From Escherichia phage EC100: 64,000 bases of DNA. Where the stretch lies: the sequence record NC_105587.1. One strand, 5' to 3'. This document shows, one piece after another, positions 1 to 64,000 of this stretch. The translations under genes and the position numbers were made by a program. Under the pieces are notes generated by a model. That model searched no databases. It was not told the DNA's origin and saw only the letters and a list, made by a program, of their open reading frames with translations. Positions within the stretch are counted from its first letter, which is position 1; the number at the start of each line of letters is the position of its first letter.

Positions 1-19
1 ACTATTTCAACCTTAATTA

Positions 20-754
20 TTATGCGACTTTTAATTTCTCAATATATTGTTGCGGGCTGCAACTATATTCTGCGCGTTCTTCTTCGGTCATACTTTCCCA
101 ACATAATTGCAGGCGGTCGGCTAGGAACTGATAATCATTATCATCCTCAAGAGATTCATCAATAAAGGTTTCGCCTATCAATGTGACACCGATTGATAGA
201 ATATCGTTAATAGCTTGCGCGTCCAGCGTTTTAAACCCGTATGATGCCGCCGCCGATAGCACGCCTTTATGATCGTCGATCATCGTAAAATCAGCGTTTG
301 GATATAGCTGTTTAAATAGCTCAAAGTAATGGCTTTTATATATAGCGTCTTTACTGTGGTATATTTCGCTAACTTTATCAGCTTCAAAATATTTGTGTAG
401 TGTATCACGGGAAAATACGCGGATATTACTATTACCACGACCACGCAAGCCTTGTTTGCGCAGGAAGTAATAATCTGATTTGCTCATTAGTCGAGCGGTA
501 CAAATAATGTTTAAAGTATTTGCGTCATTCATGCACTGGCGCATATATTCAACCAATGGCAATAAAGTATCCTGCATTATTAAATGATGTTTACACGCTT
601 CATTTTTATACTTATTTAAATCTAAATTGCCCTCATTATCAAAGCAAGGCGCGACACGATGGAAAGAATTAACGATAGTGCCGTCTAAATCCCAAATCAT
701 AACGCGGGAAATATGCGGGAAGCTGCGGGAAATATTCATAATAGCTTTATTCAT
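20..754 (-). CDS. dmp: 5'-deoxyribonucleotidase Dmp (HAD-family phosphatase)
   Basis: 244 aa; HAD motif I 'IWDLDGTIV' near N-terminus; GGAG RBS; size/position as T5 pre-early dmp. Confidence 0.8.
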   Translation of the reverse strand: MNKAIMNISRSFPHISRVMIWDLDGTIVNSFHRVAPCFDNEGNLDLNKYKNEACKHHLIMQDTLLPLVEYMRQCMNDANTLNIICTARLMSKSDYYFLRKQGLRGRGNSNIRVFSRDTLHKYFEADKVSEIYHSKDAIYKSHYFELFKQLYPNADFTMIDDHKGVLSAAASYGFKTLDAQAINDILSIGVTLIGETFIDESLEDDNDYQFLADRLQLCWESMTEEERAEYSCSPQQYIEKLKVA

Positions 755-841
755 TTTGTTACGTTCTCCATTAAAGGGATTAGATTAATTCAATCTAGCC
801 CACTAATTATATTTTATTAGTGGGCTATGTTCAATTAACTA

Positions 842-1240
842 TTAGAACGCCAGACCAAAAGCAAGAGCATCAGCGATAAAACTAACATCCTCACCTGATA
901 CATGGGAACGAATACCCGCGCAGGTATATACTTTTGCGCTGATCAATTGATCATCGAGGCAAGCGAGGCAAGGCGCGACAACTGCAAAGGCTAGACCGGA
1001 TTTTACGGCGTCAATGATAATCGTTTCTTGTTTCACTGTGTCAACATAAACACCTGCGGCCTTAATGTAGCTACTTGCGCGGCCTTGCGTATAGGCAAAG
1101 GTAGTAACCTGCAAAGCGTCATTGAAATCTAACAGATCATCAATAACGTGCCCCGCCTCGACGTGGTAACGTTCACCATTAGAATAAACCAGAACAATGG
1201 AAGACTGAGCGCGATCGAATGGAATATTTTGCTTTTTCAT
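842..1240 (-). CDS. hypothetical protein
   Basis: 132-aa ORF, compact spacing with neighbours. Confidence 0.5.
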   Translation of the reverse strand: MKKQNIPFDRAQSSIVLVYSNGERYHVEAGHVIDDLLDFNDALQVTTFAYTQGRASSYIKAAGVYVDTVKQETIIIDAVKSGLAFAVVAPCLACLDDQLISAKVYTCAGIRSHVSGEDVSFIADALAFGLAF

Positions 1241-1278
1241 ATTTATAAAACCCCAATTAGTTTAATAATGGATTTAAT

Positions 1279-1536
1279 TTATTTGATAATAATCTGCATC
1301 TGGTACGGCGTTAATTCACCGTTTACGGGTAAATTATTATCACTTAGCCACTCATAAAAAGCGCCATCGTCATCAAAAGGAACAATATCATTATCACGGG
1401 AATCGACGGAAATAATACCATCAGTATTAGTTTTGGCGGCTAGGATAGGCCCGAAGCTGTAAACTTTATCGGATTCCATTTCATCCGGTGAAATGAATAC
1501 TTTTTCGTCCAATGTTTTGGGTAATGTAACTTTCAT
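1279..1536 (-). CDS. hypothetical protein
   Basis: 85-aa ORF directly downstream of A1. Confidence 0.45.
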   Translation of the reverse strand: MKVTLPKTLDEKVFISPDEMESDKVYSFGPILAAKTNTDGIISVDSRDNDIVPFDDDGAFYEWLSDNNLPVNGELTPYQMQIIIK

Positions 1537-1591
1537 TTTTTGTGACTCCTGTAATAGCGGCTATATTTCAAGCCGCTAGGGAATAATTTAA

Positions 1592-3256
1592 TTACGCAAA
1601 GAATTTACCGTTCTTAAAGTCAATCAAAGTGCGTTGACCGTTTGCATAGGTAATTAAATGCGTTTGCGTCCAGCTTGACGCGCCAACGTTGTAACCCATA
1701 TCCAGACTACCCGCTACGCCAGCGGTATATACACCGCCGTAAATGCTGGCGGTGTGAGTGTGCCCCGTGTTTAACTTGCCCAATTTCTTAAACTGTTTAG
1801 GATTGCCACGGCTGCCGTTAATGCCATTGTGACCGTGTACGCCACATTCAATGCCTGCAATCTTGAAAGATTGATCAGTGGTCAGGAAAATGGCGTTAAA
1901 TTCACAACCTGCAACCTTGCGCAACGCATAATCTAGCACGTTGAACGTTTCGTCGTGTTCACCGATTGCCGCATAGATTGCAGCATTCAGGCGGTGATAC
2001 AGTTCCGCGTTCGCGGGATCGTCTTTGATGTTAGCATTACGATCATCAAGCCAACGGGATAGCGCCAAATCGTGATTAGATTCAACAATGATTGTTTGAG
2101 AAAAATCACGTTCCATTGATTCCAGCACGCGCCCAGTATCGATTAGATCATCCAAAACTTTATCACGTCCGGCGGCGTATTGTTTCGCTAGGAATACACC
2201 CGATGCGCGATTGTGATGGTTGCGCGATGTAAAATCATGCACGTCATGGATAAACTGATATTTTGGTTTAAGAATATCAAGCAAACTATTATCGCCAGCC
2301 CATGACGCAACGGCACAATCATCATCTAATTTTTCCGCATGAATATCGCCATACTGCAAGCCTAAAACATGCCCCGATGTCTCATAACATCCGGCGGGAG
2401 TAGCGCACACATTCAGATCATAAAACACCCCGCTTTCGTCCATTGTTTCAAGCTGGCGAACAAAAAATTCCCCATCCTCGTCGAACTCAACAATCAGCGC
2501 ACCGAAGTTATGCAGCGCCTCGGCCTTTTGTCCGGCTTTCTGCTGAATGTAGTTTTTGAGCGTTGCCGTTCCGGTTGAATACATACGGCGCACTACTTCA
2601 CCTTTTAAAGCTGGCACGCTTTCGGCGGTAATTTTAGCGTGACCAATCGCAAGCCCCTCAATATTGAGCGCGGTTGCAGTTTCTGCGAATCCTGAAAGCG
2701 GATAATCTGCGGTGGGCAAAACATTAATTTCAGCCATGAAAGCAAAACGGCGGTTATTTAAAAACACGTTTTTGCTGCAAATATATTTATCAAAAGCGGA
2801 ATCGTATTTAATACCGTCCGCACCTTCTCCATTCTGGAAGCCGTTTTTATTATAAATATACTTAGAAACAAGCAAATCAGCACCGATATATTCAGCGAAT
2901 TTTTCCAGACTTGCTAAAAAGTTTTTATGCGGGAAAGTATTATTCTGAATCGACGTAATAATAAAGCGTTTACCCTGTTTTACTTCCCATTGCTCAACCG
3001 TACTAGAAACAATTCCCGCCGCTTCTGGGCGCTCATCGTTTTTAATGGCTTTTGCTACTTTTGCCGCTTTCGGTTTAGCTGGTTTATTTGCTTCCAGCCA
3101 GTCGCAGATAGCGGTTGAATGCTTCGTTGTATCGTAGACCGCTTTTGATATATCGTCGCAGACTTCCAGTTTAGTAGCGCGCAGACGTTTACCATAGAAA
3201 TTAAAGTCAGCGGCCATTTTCAGGATAACAGTTTGCTTTTCTGCGGAAATAATCAT
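1592..3256 (-). CDS. A1: pre-early protein A1 (metallophosphatase-fold nuclease)
   Basis: 554 aa; calcineurin-like motifs 'GDIHAEKLD', 'GVHGHNG', 'GHTHTASIYGG'; size/position as T5 A1. Confidence 0.8.
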   Translation of the reverse strand: MIISAEKQTVILKMAADFNFYGKRLRATKLEVCDDISKAVYDTTKHSTAICDWLEANKPAKPKAAKVAKAIKNDERPEAAGIVSSTVEQWEVKQGKRFIITSIQNNTFPHKNFLASLEKFAEYIGADLLVSKYIYNKNGFQNGEGADGIKYDSAFDKYICSKNVFLNNRRFAFMAEINVLPTADYPLSGFAETATALNIEGLAIGHAKITAESVPALKGEVVRRMYSTGTATLKNYIQQKAGQKAEALHNFGALIVEFDEDGEFFVRQLETMDESGVFYDLNVCATPAGCYETSGHVLGLQYGDIHAEKLDDDCAVASWAGDNSLLDILKPKYQFIHDVHDFTSRNHHNRASGVFLAKQYAAGRDKVLDDLIDTGRVLESMERDFSQTIIVESNHDLALSRWLDDRNANIKDDPANAELYHRLNAAIYAAIGEHDETFNVLDYALRKVAGCEFNAIFLTTDQSFKIAGIECGVHGHNGINGSRGNPKQFKKLGKLNTGHTHTASIYGGVYTAGVAGSLDMGYNVGASSWTQTHLITYANGQRTLIDFKNGKFFA

Positions 3257-3346
3257 AGTAATAAAACTCCATTAAAGGGATTAGATTAATAATGGCAATA
3301 TTGCCAAATATAACGCCTCGAATAATAGGCGTTATAATTTGCAACA

Positions 3347-3544
3347 TTAATTTAAAGGCATCAGGCTAGAACTAACACCACAAGCAACGGCGGCAATAAA
3401 ACAAATCAGACCTAAACGCTTCGCTAACTTAGATTTACGTTTAAAATAATACGAATCTAAATCATTTTGAAAATAAGCGAATAATAGGGAGGCCGCCATA
3501 ATAAATAAGCCTAGAATTAAAGATTCAGTAGGGAAGAAAACCAT
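3347..3544 (-). CDS. small membrane protein
   Basis: 65 aa, two hydrophobic helices. Confidence 0.4.
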   Translation of the reverse strand: MVFFPTESLILGLFIMAASLLFAYFQNDLDSYYFKRKSKLAKRLGLICFIAAVACGVSSSLMPLN

Positions 3545-3598
3545 TTTTAAAACTCCTGATTTAAGGGAAGAAAATAACTATCGCTAAACAGTTATATT

Positions 3599-3623
3599 AT
3601 TGCCCCCTCACTAGAAGGGGGCA
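3599..3623 (-). terminator. hairpin terminator downstream of A2
   Basis: 9-bp stem TTGCCCCCT/AGGGGGCAA. Confidence 0.45.
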
Positions 3624-3634
3624 AGGTATAACTA

Positions 3635-4042
3635 TTATTCACCTGCGGCTTGTTTTACTTCATCTGCAACGCCTAACAGTTGCGCCACCGCGTCCAGCGT
3701 TTCCAGTTTAGCACTTTCAAGGCTTGCCAGATCATCGGCGTCTTTGATAATGCCGGAATCAATAGCATGTTTAGCGATAACGCGTACATAATGCGCTTTA
3801 CGGATTGAACTACCGCCGCCAACTTTGCGCGGCTTATCGCTTTTTTGATATGCTTTCGCGCTGGTCAATTTTGACCGAACGGATACAGGAGAAGCCGCGC
3901 CTACTGCTTTTGCAATCTCTTTCAGGCCGTCGCTATTTGCAAAATCTAAACCGTTTTCATTAATTAACTGCTGATACATGGAAACAGCTTTCTGAGTGTT
4001 TTCTTCATTCCATGCGAATTTTGCGGTTTTAGCGTTAGTCAT
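3635..4042 (-). CDS. A2: pre-early protein A2 (putative DNA-binding)
   Basis: 135 aa, immediately upstream of A1 in same orientation; shares leader motif with dmp and A1. Confidence 0.6.
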   Translation of the reverse strand: MTNAKTAKFAWNEENTQKAVSMYQQLINENGLDFANSDGLKEIAKAVGAASPVSVRSKLTSAKAYQKSDKPRKVGGGSSIRKAHYVRVIAKHAIDSGIIKDADDLASLESAKLETLDAVAQLLGVADEVKQAAGE

Positions 4043-4139
4043 GATAAAACTCCTATTAGTTTAATTTAAGGGATTAGATTAACTTAATGTTAATCGTTAT
4101 ATCCCCCTGAAATAAGAGGGATATAAAGTTAGCACTAAA

Positions 4140-4391
4140 TTATAAAACAGCTTCCCATTTTTCGTTGCGTTGAACAACCTTTACAACATCGCCGGATTTA
4201 ACGCGAACGCTAAAAACGGGTTTGCTGTTGTTACTGCGTTCCGTTTCAGCGTATACCGCGTCGATTGTATCAAACGGCATAAGCGCCGCGCCTTTAATAC
4301 GTTCGGCTTTTCCGGTTAATTCATCCGTTTTAGTAACGAAAGGAATAAAAACGGATTGACCAATTTTAGGCGCGGTAATAACGTTTTGCAT
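4140..4391 (-). CDS. hypothetical protein
   Basis: 83-aa ORF with AGGAG RBS. Confidence 0.5.
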   Translation of the reverse strand: MQNVITAPKIGQSVFIPFVTKTDELTGKAERIKGAALMPFDTIDAVYAETERSNNSKPVFSVRVKSGDVVKVVQRNEKWEAVL

Positions 4392-4617
4392 AATATAAAC
4401 TCCTAGTTATTTGGGGATTGTTCCGCATTACCTGCTAGAAAGTAGCAGGTAATAAGTAACAATCCGCTCGCCAATATAATCAATTTAAAGAACTCCACGT
4501 AGGCCGCTATATCCCGTTAGGGGGCGGGATGCTTTATGGTAAGCACCGACCGTCAAATTTTATCAAGTTATCGCTCTTTTCGAACTGGGTACATCTTAAA
4601 ACCTATCGGCTAGGCTG

Positions 4618-4821
4618 TCAAACAATTTTTTGAGATTTTTTATGATTTTCCCTCAGGTCAATCATAATGTTTCTCCAGATCATTTCTAAACCTTGCTGGC
4701 GACCTTGCAAATATTGCTTGAATCGCCATTTTACAGAATTTTGCGCTACTGTCAACAAGTTTTTTGTTTTGCTATCTAGTGCCTTGCTAGGCTTGCCAGT
4801 GATCAAAAGCGTTTGTTTCAT
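4618..4821 (-). CDS. hypothetical protein
   Basis: 67-aa ORF, weak RBS. Confidence 0.3.
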   Translation of the reverse strand: MKQTLLITGKPSKALDSKTKNLLTVAQNSVKWRFKQYLQGRQQGLEMIWRNIMIDLRENHKKSQKIV

Positions 4822-5332
4822 ATCGTCGATTCCTTATAATGAATAAGTTTACCGCCGATAGGCTTTAAGATATACCCAATTTTTAAAGAGCGTGGCGGTA
4901 AACTTCCCGCCGTGTAGTTCGTCATTGCCGCCCTACGAGATAAATAATAACAAACAACGAAAAAGGCGCAACCTTATTTTTGTAAAGAAATGTAAAGACA
5001 AACGCCACCGGACACCATGCGGCGATCTGGGCGCAGCGCATTAAAATTAAAAGAAACGGGCGCGCGATTACCACAAAATAAAGCAGATATGCAAGTAATT
5101 TTTTCATTTATATTTGCTTTGCCCTACTTGACAAAATCCAAAAAGCTCATGGCGGCGATAAACGGCTTATCCCCTTATGATGGGATGGCTAAAAACTTTA
5201 TTGCGTTCTGGAGCGTTTTAGGCCGCTTATTTTCGACTTAACAAATCATTAACATAAGCAAAATTGAAAAATAGTTTGAAAAGATCTTGACTTTTAAAAA
5301 TCAAGATCAAATGACTTATTTTATAAAATAAA

Positions 5333-5851
5333 TTAATTGACAATTCCATATTCAGCTTTTTTAATTTCAAGCCATAATAATAACTCTTGTAAATCATAAC
5401 CAGACTTACTAACACGCTTGTTAGTAATAGGATTCTTAATTTGAGCAGTCAAATAGTCACGCCCGTAATTATCACGGGGGCGAACTTTATTAACGTAAAT
5501 GTTTTTAGGGATACCATTAGCACGCTTACAGTTTTCATACTCACTAGGAGTGCGATTATAATTATTCTGCGAACTATCAACCGCGCGAAGATTCCAGATG
5601 TTATTATTACGAGTGTTACGATCAATATGGTCAATCATTAGCTCGCTATCTATACCGCCATTCATTATACAAAAGATAATTCTATGTACTTTGAATTGTC
5701 CCATGTCTAATAGTTCAACTTGCCAATAATTACCATTTAAACCACCTGCGATGGCGTGATCTTCTCGCCAACGTAAAAATGATAACGCTGTTTCATCATA
5801 ATAAAAGTAACTATTAAAAAGGTCATAGTCTATATCTTTATATTTAGGCAT
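5333..5851 (-). CDS. HNH homing endonuclease
   Basis: 172 aa; HNH motif 'IDHIDRNTRNNNIWNLRAV'. Confidence 0.7.
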   Translation of the reverse strand: MPKYKDIDYDLFNSYFYYDETALSFLRWREDHAIAGGLNGNYWQVELLDMGQFKVHRIIFCIMNGGIDSELMIDHIDRNTRNNNIWNLRAVDSSQNNYNRTPSEYENCKRANGIPKNIYVNKVRPRDNYGRDYLTAQIKNPITNKRVSKSGYDLQELLLWLEIKKAEYGIVN

Positions 5852-6040
5852 CTAATTGTTTCCTTATGTTATTACTTTAATCTCTATTATATTATATCAA
5901 AATGATTAGCAGACTAGCTAATGAGTTTTTCAGGATTAGTTAGCAGACTCATAATCACGGTAAAATCCTATTAGCCAACTAACTATATTTTACGATATAA
6001 TAACTTTATAAATTAGTTAGTGAGAAAAACTATCATTTAA

Positions 6041-6122
6041 GTTATCCACAGACTTAATCACAGCACAAAATAATTTGACACGATAGGCGGCGATATAAAG
6101 ACTTTTACACAGACTTATCCAC
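6041..6122 (+). promoter_or_regulatory. two DnaA-box-like sites (TTATCCACA)
   Basis: exact 9-mer at 6041-6049 and 6114-6122, both within ...CAGACTTATCCACAG... context. Confidence 0.5.
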
Positions 6123-6417
6123 AGCTTATTCTACTGTATAAATATACAAGGTAAAAAGGTAGTGTTAACAACTGCAATCAATTTTAAGCGGCCTAAAACG
6201 CTTTCTAACGAGCTAAATGCGGTGGGGTAATATTAAAGTAAAGCCTTCACCCGTCGCCCTGGTGGCTTCGCCGTGTTTTGCTCTTTATTGCACCGCTGCG
6301 CGGTTAGCATAAAATTAGGCGCTAGGCAAGGAGTAAAAAACATTTTCTTTTTTCTTGCCCCCAGCGAACAAATATCTATATCATTCACTCACCGATTAAC
6401 GAGGGAGGCCGAACAAA

Positions 6418-7427
6418 TGAGGCTGTATAAACCTGATAATGCCACCGTATTAAAGGGTGCATTGCGCAACCTGCTGGACGGTAGCAAGTCAACCAGCATT
6501 AAACATTTTATTAACAAGATTGAAACTACTCATCAAAACTTTTTTGATGACTATGATGCCTATGATATGGATAGTTTTTTGCCGTTGTATAAACAAGGGG
6601 CAACGCTTGTTTTATATAACCGTGATTGCCATATCTTTACAGGCAGGGGAGCAGGGCCGGATACCGATTTTATTGTTGCGCAGGGTAATAATATTGTTGC
6701 GTATCATAGCAATTCAGGCCGTCAATCATTTAATATAAATGTTTTTGAGCTTATTGGGCTTGATCTGATAAACGGACTTTCTAGCATTGAGGGATTTTTA
6801 GATGTTATCTGGAAGCATTTACCAGCTGGATGGTATAAGCCGGATAACGACGGATCTCAATATACTGGTATAATGGCTTTTGATGGCGATGGTAATTTTT
6901 TGTTACCACGGGAGTTATACCCGTATATTTATGATGGGGATATAGAAAGCGCTGGTTTTTCTTTCTGGAAAGATGAAGATCAGATTATTGACAGCGTAGA
7001 AAACCATGCTGTAAATTCTAACACTCAAAACGTTAATACTCAAACTACTGAAAACAAAGGAAAAAATACCATGACCAAGATTGCTAACATCGTTGCCGCC
7101 AATAAATCCGCTGTTGTAAACGCTGCAAAACTGGAAGCGGGTAAAATTGCATTAACTCAAATCACGAAAGTAGCGGCTAAAAAAGCACCGTTTATGATTA
7201 AAGGTTATATTGATACGCCTATCGGTCGAGTAGTAATTGCTAACCTGCTGAGTGTGGCGGTTGACCAGTACGCACCGACTAACCAAAAGGCGAAAGCGGT
7301 AGCAGGCGCGGCTATGGAAGCGGCAATGCTGGAAATGGTGCAAAGTTTTAACATCGCTGAAATGATTGATGAAATGGTGAAAGGTATTGATATTTCTACT
7401 TTTACCACTAGCACCGAAAGCGAGTAA
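6418..7427 (+). CDS. hypothetical protein
   Basis: ORF trimmed to ATG 6418 preceded by GAGGGAGG RBS; ~336 aa. Confidence 0.55.
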
Positions 7428-7436
7428 TAATATTTG

Positions 7437-7460
7437 GCGGGGATTGTTTCCCCGCTTTAC
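7437..7460 (+). terminator. rho-independent terminator
   Basis: GCGGGGA-loop-TCCCCGC then T-rich. Confidence 0.5.
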
Positions 7461-7492
7461 TATTCCCTTGTTAATTAATAGGAGGCTAATAA

Positions 7493-7987
7493 ATGGCTGA
7501 GGAAAAATACGGGTTTTCGCTAGGGGAGGAGAGCAAGGCAAAACATGATATGATCATTTTGGTCGATTGTCATACTGGCTATTGCGGTGAAGGGAATACT
7601 GAGGAATATTTTGTTCCTGCTGGTACGGATCTCGACGCTTTCGCCCATGAAATGGCTGTTGATAATGCTTCTCGTTTTGGTAGCGATGGTTACGAAGACG
7701 AAGAAACGGGCGATTGGTATGAGAATGATAATGTATATGCAAGCCTTTATCATTATCAATTAAGTAAATCCGGCACATATGTAAACGGCGGTGATCCTAT
7801 TAATTCCGTCATGAAATTAATTATTAAATATGGCGGCGTCGAGATAGTCGATAACAAAGCGGTAATATATGCAAACCGATTAAAACAGCTTGTTTATATC
7901 CCTGATAGTACCCGATGGGAGGAATATGCTGTTTTGCATGATGAATTAAAACGATGTTTCAATATTGAAACCTTACAAGTAGTTTAA
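7493..7987 (+). CDS. hypothetical protein
   Basis: 164 aa; AGGAGG RBS; followed by terminator. Confidence 0.55.
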   Translation: MAEEKYGFSLGEESKAKHDMIILVDCHTGYCGEGNTEEYFVPAGTDLDAFAHEMAVDNASRFGSDGYEDEETGDWYENDNVYASLYHYQLSKSGTYVNGGDPINSVMKLIIKYGGVEIVDNKAVIYANRLKQLVYIPDSTRWEEYAVLHDELKRCFNIETLQVV

Positions 7988-8000
7988 TGTAAAGTTTTGT

Positions 8001-8028
8001 AAAGGCCGCCTCTTATGGCGGCCTTTTT
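8001..8028 (+). terminator. rho-independent terminator
   Basis: AGGCCGCC-TCTTA-GGCGGCCT then TTTTTTGTT. Confidence 0.65.
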
Positions 8029-8094
8029 TGTTATAATGCCCTTACACCGTTTGAGGACGGTTGAAAATTTTCCCAAAAATTTTGGAGGCTTATA

Positions 8095-8325
8095 ATGGTT
8101 GCTTATTCTTCTTCTGACGCTCTTTTCACTGGAAAAGGTTGGGTATCAAATCGCTGGATCATTCAAGAAATGGTGCAAGAATACGGCATTGCTAAAACTT
8201 ACACTACCATTCAGGCGCTTTATGATAATGATCAAATCGATCAGCAAACGGCGGGCTTTTTACTGGATACCCTGAAGGCGGAACACTGTACTAAAAAACA
8301 AGCCGCAAAAATTATTTTAATGTAA
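8095..8325 (+). CDS. hypothetical protein
   Basis: 76 aa, GGAGG RBS. Confidence 0.5.
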   Translation: MVAYSSSDALFTGKGWVSNRWIIQEMVQEYGIAKTYTTIQALYDNDQIDQQTAGFLLDTLKAEHCTKKQAAKIILM

Positions 8326-8371
8326 CTAATAACGGGGCGTTACTTTCGCCCCACTAACTAGGGGAATAAAA

Positions 8372-8518
8372 ATGGTTATTTTTCGAGCTATTCTAGCAGG
8401 TATCTTGGGCGCTATTTTATCCTTTTTTGCTATAGCTTTCGACGTTCACGCGGTTATTATTGGTGCGGGTATCGCTGTTTTTTCTTATTTGCTGGGCTGC
8501 ATGAATAAAGGAGAATAA
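8372..8518 (+). CDS. tiny membrane protein
   Basis: 48-aa hydrophobic ORF (below ORF-track cutoff), GGGGAA RBS. Confidence 0.35.
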   Translation: MVIFRAILAGILGAILSFFAIAFDVHAVIIGAGIAVFSYLLGCMNKGE

Positions 8519-8520
8519 AA

Positions 8521-8733
8521 ATGATTCGTAACGTTTCCCTTGCTCGTTCAAAGGGTTTTAAGCTGGTGGACGTTAACACGTTCGAGCGGGAAGATTGTAA
8601 AATCGAATATGTAGCACGGAATAAAAACGCCTTTCGTGTTACAGAAAAGAGATTCGATAAGCGCGGCAACGTGATAGCTGAAACGGTTAAATATTTTGCC
8701 ACCTTTTACGCGGCCTTTCGTGGGGTGCTATGA
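8521..8733 (+). CDS. hypothetical protein
   Basis: 70 aa, start abuts previous stop. Confidence 0.45.
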   Translation: MIRNVSLARSKGFKLVDVNTFEREDCKIEYVARNKNAFRVTEKRFDKRGNVIAETVKYFATFYAAFRGVL

Positions 8734-8855
8734 AAAGCGTTGTTATTATTATCCTTGCAATGGTTGGCGGTTTTACCGCCACCTTATTTAAGAATGATCC
8801 CCTTTTACTGGGGATTTTTATGCTTTTATCTGGTTACCTGATTGGGAGGTTATAA
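8730..8855 (+). CDS. tiny membrane protein
   Basis: 41-aa hydrophobic ORF, ATG overlaps upstream stop (ATGA). Confidence 0.35.
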   Translation: MKSVVIIILAMVGGFTATLFKNDPLLLGIFMLLSGYLIGRL

Positions 8856-8856
8856 A

Positions 8857-9201
8857 ATGGTAATTTATGAGGGCAATCGCTTTGTTGCTAATTGCCGCCC
8901 GGCATTATTAGCAAACTACTTAAATCAGCTTTCACCTGAATATAAAGGCGTCATAAATATTTACGAGGGAAAGGCGCATTATAAGATCAACGCGGTCGTT
9001 GCCCGTGAACTAGCATTTCAATTTTTGACCTTCGCATCTTGTGATATTCAGGTCATGGGTGAGGCGTTAATTGCAGAAAATGAAGACGATTTTATTAATA
9101 TTTTTCGCAAGGTGTGCACCGAGCGCCTGATCATGAAAGGCGCGTATATTCAGTCAACTGCGGAAAGTATTGAAACAGCATTTAGGAAGGTGGCGCAATG
9201 A
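8857..9201 (+). CDS. hypothetical protein
   Basis: ORF trimmed to ATG 8857 (GGGAGG RBS). Confidence 0.5.
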   Translation: MVIYEGNRFVANCRPALLANYLNQLSPEYKGVINIYEGKAHYKINAVVARELAFQFLTFASCDIQVMGEALIAENEDDFINIFRKVCTERLIMKGAYIQSTAESIETAFRKVAQ

Positions 9202-9356
9202 AAAAAATTTTGATAGCTGGTATGTTTCCTTTGTTGCCTTATGTAATTTGCTGGGCTTTATATGCTCATGGTGCTAGTGTTCCCGGTGTGGCTTCATTTG
9301 GTGTATCGGCTGGTTTTCTAACCGGACTATTGGCAAGCGTATATTTACGCAAATAA
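9198..9356 (+). CDS. tiny membrane protein
   Basis: 52-aa hydrophobic ORF, ATG overlaps upstream stop. Confidence 0.35.
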   Translation: MKKILIAGMFPLLPYVICWALYAHGASVPGVASFGVSAGFLTGLLASVYLRK

Positions 9357-9374
9357 TTAATAACGGGAGTTATT

Positions 9375-9569
9375 ATGAGCAATAAAATTATTGTGACCAA
9401 AACTAGTACAATGGTTGATGTTTTTTACGTGCCCGATACGCCGGAAAACCGACAAGCGGTCGAGCGTGGCGAGTATGATAAAGTGATTTATGATCACGAT
9501 GGTTATTACCAGTATTTGGTCGATTCCTACGGGGAGGAGGAGAAGATCACGCATCAATTACCGGACTGA
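9375..9569 (+). CDS. hypothetical protein
   Basis: 64 aa, GGGAG RBS, followed by terminator. Confidence 0.5.
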   Translation: MSNKIIVTKTSTMVDVFYVPDTPENRQAVERGEYDKVIYDHDGYYQYLVDSYGEEEKITHQLPD

Positions 9570-9575
9570 CAACAA

Positions 9576-9598
9576 GCGGGGAGCAGATCCCCGTTTTT
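9576..9598 (+). terminator. rho-independent terminator ending + strand operon
   Basis: CGGGGA-GCAGA-TCCCCG then TTTTTC. Confidence 0.6.
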
Positions 9599-9750
9599 CA
9601 GGCCTGCAATCAGATACCCCTTTGTTTTAGTATCCCCGCCAAAATTAAACGCGTTAGAATGCGATTCAGGACGTTTTAAGCCTATATTAGAATTATTCAC
9701 TGCATAGGAATACTGTATATTTATACAGTAGAATAACCTGGGGATAAGTC

Positions 9751-9820
9751 TGTGGATAACGCTTCAAAATGGCTAGGATTCTGTCAAGTCAAATCGTGCT
9801 GTTGATAAGTCTGTGGATAA
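9751..9820 (-). promoter_or_regulatory. two DnaA-box-like sites (TTATCCACA on reverse strand)
   Basis: TGTGGATAA at 9751-9759 and 9812-9820, each within an 18-nt repeat GATAAGTCTGTGGATAAC. Confidence 0.5.
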
Positions 9821-9840
9821 CTTAAATAGCAGTGTTTCTC

Positions 9841-10020
9841 ACTTCCATTTTTAAATGAGAATCATTATCATTTGCATTTCACTATCTAACCGATAATCAT
9901 TCCACTTTTTAAATGAGAATCATTTCACTTCTTGAATAATTCTCATCCCCTTTCTTAAATGCAAATCATTATCATTCGCATTTCACTTTTTAAATGAGAT
10001 TGATTCTCATTATCATTCGT
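9841..10020. repeat. degenerate tandem repeats
   Basis: three copies of TTTTTAAATGAGAATCATT and two of ATCATTATCATT(T/C)GCATTTCAC. Confidence 0.6.
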
Positions 10021-10030
10021 ATTTAGGCGA

Positions 10031-10048
10031 GCAGGGCAATTGCCCTGC
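10031..10048. repeat. perfect 18-bp palindrome
   Basis: GCAGGGCAATTGCCCTGC. Confidence 0.7.
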
Positions 10049-10053
10049 GCTTT

Positions 10054-10655
10054 TGTGCAAATCCGACAATTGCTCCAAGGGTTACGTGCTAGCGTGTATG
10101 TGCGAATCCGACAATTTTTGGTAGTGTGCAAATCCGACCCTAAAAACTTTTGTGATGTGCAAATCCGACAATGAATTTTCCTAAAAACTCCAGCAATCAC
10201 GAACTGCGTTCGAATCCTGTGGAATTAGCTAGAGTATGTGCAAATCCGACATGTGTTGAGATGTGCGAATCCGACAAGATTTTTGTGACTTCGATTGGAG
10301 GGTGTGTGATTGTATAGGTTTGAGGAGAAGATGAGAGAGCGAGAAAAATTTGAGGGGCTAGAAGGATGTGGGCGCAGGATTGGTGCGGAGCACCTGATTT
10401 GCGGGGATTTTGGGGAAGATGTAAGATAATTTGGGAAGATTTGAGATAGGTGCAGAAAAAGTGAAATTTTATTAGCAAAATGGAGCAAAATAGCTTGACA
10501 AGTGAAAATTCTTGTGGCTCTAAAAACTCAGGCAATCATGGGCCTTCGGCCCGAAATAATGCTGCCATTTTCAGAAGATTATGTGTCCATGAAAACTTAG
10601 GCGATTGTGCAAATCCGACCATAAATTTCTAGAAACACAATGTGCAAATCCGACA
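10054..10655 (+). repeat. array of eight direct 15-nt iterons (consensus ATGTGCAAATCCGACA)
   Basis: copies at ~10054, 10098, 10126, 10155, 10236, 10261, 10605, 10640, all same orientation. Confidence 0.75.
10300..10500 (+). repeat. purine-rich (GA) tract
   Basis: ~200 nt of almost exclusively G/A/T with GAGA/GGGG runs on + strand. Confidence 0.5.
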
Positions 10656-10679
10656 GTAATTTCTGGAAATGTGTTTTCA

Positions 10680-10830
10680 AAAAAATGTCTCCTAGAAATA
10701 ACCGCCCTCCCAATAACCGCCCTGTATTAAACCGCCTAGTATATGTTCCTAGAAACTTAGGAGAACCGCCCACTAGGAGTGTGGTATCTCGTGAGAACTC
10801 TGGAGTTTCTAGGAAAGTGTTGTGCCATCC
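10680..10830. repeat. short repeats (AACCGCCC x4, (T)CTAGAAA x5)
   Basis: clustered short direct repeats adjacent to the iteron array. Confidence 0.45.
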
Positions 10831-11192
10831 TAGCAGAAGAGCGGCAATAGGTGTATCATCTTGAATGTAAATTATGTGGTCAAAAGTTTTACTTTTATTT
10901 TAAATATAAGATCCCCCAGGGTTCTCATATAGAGCTTTGCCCCCGCCAGAAGGTCTCGTGATGTTTCTAGCAATTTATATTAAATTACTTATTAACTTGT
11001 CCTGTCGCTCCGTATCCTCCGCTACAAGTTAGTAATTTTAAATTACTGAACCACCACACCTTCTGTGTGGCAACTCTAAATGGTTAATTCTATTAACTCA
11101 TAGAGTTATGATAACATACATTTAGCTATCTGTCAACGAGAGTTTGTATTTGAGTCTCGGTACAGGTATTGTGCACCGAGACTTGCAGGATC

Positions 11193-12077
11193 TTACAGTA
11201 ACTCTTGGTATGCTTTTTGATACGCCTCAGTGTCAGTAGGTGTATCTTTTGCTAGCGCAATTAGTTCATCTGTTATCTGAATATTCGTATTATAACGTGT
11301 GTGGAACTCGTTAGGAATTTCTAGGTATCTATTGATGAATGCTGCAGCAAGCGGTGTGACTAAACCAATCTCTAGAGATAGCTTAACTTGTTTTTCGTAG
11401 ATTAAATATTGAGAATCAGATGGGATTGGTGGGGTTACATCAATTTTCTCTGGTTCTTTTTCTGGAAGCAATGGATTATTATATAATGCTTCATCTGGAA
11501 GCACAGATTTACGCTCTTTAAATATATAAGTTTCTAGATCCGATGCTTTAGATCCTGAGTATACAGCGAAGATGCTAGCTTTACCTTGTGATGCCCTAAC
11601 TGGTAGATAACTAGTAGGATAACTTCTTAATGCATCATGGAATGGACTTCCTGAGTACTTGTATGTATCTCCATAGAGATCATCAATATTCATTCGTTCA
11701 TTTTCAAAAATGTGAAATGACTTAAATGGTGGAATGGTGAAGTATTCCATCTGTAACCCATAAACTAAGAAACGATGTGCATATGCACTGATTTTTAAGA
11801 CTGTGAATGCTTTTTCACCTTCTTTATGGGCGTTGCCTTTTGAAGTAACTTGGTAACGTTTACAAAACATCTCTACTAGACGTTTCTCATTAATACTAAG
11901 GGTGGAGTACAGTCGTCCACTTAATCCTATAAGTGCATCGAACATAAATGCTAGTTTATCTTTTTCTTCCGGGGTTAGTTCAGGAAATGGAAGTACTTTA
12001 GCATTAGGAACACTATTATTCTCCTTAGGTTTTGTTTTACCAGCGTTTTGTCTTAGTTTATCTTTAAAGTTATACAT
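11193..12077 (-). CDS. hypothetical protein
   Basis: 294-aa ORF, first gene right of the repeat region. Confidence 0.55.
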   Translation of the reverse strand: MYNFKDKLRQNAGKTKPKENNSVPNAKVLPFPELTPEEKDKLAFMFDALIGLSGRLYSTLSINEKRLVEMFCKRYQVTSKGNAHKEGEKAFTVLKISAYAHRFLVYGLQMEYFTIPPFKSFHIFENERMNIDDLYGDTYKYSGSPFHDALRSYPTSYLPVRASQGKASIFAVYSGSKASDLETYIFKERKSVLPDEALYNNPLLPEKEPEKIDVTPPIPSDSQYLIYEKQVKLSLEIGLVTPLAAAFINRYLEIPNEFHTRYNTNIQITDELIALAKDTPTDTEAYQKAYQELL

Positions 12078-12154
12078 TATTATCTCCCATTTTTAAGGTC
12101 TGGATGACCTTCTTTTTATTTTAGAGCCTCCGTAGAGGCTCATGTATTAGAGGA

Positions 12155-12763
12155 TTAGCTACCTCTCTTATCTTCATTAATAGCAGCTCCCAACGCCTCC
12201 ATAATAGCATCCTCTAAACTTCCATGTTTACCAGGATTATTAAAATGAATAGTACAAACAGAACTCCTAGAAACTCCAGCATCCGCAGGTGCTACGCTTC
12301 GCATATCAGATTCAAAAGCTTCTTGAGTATGTTTCAACTGCACAGAAGGGCCGTAATCTTCCCCAACTCGATAGGATTGGTTAGATGACAGCGTACCACC
12401 ACAGGGGACATTGTGCAGTTCCGACGTTATTTTAGGATTATTTAACAGTGCAATACCACCTTTTGACCACGGATCACTAACAGTGGTACTGGGACGATTC
12501 ACCTCAGTCTTCACAAGTTTGTACCCTGCATCGATTAATGAGTTAATAAGATTATCCGCTGGGATGCGAGCCTTACCAAAAATCTTACGAGCATCTTCAA
12601 GCTTACCTTCAAAATCTTTACACGCTCTAAGGTCGGTATGTGCAAATGTTAGTTTCATAGATTTGAATTGTACAGTAGCAGTTAAATCTTTAAAGCTATA
12701 ATCCCATGTATTCAATTCACGATCTGGTACTACTTGAATAGATTGTTGTGCATATAAAGTCAT
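12155..12763 (-). CDS. hypothetical protein
   Basis: 202-aa ORF. Confidence 0.55.
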   Translation of the reverse strand: MTLYAQQSIQVVPDRELNTWDYSFKDLTATVQFKSMKLTFAHTDLRACKDFEGKLEDARKIFGKARIPADNLINSLIDAGYKLVKTEVNRPSTTVSDPWSKGGIALLNNPKITSELHNVPCGGTLSSNQSYRVGEDYGPSVQLKHTQEAFESDMRSVAPADAGVSRSSVCTIHFNNPGKHGSLEDAIMEALGAAINEDKRGS

Positions 12764-12948
12764 TATTTATTCTCCAGTTTGTCTAACAGTTTATGGGCTG
12801 CTAGATTATATTGTTTAAGCTCACGATTAAGGATTTGGTTCTCACACTTTAGCTCTAGATTCTTATTATTAAGAATGTTGCAGATTAGTAGAAGTGCTAG
12901 TATTAGTAACAGAGAACCTACGAGCACTAAAAGAAAAAGAGTTTCCAT
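12763..12948 (-). CDS. small membrane/coiled-coil protein
   Basis: 61 aa, N-terminal TM helix. Confidence 0.4.
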   Translation of the reverse strand: METLFLLVLVGSLLLILALLLICNILNNKNLELKCENQILNRELKQYNLAAHKLLDKLENK

Positions 12949-13181
12949 TATTTGATTCCCATGTAACGTTTAAGATATACTATGAAGTCTTCCGCTGTAT
13001 GCTCTACGCTACCTTGAGCTACGAATAGCTTGAGAGCTTCACGTTGTAGTTTGAGACCCGCTACCTCACCACGCAATTTTATTAGATCTTCTGCTAGTTC
13101 TCTAGCTCTACGCATAATAGCAAAGGATATAAGTACTACGATGAATAACATAACTACTAAAATAATTGCTATGATTTCCAT
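12948..13181 (-). CDS. small membrane/coiled-coil protein
   Basis: 77 aa, N-terminal TM helix then charged helix. Confidence 0.45.
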   Translation of the reverse strand: MEIIAIILVVMLFIVVLISFAIMRRARELAEDLIKLRGEVAGLKLQREALKLFVAQGSVEHTAEDFIVYLKRYMGIK

Positions 13182-13459
13182 ATTAACATCCAGCTTTTAT
13201 CACACATTTGGGCATGATCTATCAGTTCATTCATTGATGTATTGTTATCATAAATGCACTCTAGTATATACCTTCTGTCAAATTCGTCAACCAAATATTC
13301 TACGTTATTTATTACTACTTTATACAGATCTGGGACTAGAGAGCATGTATTTGGTATGGGGCGGCTGCTTAATTCTATTTCATTATAGCCCCATGTTGTT
13401 TTAAATAGTTTGTTACTAAGTGCTGCTAATGGATTTGACCATATAATATAGCTACTCAC
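13169..13459 (-). CDS. hypothetical protein
   Basis: 96-aa ORF. Confidence 0.45.
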   Translation of the reverse strand: MSSYIIWSNPLAALSNKLFKTTWGYNEIELSSRPIPNTCSLVPDLYKVVINNVEYLVDEFDRRYILECIYDNNTSMNELIDHAQMCDKSWMLIWKS

Positions 13460-13898
13460 TATTTATCTCCATTCTTAACTTTGAAAACTTATTATACCAA
13501 ACTATATAATTATCGTCAATTACAAATTTATGATAACATGCTGGTACGGTATAGGTTCCATAATCCGTGACACGCTGCACAACCTTGTGTGCACACAGTC
13601 GACAACCGTGCCCTTCTAAATGAGATCTAGCAGTTTGCCAGTAATATCCTTCATGATCTGGACAATAGATTTCTACTTGCTGTTGCATTGTTTTGTAATT
13701 TACACGCTCATACCCAAAGAAAGCTCCATGAGCTGCAATAGCTTTCTTGATAAATATAAGGTTTAGCGCTTCTTGCTGGAAGTCTGGATGTAGCTGCTTA
13801 ATCTTAGTTCTATTAATAGATCCATCCGATTTGATAAACCTATTTATTGGGAAGTTGTTAGCTTCCTCGATTAATAATTCATTTACCTTTTCTCTCAT
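13452..13898 (-). CDS. hypothetical Cys/His-rich protein
   Basis: ORF trimmed to internal Met to avoid overlap; 'GHGCRLCAH' motif. Confidence 0.45.
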   Translation of the reverse strand: MREKVNELLIEEANNFPINRFIKSDGSINRTKIKQLHPDFQQEALNLIFIKKAIAAHGAFFGYERVNYKTMQQQVEIYCPDHEGYYWQTARSHLEGHGCRLCAHKVVQRVTDYGTYTVPACYHKFVIDDNYIVWYNKFSKLRMEINSE

Positions 13899-13899
13899 A

Positions 13900-14124
13900 T
13901 TAGATACTCTCACAACTAAGATGGAAACATTCGTAAGCGTCTCCAGTAAACTCTTTATCTTGTAGTATACACTTAGCCTGGTCTTCTGGTACTCCAGCAT
14001 CTAATAACTGTTGTTTACTTGGCTTTTCAGCGAATACTTTTACAAAATACTCACCATCCTGATTATACTCATTTATATCTCTAGTAAGGACATATACTTG
14101 CATTTGAAGTTCCTTGAAACACAA
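13900..14124 (-). CDS. hypothetical protein
   Basis: 74-aa ORF. Confidence 0.4.
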   Translation of the reverse strand: MCFKELQMQVYVLTRDINEYNQDGEYFVKVFAEKPSKQQLLDAGVPEDQAKCILQDKEFTGDAYECFHLSCESI

Positions 14125-14157
14125 AAGGCCAGAACAATTAAGTCCTGGCCCCTAGAA

Positions 14158-14529
14158 TTAATGAAGTTGTTTACCACTTCTTAAAATAGTGGCCGTTTCC
14201 ATAAGATTTAACGTTGTATCACGCTTTTTGATTTGTTTGTCAAGTTCATCGGTACGTTTGCCAATGTAAGCGTTAATAGCCATATTCATAGCTGAGGCGA
14301 GATCTTCTTTGGTTATCTCTTCATTATCTAAAGCTAATTTAGCTAAAGAATCGAAAGTACTAGAAAGTCCTATAAGATCTGAGGTTTCACTGGCCAAGAT
14401 AGGGTTAACATTATCTATTGTTATTTCTAGCATAGAGTTAACAATATCTTCTCCGTCTACTAGACCAGATTCAATATTACTCTCCCATTCCTTCATCTGC
14501 TCCAGCAATGGATTTTTCTTTTCTGTCAT
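14158..14529 (-). CDS. hypothetical acidic protein
   Basis: ORF trimmed to Met with AGGAAA RBS. Confidence 0.45.
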   Translation of the reverse strand: MTEKKNPLLEQMKEWESNIESGLVDGEDIVNSMLEITIDNVNPILASETSDLIGLSSTFDSLAKLALDNEEITKEDLASAMNMAINAYIGKRTDELDKQIKKRDTTLNLMETATILRSGKQLH

Positions 14530-14938
14530 GGTAGAGGTTTCCTGTGTCAGTTGGTAAGAATGATGATTGCATTTTAGGTGGATGTTGTTTAGCAATCCAG
14601 TTAAGAATCAGTACACGACTAGGAACAATATCAGTGTTGTACCAGAAATCGTGAACCCATTGACGAGCATCCTCAAACTTACCAAATTTATACGCTTTCT
14701 TAAACAATTCAAACCCAAAACAATCTGGTGTGAAGTCTACTTCACGATACTGAATTACTTTAGAACCCGTTAGGTCTTGGATCGCTGCATTAATTTCTGT
14801 ATGAGAGAATTTTGTTTCGTGAAACTTATTAAAGAATCGGTAGTTGAAGCGTCCGTTCGTTTCGACAAACAACTGGATGAAGAGATCGTTAAATTGGTTA
14901 TCAAACCAGTAATTCTGTAGTTGTTGTAGTGCTGTCAT
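14477..14938 (-). CDS. hypothetical protein
   Basis: 153-aa ORF. Confidence 0.5.
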   Translation of the reverse strand: MTALQQLQNYWFDNQFNDLFIQLFVETNGRFNYRFFNKFHETKFSHTEINAAIQDLTGSKVIQYREVDFTPDCFGFELFKKAYKFGKFEDARQWVHDFWYNTDIVPSRVLILNWIAKQHPPKMQSSFLPTDTGNLYHDRKEKSIAGADEGMGE

Positions 14939-15135
14939 TTACGAACTCCGTTAATTGCCACGATGATGCCTTCGTACATAAAAGGAAGTAGTTCAGAAGT
15001 GTAGAAGATATTTTCCGTTATTCCTAGATGTCGAAAAAGTATATTAAATAATGCTGTTAGAAATACAATCTGAGGCAGTAATACAAAATACTCAGTTACA
15101 ATCTTTGGTGCCTGATAAACAAGACGTTTTATCAT
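14935..15135 (-). CDS. small membrane protein
   Basis: 66 aa hydrophobic. Confidence 0.4.
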   Translation of the reverse strand: MIKRLVYQAPKIVTEYFVLLPQIVFLTALFNILFRHLGITENIFYTSELLPFMYEGIIVAINGVRK

Positions 15136-15234
15136 TGTTTTTAAGTCTCCTTATTACTTTGGCCTGCTCCACAATAATAAAAACTGCAAGCACTAATAGT
15201 GCTATTAGCCCCGCAGTAATTGGTACTAAATCAA

Positions 15235-15561
15235 TCATGGGAGACGCCATACGTAATTAGCTGTCTGTAGAATCTTAGCGGTATCATCATGGTACATTAC
15301 TACAGACTTTGGTGAATAGCTATCAGCTAGTTCTTTACGAATCATTTCACACTCTTCACCAGTATCAATATTTTTAACTATCACTTTCATATTAAGTGGT
15401 GTTAATACAGAAAGTGGTTTCCAGGAGTCCTCAATCTCAATTCCTACCTTTTTCTCGATTAACATGAGAACTTCTAGTGTATCATCTGGAATACTAATAT
15501 TGTTATTCACAAACTGTAATATCTCATGTAAGGTATTTAATTCATTAAAATTAAGCTTCAT
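15235..15561 (-). CDS. hypothetical protein
   Basis: 108-aa ORF. Confidence 0.5.
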   Translation of the reverse strand: MKLNFNELNTLHEILQFVNNNISIPDDTLEVLMLIEKKVGIEIEDSWKPLSVLTPLNMKVIVKNIDTGEECEMIRKELADSYSPKSVVMYHDDTAKILQTANYVWRLP

Positions 15562-15796
15562 CTTTAAGAATATCCTCTACCATATCACAAGACTGTTGCA
15601 ATTCATCAGCAATACGTTTAACATCGGTTTTTGTTACTTTACCAATTAGCATTACCAGTAACATAGAGAAGATAATAAAAGGTACTGGAATAACAAATAA
15701 AGCTACCTTAGCTACATTCTTTGGTGTCCATGTGTGGTATTTAGTAACTAGTACACCAACCACAACTAAATAAAATGCGAGAATAAACATCATCAT
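15551..15796 (-). CDS. small membrane protein
   Basis: 81 aa, two TM helices. Confidence 0.45.
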   Translation of the reverse strand: MMMFILAFYLVVVGVLVTKYHTWTPKNVAKVALFVIPVPFIIFSMLLVMLIGKVTKTDVKRIADELQQSCDMVEDILKDEA

Positions 15797-16074
15797 TTTT
15801 TAATCTCCGTAATTATCTGCGCACGCATTACTTTAGCAGGCAATTTGTTATTTCCAACTATTACTTCAATATTATTTAACTTCTCTTTAAGAATATCTGA
15901 GCGTCTTTGGGCCAGTTCAATATCCTGTTCTTGCTCTAGTAAACGGTGGTGCAATCCGCTGTTAGTAATGAGCATACCTTCCATATTTTTTCGTATGCTT
16001 ACAATACCAATAATTCCACCAATCGCTGCTAGTGTCATAAGCACTAGCAGTCCAATAAGAATTTCTATAATCAT
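15793..16074 (-). CDS. small membrane protein
   Basis: 93 aa, N-terminal TM helix. Confidence 0.45.
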   Translation of the reverse strand: MIIEILIGLLVLMTLAAIGGIIGIVSIRKNMEGMLITNSGLHHRLLEQEQDIELAQRRSDILKEKLNNIEVIVGNNKLPAKVMRAQIITEIKK

Positions 16075-16496
16075 TTGTCCGTTACTCCATTACTACATTT
16101 AATGTAGGGGCTTACAGTTTCGTAGAATTTAATCTTGACTAAAGATCCGTTAACTGCTCTACAAAATCTCTTACCCTCTTCAATTTGAAGTTTGGCCTCA
16201 ATTGAATCTTCCATTTTGTAGGCATCTACTACTTCAACCCCAGAATCTTTAGATAATGCTTCATCTAGTTTTATTTGCTTGAGCACAAGATCTGCTTCTG
16301 CAAGCATTATTTTATGTTCTGATAGTAATTTATTGCGTTCTGCCATAGCTTTAATTTCTGGACTGATATGTTCCCCCACTACAACTTCCTTCGCTTCGTC
16401 ACGTTGATTAAGTATATAGTCGGTAACACCAATCGATATTGCTAAAGAAAGCAGCGAGTTAACTGCTATAGTATAGAAAAATTGGCCATTAGTCAT
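16071..16496 (-). CDS. hypothetical membrane-anchored protein
   Basis: 141 aa, N-terminal hydrophobic segment. Confidence 0.5.
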   Translation of the reverse strand: MTNGQFFYTIAVNSLLSLAISIGVTDYILNQRDEAKEVVVGEHISPEIKAMAERNKLLSEHKIMLAEADLVLKQIKLDEALSKDSGVEVVDAYKMEDSIEAKLQIEEGKRFCRAVNGSLVKIKFYETVSPYIKCSNGVTDK

Positions 16497-16765
16497 TATT
16501 TCTTACCTTTCAGTTGCTTAACTTCACGCTCAAAAGATGCTGCACGACGTTCGGCAGTTGCCTGATGCTCTTTCGCAAAACGTGCTTCCTGTTTTGCGAG
16601 GTTGAACGCCATAGCATTCTTATTCAGAGAATCATACATCTTTTTCATTGCCGGAATAGACATCTTCATGAGCTGACCCTCAAAACCCTGCATGTCGAGG
16701 AGAATTGCCAGAACGTTAGCCATTTCATTTTTAGTCATGTTTTCCATTAGAATTTCCTCTCTCAT
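16496..16765 (-). CDS. hypothetical protein
   Basis: 89 aa; strong promoter upstream. Confidence 0.5.
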   Translation of the reverse strand: MREEILMENMTKNEMANVLAILLDMQGFEGQLMKMSIPAMKKMYDSLNKNAMAFNLAKQEARFAKEHQATAERRAASFEREVKQLKGKK

Positions 16766-16779
16766 TAATTTATGAACTT

Positions 16780-16808
16780 ATTATACAGAATTTTAAGGCT
16801 TAAAGCAA
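16780..16808 (-). promoter_or_regulatory. strong sigma70 early promoter
   Basis: reverse strand TTGCTT/17 bp/TATAAT plus upstream A-tract. Confidence 0.6.
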
Positions 16809-16825
16809 CTGAATTTTTTAATTAC

Positions 16826-17257
16826 TTACCAATCGTTAACAACGCCGGAGAACCCAGAAGCAAAAACCTTTTCAAATTTCTCTGCAATTTCAGGATGATC
16901 TTTGCAGATCAGCTCAATACATGCTTCTGGAGTCATTCCTTCATCTTCAGGATCACCATAGTATTTATCCCAAAGATCATCAGGGATGATATGCTCCGCC
17001 AAATCTTGGAAAGAGATTAACTGATAACGTTCTGCTTCCTCAGCGATAAGAATTTCGCACAGATCTTTATCTATATCGCTACGATAATCCGCAATTAATA
17101 GGGCATTGCAAGCATGGCATTCCCAGACCATCAAACGTTCAGAGATAGGATTAGACTTATCCTGAACGTAAGACTGGAACAAGGTTCGGAAAGTTGCCTT
17201 AACTTGTTCAAACTTATCTGCTGCTGCGAAAACTAGAGCTTTATCAACTTTGTTCAT
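16826..17257 (-). CDS. hypothetical protein
   Basis: 143 aa; strong promoter upstream. Confidence 0.5.
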   Translation of the reverse strand: MNKVDKALVFAAADKFEQVKATFRTLFQSYVQDKSNPISERLMVWECHACNALLIADYRSDIDKDLCEILIAEEAERYQLISFQDLAEHIIPDDLWDKYYGDPEDEGMTPEACIELICKDHPEIAEKFEKVFASGFSGVVNDW

Positions 17258-17297
17258 TTTGATTCCTTCTCATCAATTTATAAAGTAATTATACAGA

Positions 17298-17326
17298 AAC
17301 TTAAGCATTTTAGCAAATAAAACTTT
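17298..17326 (-). promoter_or_regulatory. strong sigma70 early promoter
   Basis: TTGCTA/17 bp/TATAAT, A-tract. Confidence 0.6.
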
Positions 17327-17424
17327 TAATTAAAATGCCTAATCCTGTACCAATAGCAATACAAATGATTATAAGTATTGCTATCGCTTGTATGATTCGT
17401 TTAATAATAGCCTCAGCTATATAC

Positions 17425-18015
17425 TCAGACATTTATATCACCACGTAATACAGCAGCTACGTCTTCCCCTATTTGTAATACCTCGCCGGTAGTACAATTA
17501 ACTACTCTATCATAGCTAGTAAACTTACCAGACACAATATCCTCTAGCGGAATTGGAGTTTTACTCATTTCAAATGAAACGTTGATATAACGTGGATCAC
17601 GTAGAGAAGTAGTATGTACGTGTCCATGAATATTTAGTTTGCCACGAAGTTCATTGGGGTGCAAAGGGCAGTGAGATAGCCAAAACTTTTTGCCACCTCC
17701 AGTCTGTTTACCTAGAGCCTGAATATCATCATAAACTTCTGCTAAGTCCCTAATGCTCAGTCCTTGACGTTCCGCATCATGATTACCCATAATGAGTTGG
17801 TTAGGAACATTGTGGATAACCGACTTTAATTTGGCCAGACCTTCACGACCTACTGCAATATCCCCTAGCAAAATAAGTTTTGTTCGTTTACCAATATGCT
17901 TGGACAAAGTGTCTAGAATATACTCATCGTGCTCCTTCATGTTCTTAAACCACGGACGGAAACGTAACGCTCCAGGGTGGTCTAGGTGCAAGTCTGACCA
18001 GAATTTAACTTTCAT
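17425..18015 (-). CDS. metallophosphoesterase (calcineurin-like)
   Basis: 196 aa; 'DLHLDHP', 'GDIAVG', 'GNHD', 'GHVH' motifs. Confidence 0.7.
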   Translation of the reverse strand: MKVKFWSDLHLDHPGALRFRPWFKNMKEHDEYILDTLSKHIGKRTKLILLGDIAVGREGLAKLKSVIHNVPNQLIMGNHDAERQGLSIRDLAEVYDDIQALGKQTGGGKKFWLSHCPLHPNELRGKLNIHGHVHTTSLRDPRYINVSFEMSKTPIPLEDIVSGKFTSYDRVVNCTTGEVLQIGEDVAAVLRGDINV

Positions 18016-18304
18016 TACTCTTTTCCTTATTCTGTATTAAGCTATCAACCCAAGAGGTTAACACTTTGGTTTTAAACTCCTCGGGAGTCTCTCCTTCCTT
18101 AAGGTCTACCTCATTAAGATAGGTAGTAAGCCTTGTTTCTATCTCTATTTCAGTAGGAGAATTAAAACAAAAATTGACTGCTATTCCAGAATATATTACT
18201 CCAGTATCTCCTTTGACGAAAGCATTAACTAATGCCCTCCAACGAAGGGCATCAATACGCATTGCTCGTAATTCTTCTCGTACTTCTTTCATTCTATCAT
18301 TCAT
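18005..18304 (-). CDS. hypothetical protein
   Basis: 99-aa ORF. Confidence 0.45.
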   Translation of the reverse strand: MNDRMKEVREELRAMRIDALRWRALVNAFVKGDTGVIYSGIAVNFCFNSPTEIEIETRLTTYLNEVDLKEGETPEEFKTKVLTSWVDSLIQNKEKSNES

Positions 18305-19179
18305 TAAAGAATCCTCTGTACACCACAGCTATTATTTTTGTCTGTGGTAAATGTGGTGATTTTGCCAGTTTCATCATTAACCTGCGCAACCGTCAACTGC
18401 CCGTTGAAAACACCGCCAGTATCCAGATAAACACGGTTTTTATGAAGAAGTGGGTAAGGTACTCCAGTATGTCCATGAAACACGAAATCTACCCCTTTAA
18501 CTTCTGGCACTTCTACCATGTATTTTTCTTTAAATCCTGCATAACGCTGGAAATACGGATGTTCCTCACCATTTTTGGATAAGTAGAAGCCTATTTCTTG
18601 GATTACATCTCGATCCCATAAATATGGTTCAATATGGTATCCAGGATGGTCATGTGGGTCTTCCTTAGCTGCTTCTACTTGTGCAATAAGATTATCCCAT
18701 ACTGGGGTTTCTACTTCATTACCACATTTTTTGTATGTAAAAGGTACACCACCGTGAACAACACCATACTTCTTACCACGATGTCTAACAGTTAGGAATA
18801 CTGGCATTTTTTCAGCCATATCTTCGGCGATATTTTTAATGGTGTCTGCATCCAGCTCATTCATAGCCCATATACCACCGTTATACATCCAATTAGCCCA
18901 ATCTCCTGCAATCATAAATTGGTCGTGATTACCACGGACACTGATAAAATGTGGATTATATAGGAATTTGGCTAAAACTTGTAGGTTTTGTGTGCCTCGG
19001 TCAATTAAGTCACCAACACATACTAAGCAATCTTTTTTGCTATTATACCCAGCTAATTTCAACGCATCTTCTAGTAAATCGTTGCATCCATGAATATCAC
19101 CAACGAAAAACAAGTTGGCATCATCCGGCACTACTAGAGTTTTATGTACATTAAATTCTTTTTTCATAATTATTCCCAA
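18304..19179 (-). CDS. Ser/Thr protein phosphatase (PPP family)
   Basis: 291 aa; 'GDIHGC', 'GDLIDRG', 'RGNHD' signature motifs. Confidence 0.8.
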   Translation of the reverse strand: MGIIMKKEFNVHKTLVVPDDANLFFVGDIHGCNDLLEDALKLAGYNSKKDCLVCVGDLIDRGTQNLQVLAKFLYNPHFISVRGNHDQFMIAGDWANWMYNGGIWAMNELDADTIKNIAEDMAEKMPVFLTVRHRGKKYGVVHGGVPFTYKKCGNEVETPVWDNLIAQVEAAKEDPHDHPGYHIEPYLWDRDVIQEIGFYLSKNGEEHPYFQRYAGFKEKYMVEVPEVKGVDFVFHGHTGVPYPLLHKNRVYLDTGGVFNGQLTVAQVNDETGKITTFTTDKNNSCGVQRIL

Positions 19180-19415
19180 ATAACAGTTAAAATAGTTGTG
19201 CCATAATCATTAGATAGTTGGAAGGTATAACCCTCTTTATAGAGGGCTTTTATAGCTTCATAACTAATTTCATCGCGATTAAACTGTACAAAAGAACCTC
19301 CAATCTCCACAGAAGAAACTATTCTCTTTTTAACATACTTATATGGTTTCTTTCTGCTCTTAAGAAGCGTAGCTCTATTTATCCTGGCTAAACGTTTTGC
19401 TTGTTCCGCTAACAT
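19170..19415 (-). CDS. hypothetical protein
   Basis: 81-aa ORF. Confidence 0.45.
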   Translation of the reverse strand: MLAEQAKRLARINRATLLKSRKKPYKYVKKRIVSSVEIGGSFVQFNRDEISYEAIKALYKEGYTFQLSNDYGTTILTVIWE

Positions 19416-19442
19416 TTAATCCTCCGGTCAATTTATATAAAT

Positions 19443-19471
19443 ATTATACCAAAATTTTTAGCAAAAAGCAA
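19443..19471 (-). promoter_or_regulatory. strong sigma70 early promoter
   Basis: TTGCTT/17 bp/TATAAT, A-tract. Confidence 0.6.
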
Positions 19472-19478
19472 GTAAAAT

Positions 19479-19505
19479 AAAAGCCTGATCCGCTAAGATC
19501 AGGCT
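19479..19505 (-). terminator. hairpin terminator
   Basis: AGCCTGATC-loop-GATCAGGCT with flanking T-runs. Confidence 0.5.
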
Positions 19506-19512
19506 TTGTTTA

Positions 19513-19803
19513 TTAGTCCTCTGGATTATCGTCCAGGAAATTTTTAATAGCTTCGTGCATAGTTTCTTTACGAAGCTGACGTCCAATCAAAATATGATTG
19601 GCTTCTACTCGACCATTAGGTAAGCGATCTGCCAGAACTACTACAGGAACTTGGCGCACACCAAATTTCTGCATTAATTCTGTATTATCAGTCTCTTTAT
19701 GGATTTCCAAATTATAGTCATTGACTACTTTATCAAATACTGGCTCAAACATTTTGCAAGGATTGCAAGTGGAACCTTTCAATAGATATACTAATTTACT
19801 CAT
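19513..19803 (-). CDS. thioredoxin/glutaredoxin-like protein
   Basis: 96 aa; CxxC active site 'CNPC' near N-terminus. Confidence 0.6.
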   Translation of the reverse strand: MSKLVYLLKGSTCNPCKMFEPVFDKVVNDYNLEIHKETDNTELMQKFGVRQVPVVVLADRLPNGRVEANHILIGRQLRKETMHEAIKNFLDDNPED

Positions 19804-20227
19804 AGTTATTAATGGCCTCTAAGAAGTTTTTCATAGTTTTTACGGTTGCGGTGCTTAGATCAAGATTTACACCCAAACACTCGGTTAATGCTTCCTGATA
19901 AGGAGCCTTTAATCTGCCTTCCGGGACTTCTACCTTTTTATACTCTTTATTTTTGACCTTTTTAATCATAGTCTCTAGTACAAGAAGCGGTAATTTAGCA
20001 CCTTCAATATCAGTACCCAAAAGTTCAGTTAAAATTTTATTAAGATCAAGACGAGTTAACTTTTTGCCCTTAGACATAGATGCACCTACCTTTGTATCAA
20101 TAGATTTTTCCGCTTTCTTTTCGAGCTTTTTGTACTCAGGAGAGTCATGATCACGGAGTGCAATGTTTAGCTCGTAATGTGGTATACGAAAATGTTCCGC
20201 CATTTGAGTATAGAAACGATCAGACAT
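19796..20227 (-). CDS. hypothetical protein
   Basis: 143-aa ORF; promoter upstream. Confidence 0.5.
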   Translation of the reverse strand: MSDRFYTQMAEHFRIPHYELNIALRDHDSPEYKKLEKKAEKSIDTKVGASMSKGKKLTRLDLNKILTELLGTDIEGAKLPLLVLETMIKKVKNKEYKKVEVPEGRLKAPYQEALTECLGVNLDLSTATVKTMKNFLEAINNYE

Positions 20228-20260
20228 AATATATACCTCTCTTAACTAATTTATGTATAT

Positions 20261-20289
20261 ATTATATAATAACTAGGGCTAAAAGTCAA
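20261..20289 (-). promoter_or_regulatory. sigma70 early promoter
   Basis: TTGACT/17 bp/TATAAT. Confidence 0.55.
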
Positions 20290-20302
20290 CTACTTTTTTA
20301 TC

Positions 20303-20719
20303 TTAATCTACTGCATGTATAAATTTTTTCCTAACTAGATACATAGTTATTGGGTAAATTGAGTACATAAGTATCGGGGAGAAAAGGGTGAAATACGCTG
20401 TAACTCCCCCAGCTAACATCAAAGGTATTAATGCTAGAGTAAGGGCCATAAGAATCATACCGAATGAAACAGCCAAAGCTATGGATATAGGATTCTCTAG
20501 TTCCATCCATAACCAACAATATTTCGTATCTCTATGGCAATTGCATTTACAAACGCCGAATGAACCCATAATTATATACTCTAGTCCGTGAATAACCTTT
20601 ATTAATAAGCTATTTCGGGTAGTTAATGCAATGATAGTAAAGACTATCATTAAAACGAATACTACTAGACTTATTTTCCAGATACCTAGCAGCATCATAG
20701 TGAATAGTTCTGCAAACAT
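20303..20719 (-). CDS. integral membrane protein
   Basis: 138 aa, about four hydrophobic helices. Confidence 0.5.
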   Translation of the reverse strand: MFAELFTMMLLGIWKISLVVFVLMIVFTIIALTTRNSLLIKVIHGLEYIIMGSFGVCKCNCHRDTKYCWLWMELENPISIALAVSFGMILMALTLALIPLMLAGGVTAYFTLFSPILMYSIYPITMYLVRKKFIHAVD

Positions 20720-20797
20720 GGCTTTCTCCTATCTTCAAAAAATTATTAAAGCCCCCTTTGCCTAAAAAGGCGGGAATATTCCCGCCTCAGTTATTAA

Positions 20798-21211
20798 TTA
20801 AACTAGTTCGACATGACCGCCATCATAGGTACCACGTTTTATTTCGTCGTGATAATCTCCCGAAGCATTCCAATCAGCACCAAAACGAAGTTTAATGCCC
20901 AGTTCTTTACCCGCTTGTTCAAAAGCCTTTTTAACTGCCCAAAATGCTTCTAAATCATTCCAATCAATTTTGCCATTAATGTATGGAGCAAAATCAAGTG
21001 CATCCCCAGTAATATGCTTGCTTTTACTAGGATCTTTTAAAAATGAAGTACCATTAGCAATATTCTGGGCACTTTGTGCTACTGTACGAATACCCTGTAC
21101 GATCGTGAAATCATATGGAGATAATTCTAAAGCTCTACGAGCTACTTTTTGTAGCTCTGGCTTAACGGTAGCTAATTGTTTTTCGCTATTTTTACCAAAT
21201 TTAAAACTCAT
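20798..21211 (-). CDS. endolysin (L-alanyl-D-glutamate peptidase, M15-like)
   Basis: 137 aa; 'SKHITGDALD' and 'DGGHVEL' zinc-peptidase motifs; immediately downstream of holin. Confidence 0.75.
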   Translation of the reverse strand: MSFKFGKNSEKQLATVKPELQKVARRALELSPYDFTIVQGIRTVAQSAQNIANGTSFLKDPSKSKHITGDALDFAPYINGKIDWNDLEAFWAVKKAFEQAGKELGIKLRFGADWNASGDYHDEIKRGTYDGGHVELV

Positions 21212-21864
21212 ATTGATCTACCTAAAGATCTCTGTTGTGGGGAACAGAGCTTTGTTAAATACTCGTTAAATTTCTCAGAATCGGCTGTATCTACAGGATT
21301 ATCTTTCCAAGCAATACCAATATATCCAGCATAGATATTGTTTAGATTGAAATACGGACAAGTGTATATGTAATTAAAAGTAACGTTCTTAAACGCAGGT
21401 ATATTTAACCCCATGTATTTATTTACTTTTACACTTAAATCCGATGCGTAGTTAAAGCCTTCCAAGTGACGTCTATATAGCTCAGACGTTTTATTTACCG
21501 CTTTATCGGCCAAGTCAGCCCTATCTAATTGCGCATTGCTTTCCCATGCAATAATGTTAGAATAATCATTAATGGCATCGGGTTTATACTTGACGACAAA
21601 AACAGCATCCGCACCCGTTTGAGAAAAGAGTACCATGCTCTTTTCTCTAGCTACATTAGGAAAGTTATCTATCCTTTGAGTTTGAACATCCTGTAGAACC
21701 GCAGACGTGGAGAAAGTCTTTAAGAATGACATCACCTCGCTAGTATTACTAACAAATAAGAAAATAATGACAGCAACTAAGATAGTTAGCAGACGTTTAA
21801 GAAGCGATGCTGGATCTTTCGCTTCTTGGAGCAGTACTGTTAATAATTGTAAGAACTTTTCCAA
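21208..21864 (-). CDS. holin
   Basis: 218 aa with N-terminal TM helix, start/stop-coupled to endolysin. Confidence 0.65.
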   Translation of the reverse strand: MEKFLQLLTVLLQEAKDPASLLKRLLTILVAVIIFLFVSNTSEVMSFLKTFSTSAVLQDVQTQRIDNFPNVAREKSMVLFSQTGADAVFVVKYKPDAINDYSNIIAWESNAQLDRADLADKAVNKTSELYRRHLEGFNYASDLSVKVNKYMGLNIPAFKNVTFNYIYTCPYFNLNNIYAGYIGIAWKDNPVDTADSEKFNEYLTKLCSPQQRSLGRSI

Positions 21865-21980
21865 TTGTAACCTCCTCTAACCATTACCATTATACTAATT
21901 TTGGAGGAAAATTACAATGTGTTTTTAAAGATCACTTCTGGAGCATAAAATTTTGTCGTTGTCAAGAAGAATTTTAGATA

Positions 21981-22010
21981 AAAGAAAAGCCAGGGTCGTT
22001 AAACCCTGGC
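21981..22010 (-). terminator. rho-independent terminator downstream of ClpP-like gene
   Basis: GCCAGGGT-loop-ACCCTGGC then TTTTCTTT on reverse strand. Confidence 0.6.
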
Positions 22011-22020
22011 TTAAAATTAC

Positions 22021-22620
22021 TTACTCTTCATTGTGCTCCTCGGACTGAGGTAACTGGGCTTTATTATATTGCTCAGATCGATATTTTGCCAAGATTTCAA
22101 TACGCTTATGGATTTCCTTGCTATCTAGATAGATATTTTTGTTGTCTTTTACCATCTCGTCGATTTCATCTATTGAGAAGAACGGATAGTAGACATCTAA
22201 CATCATATCTTCTACGAACTTGTTGTAAGATTCATAGGCTTTCTTGATTTCTTGACCTTTCTCACAGAACCCACCAGAGAACGTATGTCCCATTAGCGTA
22301 GCATGTGGATGTACTACCCATCCATGACAGGATAGGAAAATTGTGCAGTAAGCAGAAGCACTAGGACCAACCAGATGTCCTATAACTGTTCCACGGCAAT
22401 TAGCAATTAAGTTAGATAACTGTGCCGCAGTATCAACATAACCACCCGGGCCATTAATCATCAGATTAATTTCGTCGTCCTCATTTGCCTGCATAAGTAC
22501 CATTGATAAATCACGGTATTCATCCGGCGGGCCTAATTCTTCATCAAAGAAAAAGGTATACTCATTAGATTGGCGAATGGAGTGAAACAGGTTAGTCTTT
22601 TCTTCTTTTTTATTAGTCAT
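22021..22620 (-). CDS. ClpP-like serine peptidase
   Basis: 199 aa; 'NGPGGYVDT', 'GPSASAYCT', 'HPHATLMGH' resemble ClpP Ser/His regions. Confidence 0.55.
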   Translation of the reverse strand: MTNKKEEKTNLFHSIRQSNEYTFFFDEELGPPDEYRDLSMVLMQANEDDEINLMINGPGGYVDTAAQLSNLIANCRGTVIGHLVGPSASAYCTIFLSCHGWVVHPHATLMGHTFSGGFCEKGQEIKKAYESYNKFVEDMMLDVYYPFFSIDEIDEMVKDNKNIYLDSKEIHKRIEILAKYRSEQYNKAQLPQSEEHNEE

Positions 22621-22632
22621 AGCGATCCTTGA

Positions 22633-23385
22633 TTATCCAACTAGTGGTTCTAGCTCTAAGTCACAGAAGTTATAAACTTCTAGTTTAAGGTTATTGATAC
22701 CATCGAATTTATTAACTAATTCGTGAGTAATATATTTTGCAGGAATACCACTTTCAGATGGATGATCTGATTTAATAGTGAACTTCTGCTCAGCGGGTAC
22801 TACATTTACTATCAAAGAATCCATATCTAAATGGTTTGTTTCTCTGAGTAACTCTCCTTCATTGGGGAATCTAACATCTGTTATTACGGCGACATCTGGG
22901 TCGTCTTTAGCGATGGATTGCTCCAGAATTATGAGCCAAATGCGTTCATGCACCAGCTGCCTTCCTAGCTCTGTCCCTACGAGCTGTAACATTTTTCTCG
23001 GAGAAATAAATAAACTATAAAGTCCGTCTTCTTTATTCTCTGAGATAAGTTGTTGAGGATTAAGATATTTTTCCTCAAAAATAGGCCAAACGTACGAGAA
23101 GTCTTCAAACTTATCGATACCGTACTTAAACCACACATCCCTGGCTCGTTCCAACTGAGATTGTGTGACCGTAAACCATTGGTCAATCTCTTTCCCCCTG
23201 CGCTCTCCTAGAAACTCTGGAGTTACACCGAGGATTACGGATGCAAGTTCATAAACGGGCTTAGCAAAACTATAACGACGAGATAAACACGTTGGATACG
23301 TGTCATTACACCAATCGATAATTAATTTTGCAACGGTATCTTTTCCCGAACCAGCTTCACCATGTAAACCGACTAATACTGACAT
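22633..23385 (-). CDS. dnk: deoxynucleoside monophosphate kinase
   Basis: 250 aa; P-loop 'GEAGSGKDT' at N-terminus. Confidence 0.75.
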   Translation of the reverse strand: MSVLVGLHGEAGSGKDTVAKLIIDWCNDTYPTCLSRRYSFAKPVYELASVILGVTPEFLGERRGKEIDQWFTVTQSQLERARDVWFKYGIDKFEDFSYVWPIFEEKYLNPQQLISENKEDGLYSLFISPRKMLQLVGTELGRQLVHERIWLIILEQSIAKDDPDVAVITDVRFPNEGELLRETNHLDMDSLIVNVVPAEQKFTIKSDHPSESGIPAKYITHELVNKFDGINNLKLEVYNFCDLELEPLVG

Positions 23386-23738
23386 TAATCTTTCCTATTG
23401 TTAATTGGTGGATAATATACTAAACAACGTTTTTCTTGTAAATCTTGACGATAGAAGCAAACCATACTTGTCAGTCGTGAAATATATGAGTATTCTGCCT
23501 CACGGCATTTTGCCAACATATTCCAATCTTTATATGGTACAACAACTACTACGCCATCTTCTCCATTTGTAGCTAATTTCTTTTCAAACTTAAAGTCAAA
23601 GCTACAAGGTTGAAGTCCTTTAGGCCAGTCTACATGAGCTTGCTTTAACTCATGAGATGGCTCTGGTTTTATTTCTTCTGCACAGCCTGTGATTGTGATT
23701 GCGGCTGCGAGCAGTATTCCAAGTTTCCAGTTAAACAC
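23385..23738 (-). CDS. putative lipoprotein (o-spanin-like)
   Basis: 117 aa; signal peptide with lipobox 'ITGC'; overlaps 3' end of upstream TM/coiled-coil gene in another frame. Confidence 0.45.
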   Translation of the reverse strand: MFNWKLGILLAAAITITGCAEEIKPEPSHELKQAHVDWPKGLQPCSFDFKFEKKLATNGEDGVVVVVPYKDWNMLAKCREAEYSYISRLTSMVCFYRQDLQEKRCLVYYPPINNRKD

Positions 23739-24112
23739 GCTAATCTTTCCTCGAACTCTTTACTCTGCTTTTTAGCAATTAATGTTACCAATCCAGGCTT
23801 TGCAGCTATAATATCTTGTCGACTAAGAGCTTTATCTAACTGCTTAATCTTTTTGTCTAGATCTGCTTGCGAAATATTATTCATTGTGAAATACTGATTC
23901 ATTCTAGTCTCACGAAGTTCGCTTTCAGCTTTCACCTTATTAAGGGAGGTTTCTAGAGAAGAAATCTTTTTAGTAGCTACTGCAAGATCACCTGCTAGAG
24001 TTTCAACCTTATTAACTAAGTGATAGGCACCGAACCCGATGCCTATCGCTAGACCTGCTCCCAAGATATACCACTTACCTTGCCATAGAGAACTAATAAA
24101 GTTTTTTATCAT
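23669..24112 (-). CDS. membrane-anchored coiled-coil protein (i-spanin-like)
   Basis: 147 aa; N-terminal TM helix then long helical region. Confidence 0.45.
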   Translation of the reverse strand: MIKNFISSLWQGKWYILGAGLAIGIGFGAYHLVNKVETLAGDLAVATKKISSLETSLNKVKAESELRETRMNQYFTMNNISQADLDKKIKQLDKALSRQDIIAAKPGLVTLIAKKQSKEFEERLACLTGNLEYCSQPQSQSQAVQKK

Positions 24113-24801
24113 CTTTTCATATTCCTAAATGATGTAACCGTATCAAATCCATGTGCTGCTAGGCGGTCTTTATCAGAAGTGGTAATAATATCTGGTTCTC
24201 CAGTTCCAAGCACCCCCCAGATATATTGCTCAACCCTCTGGTGTAATCGGTATAAGTTGCTTTCAACTTCCTGCCACGGAATACCTGATAGATGTAGGCG
24301 TGGGTTAGTTATAGCCTTGAAATACTTATTACTATCTTTATTACTATCTTTATTATTTGGAACTACTGAGTCTAGAACCGCTAAGGGTACTCTTAACTCA
24401 GCTAAGGCTTCTTCAGCTTTAGAGGTAACTTCCTCTTGCCAGGATAGGATAGATTCTTTTGGCTTCCCCCTATTTATATCTAGCAGAGAAAACCCCGTTG
24501 ACCATCCATTCTCTTTCAGAACTTCTAATGCTTTGTCTAGGTTGAAAGTTTTTACTTGAGTATCCAATACATCAATATGGTACATCCAGTAAATCTCTCC
24601 TGCTAGGAAAAACGGTAGAATTTTAAAGTAGCCGTTCTTTTCACCAACACGAGCAATTATACGTTCTTGCATAATCATGTAGTTGCCATCATCTGGAGCC
24701 TTTATTGTTAGCTCTTCAGTTTTACGCTCCCAAACACGATCTGGGTCGAACAAACTGTTCTGCAAATCATACACATCGGCGAACTTAGAAATAATCCTCA
24801 T
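24109..24801 (-). CDS. hypothetical protein
   Basis: 230 aa; internal 'NKDSNKDSNK' repeat. Confidence 0.5.
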   Translation of the reverse strand: MRIISKFADVYDLQNSLFDPDRVWERKTEELTIKAPDDGNYMIMQERIIARVGEKNGYFKILPFFLAGEIYWMYHIDVLDTQVKTFNLDKALEVLKENGWSTGFSLLDINRGKPKESILSWQEEVTSKAEEALAELRVPLAVLDSVVPNNKDSNKDSNKYFKAITNPRLHLSGIPWQEVESNLYRLHQRVEQYIWGVLGTGEPDIITTSDKDRLAAHGFDTVTSFRNMKR

Positions 24802-24832
24802 ATTTAATCCTCTTGCCTCAATCTATAAACAT

Positions 24833-24861
24833 ATTATACAAAAGTTTGGGCATCTAAGCAA
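24833..24861 (-). promoter_or_regulatory. strong sigma70 early promoter
   Basis: TTGCTT/17 bp/TATAAT. Confidence 0.6.
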
Positions 24862-24883
24862 CTAAAATTTTATTATAAAAATA

Positions 24884-24910
24884 GCCCAGTCGCAAAAGTG
24901 CAGGCTGGGC
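24884..24910 (-). terminator. hairpin terminator
   Basis: GCCCAG/CTGGGC stem, T-rich both sides. Confidence 0.45.
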
Positions 24911-24955
24911 TTTGTCATTATTTGCTTTTGCTAGTAAGTTGATTTAGTATCAATC

Positions 24956-25336
24956 TTATGTAATATTAGTTTCTCTAGCTTTGCGTAGTACCCCTGCATT
25001 TCTCCACAATTTGATGTCAGCAACTGTTTCTTTATATGGAGCAATGGTAGAACCAATTGGGCCAGCAACTAATAGTCCAAAGAACCCTACAATACGCATG
25101 TAGAACAAGCATTCTTTGGCTGTCATATTATTTACTGCTTTTTTCTGCTTTTCATCTTTAAACTTCTGTTCTTGATCATCAATACGTAGATACTTAACAA
25201 ACCATTCAGCAGAATGTTCATCCAAATGTCTAATAATAGCTATCGCATATACAGCACCGATTAAAAACCAAGTTGTAACAAGAATTAGTAATATAATCAT
25301 ATTATCTCCAGTTATGGCTAGCAGCCACCTCACCAC
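24956..25336 (-). CDS. membrane protein
   Basis: 126 aa, hydrophobic helices. Confidence 0.45.
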   Translation of the reverse strand: MVRWLLAITGDNMIILLILVTTWFLIGAVYAIAIIRHLDEHSAEWFVKYLRIDDQEQKFKDEKQKKAVNNMTAKECLFYMRIVGFFGLLVAGPIGSTIAPYKETVADIKLWRNAGVLRKARETNIT

Positions 25337-25410
25337 TTACCGCACTAAGGGGCACGACTCCCTTATCCGTAACAGTTGCAGGTGACGCAACTCGGTCCTA
25401 CGCGAGTTCT

Positions 25411-25695
25411 TTAGGTATTCTGCATTTCAGCTTTAAATTTTTTCATATTACGAGTCTTTCTATAAAAGAAAAACACAGATGTTGGGCCTAGAAGAATATC
25501 CACAATAAATATCATAGATCTAGCACATCTGAGTAATGTTTTATCATCAAGAGGAGGCAGATCTAACGGTCGAGTTTTATGTATAACGTATAATATTACA
25601 TCTTTATTCTTAGAAATATACAGATCATCAACCAAGCTGTAAATAGCTACTATAGATCCAATGACGAACCAAAGAGCAAATGGAGAGATAATCAT
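25411..25695 (-). CDS. membrane protein
   Basis: 94 aa, hydrophobic helices. Confidence 0.45.
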   Translation of the reverse strand: MIISPFALWFVIGSIVAIYSLVDDLYISKNKDVILYVIHKTRPLDLPPLDDKTLLRCARSMIFIVDILLGPTSVFFFYRKTRNMKKFKAEMQNT

Positions 25696-25988
25696 TTCAG
25701 ATCCTTTTCATTAATTAGAATATTAGTAAACAGTGGAGTAACTCCTAGACTCATAGTAGGTCCAAACGTATTCATGGCTACCCACAATTGCATAGTGATC
25801 ATCCCATCTTTAATCTCTGGATCTTTATATTCTTCGATACGTTTTTTGGCAAAGGCAACTACATCTGGAATACTACCGTTCTTTACAACATGATCATGCC
25901 AAAACTGAGCGTTTTCACTTCGTAGGAATGTTAAAACATCCTTAGTTGCCGGAATCTGCACTGTGCTATTGATGTTTAGTCTTTTCAC
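25692..25988 (-). CDS. hypothetical protein
   Basis: 98-aa ORF. Confidence 0.45.
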   Translation of the reverse strand: MKRLNINSTVQIPATKDVLTFLRSENAQFWHDHVVKNGSIPDVVAFAKKRIEEYKDPEIKDGMITMQLWVAMNTFGPTMSLGVTPLFTNILINEKDLK

Positions 25989-26385
25989 GTTCTTCTCTCC
26001 GACGTTTAGATTCTTTCATCATATGAGCTGCTACAACTTCGTGGTAGTAGTCATTAATGTTATCTTCTGGCAAGAAATGCTTAATAGTCTCTAGCTGACA
26101 AATAACTCGATGAAGATGGTTATTTGGTAGACACAATTTTATACCTGCAACAAATCCAGAGAAGCCTGGAACACTGAACATGGGTTGGGCTTCTACTCTG
26201 CCTTCAGAGTTGATATTAAGCTCAATTGAGATACCCATTTTCATGCTATAAAGCTGGCAATATTCTCCATTACCAGACCTTGACCAAACAGTGAAGTCCT
26301 CATCAATTTGATCTTGGATTTCTGTAATTGCAAATTTAATTCTAGGGTCTAAATTATTCATCTTCACCTTCAAAGTCGCAATCAT
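25966..26385 (-). CDS. hypothetical protein
   Basis: 139-aa ORF. Confidence 0.5.
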   Translation of the reverse strand: MIATLKVKMNNLDPRIKFAITEIQDQIDEDFTVWSRSGNGEYCQLYSMKMGISIELNINSEGRVEAQPMFSVPGFSGFVAGIKLCLPNNHLHRVICQLETIKHFLPEDNINDYYHEVVAAHMMKESKRRREEREKTKHQ

Positions 26386-26653
26386 AACGACAAGTAAAAG
26401 AACTGGAGCTATTAGTACGTTGAGTGGTTATTTCACCGCGTTTGCTAATAGTAACGGCTGGAGTAGAGAAGTTTTTATTAGTATAGATTTCTACTTTACC
26501 ATTACGTTCCTTAACATCACGAACTTTACCATACTCGGTAATAATGCCGTTCTGTTGGACTTTAACATTACCATTTTTCATAGAAACTTTGGTAGACGCC
26601 AGAGAACCGAAACTAACTGCGGAGATCATCAGTGCAATAATAAACTTATTCAT
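26354..26653 (-). CDS. secreted protein
   Basis: ORF trimmed to Met after GGAGG; predicted signal peptide. Confidence 0.45.
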   Translation of the reverse strand: MNKFIIALMISAVSFGSLASTKVSMKNGNVKVQQNGIITEYGKVRDVKERNGKVEIYTNKNFSTPAVTISKRGEITTQRTNSSSSFTCRYDCDFEGEDE

Positions 26654-26927
26654 CTTCATCCTCCCCACTACAATCACGACATACATCATAATCATTGAAA
26701 GAACGTTCGTGAGCTTCACACCACCAAGAACAAGAATCGCAGAGGAACATTTCGGTTTTCTCCAGTGCTTGACCTAAAAGATCATCAGCTTCCTCAGCAG
26801 TAATCTTCAATCCGCACACATCTGCCACACGTTCTTTAATTAAACGACCTGCTTCATGGTAGGACATACAGGTTCCCGCAACATCGTGTTCAAGAACATG
26901 AATGGCACAGTCTAGGCGATTTTTCAT
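26646..26927 (-). CDS. Cys-rich acidic protein
   Basis: 93 aa; 'CDSCSWWCEAHE' and 'CRDC' motifs. Confidence 0.45.
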   Translation of the reverse strand: MKNRLDCAIHVLEHDVAGTCMSYHEAGRLIKERVADVCGLKITAEEADDLLGQALEKTEMFLCDSCSWWCEAHERSFNDYDVCRDCSGEDEDE

Positions 26928-26957
26928 TTCAAACCTCTCTCATCAATTTATAAATAT

Positions 26958-26986
26958 ATTATAGCAAGAAAAGAGAGGTTTAGCAA
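26958..26986 (-). promoter_or_regulatory. strong sigma70 early promoter
   Basis: TTGCTA/17 bp/TATAAT. Confidence 0.6.
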
Positions 26987-27003
26987 ATGAATTATTTCAG
27001 AAT

Positions 27004-27351
27004 TTAGTCATAGCACCACCATAACCCACGCTTACGCATGTCATGATCGCGATTATAATCGTAATTTTCTGGATCTTTCATCACGCGGTGGAGTTCTTGA
27101 CGATTCCCTTGACGAACCATTTTATTAGAGTGCCACTTAACATTCTTACTAATGGAATTCCAGTTATAACCATCCTTTTTCTCATTACGAATGGTTGCTT
27201 CCTTCATTTCTTTTTTGATGTCGTCCCAGGATTTGGCATAAATAACACGAATCCAGTAGCCATTTTCTTTGAAGAAAGAATATTCTTGAGAGAAGTGTTC
27301 TTTAGACTTCCACCACTGATCACCAGATTGTTTACGATAAGTACGGCTCAT
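27004..27351 (-). CDS. hypothetical protein
   Basis: 115-aa ORF. Confidence 0.5.
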   Translation of the reverse strand: MSRTYRKQSGDQWWKSKEHFSQEYSFFKENGYWIRVIYAKSWDDIKKEMKEATIRNEKKDGYNWNSISKNVKWHSNKMVRQGNRQELHRVMKDPENYDYNRDHDMRKRGLWWCYD

Positions 27352-27424
27352 ATTACCTCCATTAAGTCTTTTAAATTAACCTAATGTGGATGAATTTTGT
27401 TATACATATATTATGTACCTTTAT

Positions 27425-27461
27425 ACAGAAAAACCCCAGACTACTTATTCAATAGCTGGGG
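27425..27461 (-). terminator. rho-independent terminator
   Basis: CCCCAG...CTGGGG then TTTTTCTGT on reverse strand. Confidence 0.6.
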
Positions 27462-27472
27462 TTTGTTATTAA

Positions 27473-27778
27473 TTACAGATCGGGGCGTTCATCTTCGAAC
27501 GACACAAAGCCATCAAATTCATCATTTGAAATACCACCAGTATAGGTGATGTCCGCAATCATCGCTTCCATTTTTCTAATCTCCGAAATTTTCATGCCTG
27601 CTTTACTATTCTTATAGTATTTGCGAGGGTTCCCGCACATCCAACAAGAACAGATGCAAGGAGTAGTAGTGATAATACCTAACCGCTTAGGGCTTTCTTC
27701 ATGTGGAAAGACTGTCCAGTACTTCTTGCGGTTGTTCTTCACACGTTGCCGGTGATGACGTCTTAATGCTCGATCCAC
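27473..27778 (-). CDS. Cys-rich hypothetical protein
   Basis: 101 aa; 'CICSCWMCGNPRKY'. Confidence 0.45.
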   Translation of the reverse strand: MDRALRRHHRQRVKNNRKKYWTVFPHEESPKRLGIITTTPCICSCWMCGNPRKYYKNSKAGMKISEIRKMEAMIADITYTGGISNDEFDGFVSFEDERPDL

Positions 27779-27859
27779 ACATTTCTCCTAAAACTTGGGA
27801 GATAAATGGAGTTTGCTCGACTACCTTGCGTAGCTGGGAAAAATCGTATCCAAACCCCA

Positions 27860-28228
27860 TTACATCGCCTGAGTAAATGTACGACTAATAACGTCGTTCT
27901 GTTGTTCACGCGTCAATGCGTTAAAACGTACAGCGTACCCTGAAACACGGATAGTTAATTGAGGGTATTTTTCAGGATGTTTCTGCGCATCCAAAAGCTG
28001 ATCACGGCTTAATACATTGACATTTAGGTGCTGACCACCTTCGATTTGAGGGGCGACTTCCACTTTGACTTCACGGAAGGCTTCGGGATCGAATTGTGGT
28101 GTGATACCTTCTAGATCTTCAACTAGAACTTTCTGTTTAAGTTCACCATTGTCGGAGTATAGCTGAATAATCTGATTTTCATGAACAAGGTTAATTACGC
28201 CAGATTTAAGATTTTGATATGCTTTCAT
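27860..28228 (-). CDS. autonomous glycyl-radical cofactor (GrcA/YfiD-like)
   Basis: 122 aa; C-terminus '[11 protein letters not shown]...[35 protein letters not shown]' nearly superimposes on E. coli GrcA. Confidence 0.8.
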
Positions 28229-28251
28229 TAGATCTCCCCGATGTTAGAATT

Positions 28252-28327
28252 TGGTAGTTAGTAGTGGATTTGAACCACTGTAGTCGCTCCGTATGAAGGA
28301 GGTGCATAACCACTCTGCCAACTAACT
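28252..28327 (-). tRNA. tRNA-Met/Ile2 (anticodon CAT)
   Basis: 7-bp acceptor stem, T-arm, anticodon loop with CAT, encoded CCA; hand-folded. Confidence 0.65.
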
Positions 28328-28423
28328 GTTATGTTTTACTAGACTAAGTAAGTATTCTTTATACTCTTTAGACCAATTAGCTTTTTTAAACTTTCCTGGA
28401 CGCATAGTCTTAATTCCTAAATT

Positions 28424-28500
28424 TGGTACTCCGGGAGGGATTTAAACCCCCGATCTCTCGGTTATCAGCCGAGTGCTTTAGATCGCTAAGCTACCGAAGC
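28424..28500 (-). tRNA. tRNA-Ile (GAT)
   Basis: acceptor stem with G-U pairs, anticodon stem CTCGG/CCGAG, loop with GAT. Confidence 0.6.
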
Positions 28501-28501
28501 A

Positions 28502-28729
28502 TTAACATTTCACAGCAGAACGTTTGCCATTTCTAGGTGCACCTGGAAGTCGTGCACGTTCTGTCATTCTTCGCTTAATCTTTGAGATATTTTCTAGTGT
28601 TTGTTTTTCAGGCTTAATACCTGAAACACTACACCACTGATTACCGTCCCATGCGGTAATGATCATAACACCATTACTCATGATCTTTTCTGTAAAAGTA
28701 ATCCTCATTATAGCAACTCGTCTAAGCAA
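28502..28729 (-). CDS. hypothetical protein
   Basis: 75-aa ORF between tRNA genes. Confidence 0.4.
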   Translation of the reverse strand: MLRRVAIMRITFTEKIMSNGVMIITAWDGNQWCSVSGIKPEKQTLENISKIKRRMTERARLPGAPRNGKRSAVKC

Positions 28730-29001
28730 GAGGTATATTTAAGTTTACCATCTTTATCTACTTTGATTTCGACTTCCGCCCGTGGTACTTGACGAACTAC
28801 ACCATGAATCATCTTATAGCGAATGCCTTTAGCTAGTTCATGATCTTTTGGAAAGACTTGCTTAACCGTTACTACCTTGTACCCATCACGCGGTGTTAGT
28901 ACAACTACTTGATCACCTTCTTTGATTTTCCAAGAGCCAGGAAATTCGTAAGTATAGCGTTGACCACCAGTTTGGAACACAACAGAAAGATAACGTTTCA
29001 T
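28708..29001 (-). CDS. hypothetical protein
   Basis: 97 aa; promoter upstream. Confidence 0.5.
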   Translation of the reverse strand: MKRYLSVVFQTGGQRYTYEFPGSWKIKEGDQVVVLTPRDGYKVVTVKQVFPKDHELAKGIRYKMIHGVVRQVPRAEVEIKVDKDGKLKYTSCLDELL

Positions 29002-29031
29002 TTGGCTTCCCTCTCATTATTTTATATAAAT

Positions 29032-29060
29032 ATTATAACAATAAATAAGAGAGAAAGCAA
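29032..29060 (-). promoter_or_regulatory. strong sigma70 early promoter
   Basis: TTGCTT/17 bp/TATAAT. Confidence 0.6.
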
Positions 29061-29075
29061 ATGAATTTTTAAATT

Positions 29076-29150
29076 TGGTGCTCCCACCAGGAATCGAACC
29101 CGGTTCAGATGCTTACAAGGCAACTGCATCGCCAACAATGCTTTAGGAGC
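29076..29150 (-). tRNA. tRNA-Thr (TGT)
   Basis: acceptor stem, T-arm CCGGG-TTCGATT-CCTGG, anticodon loop with TGT. Confidence 0.6.
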
Positions 29151-29161
29151 GATAGCCCGTT

Positions 29162-29326
29162 ATTTCAACGGGATTTCTTTTTCAATAACAGGAGACTTAT
29201 CAGTCATAACTGTCATTGCCATTTGTTGTAGAAATTCAAAGGTGAAGGCTACACGTTCTTCACCAATCTCTACTTCGACACGTTTCTTTTGTTTATCGAT
29301 CTTGACTTTTAGGTTATCAGCCATCT
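29162..29326 (-). CDS. small hypothetical protein
   Basis: ~54-aa ORF found manually, start overlaps upstream gene end. Confidence 0.35.
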
Positions 29327-29538
29327 TCGGGTTCTCGTTGCTGCGCTACTTCTAGCCAGTCTGGTAGAAGAAACTTTGTACGAAATTCTTCGTAAGTTTC
29401 TTTGGGATAAAAGCTAAAACCTCCTTTTTCGTCATTCAGGATAACAGAGCCGTCAGTTTGTTCATATGCTCGGTATGTTTCTCCAATAACAATAACTCGT
29501 TTATCGGTACTTTTATTACGAAATTCAAAAACGTGCAT
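29317..29538 (-). CDS. hypothetical protein
   Basis: 73-aa ORF. Confidence 0.45.
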   Translation of the reverse strand: MHVFEFRNKSTDKRVIVIGETYRAYEQTDGSVILNDEKGGFSFYPKETYEEFRTKFLLPDWLEVAQQREPEDG

Positions 29539-29554
29539 AACATTTCCTTAAAGT

Positions 29555-29630
29555 TGGAGCGGCTAGAGGGAATCGAACCCTACTCAGCGAGGCTTGGAAG
29601 GCCTGCGACACAACCCGTGTGCTTAACCGC
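29555..29630 (-). tRNA. tRNA-Gly (TCC)
   Basis: acceptor stem, anticodon loop CTTCCAA. Confidence 0.6.
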
Positions 29631-29638
29631 TTATTATT

Positions 29639-29714
29639 TGGCTGGAGAAGGAGGAATCGAACCTACCATTAACGGAGTCAAAGGCCGCTGTGCTAACCGT
29701 TACACTACTCTCCA
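29639..29714 (-). tRNA. tRNA-Gln (TTG)
   Basis: U1-A72 acceptor start typical of tRNA-Gln, anticodon loop with TTG. Confidence 0.6.
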
Positions 29715-29720
29715 ATTATT

Positions 29721-29796
29721 TGGCTGGGATGCCACGGATCGAACGTGGAACCTTCGGAGTCAGAGGCCGACGATCTGCCAATTGATCTACATCCCA
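29721..29796 (-). tRNA. tRNA-Gln (CTG)
   Basis: acceptor TGGGATG/CATCCCA, anticodon loop CTCTGAC. Confidence 0.6.
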
Positions 29797-29808
29797 ATAA
29801 TTTTTATT

Positions 29809-30003
29809 CTACGGAAAAATTGTTGTTGGCTCAGATTCTTCCAAACGTTTGCCTTCATGATCTACTCGAATAACTCCGCATCCCTCGCAAATCACAACAG
29901 CACCGTAGCCTTCTTTAACTTCAGCTTCTGTAATCAAACCAGAAAGATCACCAGTATCTCTGCCCCACATATCAATGGAGCATTGTTTGCAGAAATCAGC
30001 CAT
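29809..30003 (-). CDS. small Cys-rich (zinc-ribbon-like) protein
   Basis: 64 aa; 'CKQCS...CEGCG'. Confidence 0.45.
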   Translation of the reverse strand: MADFCKQCSIDMWGRDTGDLSGLITEAEVKEGYGAVVICEGCGVIRVDHEGKRLEESEPTTIFP

Positions 30004-30028
30004 ATTTTATTTCCTATTTAAGTTAATT

Positions 30029-30105
30029 TGGGGTGGCTAGTGGAATTCGAATCCACATAGGCCTGATTCACAATCAGGATCATTAACCAATTATGATATA
30101 GCCAC
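30029..30105 (-). tRNA. tRNA-His (GTG)
   Basis: acceptor GTGGCTA/TAGCCAC, anticodon arm CCTGA-TTGTGAA-TCAGG. Confidence 0.7.
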
Positions 30106-30470
30106 AATTGAAAACTCGCAGGGTTAGCGAAACCTTCCTCAATTAGCATGTTCTAGAATACTAATCAAGTTATCTCCTATTGCACGCAGCTCAAGACGAG
30201 TACGAATTTTCAATTGTGGCGGCTCTCAGAAACTCTTCTACTCTAGCCTTAGCAGCTTACTCCCGAACGCATGTCGGGGAAGTCTTACTAAGCGCATCAA
30301 ATAGCACCGTTACACTTTGAGCCATTGGTGTATCAAGAAGCAGAAGGACTTGAACCTTCACGAGATAGACCATTTATCTCAGCCGCTTTATGAGGTATGT
30401 TGCAGGGAGTGGATGTTCCCTATAAACCTTTTAGGCAGCCCCGTCTACCGATTCCGGCATACTTCAAGAT

Positions 30471-30565
30471 TTGGAGGTAGGTAAGGGGATCGAACCCTTA
30501 CACCGTATCACTACGATCAACCGATTTCAAGTCGGAGTCCAGCGCCAGCCATTGGATTGACCTAC
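30471..30565 (-). tRNA. tRNA-Ser (TGA), class II
   Basis: acceptor GGTAGGT/ACCTACC, long variable arm, anticodon loop CTTGAAA. Confidence 0.6.
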
Positions 30566-30577
30566 CATATAAGTTAT

Positions 30578-30668
30578 TTGGCGGAAGAGGAGGGATTTGA
30601 ACTCTCAAGCCGTTTTACCAGTCAGCCACTTTCCAAGCGGTTTTCGTCGCCAATTCGATTTGCTCTTC
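30578..30668 (-). tRNA. tRNA-Ser (GGA), class II
   Basis: acceptor GGAAGAG/CTCTTCC, long variable arm, anticodon loop TTGGAAA. Confidence 0.5.
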
Positions 30669-30689
30669 CAATAATAAGATGATGCCTCT

Positions 30690-30765
30690 ATCACACCAGG
30701 CAGTTACGCCTCGCTGGGATTCGAACCCATTAAAACAGCTCAACCGAGATAGTAGGTTTAATTTA
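30690..30765 (-). tRNA. tRNA-like element, identity unresolved
   Basis: canonical T-arm but no pairing acceptor partner found by hand. Confidence 0.3.
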
Positions 30766-30771
30766 CTCTGA

Positions 30772-30848
30772 CCATCAAATTTGGTGCGTGACAAGGGATT
30801 CGAACCCTCAAAACCCGACTTCTAAGGACGGTATGTATGCCAATTCCA
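30772..30848 (-). tRNA. tRNA, anticodon probably TAG (Leu?)
   Basis: acceptor GCGTGAT/GTCACGC and T-arm clear; D-arm atypical. Confidence 0.45.
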
Positions 30849-30853
30849 TCAAT

Positions 30854-30928
30854 CACGCGTATTTGGTGGACAAAGAGGGACTCGAACCCTCCCTACCAGA
30901 TTGCAAGTCTGGTGTGCTCCCGCTGACA
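30854..30928 (-). tRNA. tRNA-Ala (TGC)
   Basis: acceptor with G3-U70, anticodon arm CCAGA-CTTGCAA-TCTGG. Confidence 0.7.
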
Positions 30929-31176
30929 CTATTCGCCCAAATTCTTTAGTTTACTAAGGCTATTAGCTCGGCGTAACTACAGCACCTTCGCTTCGAGCGG
31001 AAGGAACTGCGTCATCTCGCAAACCCAATACACTATTCAGTTGCCACTGAATCTAGTGGACTAATCTAGAACTTCTCCCAAATCGTAGGGATCGTGCTTT
31101 TTGGCAGCCAGTCCTAGGTCGAGCTAATACCTTAGTGAACTATGATGAGGATTTCTCCTCATCAATTTATATAAAT

Positions 31177-31205
31177 ATTATAACAAGAAATTAAGCATCA
31201 AGCAA
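31177..31205 (-). promoter_or_regulatory. strong sigma70 early promoter
   Basis: TTGCTT/17 bp/TATAAT; reads into a tRNA/small-ORF block. Confidence 0.6.
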
Positions 31206-31223
31206 CTGCGTTTTTCTTGAAAT

Positions 31224-31302
31224 TGGTAGATCGCCTGGGACTCGAACCCAGAACCTTCCGATTAAAAGTCGGATGCTACTAAACCTATTGAGCTAGCGAT
31301 CT
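31224..31302 (-). tRNA. tRNA-Lys (TTT)
   Basis: acceptor AGATCGC/GCGATCT, anticodon arm TCCGA-CTTTTAA-TCGGA. Confidence 0.65.
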
Positions 31303-31303
31303 A

Positions 31304-31471
31304 TTAGTAACCATTGTATACTTCTTTAATAGAGTGAACTTTCAAGTAAGGGTGATTAGTATTAAACTCTGACATTACTTCATCCCAATTTTTACCATAA
31401 TGGGCAAGTAAAGATTTTGATGTATTCTTACCTAAACGTTTGTCACTTACTACTAATCGAAATACTTTCAT
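31304..31471 (-). CDS. small hypothetical protein
   Basis: ~55-aa ORF found manually between tRNA-Lys and tRNA-Met. Confidence 0.35.
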   Translation of the reverse strand: MKVFRLVVSDKRLGKNTSKSLLAHYGKNWDEVMSEFNTNHPYLKVHSIKEVYNGY

Positions 31472-31491
31472 TTCGAAATCCTCTATTAAAA

Positions 31492-31569
31492 TGGAAGCGG
31501 GTGCAGGAATCGAACCTACCTCTTTCTAGCTTATGAGACTAGCGATCTCTACCAGAGATCTAACCCGCA
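31492..31569 (-). tRNA. tRNA-Met/fMet/Ile2 (CAT)
   Basis: T-arm and anticodon arm CTAGT-CTCATAA-GCTAG; 5' acceptor register uncertain by 1 nt. Confidence 0.55.
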
Positions 31570-31575
31570 GTTGTT

Positions 31576-31653
31576 TGGTCTCCGTGGGAGGATTTGAACC
31601 CCCGACCCTATCGCCCCAAACGAAACGCTCTGGCCAAACTGAGCTACACGGAG
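31576..31653 (-). tRNA. tRNA-Pro (TGG)
   Basis: acceptor CTCCGTG/CACGGAG, anticodon loop TTTGGGG. Confidence 0.6.
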
Positions 31654-31814
31654 AATATTATTTCTTCAACCACAACAAAGATAAGCCCAGCATACTAAAG
31701 CTGCTAACTAATCCAATACATTTTTCTTCTATAGTAAAAGTATCTAGATTAAATGCTGTTATAGCTATTGGTATACACCATAATGCCATAAAAACTTGAG
31801 CTATCTTGTGTTTC
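31653..31814 (-). CDS. small membrane protein
   Basis: ~53-aa hydrophobic ORF found manually; promoter upstream. Confidence 0.4.
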
Positions 31815-31848
31815 ATTTTGCTTTCCTTCTCTTCACTTTATAAAATAT

Positions 31849-31877
31849 ATTATACAGAGAATTAAGCATAATAGCAA
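31849..31877 (-). promoter_or_regulatory. strong sigma70 early promoter
   Basis: TTGCTA/17 bp/TATAAT. Confidence 0.6.
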
Positions 31878-32269
31878 ATAAATTTTTAATAAATTTACTT
31901 ATTGTGTAGGCCACCTGGAGGCTATGAACCCCACGGCTGACAAAGAAGTTTGCGAGACCTCTCTTAAATGCCAGAATAGACCCGCCGATCTATCGGAACC
32001 TACATAATAAGTAAACTTTATAGTGTCATTCTAGACAGGACTCGAACCTGTTATCACTTGTGCGGACTTACGAGAACCATTCTTTCACTCGAATCGAACG
32101 AGCTTCTGCCCTCGCCAAGCTGGTTTCCCCATCAACCACGCTAGAATGTTTGATTGTTTTCAGTGCAAGAGTCCGAGTCTTGGACACGACCGCTTCGCAA
32201 GTACATAGGCAGCTTATCATGAGTCAGCACTTCCGAATTGCTAGCTCCGTGTTCTGCACTGAAATTTTG

Positions 32270-32617
32270 TTAATTTAATAGTAATGTATGATCTACTTCA
32301 CCATTAATTGTTCGGCATTCCTCTGGAATTGCTGGTGTAGTCTTATATTCCCACCATTCAGAACCATCATATTCACCACGTTCTAACCAAGTTCCATCAG
32401 TAAACCATACGTTACCATAAAGCAATTGTCCACCGAAACCAGAATCATATTTAAAGTCTAGATTATTTAGAAAATCTTCAATATCTTTTTCTGTATAACC
32501 TACGGGTAATACCCAAACTTCTTTGTCCCCATAATAACCGAATTCTATTTTAATACACTTAATTTCAGAATTAATATTCTTTAGGGCAAGTAATAATTCT
32601 TCTTTAGCATTAATCAT
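32270..32617 (-). CDS. hypothetical protein
   Basis: 115-aa ORF. Confidence 0.5.
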   Translation of the reverse strand: MINAKEELLLALKNINSEIKCIKIEFGYYGDKEVWVLPVGYTEKDIEDFLNNLDFKYDSGFGGQLLYGNVWFTDGTWLERGEYDGSEWWEYKTTPAIPEECRTINGEVDHTLLLN

Positions 32618-32643
32618 AGCATATTTCTCGTGCTAGTTTAGTT

Positions 32644-32719
32644 TGGTACACCCACTAGGACTTGAACCTAGAACCCTCCGCTTAAGAGGCGGTAGCTCTA
32701 ACCATTGAGCTATGGATGT
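32644..32719 (-). tRNA. tRNA, anticodon CTT (Lys?)
   Basis: acceptor ACATCCA/TGGGTGT, D-arm GCTC/GAGC, anticodon loop CTCTTAA. Confidence 0.5.
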
Positions 32720-32720
32720 A

Positions 32721-32879
32721 TTAAATTACTTTTTCCAGTTCATCAGCTATGGCTTTGATTTTTTCAAAGTTTACATCACTAATAATGATACCTTCCAGTG
32801 ATAGAGATATTCTAGCATTTTTCGTAGCAGATTCTTTTATCTGCTCTATATCTTCTGGAGTAAACTCTCTACGTTCCAT
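32721..32879 (-). CDS. small acidic protein
   Basis: ~52-aa ORF found manually next to a tRNA. Confidence 0.35.
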   Translation of the reverse strand: MERREFTPEDIEQIKESATKNARISLSLEGIIISDVNFEKIKAIADELEKVI

Positions 32880-32896
32880 AGCTAACCTACCTTATT

Positions 32897-32973
32897 TGGC
32901 GCGACCGATGGGATTTGAACCCACATTCCCTCCCGTGACAGGGGAGTACCATTACCAAGCCAGCCCCGGTCGC
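32897..32973 (-). tRNA. tRNA-Asp (GTC)
   Basis: acceptor GCGACCG/CGGTCGC, anticodon arm CTCCC-CTGTCAC-GGGAG. Confidence 0.65.
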
Positions 32974-32982
32974 ATAATTCAT

Positions 32983-33168
32983 TTACTCAGCTTTGAGTTT
33001 TTCAATAGCTGCATTAAGTTCTTTAAGAAACTCTTTTCGTACATTAAGACGGTTGAGACTTACTAGTATATCATGTTTAAGTTCTTCGATGTATTTCTTC
33101 TCAACTTCAATATTGTTGATAGTGCTATCACGATGAACTTCTAGCTGCGCAATTACATTCTTGGACAT
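32983..33168 (-). CDS. small coiled-coil protein
   Basis: 61-aa ORF. Confidence 0.4.
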   Translation of the reverse strand: MSKNVIAQLEVHRDSTINNIEVEKKYIEELKHDILVSLNRLNVRKEFLKELNAAIEKLKAE

Positions 33169-33270
33169 GCTTGTTTCCTCAGTTATTAATGAAAATGGTA
33201 TCTGTGGCTGGATTCGATGTCAGCAATGATAGCTGGTTGGCTACCGGTTTACTTAACTCTACACAGAATT

Positions 33271-33353
33271 TGGCGGGCCGTGTAGGATTCGAACCTACGT
33301 TGTCTTTCGACATGGATTAACAGTCCACCGCCAAACCGCTTGGCTAACGACCC
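33271..33353 (-). tRNA. tRNA, anticodon GTT (Asn?) with unusually long variable arm
   Basis: acceptor, D-arm, anticodon loop CTGTTAA, 13-nt variable region. Confidence 0.5.
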
Positions 33354-33505
33354 TGAATTTGTATTGCTGACTAGGATTTTCACCTAGACGGAGTTAGCAC
33401 CGTAGCGTGTAGCGGCATACCTCTCCAAACCGTGCCTCATCTTTCAATTACGGAGACAGTGTTCCTACGCGTGCCTGAATTGATTTAACAATTCTTTCAG
33501 CAAAT

Positions 33506-33581
33506 TGGACGACCGCATGAGATTTGAACTCACATAAAAAGGATTTGCAATCCTTCGCCTAAGCCATTCAGCCAACGGTCG
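33506..33581 (-). tRNA. tRNA-Cys (GCA)
   Basis: acceptor, anticodon arm AGGA-TTGCAAA-TCCT. Confidence 0.6.
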
Positions 33582-33629
33582 GTTTATCTTGTTCTGTCAT
33601 GTTGCTTCTCCAGTTCAATTTATGTAATT

Positions 33630-33658
33630 ATTATACAGAACTTTTGGAAACTAAGCAA
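33630..33658 (-). promoter_or_regulatory. strong sigma70 early promoter
   Basis: TTGCTT/17 bp/TATAAT. Confidence 0.6.
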
Positions 33659-33938
33659 CTACATTTTTTAAGAATTTGATGCCTTTCTTTTTCTTCTTAT
33701 ATTTCCACGTTAATGGATTCTGTCGATTATGAACGCTTGAGATCTTTGTCTCGTCAAAGTTCTTCAATACCATGTAATCACAAGATAATTGTTTTAATGG
33801 AATGTGATCACCGTCAAAAGCGTATACATAAGGCTGTTGACTAGCACGATAATGATAGACTTTGTTAATTCTACGTTTCAGCAACTTATCCGCGCAGTAA
33901 ATAAAGAAGTTTTCAGGATGCATCAGCAGCTCCCTCAA
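33651..33938 (-). CDS. hypothetical protein
   Basis: 95 aa; promoter upstream. Confidence 0.5.
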   Translation of the reverse strand: MRELLMHPENFFIYCADKLLKRRINKVYHYRASQQPYVYAFDGDHIPLKQLSCDYMVLKNFDETKISSVHNRQNPLTWKYKKKKKGIKFLKNVVA

Positions 33939-33940
33939 TT

Positions 33941-34015
33941 TGGTGCACCCTGTTCGTATCGAACGAACCTCTCAAGCTCTTCAGGCAAGCGCTAATCCAT
34001 CTCAGCTAAAGGTGC
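33941..34015 (-). tRNA. tRNA-Phe (GAA), tentative
   Basis: acceptor and D-arm fit; anticodon loop CTGAAGA but stem has two U-U mismatches. Confidence 0.45.
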
Positions 34016-34101
34016 AAATTTTGGCAGGGGTAAAGGTATTCGAAACCTTTTCATGGGTTTTGGAGGCCCATTTGCAACCTATGCGTACCCCAATTATTAA
34101 T

Positions 34102-34176
34102 TGGCACACCCAACGAGGATCGAACTCGTGTTCCCACTGTGAAAGAGTGGTGTCCTAACCGCTAGACGATAGGTGC
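34102..34176 (-). tRNA. tRNA-Glu (TTC)
   Basis: acceptor, anticodon arm CCACT-CTTTCAC-AGTGG. Confidence 0.6.
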
Positions 34177-34183
34177 ATTAAAT

Positions 34184-34271
34184 TGGTGGGCGTTAATGGA
34201 GTCGAACCACTCGAGTCGCAATGACCAGGGATTTACAATCCCCTCCGCTACCACTTACGGAATAAACGCCC
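34184..34271 (-). tRNA. tRNA-Tyr (GTA), class II
   Basis: acceptor GGGCGTT/AACGCCC, long variable arm, anticodon loop TTGTAAA. Confidence 0.6.
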
Positions 34272-34399
34272 ATATTTAGAAGTATTCAAATACTAGTTTA
34301 AACACTTTTAAATATGTTTCCAAATTAGATAACTATTATATCAAGTTTTAAGGCACTGAGCAAGTAAGATTTTGAAGAACTTGCTCAGTGCTGTATTAG

Positions 34400-34675
34400 T
34401 TAGTCGAACTTAGGAGTGACAGATAAGGAGAACGGAAGTTCAAAAACTTCTTCACCCTCATTACTAACGGTAACTACACGACCTTTAAGTTCAGACATTG
34501 AAATATCAATATCAGCTTTTGCATCTGGAGACATGCCAGCTTCAACACATTTAGCTTTAACTTCCGGAAGGAGTTCTACATCGTAGAAATAAAGCCATTC
34601 AATCTCACCTTCCCAGCCTTCCCAGGATTTACAGATTGCACTTTCAATACCAGTTGCTATAACACGATTTTGCAT
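34400..34675 (-). CDS. hypothetical protein
   Basis: 91 aa; promoter upstream. Confidence 0.5.
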   Translation of the reverse strand: MQNRVIATGIESAICKSWEGWEGEIEWLYFYDVELLPEVKAKCVEAGMSPDAKADIDISMSELKGRVVTVSNEGEEVFELPFSLSVTPKFD

Positions 34676-34705
34676 TCGTTAACTCCTTCATCAATTTATA
34701 TAACT

Positions 34706-34735
34706 ATTATACCAGAAATTTAAAGCAAAAGGCAA
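34706..34735 (-). promoter_or_regulatory. sigma70 early promoter
   Basis: TTGCCT/18 bp/TATAAT. Confidence 0.5.
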
Positions 34736-34765
34736 GTACATTTTTAAAAATTCTGTTCGGAGGAG

Positions 34766-34972
34766 CTAAACTCCAGATTCTTCTGCCAAGTCTAGACTAA
34801 TAAGAGTTATAGCCATAATTGCTGCACCGTGTTCTTTTTCTCCGGTGTTTTTAGCAGAGTCTATAATAGTCTTAATCTGTTCGTAATAGCCTTTTACTTC
34901 TTGTTCAATACCTGCCTCGGCTATCATGCCTTTAGTCATGATTCGTTGCATAGTAATTTCACGGTTAGCCAT
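34766..34972 (-). CDS. hypothetical protein
   Basis: 68-aa ORF. Confidence 0.45.
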   Translation of the reverse strand: MANREITMQRIMTKGMIAEAGIEQEVKGYYEQIKTIIDSAKNTGEKEHGAAIMAITLISLDLAEESGV

Positions 34973-35132
34973 GTTGTTTCTCCAGCTTCATTTTTAATAG
35001 TTTACAAATGAAATCAACGTCTTCATCTGTACCTAGATCTCTATCTTCAAGGGTTGCCTTGAAATTTTTCGTTAGTTCCATAAGAATAACTTCCCTAGAA
35101 CGACGTGTTGGCGGAGGTGGATGTCTATACAT
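34965..35132 (-). CDS. small proline-rich protein
   Basis: ~55-aa ORF found manually; AAGGA RBS; stop overlaps downstream start. Confidence 0.4.
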   Translation of the reverse strand: MYRHPPPPTRRSREVILMELTKNFKATLEDRDLGTDEDVDFICKLLKMKLEKQHG

Positions 35133-35161
35133 CTTAATTCCTTAACTTGGTAGGGGTTATA

Positions 35162-35845
35162 TCATCTATTTTTCTTAATACTTTTAGGATCTTTCCCTGT
35201 TAGGGACTTATACCTTTTCCTTAATCCAGTATCAGACAATCCTAGTTCTTTGGAGGCACGAATCCAGGAATATTTAGATACCCAGTACTCTATTTGCTCC
35301 ACAGTAATATCTGGATTTATAGTTATCTCTTTAGGAGTACATGATTTACAGTGTGTTGCTCTTGAGCTAATTTCGCAGTGACAAATAGCACACGTATTTA
35401 CAGTCCTTTCTGTATACCTGCCAATATTTTTGCCTGCATGAGTAGGTGTTAGTGCATGGCAATTTGGGCATAGGAAGGCTAAGTTATCCCATTCATTATT
35501 ATAGTGATTTCCATCCTTGTGTTCAAGTTCTAAAGGAATTGGTTTATCTAACCAACTTTCTAAGCCACAACTCTCACATTTATGTGGTTTTAGCCCCTCG
35601 TTAAGAATTTTATTCTTTAGTTTATAGGAAGAAATAGGGCTGCCGTTATATAAATACTCTGTTGCAGACTTATATTTATTATCATACTGCCTATTCGCAG
35701 GAATAACTACTATTCCTAGTTTTCCTAAATATGCTTCCAAAGTGTTCGAGGAGCAGGATAGCATTCTTGCTATCTCTGCTTTAGATTTTCCCTGAGCTAT
35801 CCACTGAGCTATTTCTTCCTTTCTATCTAGTATATCAGTTCTCAT
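35162..35845 (-). CDS. HNH homing endonuclease with N-terminal HTH
   Basis: 227 aa; 'ELEHKDGNHYNNEWDNLAFLCPNCH' plus extra Cys pairs; embedded in tRNA cluster. Confidence 0.7.
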   Translation of the reverse strand: MRTDILDRKEEIAQWIAQGKSKAEIARMLSCSSNTLEAYLGKLGIVVIPANRQYDNKYKSATEYLYNGSPISSYKLKNKILNEGLKPHKCESCGLESWLDKPIPLELEHKDGNHYNNEWDNLAFLCPNCHALTPTHAGKNIGRYTERTVNTCAICHCEISSRATHCKSCTPKEITINPDITVEQIEYWVSKYSWIRASKELGLSDTGLRKRYKSLTGKDPKSIKKNR

Positions 35846-35868
35846 AGTTTATGACTTTATAATTAAGT

Positions 35869-35946
35869 TGGTGGCTCCCCGAGGATTCGAACCTACGTAC
35901 CTTCCGGTTATGAGCCGGGTGCTCATACCATATGAGCTTGAGAACC
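35869..35946 (-). tRNA. tRNA-Met/Ile2 (CAT)
   Basis: acceptor GGTTCTC/GGGAGCC with G-U pairs, anticodon arm CCGG-CTCATAA-CCGG; weak T-stem. Confidence 0.5.
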
Positions 35947-35951
35947 AAAAT

Positions 35952-36041
35952 CTGGCGGAAGAAGTGGGAATCGAACCCACAAGGCTATATTTCAAACCGA
36001 CAGATTAGCAATCTGCTGCAATACCGTTATGCTATTCTTCC
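35952..36041 (-). tRNA. tRNA-Ser (GCT), class II
   Basis: acceptor GGAAGAA/TTCTTCC, long variable arm, anticodon loop TTGCTAA. Confidence 0.6.
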
Positions 36042-36056
36042 GAATTTATAAGATAT

Positions 36057-36085
36057 ATTATATTAGAAATTTAGCTTCATAGCAA
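36057..36085 (-). promoter_or_regulatory. strong sigma70 early promoter
   Basis: TTGCTA/17 bp/TATAAT; reads into tRNA-Ser/tRNA-Met. Confidence 0.6.
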
Positions 36086-44153: not shown

Positions 44154-44454
44154 ATAAGAGGGGCTTTCGCCCCCTGATTTAAATCATTTGCCCAGCAGTT
44201 TAAGGATATTTTCCATAATAGTTTGGGCAGATTTTTCACTCTTGCTGGTTTCAGCCAACTTTAAAGCTAGTTCTTCCTGCTGTTTCTGAATATCCGCAGC
44301 AATTTTTTGATCAGCCTCAATACGAGCTTGAAGCTCATCAGTGATAGTGGTAAAGGAAGCAACGATTTCAGCAACGGAACGTGGTTTCTTAGAGAACATA
44401 AAAATATCCTTGATTAGTTAGAGAATTAGTCGATTGTAAGGGGCTTTCGCCCCT
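44154..44454. repeat. two copies of GC hairpin AGGGGCTTTCGCCCCT
   Basis: identical 16-nt palindromic hairpins at ~44158-44173 and ~44439-44454 flanking gene 44184..44399. Confidence 0.6.
44184..44399 (-). CDS. hypothetical protein
   Basis: 71-aa ORF flanked by hairpins. Confidence 0.45.
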   Translation of the reverse strand: MFSKKPRSVAEIVASFTTITDELQARIEADQKIAADIQKQQEELALKLAETSKSEKSAQTIMENILKLLGK

Positions 44455-44463
44455 ATTTATCTG

Positions 44464-44979
44464 TTACTTCGCTTTACGCTTGCGCGCTGGTTTAGCAGAT
44501 TTACGAGCAGAATCACCCGTGAACTTAATGCCTACACCGTAGCACAGAGCACGAACATTATCTTTACTATACTCTACGCCAAAGATATTTGGCTTAACAG
44601 ACCCAAACTGTCCATGAGTATCACGCAATACATCTGCTGTTGGTTTACGCTTCTGGTTAACTGCCTTCTCATAGTCTTTCATAGACATACCATTACGAGA
44701 GAACAACTCAGCCCCAGCGTTGAAGCTCAGGGAAACTGGGACAGATTTGTGGCCGTAATTTTCTACATACATAACCATTTTGTAAGATTTACGGGTGGCA
44801 TTTTTAGCTTTAGGCTTCTGACGAATCGGAGCCGGATTATTCAGTGCTTGCGCAGCCTGAGCATCGGTAGGGTGCTTACGCAGGTGGCGTTCCAGACGAG
44901 CTTTGCGATTAGCCTCGGTCTGTGGGAAAGTTTTAACTGTAGTAGCTGCTTGAGTTTTTGCGTTTTTCTGCTTAGCCAT
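44464..44979 (-). CDS. basic protein (possible nucleic-acid binding)
   Basis: 171 aa; Lys/Arg-rich termini. Confidence 0.5.
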   Translation of the reverse strand: MAKQKNAKTQAATTVKTFPQTEANRKARLERHLRKHPTDAQAAQALNNPAPIRQKPKAKNATRKSYKMVMYVENYGHKSVPVSLSFNAGAELFSRNGMSMKDYEKAVNQKRKPTADVLRDTHGQFGSVKPNIFGVEYSKDNVRALCYGVGIKFTGDSARKSAKPARKRKAK

Positions 44980-45017
44980 TATTTGTTTTCCTTTTTGTTT
45001 ATCAATTTATGAAGTAT

Positions 45018-45046
45018 ATTATACGAGAATTTGAAGCGTTTAGCAA
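45018..45046 (-). promoter_or_regulatory. strong sigma70 early promoter
   Basis: TTGCTA/17 bp/TATAAT. Confidence 0.6.
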
Positions 45047-45054
45047 ATGAATTT

Positions 45055-45504
45055 TTAATTTATTAACTGTAAGCTTCTTTTAATTTCAGACCTTACCTGC
45101 ATCAAAAGAACTCCCAAAGTATTATCCCCGATGCCTCGGCAAACACCCCAATATGTATCTCCCCAGGTATTTCCTTCAATCAAAGTTGCATTTTCTGTTG
45201 CTAACAGTTTATCTCTCAAATCAGGGAGTGCAAACTTTAACCGTAAAAGCTCTAGCATTACATCATCTTTTACCTTATCCCAGTCAGAGCGTAGAGTTAA
45301 TTTACGTCCTCTACGTTTAGCAACTCCTGCATTTAGGGAGCGTAGTACATGAGCTACATCATCTTTTTGGTCGGATTTCATAGCCTGAAAAGCATGTTCT
45401 ACAGTATCAGCATGCCATATTTCATTTAGATATTCGAAAGTAATTGGTGATAAATAAAAGTTAGATAAGAAACTATAAGCACCTTTAAATTCAGTAATCT
45501 TCAT
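45055..45504 (-). CDS. NADAR (YbiA-like) domain protein
   Basis: 149 aa; 'FLSNFYLSPI', 'EHAFQAMK', 'AKRRGRK', 'DWDKVKDDVM', 'TWGDTYWG', 'NTLGVLLMQVR' align with E. coli YbiA/NADAR blocks. Confidence 0.8.
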   Translation of the reverse strand: MKITEFKGAYSFLSNFYLSPITFEYLNEIWHADTVEHAFQAMKSDQKDDVAHVLRSLNAGVAKRRGRKLTLRSDWDKVKDDVMLELLRLKFALPDLRDKLLATENATLIEGNTWGDTYWGVCRGIGDNTLGVLLMQVRSEIKRSLQLIN

Positions 45505-45785
45505 TTTTTACGCCCCGCATCTTTGGCCTCTTCGGCTGTATAGATATACTGGTAAGCCCCTTTGGAGTAGGCTGGAGCAGTACACAGTTTCTTACGCTCA
45601 ATCTCTTCTTGAGCTTTTCTTTCGCGTTCAGCTAATTCTTCATCCAGATAAACTAAACGTTGTTCTGGAGGAGGTGGAAGACGTGTTTCTGGCTCACCAA
45701 TATTAGCCTTTCTTATTTGACGAGGTGATTGTGCACGTTTTCTCAATGATTTAAACCCTAGTGAATTTGAGTTATAAATTCGCAT
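45501..45785 (-). CDS. hypothetical protein
   Basis: 94-aa ORF, start/stop-coupled. Confidence 0.45.
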   Translation of the reverse strand: MRIYNSNSLGFKSLRKRAQSPRQIRKANIGEPETRLPPPPEQRLVYLDEELAERERKAQEEIERKKLCTAPAYSKGAYQYIYTAEEAKDAGRKK

Positions 45786-45861
45786 AAAGCCCTCCTCACT
45801 TTCAATACGAATATTATACTAAATTAGAGAGCTTTAAGCAAGAAGATTTTTAATTTATTTA

Positions 45862-46338
45862 TCACATCTCAGCCATTTCAGCTTCAGTAATAACTGTGTT
45901 ACACAAAGCATCTACAGCTTCATTACCACTAATACCAGAATGTCCTTTAACCTTAATAAAGGTAGGATTAGTATTATGAAAGTTGATATACTGCTGTGTT
46001 AATTTAAATGCTTCCTGCCAAAGTTCTAGATTAAGAGGAACTTCACCATCTGCTTTCTTCCAGCCTTTTCTTTGCCAAGAAAACATCCAACTTTCCATAC
46101 CATTTTTGCAATAAGCAGAGTCAGTATAGATAATAATTGGTCTATTATCTTTTTTAACGGACCAACGTAGAGCTTCTACAATAGCCGTGAGTTCCATCTC
46201 ATTATTTGTAGTTTTAGGACTATACCCAGATTTAGAACCTAAACGATCGTCGTTATCATCATAGACAATAAAACCCCAAGCACCTAAACCCGGATTGCCT
46301 TTACATGCACCATCTGTGTAAATGTGGAAAACCGACAT
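45862..46338 (-). CDS. rnh: ribonuclease H
   Basis: 158 aa; 'IYTDGAC', 'NEMEL', 'IYTDS', 'GH..N...D' RNase HI signature. Confidence 0.8.
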   Translation of the reverse strand: MSVFHIYTDGACKGNPGLGAWGFIVYDDNDDRLGSKSGYSPKTTNNEMELTAIVEALRWSVKKDNRPIIIYTDSAYCKNGMESWMFSWQRKGWKKADGEVPLNLELWQEAFKLTQQYINFHNTNPTFIKVKGHSGISGNEAVDALCNTVITEAEMAEM

Positions 46339-46538
46339 TATTTTTCACCTTCTGTTATCTCTTTAGTTTTTGACTGGGTAGGAGACTTGGGTTTTATAGC
46401 CTCTAACTCTCTATCCAGAAATTCCTCTATTGCTCTATCTACAAAATAATCATATGGTAAATGATAATATTCTGATAGAGTAAGAAGTTTGAGTTCTTGC
46501 TTTTCTGTTAAATAAACTTTCTTTCTAAAGAGTCCCAT
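46338..46538 (-). CDS. hypothetical protein
   Basis: 66-aa ORF. Confidence 0.45.
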   Translation of the reverse strand: MGLFRKKVYLTEKQELKLLTLSEYYHLPYDYFVDRAIEEFLDRELEAIKPKSPTQSKTKEITEGEK

Positions 46539-46564
46539 ATGTGTATCTCCAATTTATAAAATAT

Positions 46565-46593
46565 ATTATATTTAAATTTCACTAAATAAGCAA
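46565..46593 (-). promoter_or_regulatory. strong sigma70 early promoter
   Basis: TTGCTT/17 bp/TATAAT. Confidence 0.6.
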
Positions 46594-46605
46594 ATGAAAT
46601 TTAAA

Positions 46606-46626
46606 TATAATAGCCCCGAAGGGCTA
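46606..46626 (-). terminator. hairpin terminator downstream of thy
   Basis: TAGCCC-CGAA-GGGCTA then T-rich. Confidence 0.5.
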
Positions 46627-46632
46627 TTTAAG

Positions 46633-47472
46633 TTAAGAGGACATTTTAGCTTTAAGAGCTGGATGAGGATCGTACCCCTCTAAATGGAATGACCAAGCTG
46701 CCGTATTATTTTCTAGTAAGTCGTAAAGATCTACAAACTCTGGCATTACTAGAGTTGGTAAAGAACGAGGTTTACGTTTTACCTGTTCTTCTACCTGTTC
46801 CATATGGTCATTATAGATATGAGTATCACCACCACTAAAGATAAGATAACGAGGTTTTAATCCTGTCAGTTTTGCTAATATATGTGTTAATAAAGCATAA
46901 CTAGCAATATTGAAAGGTAAACCGAGGAAACAATCTACAGAACGTTGTGTCCATTTAAGGTCTAGGTATCCATCGTTACTTACATAGCATTGGAAGCCGT
47001 AGTGACAGGGTGGTAATGCCATCTTATCCAGTTCAGCAACGTTCCATGCAGAAACTAGATGTCTGCGGCCATGAGGATTATTCTTGAGTCCCTCAATAAG
47101 TTCTAGAATCTGATCTCGCCCACCAAAGTTACGCCACTGTTTGCCATATACTGGTCCTAGATTACCCTTATCATACCCCATACTTATAGCTTGGTCTTCA
47201 TAATTTGGAGTCCAGATGGTCCACTGCCCTTCGTCACGACCAAATGTGAATACACGTAGATCATGAAGATTTGTGGAACCAGACAAGAACCATAAAAGTT
47301 CTCCTACTACTGATTTCCAGGCCAGGCGTTTGGTAGTTACAGCTGGGAACCCTTCACGTAGGTCGAACTTAGCATAGGAATCAAAAATTGAAACTGTGCC
47401 TGTTCCTGTACGGTCATTACGGGGTTCACCTAGTAAAATTACATCTGTCAAAATTTTTAAATATTGTTGCAT
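46633..47472 (-). CDS. thy: thymidylate synthase
   Basis: 279 aa; 'LPPCHYGFQCYV' active-site region. Confidence 0.85.
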   Translation of the reverse strand: MQQYLKILTDVILLGEPRNDRTGTGTVSIFDSYAKFDLREGFPAVTTKRLAWKSVVGELLWFLSGSTNLHDLRVFTFGRDEGQWTIWTPNYEDQAISMGYDKGNLGPVYGKQWRNFGGRDQILELIEGLKNNPHGRRHLVSAWNVAELDKMALPPCHYGFQCYVSNDGYLDLKWTQRSVDCFLGLPFNIASYALLTHILAKLTGLKPRYLIFSGGDTHIYNDHMEQVEEQVKRKPRSLPTLVMPEFVDLYDLLENNTAAWSFHLEGYDPHPALKAKMSS

Positions 47473-48005
47473 TAATAAGTAACCAATTCCTGTACAAATC
47501 GCAGGCTGTTATCACTGTTTGCGCCAACTGCATAGACTAATCGGGTGGATTCATAATTATAATCCAGTATCATACTATCTAGGTGTATATCTGCCTCTAG
47601 CTTCTGTTCGCTAAAGATTGTAGATACAAAAGCACTTTCTATATGCCCATGTTGGTACATTTCTAGAAGAAGATTAGCTCCGCCTAGAACTACTGTTTGC
47701 TGATCTTTTAGAAAAGTAGGTAATGTATCACCTATCATTGATATGGGAGTGTAAATATCATGTGTAATATCGTCTGGCAGTGGACGATCAGCACGAATAA
47801 ATAGGTCAGAAGCTCCAATCATACGTTCCCTAACGGCGTATGGAAGAGCTAAATAAGTACCTGCCCCAATAATAATATTATCAGGATTTAGTACATCTAA
47901 TTGTGAATAAAAAGCATCTAGTTCTTCTTTAAAAGAACCCCAGGGAAGCTTACCTCGGAGGCCGAACTCCCCATTCGGCCCAACTGCATATATTGCTGTA
48001 ATCAT
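47472..48005 (-). CDS. frd: dihydrofolate reductase
   Basis: 177 aa; N-terminal 'MITAIYAVGPNGEFGLRGKLPW'; coupled to thy. Confidence 0.75.
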   Translation of the reverse strand: MITAIYAVGPNGEFGLRGKLPWGSFKEELDAFYSQLDVLNPDNIIIGAGTYLALPYAVRERMIGASDLFIRADRPLPDDITHDIYTPISMIGDTLPTFLKDQQTVVLGGANLLLEMYQHGHIESAFVSTIFSEQKLEADIHLDSMILDYNYESTRLVYAVGANSDNSLRFVQELVTY

Positions 48006-49147
48006 AGGAAATCTCCAAATTCATTGCCCAGATCTTTCAGAGTATCAGTAGAGGTCTCAGTTACCTGACCTACACGGTAAGCTGCACCAATCTGGATTTC
48101 TTGTGGAGCAGGCTGTAGAGAAGTAGTATCCAACCAGTTCATGATCCACGGAATAGGGTTTTTGGTGATTACTGGTAAGTGACTAGGCCATTCTACACCA
48201 ATGTGCATAAATGCGTTACGTCCCACAAAGTACAAGTATTCTTCTAGAAGTTCTGCATTCAAACCAATCAGACTACGACCTTTGAAGATGAAATGACCCC
48301 ATTCAATTTCAGTTTTCAGAGTTTTCAGGAGCTGTGCTGGTGCTTTAGCCACTGCTTCATCTACCAGATCTTTGTCAAACTGCTGGAACATAATCTGGAT
48401 GATTGTTTTAGACATCTGAGTATGTAGGGCTTCATCTTTAGCAATCAACTGCAGATTTTTAGCAATACCTTGCAGAATATCGTTCTCTGCTAACGCAAAG
48501 GTACATGCAAAGGATGCGTAGAACTGCATTGCTTCTAGACCGTAGATTGCAAAATAAGCGTCTAATAACTTAGCCTGAGTTTCACGTTTAACTTCAGGAA
48601 ACTCTGTTTCTGGGTAAGTATTATCACCACGATGATCGCGTACTGCGATGAAATACTGACCTAACTGGTACAATTCATCGAACAGTTCAACAGAATCAGC
48701 GATACGTGCGAATGCTTCTTGGTTTTTAGTTACAGAATCAATAAATTCTGCCGGATCAGTCAGCACATTACGGATAATATTGCTATACGCACGACTATGC
48801 AGGTCTTCAAAATAGCTCCACTGCTTGAGCATACCTTCCAATTCTGGACGGCTTACAAGCGGCATAATAGCTGCTTCAGGAGCACGACTGATAAAGGAAT
48901 CTGTTTGAGTCTGCCATGCTAAGTTCAGGAGTGTGATTTCCTGGATTTCACGTGGGAGATTGGGCCATTGTTTCTTATCTGCTTCCAGACTGATTTCAGT
49001 TTCAGTCCAAAATTGAGAGCGTTGCAGAAGTGCCAGACGTTCTAGTTCTGGATGTGCTACACGTACATAATCTGCGATACCTAGAGAATCGCCCAGGAAA
49101 AGATCAGCGTTAGTATGATCCCAATTCAGGTTTAGTAAAGTAGTCAT
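48002..49147 (-). CDS. nrdB: ribonucleotide reductase small subunit
   Basis: 381 aa; class Ia R2-like; downstream of nrdA. Confidence 0.8.
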   Translation of the reverse strand: MTTLLNLNWDHTNADLFLGDSLGIADYVRVAHPELERLALLQRSQFWTETEISLEADKKQWPNLPREIQEITLLNLAWQTQTDSFISRAPEAAIMPLVSRPELEGMLKQWSYFEDLHSRAYSNIIRNVLTDPAEFIDSVTKNQEAFARIADSVELFDELYQLGQYFIAVRDHRGDNTYPETEFPEVKRETQAKLLDAYFAIYGLEAMQFYASFACTFALAENDILQGIAKNLQLIAKDEALHTQMSKTIIQIMFQQFDKDLVDEAVAKAPAQLLKTLKTEIEWGHFIFKGRSLIGLNAELLEEYLYFVGRNAFMHIGVEWPSHLPVITKNPIPWIMNWLDTTSLQPAPQEIQIGAAYRVGQVTETSTDTLKDLGNEFGDFL

Positions 49148-49178
49148 TGATTTTCCTCTTTCTCACTATTTCAGGAAT

Positions 49179-49207
49179 ATTATAGCAAATCAGGTAGCGA
49201 TTAGCAA
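49179..49207 (-). promoter_or_regulatory. strong sigma70 early promoter
   Basis: TTGCTA/17 bp/TATAAT upstream of nrdB. Confidence 0.6.
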
Positions 49208-49254
49208 GTAAAATTTCAAAGAAAAAGGAGACCCGAAGATCTCCTTGTTTTTTA

Positions 49255-51585
49255 TTATAACTGGCAACCACCAGAAGCACAACCCGCTGCTTCTTCACCA
49301 GCTCCTCCACCATTCGCAGTGTTAAAGTTAGCATAATACCAAGTTTTTATACCGTACTTAACAGCAGTCATGAAATCACGAACTACTACTGGGCCAGGGA
49401 TGATTTCATTCTCGAATTTAGAGTAATCATAATACATCTGGAAACTTGATGACTGATTCAAGAATTTTTGGTAAACGGCGTTCCACTTGATCCACTCAGT
49501 GCGATCAATATCATAGGCCAGTTTATAGCTCATTAATGTTTCCCAATCAGTCGCACCTGGGGCAATTGCAATTACTTTATTCACTGCACTACCCTTGATA
49601 GATACAATCTTACGAGGTGGCTCAATTGAGTTGGTAACACCTAACAGAACAGAGGAACTTTCTCCCGGCATCTGAGCAGTCAGAACAGAGTTACGCATAC
49701 CGTATTTCAGAATATCTGCACGGAGAGATTCCCAATCCATTTCTAGACCTACGGATACCAGCTCATCAACAGTTTTCTTATACGTGTCGATTACCAGAAT
49801 TCCTTTGGATGGTTTAGTACGATTAAACCATTCACATGCACCTTGTTCTTTAGCCAGACGTACAGAGGCTTTATGTAGGAAGTAAGACAGTTTTTCAGCC
49901 TCACGGTGAATCCAGTTACGTGCTTCAACGCCTTCATAAGCCAGACCTTCTGCTGCCATTGCACCTGCTGCGTTCATAAGGCCAATACCAACGTTACGAC
50001 GTTTCTTAGCTGTATATTCCATAGTTGGGAACGGATAGTCCTGAATTTCAATAATTGTATCAACGAATTTCAGGAGGATGTAGCAAGTTTTTTCCCACTC
50101 AGCCAGAGATTCCATGCGTCCTAGTACAACACCACCTAAGTTACACAGAGATACTTCCCCAATATCCTCCGGCTTCATTTGATCAAGTTGTTCTTTTGTT
50201 TTATACAGTTCCGTGATATGATGGAGCGGGCGTGTAGGCTGAGTAATTTCAACACAAAGGTTTGTCATACGGATTGGATCAAGGAAGTTACCGTGACGAT
50301 TAGATTCCCCAATGTGGTGCGCATACATGCGTCCTGTTTCCATTCGGATACGTAGCCAGGTATCTAGGATTTCTTTTGCAGAGACTTTAGGAGCTGCTGG
50401 AACTGTTTTTCCTTCGTGGTCGATCTTTGTAAGAGATGCCACACGTTTCTCCGCTGCCACATAGATTTCTTCAAATTTAGCCTCGTCATCACTATAAAAC
50501 GCTTCATGAACTTCTGGAGCATAGAAGTATGACATTAGCGTAATATCTTCATTTTTCAGATAACGTTTTAACAAAAGATTGTTGAAACTCAGAGAATAAT
50601 CCATCTTATCGATTTTATTCTCATCTGTAGCACGTTGTTGCTTAACCTGCATCAACTGGATGATTTCAGGGTCAAAGTAAGGATAGGATACAGTAGCAGA
50701 ACCACCACGAGTTTGCTGAGTATTAGCCTTTACTGATCGGTCAATGTGTCGATAATATGGCAGTTTTCCGGAATGCGGGAATGCCCCATTTCGCACCGGA
50801 TCAGCAATTGATCGGCTTTCAAGATGATACCCGATTCCCGCTCTGGCTGCGACCATTTTAAAAACGATGTGCTCGGCTGTGTCGATTGAATCCAATGTGT
50901 CAGTGGAATCCACGAGGCAGCAACTAGCAAATCCACGGTCACTAGAGCGCAAGCCAACCAATGGCGGCGTAGGAACGTTGATTTTGTGGAGCGACATTGC
51001 ATTGTAGAGGTCGATTGCATCTAGAATTGTCCAGTTAGGTTGAGATAACATCGCCATTGCCATGCCCATATAGGCAAATTGCGGGGTTTCGTAAATTTCG
51101 CCAGTTGCGATATTACGACGGGAATACTTATCAAAGAATTGTTTCAGTCCTCCGCTAGTGAAAAGACGGTCACGATCATGATCAATAACCTGATTCAAAG
51201 CCTCAAACTGCTCATCGGTAATCCATGCACTCATGTCTTCCCATGCACCTACACTAACCATATGATCGTGGAAAAAGCGTAGAGAAGGTGGTTCGAAGGA
51301 ATCATAAAGGCGTTTACGCATCTGCGCAAGACGTAATTCCTTTGCAGGCACGTCGTATGCTGGATTATCTTTGATAAGACTTTCAGCAGCTTTAATTAAC
51401 GCATCCATCAGAGTATCGGAATCTACAACCCCTTTAGGCAGAGTTTTTTGAGCAGCCATAGTAATGGCTGACCAACTTACATCAACTGTTTTGCAACCAT
51501 ACTCTGCCCAACCATTGAGTTTTTCAGGAGCAAAGTCTTCTACAGTACCGTCACGTTTAATTACTTTTTCAATGCGATGGCTCAT
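49255..51585 (-). CDS. nrdA: ribonucleotide reductase large subunit
   Basis: ORF trimmed to 'MSHRIEKVIKRDG' (ATP-cone) with AAGGAAA RBS; ~776 aa. Confidence 0.85.
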   Translation of the reverse strand: MSHRIEKVIKRDGTVEDFAPEKLNGWAEYGCKTVDVSWSAITMAAQKTLPKGVVDSDTLMDALIKAAESLIKDNPAYDVPAKELRLAQMRKRLYDSFEPPSLRFFHDHMVSVGAWEDMSAWITDEQFEALNQVIDHDRDRLFTSGGLKQFFDKYSRRNIATGEIYETPQFAYMGMAMAMLSQPNWTILDAIDLYNAMSLHKINVPTPPLVGLRSSDRGFASCCLVDSTDTLDSIDTAEHIVFKMVAARAGIGYHLESRSIADPVRNGAFPHSGKLPYYRHIDRSVKANTQQTRGGSATVSYPYFDPEIIQLMQVKQQRATDENKIDKMDYSLSFNNLLLKRYLKNEDITLMSYFYAPEVHEAFYSDDEAKFEEIYVAAEKRVASLTKIDHEGKTVPAAPKVSAKEILDTWLRIRMETGRMYAHHIGESNRHGNFLDPIRMTNLCVEITQPTRPLHHITELYKTKEQLDQMKPEDIGEVSLCNLGGVVLGRMESLAEWEKTCYILLKFVDTIIEIQDYPFPTMEYTAKKRRNVGIGLMNAAGAMAAEGLAYEGVEARNWIHREAEKLSYFLHKASVRLAKEQGACEWFNRTKPSKGILVIDTYKKTVDELVSVGLEMDWESLRADILKYGMRNSVLTAQMPGESSSVLLGVTNSIEPPRKIVSIKGSAVNKVIAIAPGATDWETLMSYKLAYDIDRTEWIKWNAVYQKFLNQSSSFQMYYDYSKFENEIIPGPVVVRDFMTAVKYGIKTWYYANFNTANGGGAGEEAAGCASGGCQL

Positions 51586-51729
51586 TTGGTTTTCCTTTTT
51601 ATAGTTATCAGGATTTAGGAAATAGTTTACTTTATTCTCAGTCATTTGGCAAATAAAATTTTCTGATAGAAAAGGCCCGAGTATTTTCATACCCAGGCCT
51701 TCTGTGTTGTCAGTCTAGTTTTTGGCCAC

Positions 51730-51927
51730 TTAAGTTCTCAGCAGAATATCTATTGAGGTACTTAGTTCATTATAATTGAAGGGCCGATTTGGATTTGAGG
51801 TTACAATTTTCCACGCTAGGGTAGTCTTAGGACTATCTTCCCCTTCCTTACGTGTAATCATATTAGCAGCACTCAGTGAAGTACGATGTATTTTTGTTTT
51901 ACGGTGTAGATGTACGACGTTTCCCAT
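51730..51927 (-). CDS. hypothetical protein
   Basis: 65-aa ORF. Confidence 0.4.
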   Translation of the reverse strand: MGNVVHLHRKTKIHRTSLSAANMITRKEGEDSPKTTLAWKIVTSNPNRPFNYNELSTSIDILLRT

Positions 51928-51928
51928 A

Positions 51929-52690
51929 TTACACCTTCCCCATGTCTTTAAAAATATCGTAGAATGCTTTAGACTCAGCAGAACGAACGTTATCGATCAA
52001 TTCGATCATTGAGAATGGAGCATTTTCATATTTCTCATAAACTTCCATAAGAAGTGCTAGACCTGAGTCACCTTTAATGTCTTTCTGAGCTATATCTCCG
52101 CAGATAATTAAACGGCAGTCTTGTCCTACACGAGTTAGGAGACAAACCATTGCCTCAACGGAAATATTCTGAGCTTCATCGACAATTACATAGGAGTTGT
52201 TGAAAGTTCTGCCACGAGCATGTTCTATAGCCAAAAATTTAATTTTCTGGCGTTCGACATATCCCTTATAGGCATGATCACCGATGGCCCATTTCATACC
52301 ATCAGCTATTGGCTCCAACCAAGGCTCTAGCTTTTCTGCTAGATCACCAGGAAGCATACCAAGAGACTTACCTAGAGGTTCATTAGGACGTACGAGAATC
52401 ACTTGCTCAATATCTGAGTGAATGTCTACGAGTTCCTGAGCTGCAAGAACGGACGGGATAAAGGTTTTACCTGTACCTGGTTCACCGATACCTACAGTCA
52501 CTGTGTTGTTCTTGATCATATTGATATATGATTTTTGCTCTCGGTTTTTACCTACTAGGGATTTAGCAACTGGGTTAGCGTAATCATTAGAAAAATCAGC
52601 CTGAATTACGTTATTCTCATATTTGTTGCCACGCTTTCTTGAACCATTGCGGTTCTCTCTTTTTTGACGTGCTTTTCCCATAAATAACAC
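51929..52690 (-). CDS. phoH: PhoH-like ATPase
   Basis: 253 aa; Walker A 'GEPGTGKTF', Walker B 'VIVDEAQN'. Confidence 0.8.
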   Translation of the reverse strand: MLFMGKARQKRENRNGSRKRGNKYENNVIQADFSNDYANPVAKSLVGKNREQKSYINMIKNNTVTVGIGEPGTGKTFIPSVLAAQELVDIHSDIEQVILVRPNEPLGKSLGMLPGDLAEKLEPWLEPIADGMKWAIGDHAYKGYVERQKIKFLAIEHARGRTFNNSYVIVDEAQNISVEAMVCLLTRVGQDCRLIICGDIAQKDIKGDSGLALLMEVYEKYENAPFSMIELIDNVRSAESKAFYDIFKDMGKV

Positions 52691-52754
52691 TCCTATAGTG
52701 TACTTCGCTAACAGAGGATCAACAAAAAGATCTTGTTTATCAACTTACAAATAT

Positions 52755-52783
52755 ATTATACCAGTATATGCAGTAAAAAGCAA
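52755..52783 (-). promoter_or_regulatory. strong sigma70 early promoter
   Basis: TTGCTT/17 bp/TATAAT upstream of phoH. Confidence 0.6.
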
Positions 52784-52993
52784 CTACAATTTTAAATAAG
52801 CCTATGATATTGCATTTAAATAAAAAATTTGCTTGCTTTTAACGGGAAATGTATGGTATTAGATAATCATTTTATACCGCGTACATAGGTGCGTGATTAT
52901 ACTATTTTAAGTACAAAATAGCAAATAAATTTTTTAACAATTTGCTAACCTTTTAGCACAGATCAAAATACAATATCTAAGAGAAAAATTATA

Positions 52994-53022
52994 TTGACAT
53001 TTGCCCTTGAATAAGCTATAAT
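52994..53022 (+). promoter_or_regulatory. consensus sigma70 promoter
   Basis: TTGACA/17 bp/TATAAT, 30 nt upstream of nrdD start. Confidence 0.65.
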
Positions 53023-53051
53023 AGTAGTCTTAGCTAGAGAAGGAGAGTATA

Positions 53052-54926
53052 ATGAATCGCAATGATGAACTAAAGTACAAGGAAATGCAGTCCTTGATTA
53101 GAAACTGCAAAGAAATTATTGAGGGTTCTGCTGATGAAGAGCTTCTCTTTAATAATGCGAATAAACCCTCTGAGCGTTTCCCTACACAAAGGGATATGCT
53201 TGCAGGGGAATTGAGTAAATATCTGATTCTAGAAGAAATGCCAATTCAGATTCGAAATGCTCATATGATTGGTGATATTCACTTTCATGATGCTGATTAC
53301 GCTGCTTTAGGCATGACTAACTGTTGCCTAGTAGCCCTGGAAGATATGTTGAAAAATGGTATGAAAGTTGGTAATGCTGAAATTAGCACTCCAAACTCTA
53401 TCACTACTGCGGCTGCTATTACAGCTCAGATTATCACACAGGTTAGTTCCCATCAGTATGGAGGTACTTCTGTAGACCGATTAGATGAGGTATTGGCTCC
53501 TTATGTTCGTAAGTCTTATGATAAGAATCATGCGTTTGCAAAACGTTGGACTAAGGATGAAGCCAAAGCATCAGTAATGGCTACGGAGATGACTGAAAAA
53601 GAAGTCTATGATGCTTGTCAAGGTCTAGAGTATGAAATCAATACGATGTTCAACTCTAATGGTCAGAGTCCATTTATTACCTTTGGTTTTGGTCTAGGAA
53701 CTTCTTGGGAAGCACGTCTAGTACAGAAAGCAATACTGAAAGTACGTATGGATGGCTTAGGCATCAATAAACGTACAGCTATCTTTCCGAAACTGGTGTT
53801 TGTTCTGCGTGATGGCGTAAATATGAAGCCAGGAGATGTTAATTATGACATCAAGAAGTTAGCTATGAAATGTACTGCTGAACGTATGTATCCGGACTAT
53901 ATAAGCTATGATAAGGTTGTGGAAGTTACGGGCGACTATAAAGTTTCTATGGGCTGCCGTTCATTCCTAGCTGCTACAGAAGATGGTGAAACTGCCGGTC
54001 GTAATAACTTAGGTGTTGTTTCTATAAACTTGCCTAGAATTGCTATCGAAGCTGAGGGGAATATTGATCTATTCTTTGATTTGCTTGAGTTACGTGTGGA
54101 TACAGCGTTAAAAGCATTGGAGTGGAGGGTTGATCGCTTAAAATACATTCAAGCTAAAGCCGCACCCATCCTCTATATGTCAGGAGCCTTTGGATTACGC
54201 TTAGGGCCTGATGAGTATGTATTCGATCATTTCTATAACCGTGCTTCTGTATCTCTGGGGTATATTGGTTGCCATGAAATGTTACAGTTCATGTTTGGCA
54301 AAGATGTGGATACAATGTCAGACACCTGTATTAAGTTTGTACAACGTGTTCTACAGTATATGCGGGATAGAGTGGATCAGAAGAAGGAAGAGACTCAGTT
54401 AGGCTATAGTCTGTATGCTACACCATCAGAGTCCCTATGTGATCGCTTTTGTCGTCTAGACCATGAATATTTCCCGGAGCATGAAGATATTCTGTCCAAA
54501 GGTTACTACACTAACTCACACCACCTCGATGTGGAGCGTAAGGTTGCTCCAAACGTGAAGTTTGACTATGAATCTAATTTTACTCCAATTGCATCTGGTG
54601 GGTGTATTTCCTACGTGGAATTACCAGACATGAAACGATTCCCAGATGCACTGGAATGGGTTATTAACTATGCTGCTAGTAAGGTTCATTACTTTGGTAT
54701 TAATACTCCAGTGGATTCTTGTGGTAAATGTGGATTCTTAGGTGAAACAGTAGCATCCGAAGATGGATTCAAGTGCCCTATCTGTGGTAATCATGACCCT
54801 GAAACTCTTGAAGTAACTCGTCGAGTTTGTGGGTATCTTGGAAATCCAGGTGCTCGTCCGTTTAACCCAGGCAAACAACATGAGGTTATGGGCAGGGTGA
54901 AACATCAGGATATTCTAGCTAAATAA
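53052..54926 (+). CDS. nrdD: anaerobic ribonucleoside-triphosphate reductase
   Basis: 624 aa; C-terminal Zn ribbon 'CGKCGF...CPICG' and glycyl-radical motif 'RVCGYLG'. Confidence 0.85.
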   Translation: MNRNDELKYKEMQSLIRNCKEIIEGSADEELLFNNANKPSERFPTQRDMLAGELSKYLILEEMPIQIRNAHMIGDIHFHDADYAALGMTNCCLVALEDMLKNGMKVGNAEISTPNSITTAAAITAQIITQVSSHQYGGTSVDRLDEVLAPYVRKSYDKNHAFAKRWTKDEAKASVMATEMTEKEVYDACQGLEYEINTMFNSNGQSPFITFGFGLGTSWEARLVQKAILKVRMDGLGINKRTAIFPKLVFVLRDGVNMKPGDVNYDIKKLAMKCTAERMYPDYISYDKVVEVTGDYKVSMGCRSFLAATEDGETAGRNNLGVVSINLPRIAIEAEGNIDLFFDLLELRVDTALKALEWRVDRLKYIQAKAAPILYMSGAFGLRLGPDEYVFDHFYNRASVSLGYIGCHEMLQFMFGKDVDTMSDTCIKFVQRVLQYMRDRVDQKKEETQLGYSLYATPSESLCDRFCRLDHEYFPEHEDILSKGYYTNSHHLDVERKVAPNVKFDYESNFTPIASGGCISYVELPDMKRFPDALEWVINYAASKVHYFGINTPVDSCGKCGFLGETVASEDGFKCPICGNHDPETLEVTRRVCGYLGNPGARPFNPGKQHEVMGRVKHQDILAK

Positions 54927-54928
54927 GC

Positions 54929-54960
54929 TAATCAGCCAGGTTGCTAGTCGACCTGGCTTT
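54929..54960 (+). terminator. rho-independent terminator downstream of nrdD
   Basis: AGCCAGGT-loop-ACCTGGCT then TTTTATTTT. Confidence 0.65.
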
Positions 54961-54968
54961 TATTTTAT

Positions 54969-54997
54969 TTGCTTTCAGCTAAAAATTTATGTATAAT
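54969..54997 (+). promoter_or_regulatory. strong sigma70 early promoter (PN25 type)
   Basis: TTGCTT/17 bp/TATAAT followed by 'AGATTTATAAATTTGAGAGGAG' leader. Confidence 0.65.
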
Positions 54998-55025
54998 AGA
55001 TTTATAAATTTGAGAGGAGAAAGAT

Positions 55026-55238
55026 ATGAGGATTCATAAGGTAGATAAAGATCGTATCTATTTTGTTATGGACTCAGGAGCATATGGTTCCATTCTCTGT
55101 GAGGATATAACTAAATTATGTTTAGTAAATACTTGGATGGACGAAGAGAAGATTGATCCTAGGGCGGGATTGTGCTTATCTGAGCCCGCCCTTTCTATTG
55201 CTAATGCAGAAATTGAAATGTTTGAGGAACAAGAATGA
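55026..55238 (+). CDS. hypothetical protein
   Basis: 70 aa; GGAGA RBS; promoter upstream. Confidence 0.5.
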   Translation: MRIHKVDKDRIYFVMDSGAYGSILCEDITKLCLVNTWMDEEKIDPRAGLCLSEPALSIANAEIEMFEEQE

Positions 55239-55438
55239 AAAACGTAAAACATCTTAAATATCGCTTAATTTACAACGGACGTATGGAAACAGAAGATCTG
55301 GCCCAACTAGCTATTAATTCTAATGAGGTTACAGTGCGTGCACTGGCAATTGAAAAGTTGCGTGCTTCTTATGAAAATCGTGTTATGGAACTAGAGGAGA
55401 AACTTTATGGACTTCTTGAATCAGAATCTAAAAAGTAA
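55235..55438 (+). CDS. hypothetical protein
   Basis: 67 aa, start overlaps upstream stop. Confidence 0.45.
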   Translation: MKNVKHLKYRLIYNGRMETEDLAQLAINSNEVTVRALAIEKLRASYENRVMELEEKLYGLLESESKK

Positions 55439-55601
55439 TCCAGAAAACATGCTTATTGAGCAGTGGAACTTTGGTTATAATGCTGGTGTAGCTACTTGTA
55501 TTGCTAGATTGGATATGCTTATTAAACAAGAAAAGGTACGCCCGGAGGAAGCAATTTTACTCCGAAATATTATCGAAGGATTTAAGCAAGGAATCGTATA
55601 G
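55407..55601 (+). CDS. hypothetical protein
   Basis: 64-aa ORF. Confidence 0.4.
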   Translation: MDFLNQNLKSNPENMLIEQWNFGYNAGVATCIARLDMLIKQEKVRPEEAILLRNIIEGFKQGIV

Positions 55602-56437
55602 TGCGTAGATTAATTATTATTAGCGGTGCGGGTTTGAGTGTTGAAAGTGGTGTACGAGCTTTTCGTACTGATACTGCTAGTGGTAAAGCATTGTGGGATG
55701 ATTATGACTTAGAAGAGGTATGTAATATTCATGCCTTTCGTGGTAATTTTTATCATAAAACTCATATGTTTTACAACAAGCGTCGTGAAGAGCTAAAAAC
55801 TGTTGAACCCAATCTTGCACACTTGCGTATTGGTGAATGGTATAAGAAATATCCGGGTCAAGTAGTAAACTTGACTACCAACGTTGATGACCTTATTGAG
55901 CGTGCTGGCGTTCCACATAGTGACATTCTGCACATTCATGGGTATTTAAAAGAGGTTGTTGTAGCTGATAGCTACAATAGTAGCAATAAACGAATTATTG
56001 ATATTGGGTATAGCTCTATTGACCCAGATGATTATAAATGGGTTAAACCTAATGTAATCTTCTTCGGGGAACATGCTCCAGCATATGCAGAAATGTACAA
56101 TGTTTTTGATGGTATTACCAGTCAAGATATGATCATTGTGGTTGGTTGCTCTAATCAAGTAATTAACTTCTACTGGGAATTATTCCCTGTTCTTAATCTG
56201 ACTTCTGCAAAACTTATGGTAGTTAACTACTATGATAGTGCTCTAGCGGTGGAACCAGGCTATCAAGGTATGACTCGTAGTGAGATGTACCAATTGGAAG
56301 AACGCGGTATCCCTTACTGGAGTAAAGGTGCGGTAGATGCTTTCAGTGACCCTGGTTTTATTGCTCGTGTAGAAGCCCATTTAGAGGGTAGACCTTATGT
56401 GCCGGAGAGAATGGGGAACAAATATGTCCATAGTTAA
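55601..56437 (+). CDS. Sir2-family (sirtuin-like) NAD-dependent enzyme
   Basis: 278 aa; 'GAGLSVESGVRAFR', 'NVDDL...AG', catalytic-His 'HIHG', 'NVIFFGE'; no Zn-ribbon cysteines. Confidence 0.65.
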   Translation: MRRLIIISGAGLSVESGVRAFRTDTASGKALWDDYDLEEVCNIHAFRGNFYHKTHMFYNKRREELKTVEPNLAHLRIGEWYKKYPGQVVNLTTNVDDLIERAGVPHSDILHIHGYLKEVVVADSYNSSNKRIIDIGYSSIDPDDYKWVKPNVIFFGEHAPAYAEMYNVFDGITSQDMIIVVGCSNQVINFYWELFPVLNLTSAKLMVVNYYDSALAVEPGYQGMTRSEMYQLEERGIPYWSKGAVDAFSDPGFIARVEAHLEGRPYVPERMGNKYVHS

Positions 56438-56606
56438 ATCTGTGTATACACATCCCGATGATATATTTGTATGGGCGGATGGTAGTTGGTGTTATCGATG
56501 TGAGCTATGGGAAATGGACTATAAATCCGATGACTATGGTGTCATATATGTTGATACGGCTGAGTATGATACGTTCTTAGAAAGGAACAAAAATGGAAAT
56601 AAGTAA
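56424..56606 (+). CDS. hypothetical protein
   Basis: ORF trimmed to internal Met. Confidence 0.35.
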   Translation: MSIVKSVYTHPDDIFVWADGSWCYRCELWEMDYKSDDYGVIYVDTAEYDTFLERNKNGNK

Positions 56607-57099
56607 TACTCCAATTATTTTTCTAGACATTGATGGGGTGCTTAATTCGAGCATCTCCCACCATCATGCACCTGATGATGAAAAGATTTTCTTTGGAAGT
56701 GACTGGGTTTTTAAACCACTTCTCAAGGCTTTTCAGGACTTTATTCGTCCTTCTCCAATAATGATTGTTGGGGTATCTTCATGGTTCTCTGTCAAGAATG
56801 AGATGGAGAACGTTCAGATTATGGCCGGATTAGATCTTATCGATCGTTTTCTTGGTACAACGGATTTTACTGGTGGTGGGCTATCTAGAGGTAATTCTGT
56901 TCTTCGCTTCGTTGAAAAGCATAAGCTCAAACATTGGTGTGTGCTGGATGACGCTGGTGCTATGATGTATCAGTATCCAACGGTTATAGTCAACGGTAGA
57001 ACTGGAATAAATCTTCAAGATTTAAGAGCTGTTAGCTATATGTTAGAATTTAGTCCAGATCTTGAAATGTGTAAAGCCCTACAACAATTTAAGGTGTAA
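56593..57099 (+). CDS. HAD-like phosphatase (tentative)
   Basis: 168 aa; 'IIFLDIDGVLNS' DxDGV motif I. Confidence 0.5.
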   Translation: MEISNTPIIFLDIDGVLNSSISHHHAPDDEKIFFGSDWVFKPLLKAFQDFIRPSPIMIVGVSSWFSVKNEMENVQIMAGLDLIDRFLGTTDFTGGGLSRGNSVLRFVEKHKLKHWCVLDDAGAMMYQYPTVIVNGRTGINLQDLRAVSYMLEFSPDLEMCKALQQFKV

Positions 57100-57101
57100 A
57101 T

Positions 57102-57530
57102 ATGTTCAATAATGTATTCTCTAAAGAAGCTAACCCAATATTGGTTAATTTTTGGCGTACTCTTCCAGACAACCTGTACAATGAGGCTATTAATGCTCTG
57201 AAAATATGGTGTGAGAATAATGAAATCTCCTTTGCTTTTAAAGGTGAGATTGAAGAAGCTCCCTGTATTGGTTTAATTGTGCAGGTAGAGGATGGCTTTG
57301 AAGAGATTGTCGGCTGGAAAGAGTTAGATGAAATGGGCTTGGTTTTTGCGTTAAACTATAAGCTGTTTATGCCTAATAAGCACCGTATTGTTGTTAACTA
57401 TAAAACCAGTGAATCTCCGGGCTTTCAAGTTAATGAACATTACGGTTGGTCTTACTCACCGGAAGAAGTAAATGATGGTATACAAAAACTTCGTCGTTTT
57501 GGTTATCAAATTCCGGGTTTAACCGCCTAA
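57102..57530 (+). CDS. hypothetical protein (paralog of next gene)
   Basis: 142 aa; shares 'W.ELDEMGL..ALN..LF' and C-terminal 'G..IPGL' with 57541..57933. Confidence 0.5.
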   Translation: MFNNVFSKEANPILVNFWRTLPDNLYNEAINALKIWCENNEISFAFKGEIEEAPCIGLIVQVEDGFEEIVGWKELDEMGLVFALNYKLFMPNKHRIVVNYKTSESPGFQVNEHYGWSYSPEEVNDGIQKLRRFGYQIPGLTA

Positions 57531-57540
57531 AGGGGGCACA

Positions 57541-57933
57541 ATGGAACAAGTATATTGGCGTCAGATTGATCCTAGTTTGGTGAAGCGTGCGGAGAAGCTG
57601 CTACAACGTTGGTTGGGGGTAAGACAAGCCTCCTTCACTTTTCCGGAGCAGCAAATAGACGATCCCTGTGTTGGTGTTTTCCTATCAGGCTACGCTAGGG
57701 AATGGGAATTGGATTGGAATGAATTGTCTGCTATGGGTTTAATTGTTGCACTAAATTTCTCTTTGTTCCATCCACGTGGTTTGGCCATATGTCGTGTGCC
57801 TGATGACGGTTGTTCGCCCCATCTTTTACAGGTGGAAGATGATATTTGGGAGTACACTCCAGATATTCTCAAAGAAGCCAAAGAACAATTAAACCGTGTT
57901 GGGATCTATGTTCCGGGGCTAAATGATAAATGA
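57541..57933 (+). CDS. hypothetical protein (paralog of previous gene)
   Basis: 130 aa; GGGGG RBS; terminator follows. Confidence 0.5.
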   Translation: MEQVYWRQIDPSLVKRAEKLLQRWLGVRQASFTFPEQQIDDPCVGVFLSGYAREWELDWNELSAMGLIVALNFSLFHPRGLAICRVPDDGCSPHLLQVEDDIWEYTPDILKEAKEQLNRVGIYVPGLNDK

Positions 57934-57957
57934 TTTTTATTAGTTGACCTCTGATTA

Positions 57958-57985
57958 CCGAGTCATTTTGGCTCGGTTTTCTCTA
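57958..57985 (+). terminator. rho-independent terminator
   Basis: CCGAGTCA-TTTTG-GCTCGG then TTTTCT. Confidence 0.55.
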
Positions 57986-58024
57986 TGCTCAAAGACACTG
58001 ATAGCACCATCCGGAAAATTTTAC

Positions 58025-58053
58025 TTGCAGGATGCCCAAAATCTTGATATAAT
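58025..58053 (+). promoter_or_regulatory. putative extended -10 sigma70 promoter
   Basis: TTGCAG/17 bp/TGaTATAAT; ~490 nt upstream of GTG 58551. Confidence 0.4.
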
Positions 58054-58550
58054 ATTTATATTGAATTGAGAGACATTAGTAAAAATTGATTTTGCTAATT
58101 TTTCTTGTTTACAATCCGCGATACGGAACAGTTAGGCTGCCCCATTAAGGGTTGTTTTAACTATTACTAGTGTTTATATTGCATTAGTTAATCTTCAATT
58201 AAGTGATCTGTGTACCCTGAATTCGGAAAGGTAAATCCAAACCGTGCATATTTAGCTCGTTATATAGGCAGAGTTTTATATGGGGGTGCGAACGAAAAGA
58301 GCAGCGAATGGCGGCACGTACAGTAGTCACCTACCAATAGGATAGTGAGGACAAATAGAATCGGCTTAGCGGCCAATGACCTAGGTTCTATTCTGTATAT
58401 GAGCGAAGAGAGCACAGCACTGAGATATGATAACTTATTCATATTGTTTGATGATAATTGATGTTTACGTAAATAGTAGTAATAGTTGTTCTATTCTTTC
58501 TGAATAGTCCTAAAGAAAAGATTTCGATTAACCAACACAGGAGTATTGTT

Positions 58551-60389
58551 GTGTTTTCTATCCTTCAAGGTCACGCCGGATTTTCTCGTGATTTAGCAAC
58601 AGGTATTTGGCGAGAAATCAAAGCGGAAGATTATACCTTTGCCAAGCGATTCTCGAAAGAGCATCCAGAAGGTAAACCAGCTTCTATGCCCTTCAAATTT
58701 GATGTAATAGAAGAGCACGACCCACAAAGCCTTGCCGAAATGTTACCCCTTATGAGACGTTTAACGTCTGACCCTCATATCGTTGCGGTACGAGGTCGAT
58801 GTCTTGCACCTAAAAATAATGTGCGACGTAAGAAAGGTAACTTTAATGTATCTAATCCTAGTAATATTATTGCTATGGACGTGGATGGTATCCTAGATAC
58901 CGGTGGGTACGACAAATTTAATCTTGTTGGTATGGCCCGCCACATTATTAAGATGTTGAATAGTATTAGTGAGGATATGTTTCCTCTTGATGCAGGCTTT
59001 ATAGCTCATGCATCATCTTCGGCTGGGCTAAAACCAGGTATCCGAATGCACTTAATGCTAGAATCTAACGTCAAGGTAACTCAGGGTCAGCTAAAGTTCT
59101 TATTTACATCTATCAACGATAGTAGTAAGCAAAAATTTGGTTTTGATATTGCCGACCTAGCTTATTATTCATCTGTCCAGCTCCACTATTTTGCCGACCC
59201 CTTATTTAGCGATGGTATTGTTGATCCGTTTAAAGCGGAGAGTAAGCCACGTCTGGTGTATGTTAAAGGTTCGAAAGTAAATTTGCCCAATAATCTAGTT
59301 GACTATGAAACAACTAGAGGGGAGTTTAAGGAAGAGTTTTATTCTTTACTTGATCAAATTAAAGGCAAAAAGATTGCTTCTGATAAAGTAGAAGAAACCA
59401 TCAGCGAGTTAGAAGAGGCTGATGATGGAGTGTATTTGCGTATTATCCCCAAACTATACCATAGAGCATTAGAGGATGGTGTTGATTTTGCATGGCTAGA
59501 ACGTGAGATTAAACCAGCTTTATCTGAATATATTGCAACTAAAGATAACAGTCGTAATATTCAAGATTACTTTAATAACGGTCGTAAGCAGGCTCTCAAA
59601 GCGTTTGTTAATAATTCTAAACGTGAGATTCCATTAAATCTGAAAGGTGTTCCACTTAAGAAATTAGAAGTGGATTCTCCACCAGAAGTTCCATACCTGA
59701 AGATTAATATTGTGCCCCCAAAAGGCCATATAACATTTGTTAAGGCAAGTCTTGGTACGGGTAAAACTACGGCAGTAACTAAATGGCTGGACGCAGGTGT
59801 TCTTCCGGGCAACTTTTTAGCAGTTACAAATACTAGAGCACTGGTATCTTCAAATGCCAAGAAATTTAGTGCAGGACAATACGATAAGTCTGTAGATATG
59901 CTCAACTTTAAGCGTGGAGCTATTGATCGTATGTCCACAACTATTCACTCTTTGCATAAGTTCAAAAGTTTTATTGGGCAAATAGACACCATTTTTATTG
60001 ATGAATGTGACGCTGTAATGAATGACCTATTATTCGCCCCTGTTGTTAAACAACGTCGTGAGTGTATTCAAGTTCTACGTGACATCCTCATGACAGCTAA
60101 GACTGTAATCTTATCCGATGGTGATATTAGTGCTGAGACGATTGAAGCATATGGTTCTCTAATTGATTTTGATAAACCGGTTGCATTTTATAATCATCAC
60201 CGTAAAATGCTGTCAAAAGCTCATGCTTATGAGTTCCCTGATGAGTCCAGTATTTGGGTTGCACTTCAGACTTCTCTAGAGATGGGTGAGAAATCTATTC
60301 TAGTATCTGATTGTGGCCCGGATGAGCTAAATGAGAAAGGTATGGCACTGCGTCGTAATACGGGTGCGTTAGTTAAGGAAATCCATTGA
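58551..60389 (+). CDS. replication protein, N-terminal part (primase-polymerase-like plus P-loop NTPase)
   Basis: GTG start after ACAGGAG RBS; 'IAMDVDG' and 'HASSSAG..IRMHLM' (AEP-like), Walker A 'SLGTGKTT', Walker B 'IFIDECD'; ends at TGA 60387-60389. Confidence 0.6.
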   Translation: MFSILQGHAGFSRDLATGIWREIKAEDYTFAKRFSKEHPEGKPASMPFKFDVIEEHDPQSLAEMLPLMRRLTSDPHIVAVRGRCLAPKNNVRRKKGNFNVSNPSNIIAMDVDGILDTGGYDKFNLVGMARHIIKMLNSISEDMFPLDAGFIAHASSSAGLKPGIRMHLMLESNVKVTQGQLKFLFTSINDSSKQKFGFDIADLAYYSSVQLHYFADPLFSDGIVDPFKAESKPRLVYVKGSKVNLPNNLVDYETTRGEFKEEFYSLLDQIKGKKIASDKVEETISELEEADDGVYLRIIPKLYHRALEDGVDFAWLEREIKPALSEYIATKDNSRNIQDYFNNGRKQALKAFVNNSKREIPLNLKGVPLKKLEVDSPPEVPYLKINIVPPKGHITFVKASLGTGKTTAVTKWLDAGVLPGNFLAVTNTRALVSSNAKKFSAGQYDKSVDMLNFKRGAIDRMSTTIHSLHKFKSFIGQIDTIFIDECDAVMNDLLFAPVVKQRRECIQVLRDILMTAKTVILSDGDISAETIEAYGSLIDFDKPVAFYNHHRKMLSKAHAYEFPDESSIWVALQTSLEMGEKSILVSDCGPDELNEKGMALRRNTGALVKEIH

Positions 60390-60404
60390 AACTCTACCTC
60401 AGAT

Positions 60405-61340
60405 GTGGATATTCGACGTATTCTGGATTACACAACTAATGAACTAATTGATCAACAAATTGATTGCTTATTATGTAGTCCATCCGTAACGAGTGGTGTT
60501 GACTTTAACTATTTTGATAACGTATTTGTGATTACTAGAACTAGTAATCAAGCGCCAAACATGCGTTTCCAAGCAATCAGGCGCGACCGTGGTGCTCAGA
60601 ATATCTATTATTTTATTGATAAATCCACTAGTGGATTCTCCGCAGGTTCTGAACAATATAATATTGATGAGGGTTGGCTGGAGTTAGCACAGCAATTATA
60701 TGCACGTCGCAGGGAGCTGGAATCTAGGAACTATACTAGTACTTTACGTTATTACTTGCTTGATCAGGGTGCAACTATTGATATTTTCAGTGAAAGCTGG
60801 GGAACTATTGAAGGTGCTGGTAAAGAGTACACAGAAGAGCGAATCAAAGCTATTCTGCACTCAACTCCTGATTATTGTGCTCCACGTCATGCGGATGCGT
60901 ATGAAGCTAAGCTACTTCTTGTTCGCTATTATCATCTCGAGTCTATTAAAGATGTAACAGTTGAGCATGTTGAACAATATATAAAAGATAAACCGAATGA
61001 TCGAGCTGCATTCTTCCATAAGATGCACGAGATGTTCTGGGAAGATATTAAGAAGTGTTCAAATGTGACCATTAAACCATTCATAGAGGCTCTGAAAGGT
61101 AAGAAGAAAGATTTCTTCCTTAAAACCGGTCAGAGTGCTAACCCAAAATATGCTAGAATGTATCTTGGCATGATGGGTATTGGTAAGGATATGAACACGG
61201 AGAATATCGTAGACTGGTACAGAACCTACTGTAAAATCGAGTGTATGCCAATTCCTTATAAATTCATGACTGACGAGGAAAAACATATGCACGATGAAGC
61301 AATGTCAGAGCTAGGTGCTAGAAATGACAGTGAAGAATAA
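60405..61340 (+). CDS. replication protein, C-terminal part (same frame as 58551..60389)
   Basis: 311 aa; in frame with upstream ORF, separated by a single TGA plus 5 codons. Confidence 0.5.
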   Translation: MDIRRILDYTTNELIDQQIDCLLCSPSVTSGVDFNYFDNVFVITRTSNQAPNMRFQAIRRDRGAQNIYYFIDKSTSGFSAGSEQYNIDEGWLELAQQLYARRRELESRNYTSTLRYYLLDQGATIDIFSESWGTIEGAGKEYTEERIKAILHSTPDYCAPRHADAYEAKLLLVRYYHLESIKDVTVEHVEQYIKDKPNDRAAFFHKMHEMFWEDIKKCSNVTIKPFIEALKGKKKDFFLKTGQSANPKYARMYLGMMGIGKDMNTENIVDWYRTYCKIECMPIPYKFMTDEEKHMHDEAMSELGARNDSEE

Positions 61341-61557
61341 AAAATGGGAAACAAGGAAGTTTCCAGTAAAAGAACGTAAAGTTCCTGTTTATGATACTTC
61401 GGAAAAGCTATGTAGGGTGGTACCACATAGATTAGCTGGTATCCCTAACATATCCGAGTGGTTACTTAAACAACGGAGGACTAACGTATCTCTTCGCATA
61501 GGGTTTGAGTTAGATAAAGTATATGCTGAACTTTCTTCTTTGCTCAAGGAATCGTAA
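61324..61557 (+). CDS. hypothetical protein
   Basis: ORF trimmed to internal Met; overlaps end of previous gene. Confidence 0.35.
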   Translation: MTVKNKKWETRKFPVKERKVPVYDTSEKLCRVVPHRLAGIPNISEWLLKQRRTNVSLRIGFELDKVYAELSSLLKES

Positions 61558-61565
61558 AAATTTAT

Positions 61566-61594
61566 TTGCTTTCAGGAAAATTTTTCTGTATAAT
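61566..61594 (+). promoter_or_regulatory. T5 PN25-type early promoter
   Basis: 'TTTATTTGCTTTCAGGAAAATTTTTCTGTATAATAGATTCATAAATTTGAGAGAGGAG' matches remembered PN25 sequence. Confidence 0.75.
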
Positions 61595-61625
61595 AGATTC
61601 ATAAATTTGAGAGAGGAGTTTAAAT

Positions 61626-62330
61626 ATGGCTGGTTCTCGCAGAAAGAAACATATCCATGAAATCCCGGATGAAGTCTTTAAAAAAGTTATAGAGCATCTG
61701 GAGAATGGTGGTACTAAGAAAGCAGCATGTGAAATGCTCGGCGTATCATCCAATCCAACTATGGAAAGGATGATTGAAGAATGGCAAGACCGCCAGATTC
61801 AAGTTGCCGAAATGAAGAAAAAGAAACGTGGCACACTTATTGAAGGCATAGAGTTAGCCAACGTTATTGAGCAGTATTTATCTGGTGATTCTTTTGAAGA
61901 AATTGCCGATCGTAATTATCGCTCTGTAGCAATGGTTAAATCTGTTCTGGAACGATATGGTGCTCTACTTCGTTTTAACGATATTGTAGATCCATTGAAT
62001 CCTCCAATTATTCCTGATGATGCTGTAGCAGAAGAATTTGCAGTTGGTGAGCTTGTTTGGGTTCCTGGATACCAGTGTATCGGTGAAATCAAAAAAGCAA
62101 TGGATAATCCTGTTGGTTGTTACCGTGTTTGGCTTCTATCAGAAGGCAAACAACAGAACGTTCATTATATGAATTACGAGCTGGCTTCTGTTAAACATCT
62201 GGAAAAGTTAGGAGTAGACGTAAAATCTTTAGGATATAAGTGGACTCGTGAAGAAATTATTACGTTGATTAACGAAGCTGTTAAGGCCGCCTTGAAACTT
62301 GATAAAGAAAAAGGAAAACGCCGTGAGTAA
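61626..62330 (+). CDS. hypothetical protein with N-terminal HTH-like region
   Basis: 234 aa; GAGGAG RBS; PN25-type promoter upstream. Confidence 0.6.
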   Translation: MAGSRRKKHIHEIPDEVFKKVIEHLENGGTKKAACEMLGVSSNPTMERMIEEWQDRQIQVAEMKKKKRGTLIEGIELANVIEQYLSGDSFEEIADRNYRSVAMVKSVLERYGALLRFNDIVDPLNPPIIPDDAVAEEFAVGELVWVPGYQCIGEIKKAMDNPVGCYRVWLLSEGKQQNVHYMNYELASVKHLEKLGVDVKSLGYKWTREEIITLINEAVKAALKLDKEKGKRRE

Positions 62331-62586
62331 ACTAACAGATTTGCTTAAAGATGGAGATGTAAAATATCTCCAGCGGGATAGCTGGGGTAACTGGGATGCT
62401 CGTACTTATTACTCTACTATTATAAAAGTAGATGTTGATAATAATGATATTGTCGAGTTTACCTGGTGGCCCAATGAAGATGGGTATACCAAGTTCGGTA
62501 TAAAAGACGCAACATGGAAAACCACCTCCCTAACCCTAGAAGAAGCTCTGGCGGATGATTGGGAGATCGTTGAGCTAGATGTGTAG
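62323..62586 (+). CDS. hypothetical protein
   Basis: ORF trimmed to GTG 62323 preceded by AAGGAAAA. Confidence 0.4.
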   Translation: MSKLTDLLKDGDVKYLQRDSWGNWDARTYYSTIIKVDVDNNDIVEFTWWPNEDGYTKFGIKDATWKTTSLTLEEALADDWEIVELDV

Positions 62587-62606
62587 CAATTACTGAAAAA
62601 TTTCAG

Positions 62607-62635
62607 TTGCTTAATCCTATAATTCTTGATATAAT
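62607..62635 (+). promoter_or_regulatory. strong sigma70 early promoter
   Basis: TTGCTT/17 bp/TATAAT. Confidence 0.6.
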
Positions 62636-62692
62636 ATTCTCATAGTTTGAAAGAACTATTCTGTTTAATTCTTAATTAAGGAAATATAAAAT

Positions 62693-63103
62693 ATGACTAC
62701 TCCAACTCAGTGGACTGATGAACTGTTTGAAAAAATGTCTTCCGAATATGTTGCTCGTATGGAGCAATTCCCAGAGGATGAACGTCCGGGCGTTAGCATG
62801 GAAATTGTTAGTGAAATTGCCCAGGAAAATGGTGTAACTCCGAACGGTTTTCGTATGAAGCTGACTAAAGCAGGTTTGTATATCAAGAAAGCTGCTGGTT
62901 CTACTTCTAAATCTAGCGCATCTACTGGAGAAAAAGCTTCCGGTGGTTCTCGTACCTCCAAAGCTCAAGCCCATGCCGACCTTCGTTCAGCGTTCTCTGA
63001 TGCTGGCTTAGCACCAGATTTTCTGGATGATGCAATTATCGACAAATTGACCGGTAAAGCGGCTGCTCATCTGGCAGAAGCAATCCGAGCTATCACTAAG
63101 TAA
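62693..63103 (+). CDS. hypothetical protein
   Basis: 136 aa; promoter upstream; Ser/Thr/Ala-rich linker. Confidence 0.55.
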   Translation: MTTPTQWTDELFEKMSSEYVARMEQFPEDERPGVSMEIVSEIAQENGVTPNGFRMKLTKAGLYIKKAAGSTSKSSASTGEKASGGSRTSKAQAHADLRSAFSDAGLAPDFLDDAIIDKLTGKAAAHLAEAIRAITK

Positions 63104-63138
63104 TTTTAGATAAATCCACCACAAAAGGAACTATAGCT

Positions 63139-63435
63139 ATGACTAAAGCTGAAATTATTGCACAGTGCGAAAAATTTGGTGAGTTTTATCTTCATTACGA
63201 GAAACTTCGTCAGAAAGGAACCACGTACCTTCAGGGTACAATGGAATTTGATCCAGCCCAAGATAAATATCTGGCTGAGCGTATTAAACGTGAACGTATT
63301 CGTAAAGCGAAAGATGATGAAATCCTTGTCTTCTCTCGTACTAATGATAGCTTCCGTTTTATTCCTGTCGAGAAAGTTCGTCGTGTGACTAGCCTCCAAT
63401 CAGAGTTAGATCGTGCTTCTCCAGTAGGCCGATAA
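63139..63435 (+). CDS. hypothetical protein
   Basis: 98 aa; terminator follows. Confidence 0.5.
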   Translation: MTKAEIIAQCEKFGEFYLHYEKLRQKGTTYLQGTMEFDPAQDKYLAERIKRERIRKAKDDEILVFSRTNDSFRFIPVEKVRRVTSLQSELDRASPVGR

Positions 63436-63445
63436 GAAAACAATT

Positions 63446-63470
63446 AGCCCCTATATGGGGCTTTTTGTGT
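63446..63470 (+). terminator. rho-independent terminator
   Basis: AGCCCCTATATGGGGCT then TTTTGT. Confidence 0.6.
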
Positions 63471-63485
63471 ATTTGGGATATGTAA

Positions 63486-63794
63486 ATGAGCGAACAGGTA
63501 AATCAAAACTATGAAGGACACGTTGATGACCAGTCCATCATACTTTGGGAGAAGGAGGGAGAACAAGTAAGATTAACAGTATCTGAATTTCGTGGGAATC
63601 TATACATGGGTATTCGTTACTGGCTTCTTGATATTAATGATGAATGGTTTCCAACGAAATCTGGCTTCTCTTTTCCTTACACCCTAGAAACAACATCACA
63701 GCTTTTCTATGCGTTTACACAGATTCTCAGCGAATCTGAGGTTTTACATGAAGTACAGAAACGAGCTGAAGAACTCAAAGCCAAGAATGCCTAG
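63486..63794 (+). CDS. hypothetical protein
   Basis: 102 aa; terminator follows. Confidence 0.5.
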   Translation: MSEQVNQNYEGHVDDQSIILWEKEGEQVRLTVSEFRGNLYMGIRYWLLDINDEWFPTKSGFSFPYTLETTSQLFYAFTQILSESEVLHEVQKRAEELKAKNA

Positions 63795-63805
63795 TTCTTG
63801 GCTTT
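63776..63805 (+). terminator. rho-independent terminator
   Basis: GCCAAGAA-loop-TTCTTGGC then TTTTTCTTT. Confidence 0.6.
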
Positions 63806-63821
63806 TTCTTTATAAATGTAT

Positions 63822-63850
63822 TTGCTTTCAACTCAGTTTTGATATATAAT
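63822..63850 (+). promoter_or_regulatory. strong sigma70 early promoter
   Basis: TTGCTT/17 bp/TATAAT upstream of ligase-like gene. Confidence 0.6.
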
Positions 63851-63881
63851 ATTTATATAAATTAATGAGAGATATAAATAA

Positions 63882-64000
63882 ATGACCAATGTAAAAGAAT
63901 TTATTAAACGCTGTCAAGAAGCATATTATCAAGGCATGTCTTTAATCTCTGATGAAGAATATGATCGCCTGGTAAAACGCTTCCCGTTAGAGGAAGAGAT
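63882..64000 (+). CDS. NAD-dependent DNA ligase, N-terminal fragment (runs off window)
   Basis: 'MTNVKEFIKRCQEAYYQGMSLISDEEYDRLVKRF' resembles LigA N-terminal domain; promoter upstream. Confidence 0.55.
   Translation, partial: MTNVKEFIKRCQEAYYQGMSLISDEEYDRLVKRFPLEEE

What the first reader, a model, noticed from the sequence alone, without database searches (positions are those of the whole stretch)
771..4082. Conserved leader motif shared by the three pre-early genes dmp, A1 and A2
Reverse-strand sequence TTAATCTAATCCCTT(T)AA occurs three times (771-788, 3272-3289, 4066-4082), each immediately upstream of the GGAG ribosome-binding site of dmp, A1 and A2. I did not see it upstream of any other gene in the window. 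A shared element so tightly placed suggests a common control signal for first-step-transfer genes, such as a pre-early promoter core, RNA processing site or translational operator.
Basis: partly seen in the sequence, partly recalled or inferred. Interest (0 to 1): 0.45.

Follow-up and report, generated by a model that had tools for sequence, protein, structure and literature searches.

The report
Shared leader motif of T5-like pre-early genes
A short CCC-containing sequence just upstream of the ribosome-binding sites of the first genes a T5-like phage expresses is real, strongly conserved and specific to that gene class, but it is not a promoter, is shorter than first described, is not limited to dmp, A1 and A2, and most likely acts on the messenger RNA at translation initiation.

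Summary
The window is Escherichia phage EC122 (Tequintavirus). TTAATCTAATCCCTT occurs exactly three times on the minus strand (774-788, 3275-3289, 4068-4082), upstream of dmp, A1 and A2; no shuffle reached this count. Comparison with 40 close and 3 intermediate relatives changes the picture.

1. Only the 3' half is conserved, as WATCCCTTWAWT. Its pairwise identity is 0.88-0.94, against 0.51-0.67 for the 12 nt just upstream and 0.62-0.84 for third codon positions. The 5' half, TTAATCT, is an allele that comes and goes independently at each site.
2. Degenerate copies precede at least five other pre-early genes, two of them in the rightward operon. In the whole genome TCCCTT lies upstream of the ribosome-binding site in 5 of 18 pre-early genes and 0 of 138 others.
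3. The strong promoter-like sites lie upstream, inside hdi, so the motif sits inside a polycistronic mRNA. It lies in a G-free spacer downstream of hairpins that show compensatory changes.

The motif is absent from distant A1-bearing phages, is not used as a leader element in other phage families, and matches no Rfam family.

Best reading: a class-specific RNA leader element belonging to the translation initiation region. The mechanism is inferred, not shown. A class-wide operator or cleavage site is the main rival.

The parts
770..788 (-). Motif copy 1 (dmp leader). Variable 5' half TTAATCT at 788-782, conserved core AATCCCTTTAAT at 781-770. GGAG follows at 769-766 and the ATG at 754-752.
   Evidence: conservation
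3271..3289 (-). Motif copy 2 (A1 leader). Core AATCCCTTTAAT at 3282-3271, GGAG at 3270-3267, ATG at 3256-3254. Identical to copy 1 over 24 nt.
4064..4082 (-). Motif copy 3 (A2 leader). Core AATCCCTTAAAT at 4075-4064, then a G-free spacer; 16 nt separate CCC from GGAG (4053-4050). ATG at 4042-4040. The 5' TTAATC is also the 3' arm of a small hairpin.
3559..3570 (-). Degenerate copy (CTTCCCTTAAAT) in the leader of the 65-aa membrane-protein gene o65 (3347-3544). GGAG at 3556-3553.
4409..4419 (-). Degenerate copy (AATCCCCAAAT) in the leader of o83 (DUF7177, 4140-4391). GGAG at 4403-4400. The third C is variable among relatives.
1264..1274 (-). Decayed copy (AATCCATTATT) in the leader of o132 (842-1240). 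The same site reads AATCCCTTATT in T5 and in most relatives.
7461..7475 (+). Core copy in the rightward pre-early operon: TATTCCCTTGTTAAT, downstream of a hairpin (7436-7456) and 12 nt upstream of AGGAGG of gene 7493-7987.
8068..8084 (+). Related copy TTTTCCCAAAAATTTT in the leader of rightward pre-early gene 8095-8325. The CCC is invariant among relatives while the A-run length varies.
785..838 (-). Intercistronic hairpin upstream of the dmp copy (arms 785-807 and 816-838, 87% complementary). Relatives carry different hairpin sequences at this position, with compensatory changes.
   Evidence: (I11)
3293..3348 (-). Hairpin (arms 3297-3318 and 3327-3348) plus the palindrome TGGCAATATTGCCA (3293-3306), upstream of the A1 copy.
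   Evidence: (I22)
4077..4127 (-). Two hairpins upstream of the A2 copy. The first is a GC-rich stem (about 4097-4127) with four different pair types at one position among relatives. The second is GATTAAC-ATTAA-GTTAATC (4077-4095), invariant in sequence.
4593..4755 (-). The two strong sigma-70-type promoter-like sites of the leftward operon, inside hdi (TTGACA-16-TAAAAT at 4755->4728 and TTGACA-17-TAAGAT at 4621->4593). They place all three motif copies inside the transcript.

Best explanation
The element is a cis-acting signal in the pre-early messenger RNA. It is a roughly 12-nt core, 5'-WAUCCCUUWAWU-3', set in a G-free and largely unpaired A/U-rich spacer. The spacer lies between a structure-conserved intercistronic hairpin and the GGAG Shine-Dalgarno sequence of each cistron, on polycistronic transcripts made by host RNA polymerase from promoters upstream. 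It belongs to the translation initiation region of the gene behind it. Most likely it helps the 30S subunit load next to the Shine-Dalgarno sequence, as an unstructured standby or S1-type platform. The hairpin would insulate it from upstream coding RNA and stabilise the upstream segment. The invariant CCC implies a sequence-specific contact whose partner is unknown.

Shown: position, strand, class specificity, purifying selection, hairpin covariation and location inside the operon.
Inferred: that the element acts on RNA, at translation initiation, and positively.

The perfect 15-24-nt identity of the three copies in this phage reflects a lineage-specific allele of the variable 5' flank, two tandem TAATC units. 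It is not part of the conserved signal.
For: Strand and position. All copies are on the sense strand, 6-17 nt upstream of GGAG, and each gene keeps its own spacing across phages: dmp 6, A1 6, o65 7, o83 10, o132 14, A2 16.

Selection. Mean pairwise identity among 28 distinct phage loci is 0.88-0.94 for the core, 0.51-0.67 for the 12 nt upstream, 0.71-0.75 for the last 12 nt before ATG, and 0.62-0.84 for third codon positions. CCC is invariant in the alignments, and T is strongly preferred at the two positions after it.

Retention in relatives. In My1-like relatives (A1 66-68% identical) the motif stands in front of 5-6 genes, including several with no detected homologue among the window's pre-early proteins (ATCCCTTTGATTGGAG, TATCCCTTAATTGGAG).

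Class specificity. TCCCTT lies in -45..-8 of 5 of 18 pre-early genes and 0 of 138 other genes of the whole EC122 genome (Fisher p = 1.2e-5). It occurs in both divergent pre-early operons.

Unstructured leader. The G-free run upstream of the Shine-Dalgarno sequence has a median of 19 nt in pre-early genes and 7 nt in other genes with spacers of at least 30 nt (Mann-Whitney p = 8e-4). The A1 and A2 cores are mostly unpaired in partition-function folds.

Hairpins. The upstream hairpins keep their structure through compensatory changes. Six of the predicted pairs in each of the A2 and dmp alignments have both-sided changes, and one pair shows AU/CG/GC/UA.

Inside the transcript. Strong promoter-like sites lie upstream in hdi, matching the T5 annotation and the literature.
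Against: There is no experimental datum on transcripts or translation for this element. A general ribosome-loading platform would not obviously need an invariant CCC. It also would not be expected to be confined to one phage clade: the motif is absent from A1-bearing relatives at 36-47% identity, and the exact 15-mer is never in a leader position in other viral contigs. Complementarity to 16S rRNA is not significant against the whole rRNA. The spacing to GGAG varies threefold between genes. Some pre-early genes lack the motif (hdi, gene 6417, several rightward genes), so it is not required for pre-early expression as such. The class-specificity pattern was chosen after looking at the data.
Confidence: 0.42

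Rival explanations
1. Class-wide post-transcriptional operator. A trans-acting factor made or modified after infection (candidates: a conserved pre-early protein such as A1, A2 or gp007/DUF7177, or a host RNA-binding protein) recognises AUCCCUU next to the Shine-Dalgarno sequence. It then represses translation or cleaves the mRNA, giving the coordinated shut-off of pre-early protein synthesis. This would be analogous to T4 RegA (repressor) or RegB (endonuclease cutting GGAG).
For: The motif is restricted to one temporal class and occurs in both pre-early operons. The sequence-specific core (CCC) is invariant where a mere unstructured spacer would tolerate change. The motif is confined to the clade in which dmp, A2 and o83 homologues were detectable next to A1, and is absent from distant A1 loci lacking them. 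Six of the seven leftward genes use GGAG. A1-dependent shut-off of pre-early expression is documented but mechanistically unexplained (PMC10644984; 10.64898/2026.04.02.716235).
Against: No factor has been identified. Pfam gives no RNA-binding domain for any of the eight leftward pre-early proteins. The single-sequence model of o83 was too poor to use (pLDDT 53). Spacing of 6-17 nt to the Shine-Dalgarno sequence is awkward for an operator that must occlude it. The published shut-off is attributed to transcription, through A1 association with RNA polymerase.
Confidence: 0.2
2. RNA processing and stability module. The hairpin plus the single-stranded A/U-rich motif is an endonuclease entry site (RNase E, or RNase III in the longer stems) that cuts the polycistronic pre-early RNA into monocistronic units. 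The hairpin would protect the new 3' end and the motif would form the new 5' leader, as with RNase III sites between T7 early genes.
For: Every strong copy lies 10-25 nt downstream of a hairpin whose structure, not sequence, is conserved. The dmp hairpin in this phage has 23-nt arms (I11). The motif region is A/U-rich and predicted to be single-stranded.
Against: Most hairpins are only 10-12 bp, short for RNase III. o132 has the motif without a hairpin in this window. The conserved CCC is not part of any known RNase E preference (own knowledge: RN|WUU). Conservation extends to GGAG as one unit, which fits a translation signal better.
Confidence: 0.15
3. Module junction or gene-conversion footprint. 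The short conserved sequence marks the 5' edge of each gene cassette and serves mainly as microhomology for recombination between phages and between sites. The three identical copies are a product of ectopic conversion, with no regulatory role.
For: The same 13-mer allele TTAATCTAATCCC appears at the dmp, A1 and A2 sites in different combinations among 40 loci (nnn 18, Ynn 11, YnY 4, nnY 3, nYn 2, nYY 1, YYY 1). Hairpin types upstream of dmp are shuffled relative to the similarity of the dmp gene itself. Gene content between A1 and dmp varies: o85 is present or absent, and in several relatives the sequence upstream of the o132 motif is entirely different, consistent with an inserted gene. In all these cases the variable sequence ends at the motif. 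One phage has three tandem TAATC units (L009).
Against: This explains the variable 5' half and the perfect identity, but not the near-invariance of the core. The core is more conserved than synonymous sites and survives in My1-like genomes whose intergenic DNA is otherwise unalignable. 8-12 nt is very short for homologous exchange. Strict sense-strand orientation and spacing to GGAG point to expression.
Confidence: 0.08
4. Transcription-level signal: an internal sigma-70 promoter core, or a boxA-like Nus-factor or pause site acting on host RNA polymerase.
For: CCCTTTAA differs from the boxA core CTCTTTAA at one position. Genuine boxA-like sequences exist in the same operon leader. In this phage a TTGAAC-17-TATAAT promoter-like site lies in the dmp hairpin, 834->806.
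Against: No -35/-10 pair overlaps the motif at any of the three sites. The dmp promoter-like site is upstream of the motif, belongs to one hairpin type only, and is missing in T5. In vivo primer extension validated only P11 and PH22 as pre-early promoters (PMC7472727). No aligned leader or 42 shows CTC in place of the central CCC, and boxA-like GCTCTTTAA and the CCC motif coexist as two distinct sequence classes in the same genomes. One antitermination site per operon suffices in known systems (own knowledge).
Confidence: 0.05
5. Epsilon-like pairing with 16S rRNA. The motif base-pairs with helix 17 of 16S rRNA (451-AAGGGAGUAAAGUUAAUA-468), the region proposed as the target of the T7 gene 10 'epsilon' enhancer. 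This would be a specific version of the translational reading.
For: AAGGGA occurs once in E. coli 16S rRNA, at 451-456, directly 5' of the epsilon target. One natural A1 allele, TATTAACCTTATCCCTT, matches the reverse complement of 451-468 at 16 of 18 positions, with its best duplex there (-15.8 kcal/mol). Against helix 17 alone, the motifs beat 93-99% of shuffles.
Against: Against the whole 16S rRNA the duplex energies are ordinary: the fraction of shuffles as good or better is 0.10-0.17. The window allele and the bare core pair best elsewhere, at 661 and 142. The half that resembles epsilon is the non-conserved half. Helix 17 lies in the variable V3 region: Citrobacter, Enterobacter, Leclercia and Kluyvera have AAGGTGTTGTGGTTAATAACC instead. 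From my own knowledge Salmonella does too, yet Salmonella phages keep the motif. Epsilon activity was reported to be independent of the 460 region (own recollection of O'Connor and Dahlberg 2001, not checked here).
Confidence: 0.04

Closest known systems
T7 gene 10 leader 'epsilon' translational enhancer (UUAACUUUA) and A/U-rich S1-binding leaders
   Same: A short, G-poor, A/U-rich element in the mRNA leader directly upstream of a GGAG-type Shine-Dalgarno sequence of a phage gene translated by host ribosomes. It shares CUUUAA next to the Shine-Dalgarno sequence. Some alleles of the 5' half read UUAACCUUA, 8 of 9 matches to epsilon.
   Different: The conserved part here is AUCCCUU, which epsilon lacks, while the epsilon-like half is dispensable. 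The element is repeated in front of many cistrons of one temporal class rather than one highly expressed gene. Enhancer activity is untested.
T4 RegA/RegB targets (class-wide post-transcriptional control of early mRNAs at their translation initiation regions)
   Same: A short sequence shared by the initiation regions of many genes of one temporal class, in a phage that uses host RNA polymerase throughout. GGAG Shine-Dalgarno sequences.
   Different: No RegA or RegB homologue or any cognate factor is known or was found. The conserved sequence is upstream of the Shine-Dalgarno sequence and start codon, not overlapping them.
RNase III processing hairpins between T7 early genes
   Same: Structure-conserved hairpins in the intercistronic spaces of a long early operon transcribed by host polymerase, each followed by the leader of the next gene.
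   Different: The stems are mostly 10-12 bp and lack the internal-loop architecture. The conserved single-stranded CCC motif has no counterpart. Cleavage has not been shown.
T4-type PeSL cassettes (promoter-early stem-loop) at gene boundaries
   Same: A stem-loop plus a short conserved regulatory sequence recurring at the boundaries of small early genes in a mosaic, plastic region.
   Different: No promoter is present in the T5-like unit. The conserved element is tied to the Shine-Dalgarno sequence.
boxA (Nus-factor site) of rrn operons and lambda nut sites
   Same: CCCUUUAA versus CUCUUUAA. A hairpin lies upstream, as in the rrn boxB-boxA order. True boxA-like sequences lie in the same operon's leader.
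   Different: The central C never appears as U in the aligned leaders, the 5' G is absent, the element recurs before each cistron, and it is fixed relative to the Shine-Dalgarno sequence.

Membership tests
sigma-70 promoter (pre-early promoter core) | -35 and -10 hexamers 16-18 bp apart overlapping the element | tested here: not met
   The promoter scan of 1-11000 lists no hexamer pair covering 766-788, 3267-3289 or 4050-4082 on the minus strand. The nearest is 834->806, upstream of the dmp copy, inside one hairpin type, and it is absent from T5.
sigma-70 promoter (pre-early promoter core) | Primary transcript 5' end mapped just downstream | not testable with these tools
   Literature only. 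The characterised pre-early promoters are PH22 and PD/E20 (overlapping hdi) and P11. None is reported at dmp, A1 or A2.
T7 epsilon-type translational enhancer | Sequence UUAACUUUA directly upstream of the Shine-Dalgarno sequence | tested here: not met
   The window copies read UUAAUCUAA (6/9), and this half is replaced by unrelated sequence in T5 and many relatives. The conserved core AUCCCUU is not part of epsilon.
T7 epsilon-type translational enhancer | Complementarity to 16S rRNA around nt 458-466 | tested here: inconclusive
   The best duplex falls at helix 17 only for some alleles. The fraction of shuffles as good or better is 0.014-0.069 against helix 17 alone and 0.10-0.17 against the whole 16S. 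The target is not conserved in other Enterobacteriaceae.
T7 epsilon-type translational enhancer | Raises translation of the downstream cistron | not testable with these tools
   Needs reporter fusions.
boxA / nut antitermination site | Consensus GCUCUUUAACAA (lambda: CGCUCUUA) | tested here: not met
   All aligned copies have CCC, none has CUC, and there is no 5' G. Real boxA-like sequences occur separately in the operon leader.
RNase III intercistronic processing site (T7 early type) | About 20 bp or more of double-stranded stem between cistrons | tested here: inconclusive
   The window's dmp hairpin has 23-nt arms at 87% complementarity. The A2 hairpin and T5-type dmp hairpin have only 10-11 pairs.
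RNase III intercistronic processing site (T7 early type) | Cleavage in vivo or in vitro | not testable with these tools
   No end-mapping data are held. An RNA-seq data set exists (PRJEB101990).
RegA/RegB-type class-wide operator | Shared short motif in the initiation regions of one temporal class | tested here: met
   5 of 18 pre-early genes against 0 of 138 other genes for TCCCTT. Present in both pre-early operons.
RegA/RegB-type class-wide operator | Cognate phage-encoded RNA-binding repressor or endonuclease | tested here: inconclusive
   No RNA-binding Pfam domain in the eight leftward pre-early proteins. The o83 structure model is unusable.
Known RNA family (Rfam) | Match to a curated covariance model | tested here: not met
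   No hit at or near the motif or its hairpins reaches the gathering score. All nine sub-threshold hits fall below it. Eight lie at about 7876-8110 and one on the opposite strand of the dmp hairpin.

The most novel reading that the evidence does not exclude
The CCC core is the recognition site of a dedicated trans-acting factor, phage-encoded or phage-modified. This factor would switch all pre-early cistrons off (or on) together at the RNA level. It would be a T5-type counterpart of T4 RegA/RegB and would supply the missing mechanism for the A1-dependent shut-off of pre-early protein synthesis. In that reading the clade-restricted distribution of the motif tracks the factor.
Probability: 0.17. 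Interest if true: 0.7.

Novelty: new variant of a known kind. Interest (0 to 1): 0.4.

Why it matters
How T5 times the burst and the shut-off of its first-step-transfer genes has been open since the 1970s. Only promoters and the requirement for A1 are known. A short, class-specific, strongly selected RNA element in front of most leftward pre-early cistrons, including A1 and A2, gives a concrete cis-acting handle. It can be mutated in reporters or in the phage, used as bait for binding factors, and looked for in existing RNA-seq data.

It also has a practical side. Phage engineers deleting or inserting pre-early genes should keep the unit 'core + spacer + GGAG' intact. The unit may serve as a portable expression cassette for genes meant to be expressed from the first 8% of the injected DNA.

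If it turns out to be only an unstructured ribosome landing pad, the finding is ordinary.

Tried and rejected
1. Promoter reading. Rejected from the hexamer scan, the T5 annotation and the literature.
2. Rfam. No family matches.
3. Literature. Searching the motif as text, and boxA with T5, found nothing relevant. Davison's 2015 review (PMC4743489) is not held.
4. General enterobacterial-phage signal. ATCCCTTTAATGGAG has 91 matching stretches in IMG/VR. Only those in T5-like contigs sit upstream of a long ORF (dmp or A1); the rest are in coding or unrelated contexts.
5. Distant Demerecviridae-like A1 loci (36-47% identity). No TCCC-type leader motif.
6. Shine-Dalgarno sequestration by CCC pairing with GG(A)G. 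Only 3-4 weak pairs, with loop length varying from 6 to 17 nt and no covariation. Rejected as the main function.
7. Alternative pairing of the motif with the 3' arm of the upstream hairpin. Rejected because some relatives have hairpins with no G-run yet keep the motif (L020, L034).
8. A 7-bp stem between the end of o132 and the dmp Shine-Dalgarno spacer. Specific to this phage and not conserved.
9. 16S helix 17 pairing. Marginal. A first shuffle run timed out.
10. Trans-factor hunt. Pfam and PHROGs were uninformative. The single-sequence AlphaFold model of o83 had pLDDT 53, so no fold search was run.
11. The genome scan for the Salmonella V3 sequence returned other Enterobacteriaceae but no Salmonella record. 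The statement about Salmonella therefore rests on my own knowledge.

Full report
Identity of the region. Window 1-4500 is 100% identical to Escherichia phage EC122 (ON185583.1, Tequintavirus) and 88% identical to the left terminal repeat of T5. By collinearity with the annotated T5 record and by PHROG families, the minus-strand genes are dmp (20-754), o132 (842-1240), o85 (1279-1536), A1 (1592-3256), o65 (3347-3544), A2 (3635-4042), o83/DUF7177 (4140-4391) and hdi/DUF7416 (4618-4821). This is the leftward pre-early operon of the first-step-transfer DNA.

The observation. TTAATCTAATCCCTT occurs exactly three times, all on the minus strand, at 774-788, 3275-3289 and 4068-4082. Allowing 2 mismatches adds one coding-region match. 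Shuffles gave a mean of 0.33 matches and none of 100 reached 4. The dmp and A1 copies are identical over 24 nt that include GGAG. The coordinates and the stated sequence are correct. For dmp and A1 the motif abuts GGAG. For A2, 16 nt separate CCC from GGAG.

What is conserved. I fetched 66 loci encoding A1 relatives from IMG/VR, located the orthologues of the seven genes and compared their leaders. Three results follow.
1. Only the 3' half is conserved. The consensus anchored on CCC is W-W-T-CCC-T-T-W-A-W-T, with G nearly absent from -7 to +8. The 5' half, TTAATCT, is one of several alleles. Others are GATAAACTA at dmp and ACGTTTTTT, TATTAACCT or AAATTGAATTT at A1. Its presence at the three sites varies independently; only 1 of 40 related loci has it at all three. 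T5 itself has TTTTTTAATCCCTTTAATGGAG at A1 and CTTATCCCTTAAAT at A2. The 5' half consists of two tandem TAATC units, and one phage has three (L009).
2. The core is under purifying selection. Among 28 distinct phage loci its mean pairwise identity is 0.88-0.94. The 12 nt immediately upstream score 0.51-0.67, the last 12 nt before ATG 0.71-0.75, and third codon positions of the first 50 codons 0.62-0.84.
3. The core is not limited to dmp, A1 and A2. In the window it also precedes o65 (TTCCCTTAAAT), o83 (AATCCCCAAAT) and the rightward pre-early genes 7493 (ATTCCCTTGTTAAT) and 8095 (TTTTCCCAAAAAT). A decayed copy precedes o132 (AATCCATT here, AATCCCTT in T5).

In My1-like genomes (A1 66-68% identical), intergenic DNA is otherwise unalignable. 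There, ATCCCTT(T)AATTGGAG-type sequences precede five or six genes, including several with no detected homologue among the window's pre-early proteins.

Class specificity and distribution. Over the whole EC122 genome, TCCCTT lies in -45..-8 of 5 of 18 pre-early genes and 0 of 138 others (Fisher p = 1.2e-5). The pattern was defined after inspection, so this p-value is indicative only. The element is absent from A1-bearing contigs at 36-47% identity. In 2.9 million viral contigs the exact 15-mer ATCCCTTTAATGGAG sits in a leader position only in T5-like genomes. No Rfam family matches, and I found no description in the searchable literature.

Context. Each strong copy lies in a G-free A/U-rich spacer. 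The G-free run upstream of the Shine-Dalgarno sequence has a median of 19 nt in pre-early genes and 7 nt in other genes (p = 8e-4). Each copy follows a hairpin whose sequence differs between phages while pairing is kept. In each of the A2 and dmp leader alignments, six predicted pairs show changes on both sides, and one A2 pair occurs as AU, CG, GC and UA. The CCC-to-GGAG spacing differs between genes (6 to 17 nt) but is fixed for each gene across phages.

Not a promoter. No sigma-70-type hexamer pair overlaps any copy. The two best promoter-like sites of the leftward strand are TTGACA-16-TAAAAT (4755->4728) and TTGACA-17-TAAGAT (4621->4593), inside hdi. This agrees with the putative promoters T5P1/T5P2 annotated in T5. 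It also agrees with the statement that the characterised promoters PH22 and PD/E20 overlap hdi and that dmp, A1 and A2 are likely one operon (10.64898/2026.04.02.716235), and with the in vivo validation of only P11 and PH22 as pre-early promoters (PMC7472727). The motif therefore lies inside a polycistronic transcript.

Mechanism. Five properties are shown: sense-strand orientation, a fixed position upstream of each Shine-Dalgarno sequence, selection on a 12-nt core, a G-free and largely unpaired setting, and an upstream insulating hairpin. That the element acts on RNA is inferred from these properties. They define a unit, 'core - spacer - GGAG - ATG', that travels with each gene. Variable linkers, swapped hairpins and gene-content differences all end at the 5' edge of the core.

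The most economical reading is that the core belongs to the translation initiation region and promotes 30S loading on internal cistrons of the pre-early mRNA. This step is inferred. The invariant CCC and the restriction to one phage clade are not explained by a generic A/U-rich platform. They keep alive a more specific reading: recognition by a dedicated factor for class-wide repression or cleavage, in the manner of T4 RegA or RegB. I could not identify such a factor.

A processing role (a hairpin as 3' stabiliser with the motif as the new 5' leader) is possible, but most stems are short for RNase III.

Pairing with 16S rRNA helix 17, next to the proposed target of the T7 epsilon enhancer, looked attractive. 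AAGGGA occurs once in 16S, at 451-456, and one natural allele matches the complement of 451-468 at 16 of 18 positions. The idea does not hold up, for three reasons:
- The energies are ordinary against the whole rRNA.
- The epsilon-like half is the dispensable half.
- The target lies in the variable V3 region and differs in other Enterobacteriaceae.

A boxA function is rejected. The core never reads CUC in the aligned leaders, and it coexists with true boxA-like sequences.

The perfect identity of the three copies in this phage is best explained by a shared allele of the variable flank. It probably spread by exchange anchored on the conserved core.

Verdict. The element is a previously undescribed (as far as I could search), clade-restricted, class-specific leader motif of pre-early cistrons. 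It is most likely part of their translation initiation regions, and its mechanism is untested. It is of moderate interest because it gives a mutable handle on the regulation of T5 pre-early genes.

Noticed in passing
window ~4875-4892 (- strand); L033 3583-3600; L020 ~1288; L039 ~1432, ~1736, ~2215; L038 ~1469, ~1779, ~1985: boxA-like sequences in sense orientation lie in the leader of the leftward pre-early operon. The window has CGCTCTTTAAAAATTGGG about 55 nt upstream of the hdi ATG. All 33 close Tequintavirus loci checked have at least one copy. Epseptimavirus-like loci have a second copy (TGCTCTTTAACAATTTGG, identical to the E. coli rrn boxA as I recall it, or TGCTCTTTAAAAATTTGG) starting about 13 nt after the likely start of the TTGACA-17-TAAGAT promoter. 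My1-like loci have three. Distant A1 loci have none of this type in sense orientation. This suggests Nus-factor (rrn-type) antitermination of pre-early transcription. I found no paper linking boxA and T5.
   Followed up: partly
window 4572-4610 and 4854-4892: A 39-nt inverted repeat (85% complementary; T5 'inverted repeat A/A'') duplicates, in opposite orientation, the -10 and initial transcribed region of the PD/E20-like promoter. In this phage, transcripts from that promoter therefore carry the complement of the boxA-like sequence, and the sense copy lies upstream of hdi.
   Followed up: no
window 806-834 (- strand): A good sigma-70-like promoter (TTGAAC-17-TATAAT) is embedded in the hairpin upstream of dmp. 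The same hexamers are present in the related hairpin type of L006 and L033-L035, but not in the T5-type hairpin. This could be an optional dmp-specific promoter.
   Followed up: partly
window 10047-10661: There are six or more direct repeats of ATGTGC(A/G)AATCCGACA in the large non-coding region at the end of the terminal repeat. They correspond to T5 'direct repeat D' near the injection-stop region.
   Followed up: no
window 6019-6148 and 9714-9843: A 130-nt inverted repeat (78% complementary) flanks the rightward pre-early genes. It carries TTATCCACA-type DnaA-box-like sequences (CTGTGGATAAC) and matches the IRC-spacer-IRD elements discussed by Davison.
   Followed up: no
L013, L020, L021 (about 90 nt upstream of the o132 orthologue): In several relatives the sequence upstream of the o132 motif is entirely different, consistent with an extra gene inserted between A1 and o132. 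Its 3' end abuts or overlaps the motif (…GAATTTAATATCCCTTATTAAACTAATTGGAG). o85 is present in only some genomes. Gene-content differences in this stretch end at the 5' edge of the motif.
   Followed up: partly
window 753-769 with 841-852 (- strand): In this phage only, the last codons of o132 (GCGUUCU) can pair with AGAACGU in the Shine-Dalgarno-to-start spacer of dmp, enclosing the hairpin and the motif. This could be a translational-coupling stem, but it is not conserved in T5 or other relatives.
   Followed up: partly
window 4140-4391 (- strand): o83 (DUF7177) is one of four pre-early genes reported as conserved in all T5-like phages. The single-sequence AlphaFold model predicts it to be all-beta, but at low confidence (pLDDT 53). 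Its function is unknown.
   Followed up: partly

What the first reader, a model, noticed from the sequence alone, without database searches (positions are those of the whole stretch)
5333..5851. HNH homing endonuclease in the pre-early region
A 172-aa ORF carries a clear HNH motif (IDHIDRNTRNNNIWNLRAV) between the A2 side and the DnaA-box region. A free-standing nuclease gene in the part of the genome that enters the cell first could be a mobile insertion, and could create strain-to-strain differences in this region.
Basis: partly seen in the sequence, partly recalled or inferred. Interest (0 to 1): 0.35.

Follow-up and report, generated by a model that had tools for sequence, protein, structure and literature searches.

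The report
Known mobile HNH nuclease gene, T5-like phage
This is an intact, free-standing HNH homing-endonuclease gene cassette inserted in the first-injected end of a T5-like phage genome; it is a real selfish mobile gene, but it is already annotated and its insertion polymorphism is already described, so it is an ordinary finding.

Summary
A 172-aa ORF lies at 5333-5851 on the minus strand and carries the quoted HNH motif at aa 73-91. It scores well above the Pfam HNH_3 cut-off, and its predicted fold is closest to the phage homing endonuclease I-HmuI.

The window is the left end of Escherichia phage EC105/EC104, a Tequintavirus. GenBank already calls this gene "homing endonuclease". Its positional counterpart in T5 is hegG (P-TflVII), at 56% aa identity.

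- Only about 11% of related phage records carry an HNH gene at this site, always with the same junctions. Most carry an 87-nt filler instead.
- Epseptimavirus phages share about 85-97% identity with the window over the cassette and about 100 bp on each side. Outside that tract identity is only 45-77%.
- Decayed copies exist (premature stop, frameshifts, loss of the C-terminal domain), yet dN/dS within this allele lineage is 0.08-0.35.

Published work already notes the insertion in T5 and FFH1, its absence from most relatives, and that T5 hegG is dispensable and toxic.

The modestly new points are these: same-site alleles share near-identical ORF ends but have deeply diverged cores, a second HNH insertion site lies about 340 bp to the left, and the C-terminal DNA-binding domain is AP2-like. 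Cleavage activity and target site remain untested.

The parts
5333..5851 (-). Intact 172-aa HNH endonuclease ORF (ATG 5851-5849, TAA 5335-5333), identical to GenBank URN70772.1 'homing endonuclease' of phage EC105.
5579..5635 (-). HNH (beta-beta-alpha-metal) catalytic motif IDHIDRNTRNNNIWNLRAV, aa 73-91. D74, H75, N87 and N96 are invariant in the family alignment. The region aligns without gaps to I-HmuI residues 52-116.
   Evidence: Predicted strands E72-75 and E88-91 and helix H93-96.
5336..5500 (-). C-terminal DNA-binding domain, about aa 118-172: three strands plus a helix with an AP2/ERF-like fold. The last ~47 codons are 90-95% identical at DNA level to the otherwise divergent T5/S124 alleles.
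5852..5937 (-). Cassette-borne 5' region. It holds a Shine-Dalgarno AAGGA (5865-5861), an extended -10 TGaTATAAT (5899-5891), a weak -35, and a palindrome ATTAGC-N6-GCTAAT (5905-5922). It is homologous to the promoter annotated upstream of T5 hegG.
   Evidence: Sequence read. T5 promoter annotation at 5938-6012. 90% identity to T5 here. The simple -35/-10 scan did not call this promoter.
5278..5308 (-). Terminator-like hairpin after the stop codon: an 11-bp stem followed by UUUUC.
   Evidence: RNA fold -14 kcal/mol, z=-2.56. Sequence. HEG-less genomes of the EC148 type carry a different hairpin at this position.
5342..5937 (.). HEG-specific segment, absent from HEG-less relatives, which carry an unrelated 87-nt filler instead. 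The left junction falls right after TTAATTGAC (5333-5341), so the ORF's last codons and stop lie in backbone sequence. The right junction is at 5935-5940.
   Evidence: Alignments. BLAST break-points. Filler sequence. Junction searches.
5230..6030 (.). Approximate tract shared at 85-97% identity with the Epseptimavirus phages bux and KKP_3831, while adjacent backbone is 45-77% identical. This is the inferred horizontally transferred or co-converted segment.
   Evidence: Sliding identity profile. GC falls to 31-32% over 5250-6249, against about 40% around it.

Best explanation
This is a free-standing homing endonuclease gene (HEG), a selfish, self-contained cassette made of its own promoter and Shine-Dalgarno sequence, a 172-aa ORF and a hairpin terminator. 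It is inserted in the non-coding repeat region of the terminal repeat of a T5-like phage. It lies between the leftward pre-early genes (A1, A2 and neighbours) and the DnaA-box-bearing inverted repeat IRC-spacer-IRD.

The protein is an I-HmuI-like HNH (beta-beta-alpha-metal) nuclease. The catalytic motif (D74/H75...N96) follows an N-terminal beta-sheet, and a short helical linker joins it to an AP2-like C-terminal DNA-binding domain.

The inferred mechanism is as follows. The enzyme is transcribed from the first-injected DNA. In a mixed infection with a relative that lacks the gene, it binds a long asymmetric site at or near the empty locus and nicks or cuts it. Recombinational repair from the HEG-carrying genome then copies the cassette and about 100-300 bp of flanking DNA into the recipient.

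Shown here: the ORF, domain, fold and conserved catalytic residues; purifying selection; sporadic distribution with constant junctions; a cross-genus high-identity tract; and decayed copies. Inferred only: nuclease activity, nick versus double-strand cut, the target site, pre-early timing of expression, and homing itself.
For: - Sporadic presence: a query spanning the HEG 5' end, promoter and right flank is covered >=80% in 44 of 387 matching records; the rest match only the flank. The empty-site sequence is covered >=80% in 166 records and about 67% in many Epseptimavirus records. Flank-spacing sampling shows about 1060-1195 bp without the gene against about 1450-1620 bp with it.
- Constant junctions.
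- Transfer across genera: bux and KKP_3831 are 85-97% identical over 5233-6030 but 45-77% outside.
- Functional constraint: pairwise dN/dS is 0.08-0.35 among six alleles of this lineage.
- HEG life-cycle decay: bux has a stop at codon 95, P0006 and P0012 are frameshifted, and the SenI1 copy lacks the C-terminal domain.
- Literature: Davison 2020 says the HNH insertion splits Repeat Regions 1 and 2 in T5, Shivani and FFH1 and is absent from most T5-like phages (bioRxiv 10.1101/866236). A 2026 preprint finds T5 hegG dispensable, toxic in E. coli with a compacted nucleoid, and present in <15% of Demerecviridae (bioRxiv 10.64898/2026.04.02.716235).
Against: - No enzymatic or genetic data exist for this allele. 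It is only 56% identical to T5 HegG, so the T5 results transfer imperfectly.
- No recognition site can be named.
- The empty sites are not clean deletions: an 87-nt filler replaces the cassette, and the flanks also come in different haplotypes. The history therefore involves more than one simple insertion.
- Spc35 and Shivani carry the HEG-associated left-flank haplotype without the gene at this site. This fits loss as well as gain.
- The promoter is inferred from homology to a T5 annotation and from an extended -10. The consensus scan did not call it.
- The record counts include GenBank/RefSeq duplicates.
Confidence: 0.8

Rival explanations
1. The gene is a domesticated host-takeover nuclease. 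The pre-early HNH enzyme damages or nicks host DNA to help shut the host down, and it is kept because it benefits the phage rather than because it is selfish.
For: The gene sits among pre-early host-takeover genes. Ectopic T5 hegG is toxic and causes nucleoid supercompaction, a sign of DNA damage (preprint 10.64898/2026.04.02.716235). dN/dS is below 1.
Against: Only about 11% of related records have it, and <15% of Demerecviridae according to the preprint. T5 lacking hegG is viable, hegG expression did not degrade chromosomal DNA, and A1 alone accounts for host DNA degradation. Decayed copies are common. Toxicity on over-expression is usual for homing endonucleases.
Confidence: 0.08
2. The gene is an exclusion weapon rather than a copier. 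The enzyme cuts the first-injected DNA of co-infecting HEG-less relatives and mainly eliminates them (marker exclusion), with little gene conversion.
For: The locus and its likely target are both in first-step-transfer DNA, which is the only part of a competitor genome in the cell early on. Phage-encoded recombination functions lie in later-entering DNA (general T5 knowledge).
Against: The cross-genus identity tract confined to the cassette and its short flanks is what copying by repair leaves behind; pure killing would not leave it. Exclusion and homing are also not mutually exclusive.
Confidence: 0.07
3. The gene is an inactive relic: a once-mobile gene that is now non-functional and merely carried along.
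For: Several relatives carry broken copies. The HEG life cycle predicts decay after fixation.
Against: In the window the ORF is full length and all family-invariant catalytic residues are present. dN/dS against close alleles is 0.09-0.35. The promoter, Shine-Dalgarno sequence and terminator are intact.
Confidence: 0.04
4. The gene encodes the enzyme that makes the characteristic single-strand interruptions of T5-type virion DNA.
For: I-HmuI-type HNH enzymes are nickases (recalled from the I-HmuI literature). T5 and BF23 genomes carry specific nicks.
Against: Nicks are described for T5 and BF23, and from general knowledge they are taken to be a group trait. This gene is absent from about 89% of relatives. 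T5 lacking hegG is viable.
Confidence: 0.01

Closest known systems
T5 hegG (T5.010, putative H-N-H endonuclease P-TflVII) and the FFH1 ORF9 allele
   Same: Same insertion site, orientation, promoter and 5'UTR, and terminator. The ORF is also 172 aa, and the first ~27 and last ~47 codons are nearly identical. FFH1 ORF9 is the same allele as the window, at 96.5% aa identity. The insertion polymorphism is already described.
   Different: Identity to T5 HegG is only 56% aa overall. The central ~350 nt is 42-58% identical at DNA level. There is a 7-8-residue shorter N-terminal beta region (aa 29-50) and a different linker, so DNA specificity probably differs.
I-HmuI (PDB 1U3E), the intron-encoded HNH nicking homing endonuclease of Bacillus phage SPO1
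   Same: Nearly the same size (174 aa). The N-terminal beta-sheet plus HNH motif sit at the same residue numbers. It is the only PDB sequence hit and the best fold hit.
   Different: The window gene is free-standing, not intron-encoded. Its C-terminal DNA-binding module is AP2-like (three strands plus a helix), not the helix-turn-helix recalled for I-HmuI. Sequence identity is about 20%.
HNH-AP2 endonucleases of phages and cyanobacteria (Pfam HNH_3 + AP2 architecture)
   Different: Pfam AP2 is not detectable in the window protein itself. The link rests on structure prediction and on one bridging homolog.
Free-standing HEGs of T-even phages (mobE, segB and similar) and the characterised T5 enzymes F-TflI/II/IV
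   Same: They are intergenic, self-promoted and sporadically distributed, they create mosaic boundaries, and they are non-essential.
   Different: Those in T5 lie in the tRNA/early region, whereas this one lies in the duplicated terminal repeat that is injected first. The seg genes are GIY-YIG enzymes, not HNH.

Membership tests
HNH / His-Me finger nucleases (Pfam HNH_3) | Profile match above the curated threshold | tested here: met
   46.3 bits against a 24.8 cut-off, aa 54-97.
HNH / His-Me finger nucleases (Pfam HNH_3) | Catalytic His and metal-ligand Asp/Asn residues conserved | tested here: met
   D74, H75, N87 and N96 are invariant in the 12-sequence alignment. The gap-free alignment to I-HmuI places them on the same residue numbers. 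The roles of I-HmuI D74/H75/N96 are recalled from the literature and were not re-checked.
HNH / His-Me finger nucleases (Pfam HNH_3) | Beta-beta-alpha-metal fold | tested here: met
HNH / His-Me finger nucleases (Pfam HNH_3) | Metal-dependent nuclease activity | not testable with these tools
   Needs biochemistry. The only indirect evidence is the toxicity of the 56%-identical T5 HegG.
Free-standing homing endonuclease gene | Not inside an intron or intein, and has its own expression signals | tested here: met
   The gene is intergenic. It has a Shine-Dalgarno sequence, an extended -10 and a hairpin terminator. The homologous T5 promoter is annotated.
Free-standing homing endonuclease gene | Sporadic presence among close relatives at one site with fixed junctions | tested here: met
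   44 of 387 records carry it, against 166+ empty sites. Junctions are shown.
Free-standing homing endonuclease gene | Horizontal spread with co-conversion of short flanks (gene more similar than the backbone) | tested here: met
   bux and KKP_3831 (Epseptimavirus) are 85-97% identical over 5233-6030 and 45-77% outside.
Free-standing homing endonuclease gene | Cleaves the HEG-less allele near the insertion site while its own genome is immune | not testable with these tools
   The target is unknown. The filler and flanks do differ between HEG-plus and HEG-less genomes.
Free-standing homing endonuclease gene | Super-Mendelian inheritance in mixed infection | not testable with these tools
   Needs phage crosses.
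I-HmuI-type homing endonucleases | N-terminal beta-sheet plus HNH core, collinear with I-HmuI | tested here: met
I-HmuI-type homing endonucleases | C-terminal helix-turn-helix DNA-binding domain and an intron-encoded gene | tested here: not met
   The C-terminal domain is predicted as three strands plus a helix and matches AP2/Tn916-Int-N folds. The gene is free-standing. It works like I-HmuI but is not a strict family member.
HNH-AP2 endonucleases | Recognisable AP2 domain C-terminal to HNH_3 | tested here: inconclusive

The most novel reading that the evidence does not exclude
The site may host competing HNH alleles that displace one another. At least three full-length allele types (EC105/FFH1, T5/S124, SH9) share near-identical promoter and N-terminal ends and C-terminal and terminator ends. 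Their cores, which include the DNA-contacting N-terminal sheet and the linker, are only 42-58% identical. The conserved ORF ends could act as built-in homology arms, so an enzyme that cuts a rival allele's core, or the empty site, replaces it with its own. The gene is expressed from first-step-transfer DNA and its target lies in that same DNA. The contest would therefore be decided while only 8% of each co-infecting genome is inside the cell, which might also break and exclude the rival before second-step transfer.
Probability: 0.12. Interest if true: 0.5.

Novelty: already known. Interest (0 to 1): 0.18.

Why it matters
The finding mainly serves as a correct annotation. The gene explains a presence/absence polymorphism and a local mosaic boundary in the pre-early region of T5-like phages. 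It also splits a repeat region next to the DnaA-box inverted repeat that has been implicated in the injection stop.

It has modest practical value. The enzyme is a candidate site-specific nickase or nuclease. EC105 (HEG-plus) and EC148 (HEG-less) are listed with the same source (bird faeces, Denmark) and consecutive GenBank accessions, so they make a ready natural pair for testing homing inside first-step-transfer DNA.

Nothing here challenges current understanding.

Tried and rejected
- **Paralogs in the window:** phmmer of the protein against all stop-to-stop ORFs of 60 aa or more found only the gene itself. There is no local family expansion.
- **Structured RNA on either strand:** an Rfam scan of 3000-11000 found nothing at the locus. 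The only hits were sub-threshold, near 7900-8100.
- **Promoter scan:** the simple sigma-70 scan did not call the HEG promoter. The promoter is inferred from the T5 annotation and an extended -10.
- **Repeat motif:** TTAGCAGACT occurs twice next to the cassette, but window-wide counts with one mismatch are not above chance: 8 observed against 5.3 expected.
- **Davison 2015 review (PMC4743489):** it was not available in the library.
- **Genome-nickase idea:** rejected because of the distribution.
- **Main host-DNA-degrading nuclease:** rejected because of the 2026 preprint.
- **Opposite-strand ORFs:** the plus-strand ORFs inside the gene (5441-5641 and 5598-5729) have no support and were not pursued.

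Full report
**What the window is**

Bases 4000-7500 are 100% identical to Escherichia phages EC105 and EC104 at the same coordinates (ON185582, ON185581). These are Tequintavirus, Demerecviridae. They are about 86% identical to the left terminal repeat of T5, which is the first-step-transfer (pre-early) DNA.

**Observation**

The ORF at 5333..5851 on the minus strand, 172 aa, is real. It contains the quoted motif at aa 73-91. Supporting scores:
- Pfam HNH_3: 46.3 bits against a cut-off of 24.8.
- PHROG 99 'HNH endonuclease': E=2.8e-30.
- PADLOC 'HEase': E=2.5e-9.

A2 lies at 3635-4042 on the minus strand. Consensus DnaA boxes lie at 6042 and 6115. They sit inside a 130-nt arm (6019-6148) that is inverted at 9714-9843. 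These arms are the IRC-spacer-IRD and IRD'-spacer-IRC' repeats of Davison's injection-stop region. GenBank already labels the gene 'homing endonuclease' (URN70772.1).

**Anatomy of the cassette, read on the minus strand**

- An A-rich stretch comes first.
- A palindrome ATTAGC-N6-GCTAAT lies at 5905-5922.
- An extended -10, TGaTATAAT, lies at 5899-5891, with only a weak -35.
- AAGGA lies 9 nt before the ATG at 5851.
- The ORF follows.
- After the TAA, an 11-bp hairpin plus UUUUC lies at 5308-5278 (-14 kcal/mol, z=-2.56).

T5 has an annotated promoter at the homologous place upstream of hegG, and this segment is 90% identical. The generic promoter scan did not call it. GC drops to 31-32% over 5250-6249, against about 40% nearby. 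No paralog exists elsewhere in the 64-kb window. No Rfam family matches at the locus.

**The protein**

phmmer against all PDB sequences finds only I-HmuI (1U3E), with residues 52-116 aligned to residues 52-116 without gaps, E=0.007. An AlphaFold2 model built from 12 homologs has mean pLDDT 85.7. Foldseek ranks I-HmuI first with probability 1.0.

D74, H75, N87 and N96 are invariant among the homologs.

The C-terminal three-strands-plus-helix unit (aa 118-167) aligns with the Pfam-detectable AP2 domain of homolog P0013. Pfam AP2 is not detectable in the window protein itself. The architecture is therefore an I-HmuI-like N-terminal sheet plus HNH core, a helical linker, and an AP2-like DNA-binding domain. 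The protein works like I-HmuI but is not a strict member of that family: it has a different C-terminal module and is not intron-encoded.

**Distribution**

Three searches bear on this.
- A megablast of the ORF finds it in only 35 phage records. In 24 of them the match is full-length at >=90% identity. In 11, only the last 142 nt match, which is the T5/S124 type.
- A query joining the ORF 5' end, the promoter and the right flank (5800-6010) is covered >=80% in 44 of 387 matching records. The rest match only from position ~136-141, i.e. from window 5935-5940.
- The empty-site sequence from EC148 is covered >=80% in 166 records and about 67% in many Epseptimavirus records.

A spread sample with concatenated flanks shows most relatives with 1060-1195 bp between flank ends. 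About nine of 47 have 1450-1620 bp and an annotated HNH gene. This agrees with a 2026 preprint that finds hegG in <15% of Demerecviridae. Counts are database records and include GenBank/RefSeq duplicates.

**Junctions**

In all genomes the sequence runs ...AAATTAATTGAC, ending at window 5341. HEG-carrying genomes continue into the ORF, so the last codons and the stop are backbone sequence. HEG-less genomes continue with an 87-nt filler and then rejoin at ATTAGCAGACT..., window ~5938.

The flanks also come in haplotypes. Two different hairpins occur on the left, and a variable repeat block occurs on the right. Spc35 and Shivani have the HEG-associated left haplotype without the gene at this site.

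**Evidence of mobility**

The Epseptimavirus phages bux and KKP_3831 carry this same allele. Their identity to the window is 85-97% over about 5233-6030 but falls to 45-77% on both sides. This is the pattern expected from transfer with short co-conversion tracts.

Within the allele lineage (EC105, FFH1, NR01, Es2, bux, KKP_3831), pairwise dN/dS is 0.08-0.35. This shows past or present constraint on the protein.

Decay also occurs:
- bux has a stop at codon 95, next to the invariant N96.
- Metagenomic P0006 and P0012 are frameshifted.
- vB_Sen_I1 retains only a 115-aa HNH core that ends in the same ...KVN* junction.

**Points not found in the papers read**

1. *Mosaic alleles at one site.* The window and T5/S124 are 90-95% identical at the ORF 3' end and terminator (5214-5410) and at the promoter and right flank (5854-6010). 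They are only 42-58% identical in the core at 5454-5770, apart from 67-70% at the HNH motif. Overall aa identity to T5 HegG is 56%. Other homologs recombine the modules differently. For example, P0008 and P0011 have the window-type HNH core with a T5-type N-terminal sheet and another C-terminal region.
2. *A second insertion site.* In Shivani, SSP1 and SHSML-45, a 113-aa HNH gene with a similar promoter sits at the equivalent of window 4996-5046, about 340 bp to the left. Their right-hand site is empty. Davison 2020 grouped Shivani with T5 and FFH1.

**Literature**

- Davison 2020 states that the HNH gene insertion separates Repeat Regions 1 and 2 and is absent from most T5-like phages.
- The 2026 preprint shows that T5 lacking hegG-017 is viable. 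Ectopic hegG is toxic with nucleoid supercompaction. It does not degrade chromosomal DNA, whereas A1 does.

**Verdict**

The best explanation is a selfish free-standing HNH homing endonuclease cassette, confidence about 0.8. The rivals are a domesticated host-damage nuclease, a pure exclusion weapon, an inactive relic and the genome nickase. Each is less likely, for the reasons given in its entry.

The same allele in FFH1 is explicitly discussed in the literature, and the gene is annotated as a homing endonuclease. Interest is low. The only speculative extension is allele displacement and competition played out within first-step-transfer DNA.

Noticed in passing
window 4996-5046 (equivalent position); L006 467-914, L004, L007: Shivani, SSP1 and SHSML-45 carry a different, 113-aa HNH gene with a similar promoter at a second site about 340 bp left of the window's cassette. 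Their right-hand site is empty. Davison 2020 treated Shivani's insertion as the same one as in T5 and FFH1.
   Followed up: partly
window 5454-5770 versus 5214-5410 and 5854-6010: Same-site HNH alleles (EC105 against T5/S124/SH9) are 90-95% identical at both ORF ends but 42-58% identical in the core. This implies recombination break-points inside the ORF and module shuffling among alleles.
   Followed up: partly
window 6019-6148 and 9714-9843: A 130-nt inverted repeat (78% complementary) carries paired DnaA boxes at 6042, 6115, 9751 and 9812. It corresponds to the IRC-spacer-IRD and IRD'-spacer-IRC' repeats of the proposed injection stop signal. The cassette ends 81 bp to the left of the first arm.
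   Followed up: partly
window 5197-5229 and 6185-6217: A 33-nt inverted repeat (79% complementary) brackets the HNH cassette together with the IRC-spacer-IRD arm. It would lie about 450 bp apart in HEG-less relatives.
   Followed up: no
window 5905-5922; also L006 ~860-880: A palindrome ATTAGC-N6-GCTAAT overlaps the -35 region of the HNH promoter. A version recurs upstream of the Shivani-type HNH gene at the other site (ATTAGCAATGTGGCTAAT). It may be an operator or a shared promoter element of these cassettes.
   Followed up: no
window 4922-5107 (-): A 61-aa hydrophobic ORF is not annotated in EC105 but is annotated as a hypothetical protein at the same place in NR01 and Spc35. The Shivani-type HNH insertion site falls inside it.
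   Followed up: no
L014 (Salmonella phage bux) 701-1219: The bux copy of this allele has a premature stop at codon 95, next to the invariant N96, and is annotated only as a 94-aa fragment. The near-identical KKP_3831 copy is intact.
   Followed up: yes
window 9836-10282: Dense families of short direct repeats (22-67 nt, e.g. ATGTGCAAATCCGACAAT x5) lie at the right end of the terminal-repeat untranslated region. They probably correspond to Davison's DRD/DRE repeats.
   Followed up: no
window 7950-8110: Several sub-threshold Rfam hits (STnc320, Phe_leader, GcvB, STnc430) pile up on one spot after the ORF that ends at 7987. This is most likely a terminator-like hairpin rather than any of those RNAs.
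   Followed up: no

What the first reader, a model, noticed from the sequence alone, without database searches (positions are those of the whole stretch)
6041..9820. Inverted pairs of DnaA boxes bracket the + strand pre-early operon
Two exact TTATCCACA boxes lie at 6041-6049 and 6114-6122 (+ orientation) and two more at 9751-9759 and 9812-9820 (- orientation, inside an 18-nt repeat GATAAGTCTGTGGATAAC). They flank the only + strand gene block in the pre-early region (6418-9569). Paired high-affinity DnaA sites suggest host DnaA is recruited here, for example to pause DNA entry, organise the injection-stop region or regulate the operon.
Basis: partly seen in the sequence, partly recalled or inferred. 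Interest (0 to 1): 0.5.

Follow-up and report, generated by a model that had tools for sequence, protein, structure and literature searches.

The report
Known DnaA-box repeats of T5-like phages
The four DnaA boxes are real and far from chance, but they are the long-described inverted repeats of phage T5 relatives. The idea that host DnaA docks there to pause DNA injection is already published and still untested.

Summary
The window is Escherichia phage EC105, a T5-like Tequintavirus.

They belong to a 130-nt inverted repeat (6019-6148 / 9714-9843). It carries eight boxes arranged as four tandem "double DnaA boxes" with 3-bp spacers. This is T5's IRC-spacer-IRD / IRD'-spacer-IRC'. It was seen in 1987, is annotated in GenBank, and was analysed by Davison (bioRxiv 2020), who proposed the same DnaA injection-stop idea. 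No experiment has tested it. So the finding is already known.

What I add:
- The spacing matches the double-box rule for DnaA binding in vivo in E. coli.
- Between the two old paralogous arms, the motifs are conserved but the spacers are not.
- Perfect boxes bracket the same operon in Vibrio, Aeromonas, Proteus, Erwinia and Klebsiella relatives.
- A near-consensus LexA (SOS) palindrome adjoins the boxes family-wide. I found no paper describing it.
- A viable T5 deletion mutant lacks the whole left arm.

DnaA binding is likely. I favour an operator or boundary role over a physical injection brake.

The parts
6019..6148 (+). Left arm of the inverted repeat (T5 'IRC-spacer-IRD'). Weaker homology to the right arm continues inward to about 6250.
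   Evidence: I1: 130 nt, 78% complementary; extended alignment; T5 annotation; present in 39 of 40 A2-anchored loci
6042..6062 (+). Double DnaA box L1-L2: TTATCCACA-GAC-TTAATCACA
6075..6080 (+). TTGACA hexamer in the 'spacer'. It is 99% conserved in both arms of 30 T5-like phages. Function unknown; no usable -10 element at 16-18 bp.
6103..6123 (+). Double DnaA box L3-L4: TTTTACACA-GAC-TTATCCACA
6126..6134 (+). Third, degenerate box TTATTCTAC, 2 bp after L4. It overlaps the SOS-like palindrome by 3 nt.
   Evidence: read; flanking block 92-95% conserved
6132..6151 (.). Left SOS-like palindrome, degenerate in this phage (TACTGTATAAATATACAAGG). It is intact (CTGT-N8-ACAG) in most other T5-like left arms.
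6417..9569 (+). The bracketed second pre-early operon: 8 CDSs, including DUF7566 (a T5.011 homologue) and a homologue of the Ung-dependent nickase T5.015 at 8521-8733. No transposase or recombinase. Content and length vary among phages (arm-to-arm distance 1.6-4.1 kb).
9577..9593 (+). G+C-rich hairpin followed by TTTTT, read as the terminator of the + operon (T5 'palindrome C').
   Evidence: (I8)
9711..9730 (.). Near-consensus LexA/SOS-box-like palindrome TACTGTATATTTATACAGTA (T5 'palindrome D'), at the inner edge of the right arm.
   Evidence: 1 mismatch to the 20-mer consensus; 0 expected by chance; family-wide conservation
9714..9843 (-). Right arm of the inverted repeat (T5 'IRD'-spacer-IRC''). 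It is the better conserved copy and lies at the start of the injection-stop region.
   Evidence: (89-98% identity for T5-like loci with A2 >=86% identical, 74-76% for the 66% group; left arm 80-96%)
9739..9759 (-). Double DnaA box R3-R4: TTATCCACA-GAC-TTATCCCCA (read on the - strand)
9782..9787 (-). TTGACA hexamer, mirror copy of 6075-6080
9800..9820 (-). Double DnaA box R1-R2: TTATCCACA-GAC-TTATCAACA (read on the - strand)
9831..10024 (.). A+T-rich repeat zone (27.5% G+C over 9836-10024) of TGAGAAnCAyT / 'DRE'-type repeats. It begins with the arm's outer motif AGTGAGAAACACT.
   Evidence: (D1, D4, I2)
10054..10654 (+). Eight direct copies of TGTGCRAATCCGAC (T5 'DRD' repeats, iteron-like). They form the rest of the injection-stop region.
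   Evidence: 8 copies against 0.02 expected

Best explanation
These are the conserved IRC-spacer-IRD / IRD'-spacer-IRC' repeats of T5-like phages. They act as landing pads for pre-existing host DNA-binding proteins on the first-step-transfer DNA.

Shown by sequence:
- There are four tandem double DnaA boxes, each a strong box plus a weaker one 3 bp apart. They point inward at both borders of the second pre-early operon.
- In each arm an SOS-box-type palindrome follows the inner double box, about 10 bp further in.

Inferred:
- DnaA dimers or short oligomers occupy the double boxes as soon as the DNA is in the cytoplasm.
- LexA probably occupies the palindrome.
- Together they form a composite operator or boundary complex, like the DnaA/LexA co-repressed uvrBp3 promoter of E. 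coli.
- That complex limits or insulates transcription at the edges of the toxic accessory operon, and keeps transcription out of the injection-stop DNA at the right arm.

The right copy is the conserved core. The left copy is accessory. A contribution of the right-arm complex to the injection pause is possible but is not the favoured primary role.
For: - The element is identical in layout to the annotated T5 repeats and to Davison's eight-box description.
- The double-box geometry matches the in vivo DnaA rule: pairs 2-3 bp apart, one box near consensus and one weaker (PMC11317965). The window holds 4 such pairs against 0 expected, all at 3-bp spacing.
- In 30 distinct phages x 8 sites, box positions 1, 2, 4, 8 and 9 are nearly invariant. 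Variation sits at positions 3 and 5 (W and N of TTWTNCACA) and at 6-7.
- 107 of 120 pairs keep at least one consensus box, and the perfect box can swap places within a pair.
- The two arms are old paralogues. Boxes (0.85-0.96), TTGACA (0.99) and the palindrome (0.92) are shared; the spacer (0.67) and flanks (0.62-0.68) are not.
- In Erwinia, Proteus, Klebsiella, Aeromonas and two Vibrio relatives, all 21 perfect boxes in six loci of 17-22 kb lie in the two intergenic zones bracketing the operon divergent from A2/A1. They lie next to a CTGT-N8-ACAG palindrome.
- Host precedent: DnaA and LexA co-repress uvrBp3 through overlapping boxes (PMC6015884).
- The same composite element lies in divergent intergenic regions of unrelated virulent phages.
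- The left arm lies between divergent pre-early promoters. Genes of the operon are toxic.
Against: - No binding or expression data exist for any T5-like phage.
- The annotated or characterised T5 promoters do not overlap the arms: P011 is about 200 bp inside the left arm and T5P3 about 90-120 bp outside it.
- The consensus scan finds only weak promoter-like sites inside the arms.
- The right arm, the better conserved copy, lies downstream of a terminator with no gene to regulate.
- Conservation among close T5-likes is high everywhere, so that panel alone discriminates poorly.
- Resemblance to a LexA box partly overlaps with resemblance to a -10 element.
Confidence: 0.4

Rival explanations
1. 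Davison's model. Membrane-associated host DnaA captures the eight boxes as the DNA enters, possibly knotting the two arms together. This physically halts DNA transfer, so the boxes are the injection stop signal. A1/A2 later release the block.
For: - The right arm lies at the start of the annotated T5 iss, about 200 bp left of the 7.9% nick and shear point.
- It is the more conserved arm, and Davison reports it retained where the left arm is lost.
- The stop needs no phage protein synthesis (established T5 biology, from my own knowledge), so a pre-existing host factor fits.
- The high-affinity double boxes are conserved family-wide.
Against: - The left arm has two equally good double boxes but entry does not stop at about 6 kb.
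- A T5 mutant lacking the whole left arm is viable, so a two-arm knot is not essential.
- The same composite element occurs in unrelated phages that show no A1/A2/dmp in the locus fetched.
- My inference: binding of a diffusing protein to DNA already inside the cell does not obviously block further entry, and ejection is fast.
- Part of the sheared fragment may have been in the roughly 250-nm tail (about 700 bp), so the right arm may not even be cytoplasmic at the pause.
- Never tested.
Confidence: 0.2
2. The arms organise DNA rather than transcription. DnaA (with or without LexA) complexes protect, anchor or bend the first-step DNA, or prepare the terminal-repeat copies for recombination or circularisation after second-step transfer.
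For: - The elements lie in the terminal repeat, next to the A+T-rich repeats, the nick site and the iteron-like repeats.
- The inverted symmetry and the fixed 61-bp register of the double boxes are conserved.
Against: - There is no specific evidence for this role.
- The arms are only 78% alike, so they are poor substrates for homologous recombination.
- The left arm is dispensable.
Confidence: 0.12
3. The 9-mers are sites for a phage protein (for example the essential DNA-binding protein A2) or another host protein. The match to the DnaA box is then coincidental.
For: - A2 is a DNA-binding protein required for second-step transfer.
- Its Klebsiella-phage homologue is annotated 'tandem repeat DNA binding protein'.
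- About a quarter of box copies carry C6>A (TTATNAACA), which is outside the stringent DnaA consensus.
Against: - The perfect TTATCCACA is kept in phages whose A1 is 31-42% identical and whose DNA is otherwise unalignable.
- Variation follows the DnaA consensus at W and N.
- The 3-bp tandem geometry is the DnaA dimer geometry.
- A2 is more plausibly matched to the eight direct TGTGCRAATCCGAC repeats (inference).
Confidence: 0.1
4. The region is an origin-like element. DnaA boxes, an A+T-rich repeat zone and iterons make up a plasmid-type replication origin in the terminal repeat.
For: The layout resembles iteron origins: a DnaA box cluster, a 27.5% G+C repeat zone, and 8 direct repeats. Davison notes the resemblance to oriC.
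Against: - T5 origins were mapped near the genome centre, and the replication genes are not expressed during first-step transfer (as summarised).
- The left arm has boxes but neither iterons nor an A+T-rich zone.
- T5 encodes its own replication machinery (established knowledge).
Confidence: 0.05

Closest known systems
T5 inverted repeats IRC-spacer-IRD and IRD'-spacer-IRC' with DnaA/DnaA* boxes (Heusterspreute et al. 1987 as cited; GenBank AY587007; Davison, bioRxiv 10.1101/866236)
   Same: - Same position in the left terminal repeat.
- Same 130-nt arms, 83-94% identical to T5's own arms.
- Same eight boxes in four pairs 3 bp apart, and same adjoining palindrome D.
- Same downstream DRE and DRD repeats.
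   Different: Only allelic detail differs. EC105 has all eight boxes, four of them perfect, whereas T5 has 7 boxes of which 3 are perfect. The bracketed operon differs in content.
E. coli 'double DnaA box' sites such as purH, polA, mioC and DARS2 (Stringer, Fitzgerald & Wade 2024, PMC11317965)
   Same: Two boxes in tandem, 3 bp apart, one perfect and one with 7-8 of 9 matches. This is the geometry reported as required for DnaA occupancy in vivo.
   Different: The phage carries four such sites within 3.8 kb, arranged as two inverted pairs with a 61-bp register. Host sites are single regulatory sites. Occupancy on the phage DNA is untested.
Composite DnaA/LexA operator of E. coli uvrBp3 (also recN, dinJ) (Wurihan et al. 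2018, PMC6015884)
   Same: DnaA boxes directly adjoin or overlap a LexA box. In the phage a degenerate third box overlaps the palindrome by 3 nt.
   Different: No promoter has been shown inside the phage arms. The phage element is duplicated in inverted orientation around an operon. LexA binding is untested.
oriC and iteron-type plasmid origins
   Same: Clustered DnaA boxes lie next to an A+T-rich repeat zone and direct repeats.
   Different: No evidence of initiation here. T5 origins were mapped elsewhere. Box spacing is 3 bp and the arms are inverted, unlike oriC arrays.

Membership tests
T5-type IRC-spacer-IRD / IRD'-spacer-IRC' repeat pair | A pair of inverted repeats of about 130 bp in the left terminal repeat, flanking the rightward pre-early operon. 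| tested here: met
   Arms at 6019-6148 and 9714-9843. Homologous arms occur in 39 of 40 A2-anchored T5-like loci, including T5 itself. T5 annotation.
T5-type IRC-spacer-IRD / IRD'-spacer-IRC' repeat pair | Eight DnaA/DnaA* boxes in four pairs separated by 3 bp, at fixed positions in the arms. | tested here: met
   The 61-bp start-to-start register is the same in both arms (D11/D12).
T5-type IRC-spacer-IRD / IRD'-spacer-IRC' repeat pair | The right arm is followed by the DRE and DRD repeats of the injection-stop region. | tested here: met
   compared with the T5 features.
Double DnaA box (in vivo DnaA dimer site) | Two 9-mers in the same orientation, 2-3 bp apart, at least one near consensus and the other at least 7 of 9. 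| tested here: met
   Four sites, all with 3-bp spacing; the partner boxes match 7/9, 7/9, 8/9 and 8/9. Criterion from PMC11317965.
Double DnaA box (in vivo DnaA dimer site) | DnaA occupancy (ChIP or footprint). | not testable with these tools
   No experimental data found for any T5-like phage.
T5 injection stop signal (functional iss) | A cis-acting sequence whose removal abolishes the pause after about 8% of the genome. | not testable with these tools
   Only positional evidence: the right arm lies within the annotated T5 iss. The left arm is deleted in a viable T5 mutant, but the pause was not measured.
LexA operator (SOS box) | CTGT-N8-ACAG palindrome with an A+T-rich centre (16-mer CTG-N10-CAG; PMC2994835). 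| tested here: met
   9711-9730 has 1 mismatch to TACTG(TA)5CAGTA, with 0 expected by chance. The motif is intact (CTGT-N8-ACAG) in 27 of 30 right arms and 24 of 30 left arms, and in six distant relatives.
LexA operator (SOS box) | Overlaps a promoter and is bound by LexA. | tested here: inconclusive
   Only weak promoter-like matches overlap it. The annotated T5 promoters lie elsewhere. Binding is not testable here.
DnaA-dependent replication origin | A DnaA box cluster next to an unwinding element, with initiation mapped there. | tested here: inconclusive
   Box cluster and a 27.5% G+C repeat zone are present. Initiation is not testable here; the literature places T5 origins centrally.
Transposon-like cassette bounded by inverted repeats (for example Tn5 ends with a DnaA box) | A transposase or recombinase encoded between the repeats. 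| tested here: not met
   None of the eight cargo proteins matches a transposase or recombinase in Pfam or PHROGs.

The most novel reading that the evidence does not exclude
The functional unit is not the DnaA boxes alone. It is a composite host-sensing element: a double DnaA box abutting a LexA/SOS operator. It is conserved at both borders of the second pre-early operon across Demerecviridae, from T5 to Vibrio and Aeromonas phages. It recurs in divergent intergenic regions of unrelated virulent phages.

It would let incoming phage DNA read the host's replication-initiation and DNA-damage state. That reading could gate expression of toxic takeover genes or progression of infection. I found no description of the LexA component in the searchable literature.
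Probability: 0.3. Interest if true: 0.65.

Novelty: already known. Interest (0 to 1): 0.3.

Why it matters
How T5 pauses DNA injection after about 8% of its genome has been an open question since the 1960s. These boxes are the only concrete host-factor candidate in the region.

The finding as written adds nothing to what Heusterspreute (1987), the GenBank annotation and Davison (2015/2020) already describe. The follow-up does sharpen the question in three ways:
- The boxes fit the modern in vivo rule for DnaA binding.
- They are conserved, together with an SOS-type palindrome, far beyond the phages compared before.
- Existing T5 deletion mutants already remove one arm.

The competing models (brake or operator) can therefore be tested now with tools that exist. 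If the composite DnaA/LexA element is real, it would be a way for strictly virulent phages to sense host state.

Tried and rejected
- **Small RNAs read inward from each arm.** The extended arm homology and the terminator-like hairpins suggested them. RNAalifold on 30 phages gave no consensus structure for either side (energies 0.0 and -1.8). Rejected.
- **Rfam.** No family matches in or near the arms. The only weak hits sit on the terminator hairpin at about 8001-8026.
- **A sigma-70 promoter using the conserved TTGACA.** No acceptable -10 element lies at 16-18 bp, and the -11 position varies A/G among left arms. Not supported.
- **A transposon or invertible cassette.** The cargo holds no transposase or recombinase. 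The arms are only 78% alike. Left and right arms cluster separately across phages, so there is no concerted evolution.
- **IHF site search by eye in the spacer.** No match to WATCAANNNNTTR.
- **Relaxed consensus TTWTNCACA as a statistic.** It is not enriched window-wide (10 against 7.8 expected). The signal lies in the perfect boxes and their pairing.
- **Orientation dependence of DnaA transcription roadblocks (Schaefer & Messer).** The literature search did not retrieve the source, so this argument is not used.
- **Technical failures.** Searches failed on term length. One search failed on a file path and timed out. All were repeated successfully.


Full report
**Identity of the window.** The region 5800-10300 is 100% identical to Escherichia phage EC105 (ON185582.1; Demerecviridae, Tequintavirus), in the same coordinates as the record. 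It is 86-92% identical to many T5-like phages. The genes at 20-5851 are on the - strand and include A1, A2 and an HNH endonuclease. Eight CDSs at 6417-9569 form the only + strand block of the pre-early region. Early genes on the - strand resume at 11193.

**Check of the observation.**
- Exact TTATCCACA occurs at 6042-6050 (+), 6115-6123 (+), 9751-9759 (-), 9812-9820 (-) and 17811-17819 (-). That is 5 sites against 0.58 expected, and 0 of 100 shuffles reach 5.
The rest, including the 18-nt repeat, are right.
- The relaxed consensus TTWTNCACA is not enriched window-wide. The signal is in the perfect boxes and their arrangement.
- Each perfect box has a tandem partner 3 bp away. This makes four double boxes: 6042-6062 and 6103-6123 on +, 9739-9759 and 9800-9820 on -.
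- No such pair exists at any other spacing from 0 to 12 bp, none elsewhere in the 64 kb, and none in 100 simulated sequences. The box at 17811 has no partner.
- All eight boxes lie in register in a 130-nt inverted repeat, 6019-6148 / 9714-9843, that is 78% complementary. Weaker homology continues inward to about 235 nt.

**What is already known.**
- GenBank AY587007 annotates the same features in T5: inverted repeats C, D, D' and C', palindrome D, a terminator (palindrome C), the 7.9% nick and the DRD repeats.
- AY543070 marks 9140-10149 as the injection stop signal.
- Davison's preprint (10.1101/866236) compares 25 T5-like phages. It reports eight DnaA/DnaA* boxes in pairs 3 bp apart in IRC-spacer-IRD and IRD'-spacer-IRC'.
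- It credits the first sighting to 1987. It proposes that membrane-bound DnaA binds them and stops injection.
- A 2023 paper on BF23 states that experimental studies of these sites are lacking. A 2026 PNAS paper still lists DnaA boxes among proposed features of the iss.

The finding and its interpretation are therefore already published and still untested.

**Comparative evidence I added: close relatives.** I anchored on the A2 protein rather than on the boxes, and retrieved 40 loci from viral contigs. Of these, 39 carry both arms; the remaining contig ends too early.
- The arm-to-arm distance ranges from 1.6 to 4.1 kb, so the bracketed operon is variable cargo.
- The right arm is more conserved than the left arm. 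Among loci whose A2 is at least 86% identical, it is 89-98% identical to the window, against 80-96% for the left arm. In the three loci with 66% A2 identity the right arm falls to 74-76%.
- In 30 distinct phages x 8 sites, box positions 1, 2, 4, 8 and 9 are nearly invariant. Variation sits at positions 3 and 5, the W and N of the DnaA consensus, and at 6-7.
- 107 of 120 pairs keep at least one consensus box. In the inner right pair the perfect box is sometimes the first member and sometimes the second.
- The left outer spacer varies freely (seven different trinucleotides) while its boxes are kept.
- The two arms are old paralogues that do not evolve in concert. They share the boxes (0.85-0.96), a TTGACA hexamer (0.99), an outer AGTGAGAAnCACT motif (0.94) and a palindrome (0.92). 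They do not share the 22-nt spacer (0.67) or the flanks (0.62-0.68).

**Comparative evidence I added: distant relatives.** I fetched six Demerecviridae whose A1 is 31-73% identical: Erwinia KEY, Proteus M4H10_20, Klebsiella VAC51, Aeromonas TS3 and two Vibrio phages.
- Vibrio and Aeromonas phages are not among those named in Davison's set.
- All 21 perfect TTATCCACA boxes in these loci (17-22 kb each) lie in the two intergenic zones that bracket the operon divergent from A2/A1.
- The boxes mostly point inward, and each zone has a CTGT-N8-ACAG palindrome on its cargo side.
- The nucleotide sequence is otherwise unalignable at this distance. Perfect 9-mers matching a host-protein consensus are therefore best explained by selection for that host protein.

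**Fit to current DnaA biology.** ChIP-seq in E. coli showed that DnaA binds in vivo almost only to double boxes 2-3 bp apart. The typical site has one perfect and one 7/9 box. Changing the spacing by +1 abolishes binding. Only 13 of 32 single perfect boxes in the genome are bound (PMC11317965). The phage's four sites meet this rule exactly. This link postdates Davison's preprint and raises the likelihood that DnaA really binds.

**The adjoining SOS-type palindrome.**
- TACTGTATATTTATACAGTA at 9711-9730 is one mismatch from the 20-mer LexA consensus, with 0 expected by chance. The 16-mer form is CTG-N10-CAG (PMC2994835).
- It is T5's 'palindrome D'.
- The CTGT-N8-ACAG motif is intact in 27 of 30 right arms and 24 of 30 left arms. 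The window's left copy, 6132-6151, is degenerate.
- In distant relatives the CTGTAT/ATACAG half-sites are kept while the centre varies, as expected for a dimer site rather than a -10 element.
- A degenerate third box (TTATyCTAC), 2 bp after the inner box, overlaps the palindrome by 3 nt. E. coli uvrBp3 shows the same kind of overlap and is co-repressed by DnaA and LexA (PMC6015884).
- Davison's text does not mention LexA or SOS. Three literature searches found no paper linking LexA with T5-like phages. The library is limited, so this is absence of evidence only.

**A wider lead.** The pattern TTATCCACA-N(8-30)-CTGTAT-N4-ATACAG has 81 hits in IMG/VR, against roughly one expected by my own estimate.
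- About half are T5-like genomes.
- The rest include unrelated uncultured phages. In these a double box, often with 2-bp spacing, abuts the palindrome in a divergent intergenic region next to terminase/portal or tail-fibre genes.
- Their closest cultured relatives are marine podophages and ICP2-like Vibrio phages, at 24-35% protein identity.

**Experimental constraint from the literature.** A 2026 preprint built a T5 mutant deleted 'from hegG to 017'. I mapped its junction primers on AY543070. The deletion spans about 5390-9160. It removes hegG, the whole left arm (perfect boxes at 6121 and 6194, palindrome at 6213) and genes 011-017. It keeps palindrome D (9411) and the right arm.
- The phage is viable. 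When the deletion is combined with the left-side deletions, plaques are smaller.
- The bracketing arrangement and any two-arm loop are therefore not essential. The injection pause was not measured.

**Mechanism.** DnaA binding to the four double boxes is likely; I put it at about 0.75. The function of that binding is open.

Four points count against a simple brake:
- The left arm has equally good sites but does not stop entry at 6 kb.
- The left arm is dispensable.
- The element recurs in unrelated phages.
- Binding a protein to DNA already inside the cell does not obviously block further entry (my inference).

Three points favour some role at the injection-stop boundary:
- The right arm's position.
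- Its stronger conservation.
- Its retention where the left arm is lost.

Four points favour an operator or boundary role:
- Non-origin double boxes and LexA boxes are transcription operators in the host.
- The uvrBp3 precedent exists.
- The left arm lies between divergent pre-early promoters.
- The cargo is toxic.

Two points count against the operator role:
- No known promoter overlaps the arms.
- The right arm has no gene to regulate.

I commit to the composite host-factor operator or boundary complex at 0.4, with the DnaA brake at 0.2.

**Verdict.** Novelty is 'already known'. Interest is 0.3. The interest rests mainly on the long-standing injection-stop question and on the undescribed LexA-type partner site and its wider distribution.

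Noticed in passing
window 9711-9730 (and degenerate copy 6132-6151); L042-L047: A near-consensus LexA/SOS-box palindrome adjoins the inner DnaA double box. The CTGT-N8-ACAG motif is intact in 27 of 30 T5-like right arms and 24 of 30 left arms, and in Erwinia, Proteus, Klebsiella, Aeromonas and Vibrio relatives. T5 annotates it only as 'palindrome D'. I found no paper linking LexA to T5-like phages.
   Followed up: partly
L075/L080/L094/L113, L081/L103/L125, L100/L122, L077, L084/L095, L050, L073 (IMG/VR contigs): The same composite (a double DnaA box abutting a CTGTAT-N4-ATACAG palindrome) occurs in divergent intergenic regions of unrelated uncultured phages. It lies next to terminase/portal or tail-fibre genes. 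In L113 the palindrome has a double box on each side.
   Followed up: partly
window 6075-6080 (+) and 9782-9787 (-); 6019-6031 (+) and 9831-9843 (-): A TTGACA hexamer (99% conserved) and an outer AGTGAGAAnCACT motif (94%) are shared by both arms in 30 phages. Neither has an evident function. The outer motif resembles the TGAGAATCATT repeats clustered at 9856-10009.
   Followed up: partly
window 10054-10654: Eight direct copies of TGTGCRAATCCGAC, all on the + strand (0.02 expected). They are iteron-like. The A2 homologue of a Klebsiella relative is annotated 'tandem repeat DNA binding protein', which suggests A2 as their ligand.
   Followed up: no
AY543070 ~5390-9160 (T5; equivalent to window ~5310-9575): Primer mapping shows that the published T5 'hegG to 017' deletion removes the entire left repeat arm with its DnaA boxes, and the phage is viable. 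The authors do not discuss this.
   Followed up: yes
window 9713-9728 versus other phages (alignment): The centre of the palindrome flips between ...TATAAATATA... and ...TATATTTATA... among closely related phages. The two forms are reverse complements, as if the palindrome core inverts or its asymmetry is unconstrained.
   Followed up: no
window 17811-17819 (-): A fifth perfect TTATCCACA, but single: no partner box at any spacing from 0 to 12 bp. It lies outside the repeat region, consistent with a chance or unbound site.
   Followed up: partly
window 8521-8733 (+): The bracketed operon encodes a homologue of T5.015, the nickase that cuts abasic sites made by host Ung (PHROG 4227). This is a DNA-damaging function sitting between two SOS-type palindromes.
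   Followed up: no
window 5333-5851 (-): An HNH homing endonuclease gene lies just left of the left arm. This matches the insertion that splits T5 repeat regions 1 and 2 in only some T5-like phages.
   Followed up: no

What the first reader, a model, noticed from the sequence alone, without database searches (positions are those of the whole stretch)
8372..9356. Three tiny hydrophobic ORFs (41-52 aa) interleaved in the + strand pre-early operon
ORFs at 8372-8518, 8730-8855 and 9198-9356 are below the ORF-track cutoff but have start codons overlapping upstream stops (ATGA) and encode single or double TM helices. Small membrane peptides made at the very start of infection could act on the inner membrane, for example in superinfection exclusion or control of second-step transfer.
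Basis: inference. Interest (0 to 1): 0.35.

Follow-up and report, generated by a model that had tools for sequence, protein, structure and literature searches.

The report
Tiny membrane-protein genes, T5-like phage
These are three real, already annotated genes for 41-52-residue membrane proteins in the first DNA segment that a T5-like phage injects; one is the counterpart of T5 gene 013, which damages E. coli when over-expressed, and all three are optional, swappable cassettes whose natural role is still unknown.

Summary
The window is Escherichia phage EC122, a T5 relative. All three ORFs exist at the stated coordinates and are already annotated there as hypothetical proteins. Each matches a PHROG family of unknown function over its full length.

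They are genuine coding genes. dN/dS is 0.16, 0.19 and 0.07 in frame, against 0.5-8 out of frame. Each has a Shine-Dalgarno site, and each has two hydrophobic segments with basic residues at both ends. The ATGA overlap holds for ORF2 and ORF3 only.

ORF1 is the ortholog of T5 gene 013. A 2026 preprint reports that gene 013 is toxic and lysis-inducing when expressed alone. The same preprint shows that T5 remains viable after deletion of hegG-017, so control of second-step transfer is not supported. ORF2 and ORF3 are absent from T5 itself. Among 436 related phage records, the three families occur in about 84%, 36% and 9%.

New here: the three gene junctions act as slots. They hold several apparently unrelated tiny hydrophobic ORFs or stay empty, and they reassort freely.

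Most likely they are accessory inner-membrane hairpin proteins that perturb the membrane or a membrane target. Their natural role is untested; phage competition or defence is a guess. The finding is ordinary and largely known, and of modest interest.

The parts
8001..8026 (+). Terminator-like hairpin plus T-run that closes the upstream unit; the promoter region of the small-ORF operon follows (TATAAT at about 8031-8036)
   Evidence: 10-bp stem, 7 GC pairs, T-run. BF23 and T5 records annotate a terminator, and BF23 also a predicted pre-early promoter, at the equivalent place.
8095..8325 (+). 76-aa soluble protein, homolog of T5.012 (phrog_5145); left anchor of slot A
   Evidence: 97% identical to T5 7624-7854
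8334..8352 (+). Conserved RNA hairpin GGGGCG-TTACTTT-CGCCCC between the 76-aa gene and ORF1, with no T-run after it
   Evidence: dG -12.8 kcal/mol; identical in T5 and in locus L035, which lacks ORF1
8372..8518 (+). ORF1, 48 aa, two hydrophobic segments. Ortholog of T5 gp013 (short-turn variant), phrog_5607; occupies slot A
8521..8733 (+). 70-aa soluble protein, homolog of T5.014 (phrog_4227); anchor between slots A and B
8730..8855 (+). ORF2, 41 aa, two short hydrophobic segments, phrog_19184. Occupies slot B; start overlaps the upstream stop (ATGA). Absent from T5
8857..9201 (+). 114-aa soluble protein, homolog of T5.015. This is the gene that Annor et al. cloned as 015, the Ung-dependent nickase. 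Anchor between slots B and C
9198..9356 (+). ORF3, 52 aa, two hydrophobic segments. The second carries GxxxGxxxGxxxS (G35, G39, G43, S47). phrog_35622; occupies slot C; start overlaps the upstream stop (ATGA). Absent from T5 and BF23
9375..9569 (+). 64-aa soluble protein, homolog of T5.017 (phrog_6973); right anchor of slot C and last gene of the operon
9577..9598 (+). Hairpin CGGGGAGCAGATCCCCG followed by TTTTT; likely terminator of the operon, just before the injection-stop repeat region
   Evidence: The scan reported this hairpin on the minus strand only; the + strand T-run was read directly from the sequence. BF23 and T5 annotate a terminator at the equivalent place.

Best explanation
The three ORFs are translated genes for very small inner-membrane proteins. 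Each is predicted to be a two-helix hairpin with both ends in the cytoplasm. They are made in the first minutes of infection from the right-hand pre-early operon of a T5-like phage.

They are accessory, not core. They sit as exchangeable cassettes in three gene junctions between conserved soluble pre-early genes, and they are translationally coupled to their neighbours. They are gained, lost and replaced by other tiny hydrophobic ORFs with no detectable similarity.

The most likely way of working is direct action in the membrane. The protein inserts, packs or self-associates through faces of small residues (G/A/S), and locally perturbs the inner membrane or a protein embedded in it. At natural dose this would give a conditional advantage in host takeover, competition with other phages, or evasion of envelope-linked defence. 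At high dose it compromises envelope integrity, as published for T5 gp013, the ortholog of ORF1.

Shown: coding status, purifying selection, cassette mosaicism, orthology of ORF1 to gp013, and (from the literature) the toxicity and dispensability of gp013. Inferred: topology, membrane location, any activity of ORF2 and ORF3, and the physiological role.
For: Coding and selection. In-frame dN/dS is 0.16, 0.19 and 0.07, against 0.5-8 out of frame. The reading frames are intact in all homologs, which number 25, 15 and 7 distinct sequences. SD motifs are present. All three are annotated CDSs and match PHROG families over their full length.

Membrane character. Each has two hydrophobic segments, a polar turn and basic termini. 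The long T5-type variant of ORF1 carries an 11-residue polar, Pro-containing insert exactly at the predicted turn. AlphaFold draws ORF3 as helix-turn-helix: 3-23, turn, 29-51, pLDDT 67.

Orthology. ORF1 and T5.013 share an identical first 16 and last 21 residues and the same position between the 012 and 014 homologs. The primers used by Annor et al. for gene 013 encode MVIFRAIL...GCMNKGE.

Published function. gp013 is toxic in E. coli F and DH5alpha and gives shrunken, non-refractile, DAPI-negative cells. It is noted there as the only toxic pre-early protein with two predicted TM domains. T5 lacking hegG-017 is viable with smaller plaques.

Accessory cassette behaviour. The operon DNA occurs in 436 phage records. 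ORF1 occurs in 366, ORF2 in 158 and ORF3 in 41, all of them T5-like phages of enterobacterial hosts. All eight combinations of ORF1 short/long, ORF2 present/absent and ORF3 present/absent are observed. Slots A, B and C also hold further families of tiny hydrophobic ORFs, or are empty. One of these (MIQQIKTAFRFWG..., 40 aa) is itself under purifying selection, omega 0.24. Cassette borders coincide with the ATGA or GGAGxxTAAAATG junction motifs.
Against: There is no direct evidence of translation, membrane location or activity for the EC122 proteins. No experiment of any kind exists for the ORF2 or ORF3 families.

Mahata et al. 2021 did not score T5.013 as toxic. The lysis phenotype therefore depends on dose or strain and may be an over-expression artefact common to hydrophobic peptides.

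AlphaFold models the 48-aa ORF1 as one continuous helix (2-45, pLDDT 78), so the hairpin topology of the short variant is not secure. ORF2's second segment has only 15 uninterrupted residues, which is short for a membrane span.

Small-xxx-small motifs are common in membrane helices and prove nothing on their own. The ORF3 family is at least 90% identical everywhere, so selection is measured on few changes. The proposed physiological role is pure inference.
Confidence: 0.55

Rival explanations
1. They are dedicated superinfection-exclusion proteins. From the inner membrane each cassette specifically blocks genome entry of particular competing phages, as T4 Imm, HK97 gp15 or P22 SieA do. This is distinct from generic membrane perturbation.
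For: They are expressed at the earliest possible time and have a predicted inner-membrane location. The patchy, freely reassorting distribution with several alternative families per slot is what an arms race between phages would produce. Depolarisation or membrane damage is known to impede entry of co-infecting lambda (PMC10274716). T5 adsorption is insensitive to host metabolic state (PMC13493124), so a T5-like phage could afford this strategy.
Against: No sequence or profile similarity to any known exclusion protein (Pfam, PHROGs, NCBIfam). T5-like phages already exclude their own kind with the lipoprotein Llp at the receptor (PMC9586334, listed). No exclusion phenotype has been tested for any member.
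Confidence: 0.15
2. They are specific inhibitors of host membrane proteins, for example envelope-anchored abortive-infection or defence systems, transporters or proteases. They bind these within the bilayer, and each cassette matches a different host target.
For: They are dispensable in laboratory K-12/F hosts, yet under purifying selection and variably present among phages of Escherichia, Salmonella, Klebsiella and Citrobacter. That is the expected pattern for host-specific counter-defence genes. Annor et al. explicitly raise conditional essentiality in hosts with other defence systems.
Against: No partner is known. There is no clear association with host genus in the counts: ORF1, ORF2 and ORF3 all occur in both Escherichia and Salmonella phages. 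There are no hits to defence-related profiles. The gp013 phenotype is loss of cell integrity rather than a silent phenotype.
Confidence: 0.2
3. They regulate the pause and resumption of DNA entry (second-step transfer) at the inner membrane.
For: They are made during the pause and are predicted to sit in the membrane through which the remaining DNA must pass. From my own knowledge, T5 DNA entry is accompanied by two phases of ion efflux (Boulanger and Letellier 1992, cited).
Against: T5 retaining only A1, A2, hdi and 009 completes infection, so second-step transfer does not need gene 013 or its neighbours. CRISPRi-ART found A1 and A2, not these genes, to be the fitness determinants. ORF2 and ORF3 are absent from T5 and most relatives, and some loci have all the corresponding slots empty.
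Confidence: 0.03
4. They act mainly in cis, as translated spacers that couple ribosomes to the downstream soluble genes, so that the peptide itself is irrelevant.
For: The junctions are extremely tight: ATGA overlaps, 1-2 nt gaps, and the SD of each downstream gene lies inside the 3' end of the small ORF.
Against: Amino-acid sequence is conserved well beyond what coupling needs (omega 0.07-0.19). In genomes with empty slots the same downstream genes carry their own SD or couple directly to the upstream gene. Cassettes with no detectable sequence similarity are all strongly hydrophobic, which a spacer role would not require.
Confidence: 0.05
5. They are chance ORFs or decaying remnants that gene callers picked up.
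For: They are very short, have no known function, and hydrophobic ORFs arise easily in T-rich sequence. Slot C does contain decayed remnants in some phages: the BF23 31-aa ORF and the L007 deletion.
Against: Frame-specific purifying selection, intact frames in all homologs, and SD sites. An ORF2 homolog at 51% identity keeps the frame and the motif GGF.AT.FK.DP..LG......GYL.GRL.
Confidence: 0.02

Closest known systems
Phage T5 gp013 (locus tag T5.013, YP_006841; phrog_5607)
   Same: ORF1 is its ortholog. It occupies the same position between the 012 and 014 homologs, has an identical N-terminal 16 and C-terminal 21 residues, and has the same two hydrophobic segments. The T5 record has long noted it as containing two transmembrane domains.
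   Different: ORF1 is the short variant (48 aa against 59). It lacks the 11-residue polar loop (QDSYCGLVNTKP), leaving only D-V-H at the turn. Both variants circulate in the group. The toxicity data exist only for the long T5 form.
T5.005 membrane protein (phrog_4820; window 3347-3544, minus strand)
   Same: It is another small (65 aa) pre-early protein with two hydrophobic segments in the same first-step-transfer DNA, and it is dispensable in T5.
   Different: No significant sequence similarity to ORF1-3 after allowing for multiple comparisons. It lies in the leftward A1-A2 operon. It has a long charged loop (KRKSKLAKR). It is conserved across more of the Demerecviridae.
Inner-membrane superinfection-exclusion proteins (T4 Imm, HK97 gp15, P22 SieA)
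   Same: They are small phage-encoded inner-membrane proteins acting on DNA entry, with moron-like, patchy distribution. This comparison rests on my own knowledge and on references seen.
   Different: No homology. The known examples are larger. No exclusion activity has been tested here.
Type I toxin peptides (Hok, TisB; S. aureus PepA1, PDB 4B19)
   Same: They share the size, the strong hydrophobicity and membrane damage on over-expression. The only PDB hit of the ORF1 profile is PepA1, with ViiGAgiAvFSYLLG aligned to VISGCAIAFFSYWLS.
   Different: The match is not significant (E 0.26-0.46). Those toxins have one membrane segment and an antisense-RNA antitoxin. These ORFs have two segments and sit in a phage operon.
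Class II holins and pinholins (e.g. phage 21 S68)
   Same: Two membrane segments with N-in/C-in topology and lysis on expression. This comparison rests on my own knowledge.
   Different: They are expressed pre-early rather than late and are not next to an endolysin or spanin. There is no charged C-terminal tail and no holin profile hit. They are smaller than any described holin.
Morons and mobile gene cassettes at phage gene boundaries (lambdoid morons; T4-type promoter-stem-loop cassettes)
   Same: Precise insertion of small accessory genes at gene junctions, with short conserved border sequences and free reassortment.
   Different: Here the cassettes carry no promoter or terminator of their own. 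They are spliced into a translationally coupled operon through the stop/start junction itself (ATGA or GGAGxxTAAAATG).

Membership tests
T5 gp013 family (phrog_5607) | Full-length sequence match to the family | tested here: met
   E 1.8e-29, residues 1-48 on profile positions 1-48 of 49. 23 clusters, all in T5-like phages.
T5 gp013 family (phrog_5607) | Conserved position between the T5.012 and T5.014 homologs in the rightward pre-early operon | tested here: met
T5 gp013 family (phrog_5607) | Two transmembrane segments | tested here: inconclusive
   Two hydrophobic runs (6-23 and 27-44) with only a 3-residue turn. AlphaFold gives one continuous helix 2-45. The long variant has a clear polar loop.
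T5 gp013 family (phrog_5607) | Toxicity with loss of cell integrity on ectopic expression | not testable with these tools
   Reported for T5 gp013 only; contradicted.
phrog_19184 (ORF2 family) | Full-length sequence match and position between the 014 and 015 homologs | tested here: met
   E 2.7e-25, residues 1-41. 158 phage records. 29 clusters, all T5-like. Synteny.
phrog_35622 (ORF3 family) | Full-length sequence match and position between the 015 and 017 homologs | tested here: met
   E 8.8e-38, residues 1-52. 41 phage records, all at least 90% identical. 3 clusters.
Superinfection-exclusion membrane proteins (Imm, gp15, SieA) | Sequence or profile similarity to a known exclusion protein | tested here: not met
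   No Pfam hit reaches its cut-off. PHROG hits are only to families of unknown function. NCBIfam finds nothing.
Superinfection-exclusion membrane proteins (Imm, gp15, SieA) | Blocks genome entry of a superinfecting phage | not testable with these tools
   Needs plating and DNA-entry assays.
Class II holin / pinholin | Late expression in a lysis cassette next to an endolysin or spanin | tested here: not met
   The genes lie in the pre-early operon between soluble host-takeover genes.
Class II holin / pinholin | Match to a holin profile | tested here: not met
Type I toxin peptides | Significant similarity to a known toxin family | tested here: not met
   Best hit is PepA1 at E 0.26 over 18 residues. 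No Pfam hit.
Type I toxin peptides | Antisense RNA antitoxin overlapping the toxin mRNA | not tested
   Minus-strand promoter-like hits exist in the region but were not examined.
Lipoprotein receptor blockers (T5 Llp, Cor) | Signal peptide with a lipobox cysteine | tested here: not met
   By inspection of the sequences: ORF1 has only C43, ORF2 has no Cys, and ORF3 C18 is preceded by Y-V-I, which is not a lipobox.
Known anti-phage defence proteins (PADLOC) | Match to a defence-system profile | tested here: not met
   No hits at E <= 1.

The most novel reading that the evidence does not exclude
The three stop/start junctions of the rightward pre-early operon of T5-like phages form a hypervariable array for micro-membrane-proteins. 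It would be a plug-in arsenal of several unrelated 30-60-residue hairpin or single-span peptides, spliced in through the ATGA or SD-TAA-ATG junctions and reassorted freely. Each would target a different membrane-level competitor or host defence in the first minute of infection. The strategy would be affordable because T5-type DNA entry does not depend on an energised membrane.
Probability: 0.25. Interest if true: 0.55.

Novelty: already known. Interest (0 to 1): 0.25.

Why it matters
As stated, the finding adds little. The genes are annotated, sit in PHROG families, and ORF1's T5 counterpart has already been cloned, expressed and deleted.

What could matter is the pattern around them. The earliest-expressed DNA of a classic model phage carries a rotating set of tiny membrane proteins that are under selection yet dispensable in laboratory hosts. 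Genes of that kind often turn out to be exclusion or counter-defence factors.

The analysis gives a concrete short list for testing: ORF1/gp013 short and long forms, ORF2, ORF3, and the MIQQIK and MAVYIALL families. It also flags that shotgun proteomics is unlikely to see ORF1 and ORF3. Their only tryptic peptides of useful size are 41 and 48 hydrophobic residues long.

Finally, it exposes a probable one-gene shift in the public label for the Ung-dependent nickase, which is propagating through RefSeq and PHROGs.

Tried and rejected
Function by homology gave nothing.
- Pfam (E up to 10), NCBIfam and PADLOC gave nothing above noise for any of the three ORFs.
- Three searches of the 5.8-billion-protein collection found only T5-like phage proteins.
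- A full HMMER scan of the ORF1 profile against 1.84 billion representatives found only the family itself plus three multi-stretch hydrophobic chance hits.
- PDB sequence searches gave one non-significant hit, PepA1 at E 0.26, and nothing else.

I tested whether ORF1 and ORF2 are paralogs. hhalign gives probability 21%. The shuffle p of about 0.01 does not survive 21 comparisons. My first BLAST clustering had merged them, and I treat that link as spurious.

AlphaFold models are of limited use at this size. ORF1 comes out as a single helix and ORF3 as a low-confidence hairpin, so I did not run fold searches on them.

A second scan of IMG/VR with the 70-aa protein returned the same genomes as the first.

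I looked for direct evidence of expression in the Bas33 transcriptome and proteome paper. Transcript values are available, but the proteomics table is not held. Davison's 2015 review of pre-early genes is not held.

Holin, lipoprotein, signal-peptide and second-step-transfer readings were considered and rejected (see membership tests and rivals).
Full report
WHAT THE WINDOW IS. The region 7400-9700 is 100% identical, at the same coordinates, to Escherichia phage EC122 (ON185583.1; Demerecviridae, Markadamsvirinae, Tequintavirus). It is about 90% identical to many T5-like phages, including BF23. The finding lies in the left end of the genome. In T5 and BF23 this end is the terminal repeat that enters the cell first, the first-step-transfer or pre-early DNA.

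OBSERVATION. The three ORFs are there as described: 8372-8518 (48 aa), 8730-8855 (41 aa) and 9198-9356 (52 aa). They are not unannotated. The GenBank record lists all three as hypothetical proteins. Each matches a PHROG family of unknown function over its full length: phrog_5607, phrog_19184 and phrog_35622, with E values from 1e-25 to 1e-37.

The ATGA start/stop overlap is true for ORF2 and ORF3. ORF1 instead begins 46 nt after the upstream stop, behind a conserved GC hairpin at 8334-8352, and is separated by 2 nt from the start of the next gene. All three have SD-like motifs.

They are among the most hydrophobic small ORFs in the whole window, ranking 2nd, 3rd and about 7th of 94. Each shows two hydrophobic segments, a polar turn, and K/R residues near both ends.

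ARE THEY GENES? I collected 84 related loci from IMG/VR and GenBank. I made codon alignments from the 40 loci in hand at that stage. These gave 25, 15 and 7 distinct sequences for ORF1, ORF2 and ORF3.
- In-frame dN/dS is 0.16, 0.19 and 0.07. That is the same range as the flanking soluble genes (0.07-0.15).
- Read in the other two frames, the same alignments give 0.5-8 and contain stops.
- Variable sites pile up at codon position 3 (p = 0.001, 0.016 and 0.0004).
- An Epseptimavirus homolog of ORF2 at only 51% identity keeps the frame. It uses a TTG start overlapping the upstream TGA and keeps the motif GGF.AT.FK.DP..LG......GYL.GRL.

The peptides themselves are therefore under purifying selection. 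Chance ORFs and purely cis-acting spacers are excluded as main explanations.

DISTRIBUTION. In the phage collection the operon DNA is found in 436 records. The ORF1 family is in 366, ORF2 in 158 and ORF3 in 41. These counts include duplicate GenBank/RefSeq entries.

All hits are T5-like phages of Escherichia, Salmonella, Shigella, Klebsiella, Citrobacter and Yersinia. Searches of 5.8 billion proteins found 23, 29 and 3 clusters for ORF1, ORF2 and ORF3, again all T5-like. A full HMMER scan of 1.84 billion representatives with the ORF1 profile found nothing beyond the family. Pfam, NCBIfam, PADLOC and PDB gave nothing significant.

ANATOMY: AN OPERON WITH THREE SLOTS. A strong terminator (8001-8026) and a promoter-like region open a compact unit that ends at a hairpin plus T-run (9577-9598). 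Its conserved backbone has four soluble genes:
- 76 aa, homolog of T5.012
- 70 aa, homolog of T5.014
- 114 aa, homolog of T5.015
- 64 aa, homolog of T5.017

These are 85-99% identical across most of the loci examined; the 76-aa and 64-aa genes fall to about 70% in the most distant ones. The three junctions between them behave as slots.
- Slot A holds ORF1 in a short (48-51 aa) or long (59-60 aa, T5.013-type) form, or a 31-aa hydrophobic ORF with no detectable similarity, or nothing.
- Slot B holds ORF2, and/or a 40-aa family (MIQQIKTAFRFWG...), or a 35-aa or a 33-aa hydrophobic ORF, or nothing, as in T5.
- Slot C holds ORF3, or a 53-aa family (MAVYIALL...), or a 35-aa hydrophobic ORF, or T5.016 or its decayed remnants, or nothing.

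The 40-aa family is itself under purifying selection, with omega 0.24 against 1.2-1.3 out of frame. The rarer families have too few sequences to judge. Most of these alternatives have no PHROG.

All eight combinations of ORF1 short/long, ORF2 present/absent and ORF3 present/absent occur among about 37 distinct loci. The slots, only 200-500 bp apart, therefore reassort freely.

Cassette borders coincide with the translational junctions. In empty slot C the 114-aa gene's stop overlaps the start of the 64-aa gene (CAATGAGCAATAAA). In EC122 the same ATGA starts ORF3, and a second ...TTATTATGAGCAATAAA restores the downstream start. In slot B both the 70-aa gene and ORF2 end in near-identical G-rich ...TTATAAAATGG junctions. 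The cassettes carry no promoter or terminator of their own.

PROTEIN FEATURES.
- ORF1 has segments 6-23 and 27-44 with only D-V-H between them. The long variant has an 11-residue polar, Pro-containing insert exactly there. That argues for a hairpin with a periplasmic turn. AlphaFold, however, draws the short form as one helix (pLDDT 78).
- ORF2 has segments 3-20 and 25-39 around K-N-D-P.
- ORF3 has a KK N-terminus, segment 4-23, a turn H-G-A-S-V-P-G, and a second helix carrying G35xxxG39xxxG43xxxS47. AlphaFold gives helix-turn-helix at low confidence.

Both helices of ORF1 also have stripes of G/A/S. Such motifs favour helix packing and self-association, but they are common, so this is weak evidence. 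ORF1 and ORF2 are not demonstrably related.

WHAT IS PUBLISHED. ORF1 is the ortholog of T5 gene 013. The primers used by Annor et al. (bioRxiv 10.64898/2026.04.02.716235, Table S1) for T5.013 encode MVIFRAIL... and ...GCMNKGE. The T5 record already notes two transmembrane domains.

That study expressed all 17 pre-early genes. Gene 013 was one of seven toxic ones, in two E. coli strains. It was the only one giving shrunken, non-refractile, DNA-free cells, which the authors interpret as loss of cell integrity. Mahata et al. 2021 (PMC8201957) cloned the same gene and did not find it toxic.

A T5 mutant lacking hegG through 017 is viable, with smaller plaques and lower virulence. CRISPRi-ART likewise singled out A1 and A2 among the early-infection genes important for fitness, and did not name these genes.

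In the T5 relative Bas33, genes bas33_0170-0175 are by order and length the counterparts of this operon. They include a 189-nt slot A gene, a 126-nt slot B gene and a 162-nt slot C gene. They are transcribed, and change by less than two-fold when daunorubicin arrests infection after first-step transfer (PMC13250531). No experiment exists for the ORF2 or ORF3 families.

HOW IT MOST LIKELY WORKS. I commit to the following, at about 0.55 for the mechanistic core. These are translated inner-membrane micro-proteins, most probably N-in/C-in hairpins. They act in the bilayer by perturbing it or a protein in it. They are accessory cassettes with a conditional pay-off.

The shown steps are coding status, selection, mosaic cassette behaviour, orthology to gp013, and the published toxicity and dispensability of gp013. 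The inferred steps are topology, location, activity of ORF2 and ORF3, and the role.

For the role I rank as follows:
- inhibition of a specific host membrane target or defence, about 0.2
- dedicated exclusion of competing phages, about 0.15
- cis-acting coupling spacer, about 0.05
- control of second-step transfer, about 0.03
- spurious ORFs, about 0.02

An attractive but untested link is that membrane depolarisation impedes entry of other phages (PMC10274716). T5 adsorption is indifferent to host metabolic state (PMC13493124). From my own knowledge, T5 DNA injection does not need metabolic energy. A T5-like phage could therefore afford mild membrane perturbation as a cheap barrier.

COMPARISON AND NOVELTY. 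ORF1 is a member of the T5 gp013 family. ORF2 and ORF3 are members of two narrow T5-group families with no characterised member. By resemblance only, they work like small early membrane proteins of other phages (Imm/gp15/SieA-type exclusion factors) or like type I toxin peptides. Every membership test that could be run for those families failed.

The finding as written is therefore already known, being annotated and partly studied. I did not find the slot organisation and its junction-mediated exchange described in the papers I could read. It is a modest observation.

SIDE OBSERVATION WORTH CORRECTING. RefSeq and phrog_4227 attach the product name 'endonuclease nicking abasic sites generated by host uracil glycosylase Ung' to the 70-aa gene (T5.014; window 8521-8733). 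Annor et al.'s primers show instead that the gene called 015, the nickase of Mahata et al., is the 114-aa gene MVIYEGNRF...FRKVAQ (window 8857-9201). The public label appears shifted by one gene. I could not see Mahata's own primers.

Noticed in passing
window 8521-8733 versus 8857-9201: The name 'Ung-dependent endonuclease nicking abasic sites' is attached by RefSeq (T5.014, Eps7, S132 and others) and by phrog_4227 to the 70-aa gene. The cloning primers of Annor et al. 2026 show that gene 015, the nickase, is the 114-aa gene (MVIYEGNRF...FRKVAQ). The public label seems shifted by one gene.
   Followed up: partly
window 17310-17432, minus strand: An unannotated 40-aa, very hydrophobic ORF (MSEYIAEAIIKRIIQAIAILIIICIAIGTGLGILIKSFIC, GRAVY 1.75, the highest in the window). 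It fills the gap between two annotated early genes and overlaps the stop of the phosphoesterase CDS by 8 nt. It matches phrog_21849 over its full length.
   Followed up: partly
window 4922-5107, minus strand: An unannotated 61-aa hydrophobic ORF (GRAVY 1.29) between the hdi and hegG homologs. It matches phrog_17446 over its full length but has no obvious SD. It lies in the repeat/promoter region where T5 annotates the unrelated 35-aa T5.009.
   Followed up: partly
window 8334-8352: Hairpin GGGGCG-TTACTTT-CGCCCC without a T-run, just upstream of ORF1. It is identical in T5 and in a phage (L035) that lacks ORF1, so it belongs to the backbone rather than the cassette. It may be an RNA processing or stability element or a weak attenuator.
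   Followed up: partly
window 6042, 6115 (minus strand); 9751, 9812, 17811 (plus strand): The DnaA-box-like 9-mer TGTGGATAA occurs 5 times against 0.72 expected. It occurs in pairs in the two untranslated repeat regions that flank the rightward pre-early genes, including the injection-stop region.
   Followed up: no
L002 (BF23) 4799-4894; L007 2842-2870; L003 (T5) 8681-8938: Slot C shows decay as well as exchange. The BF23 31-aa ORF is a remnant containing the start of T5.016 out of context. L007 carries a further deletion between ATATATTT repeats.
   Followed up: partly
Bas33 dataset (PMC13250531, Dataset S1), gene bas33_0173: The 126-nt counterpart of ORF2 has a maximum group mean of 1.6, while its operon neighbours bas33_0170-0175 have 430-594. 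This is probably an artefact of assigning reads to a tiny gene overlapped on both sides, but I could not check it.
   Followed up: no
window 3347-3544, minus strand: A T5.005 homolog (65 aa, two hydrophobic segments, phrog_4820 'membrane protein') in the leftward pre-early operon. This is a fourth small membrane protein in the first-step-transfer DNA. Its deletion in T5 delays lysis by 5 min and tends to raise burst size.
   Followed up: partly
L077 (phage ECOP18) 1637-1759: A 40-aa slot B ORF is annotated in RefSeq as 'iron ABC transporter permease'. This is an obvious over-annotation of a tiny hydrophobic peptide.
   Followed up: no
window 7493-7987: A 164-aa gene (phrog_6741) sits between the 011 and 012 homologs. 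It is present in EC122 and BF23 but absent from T5, so larger genes of the rightward pre-early region are also variably present.
   Followed up: no
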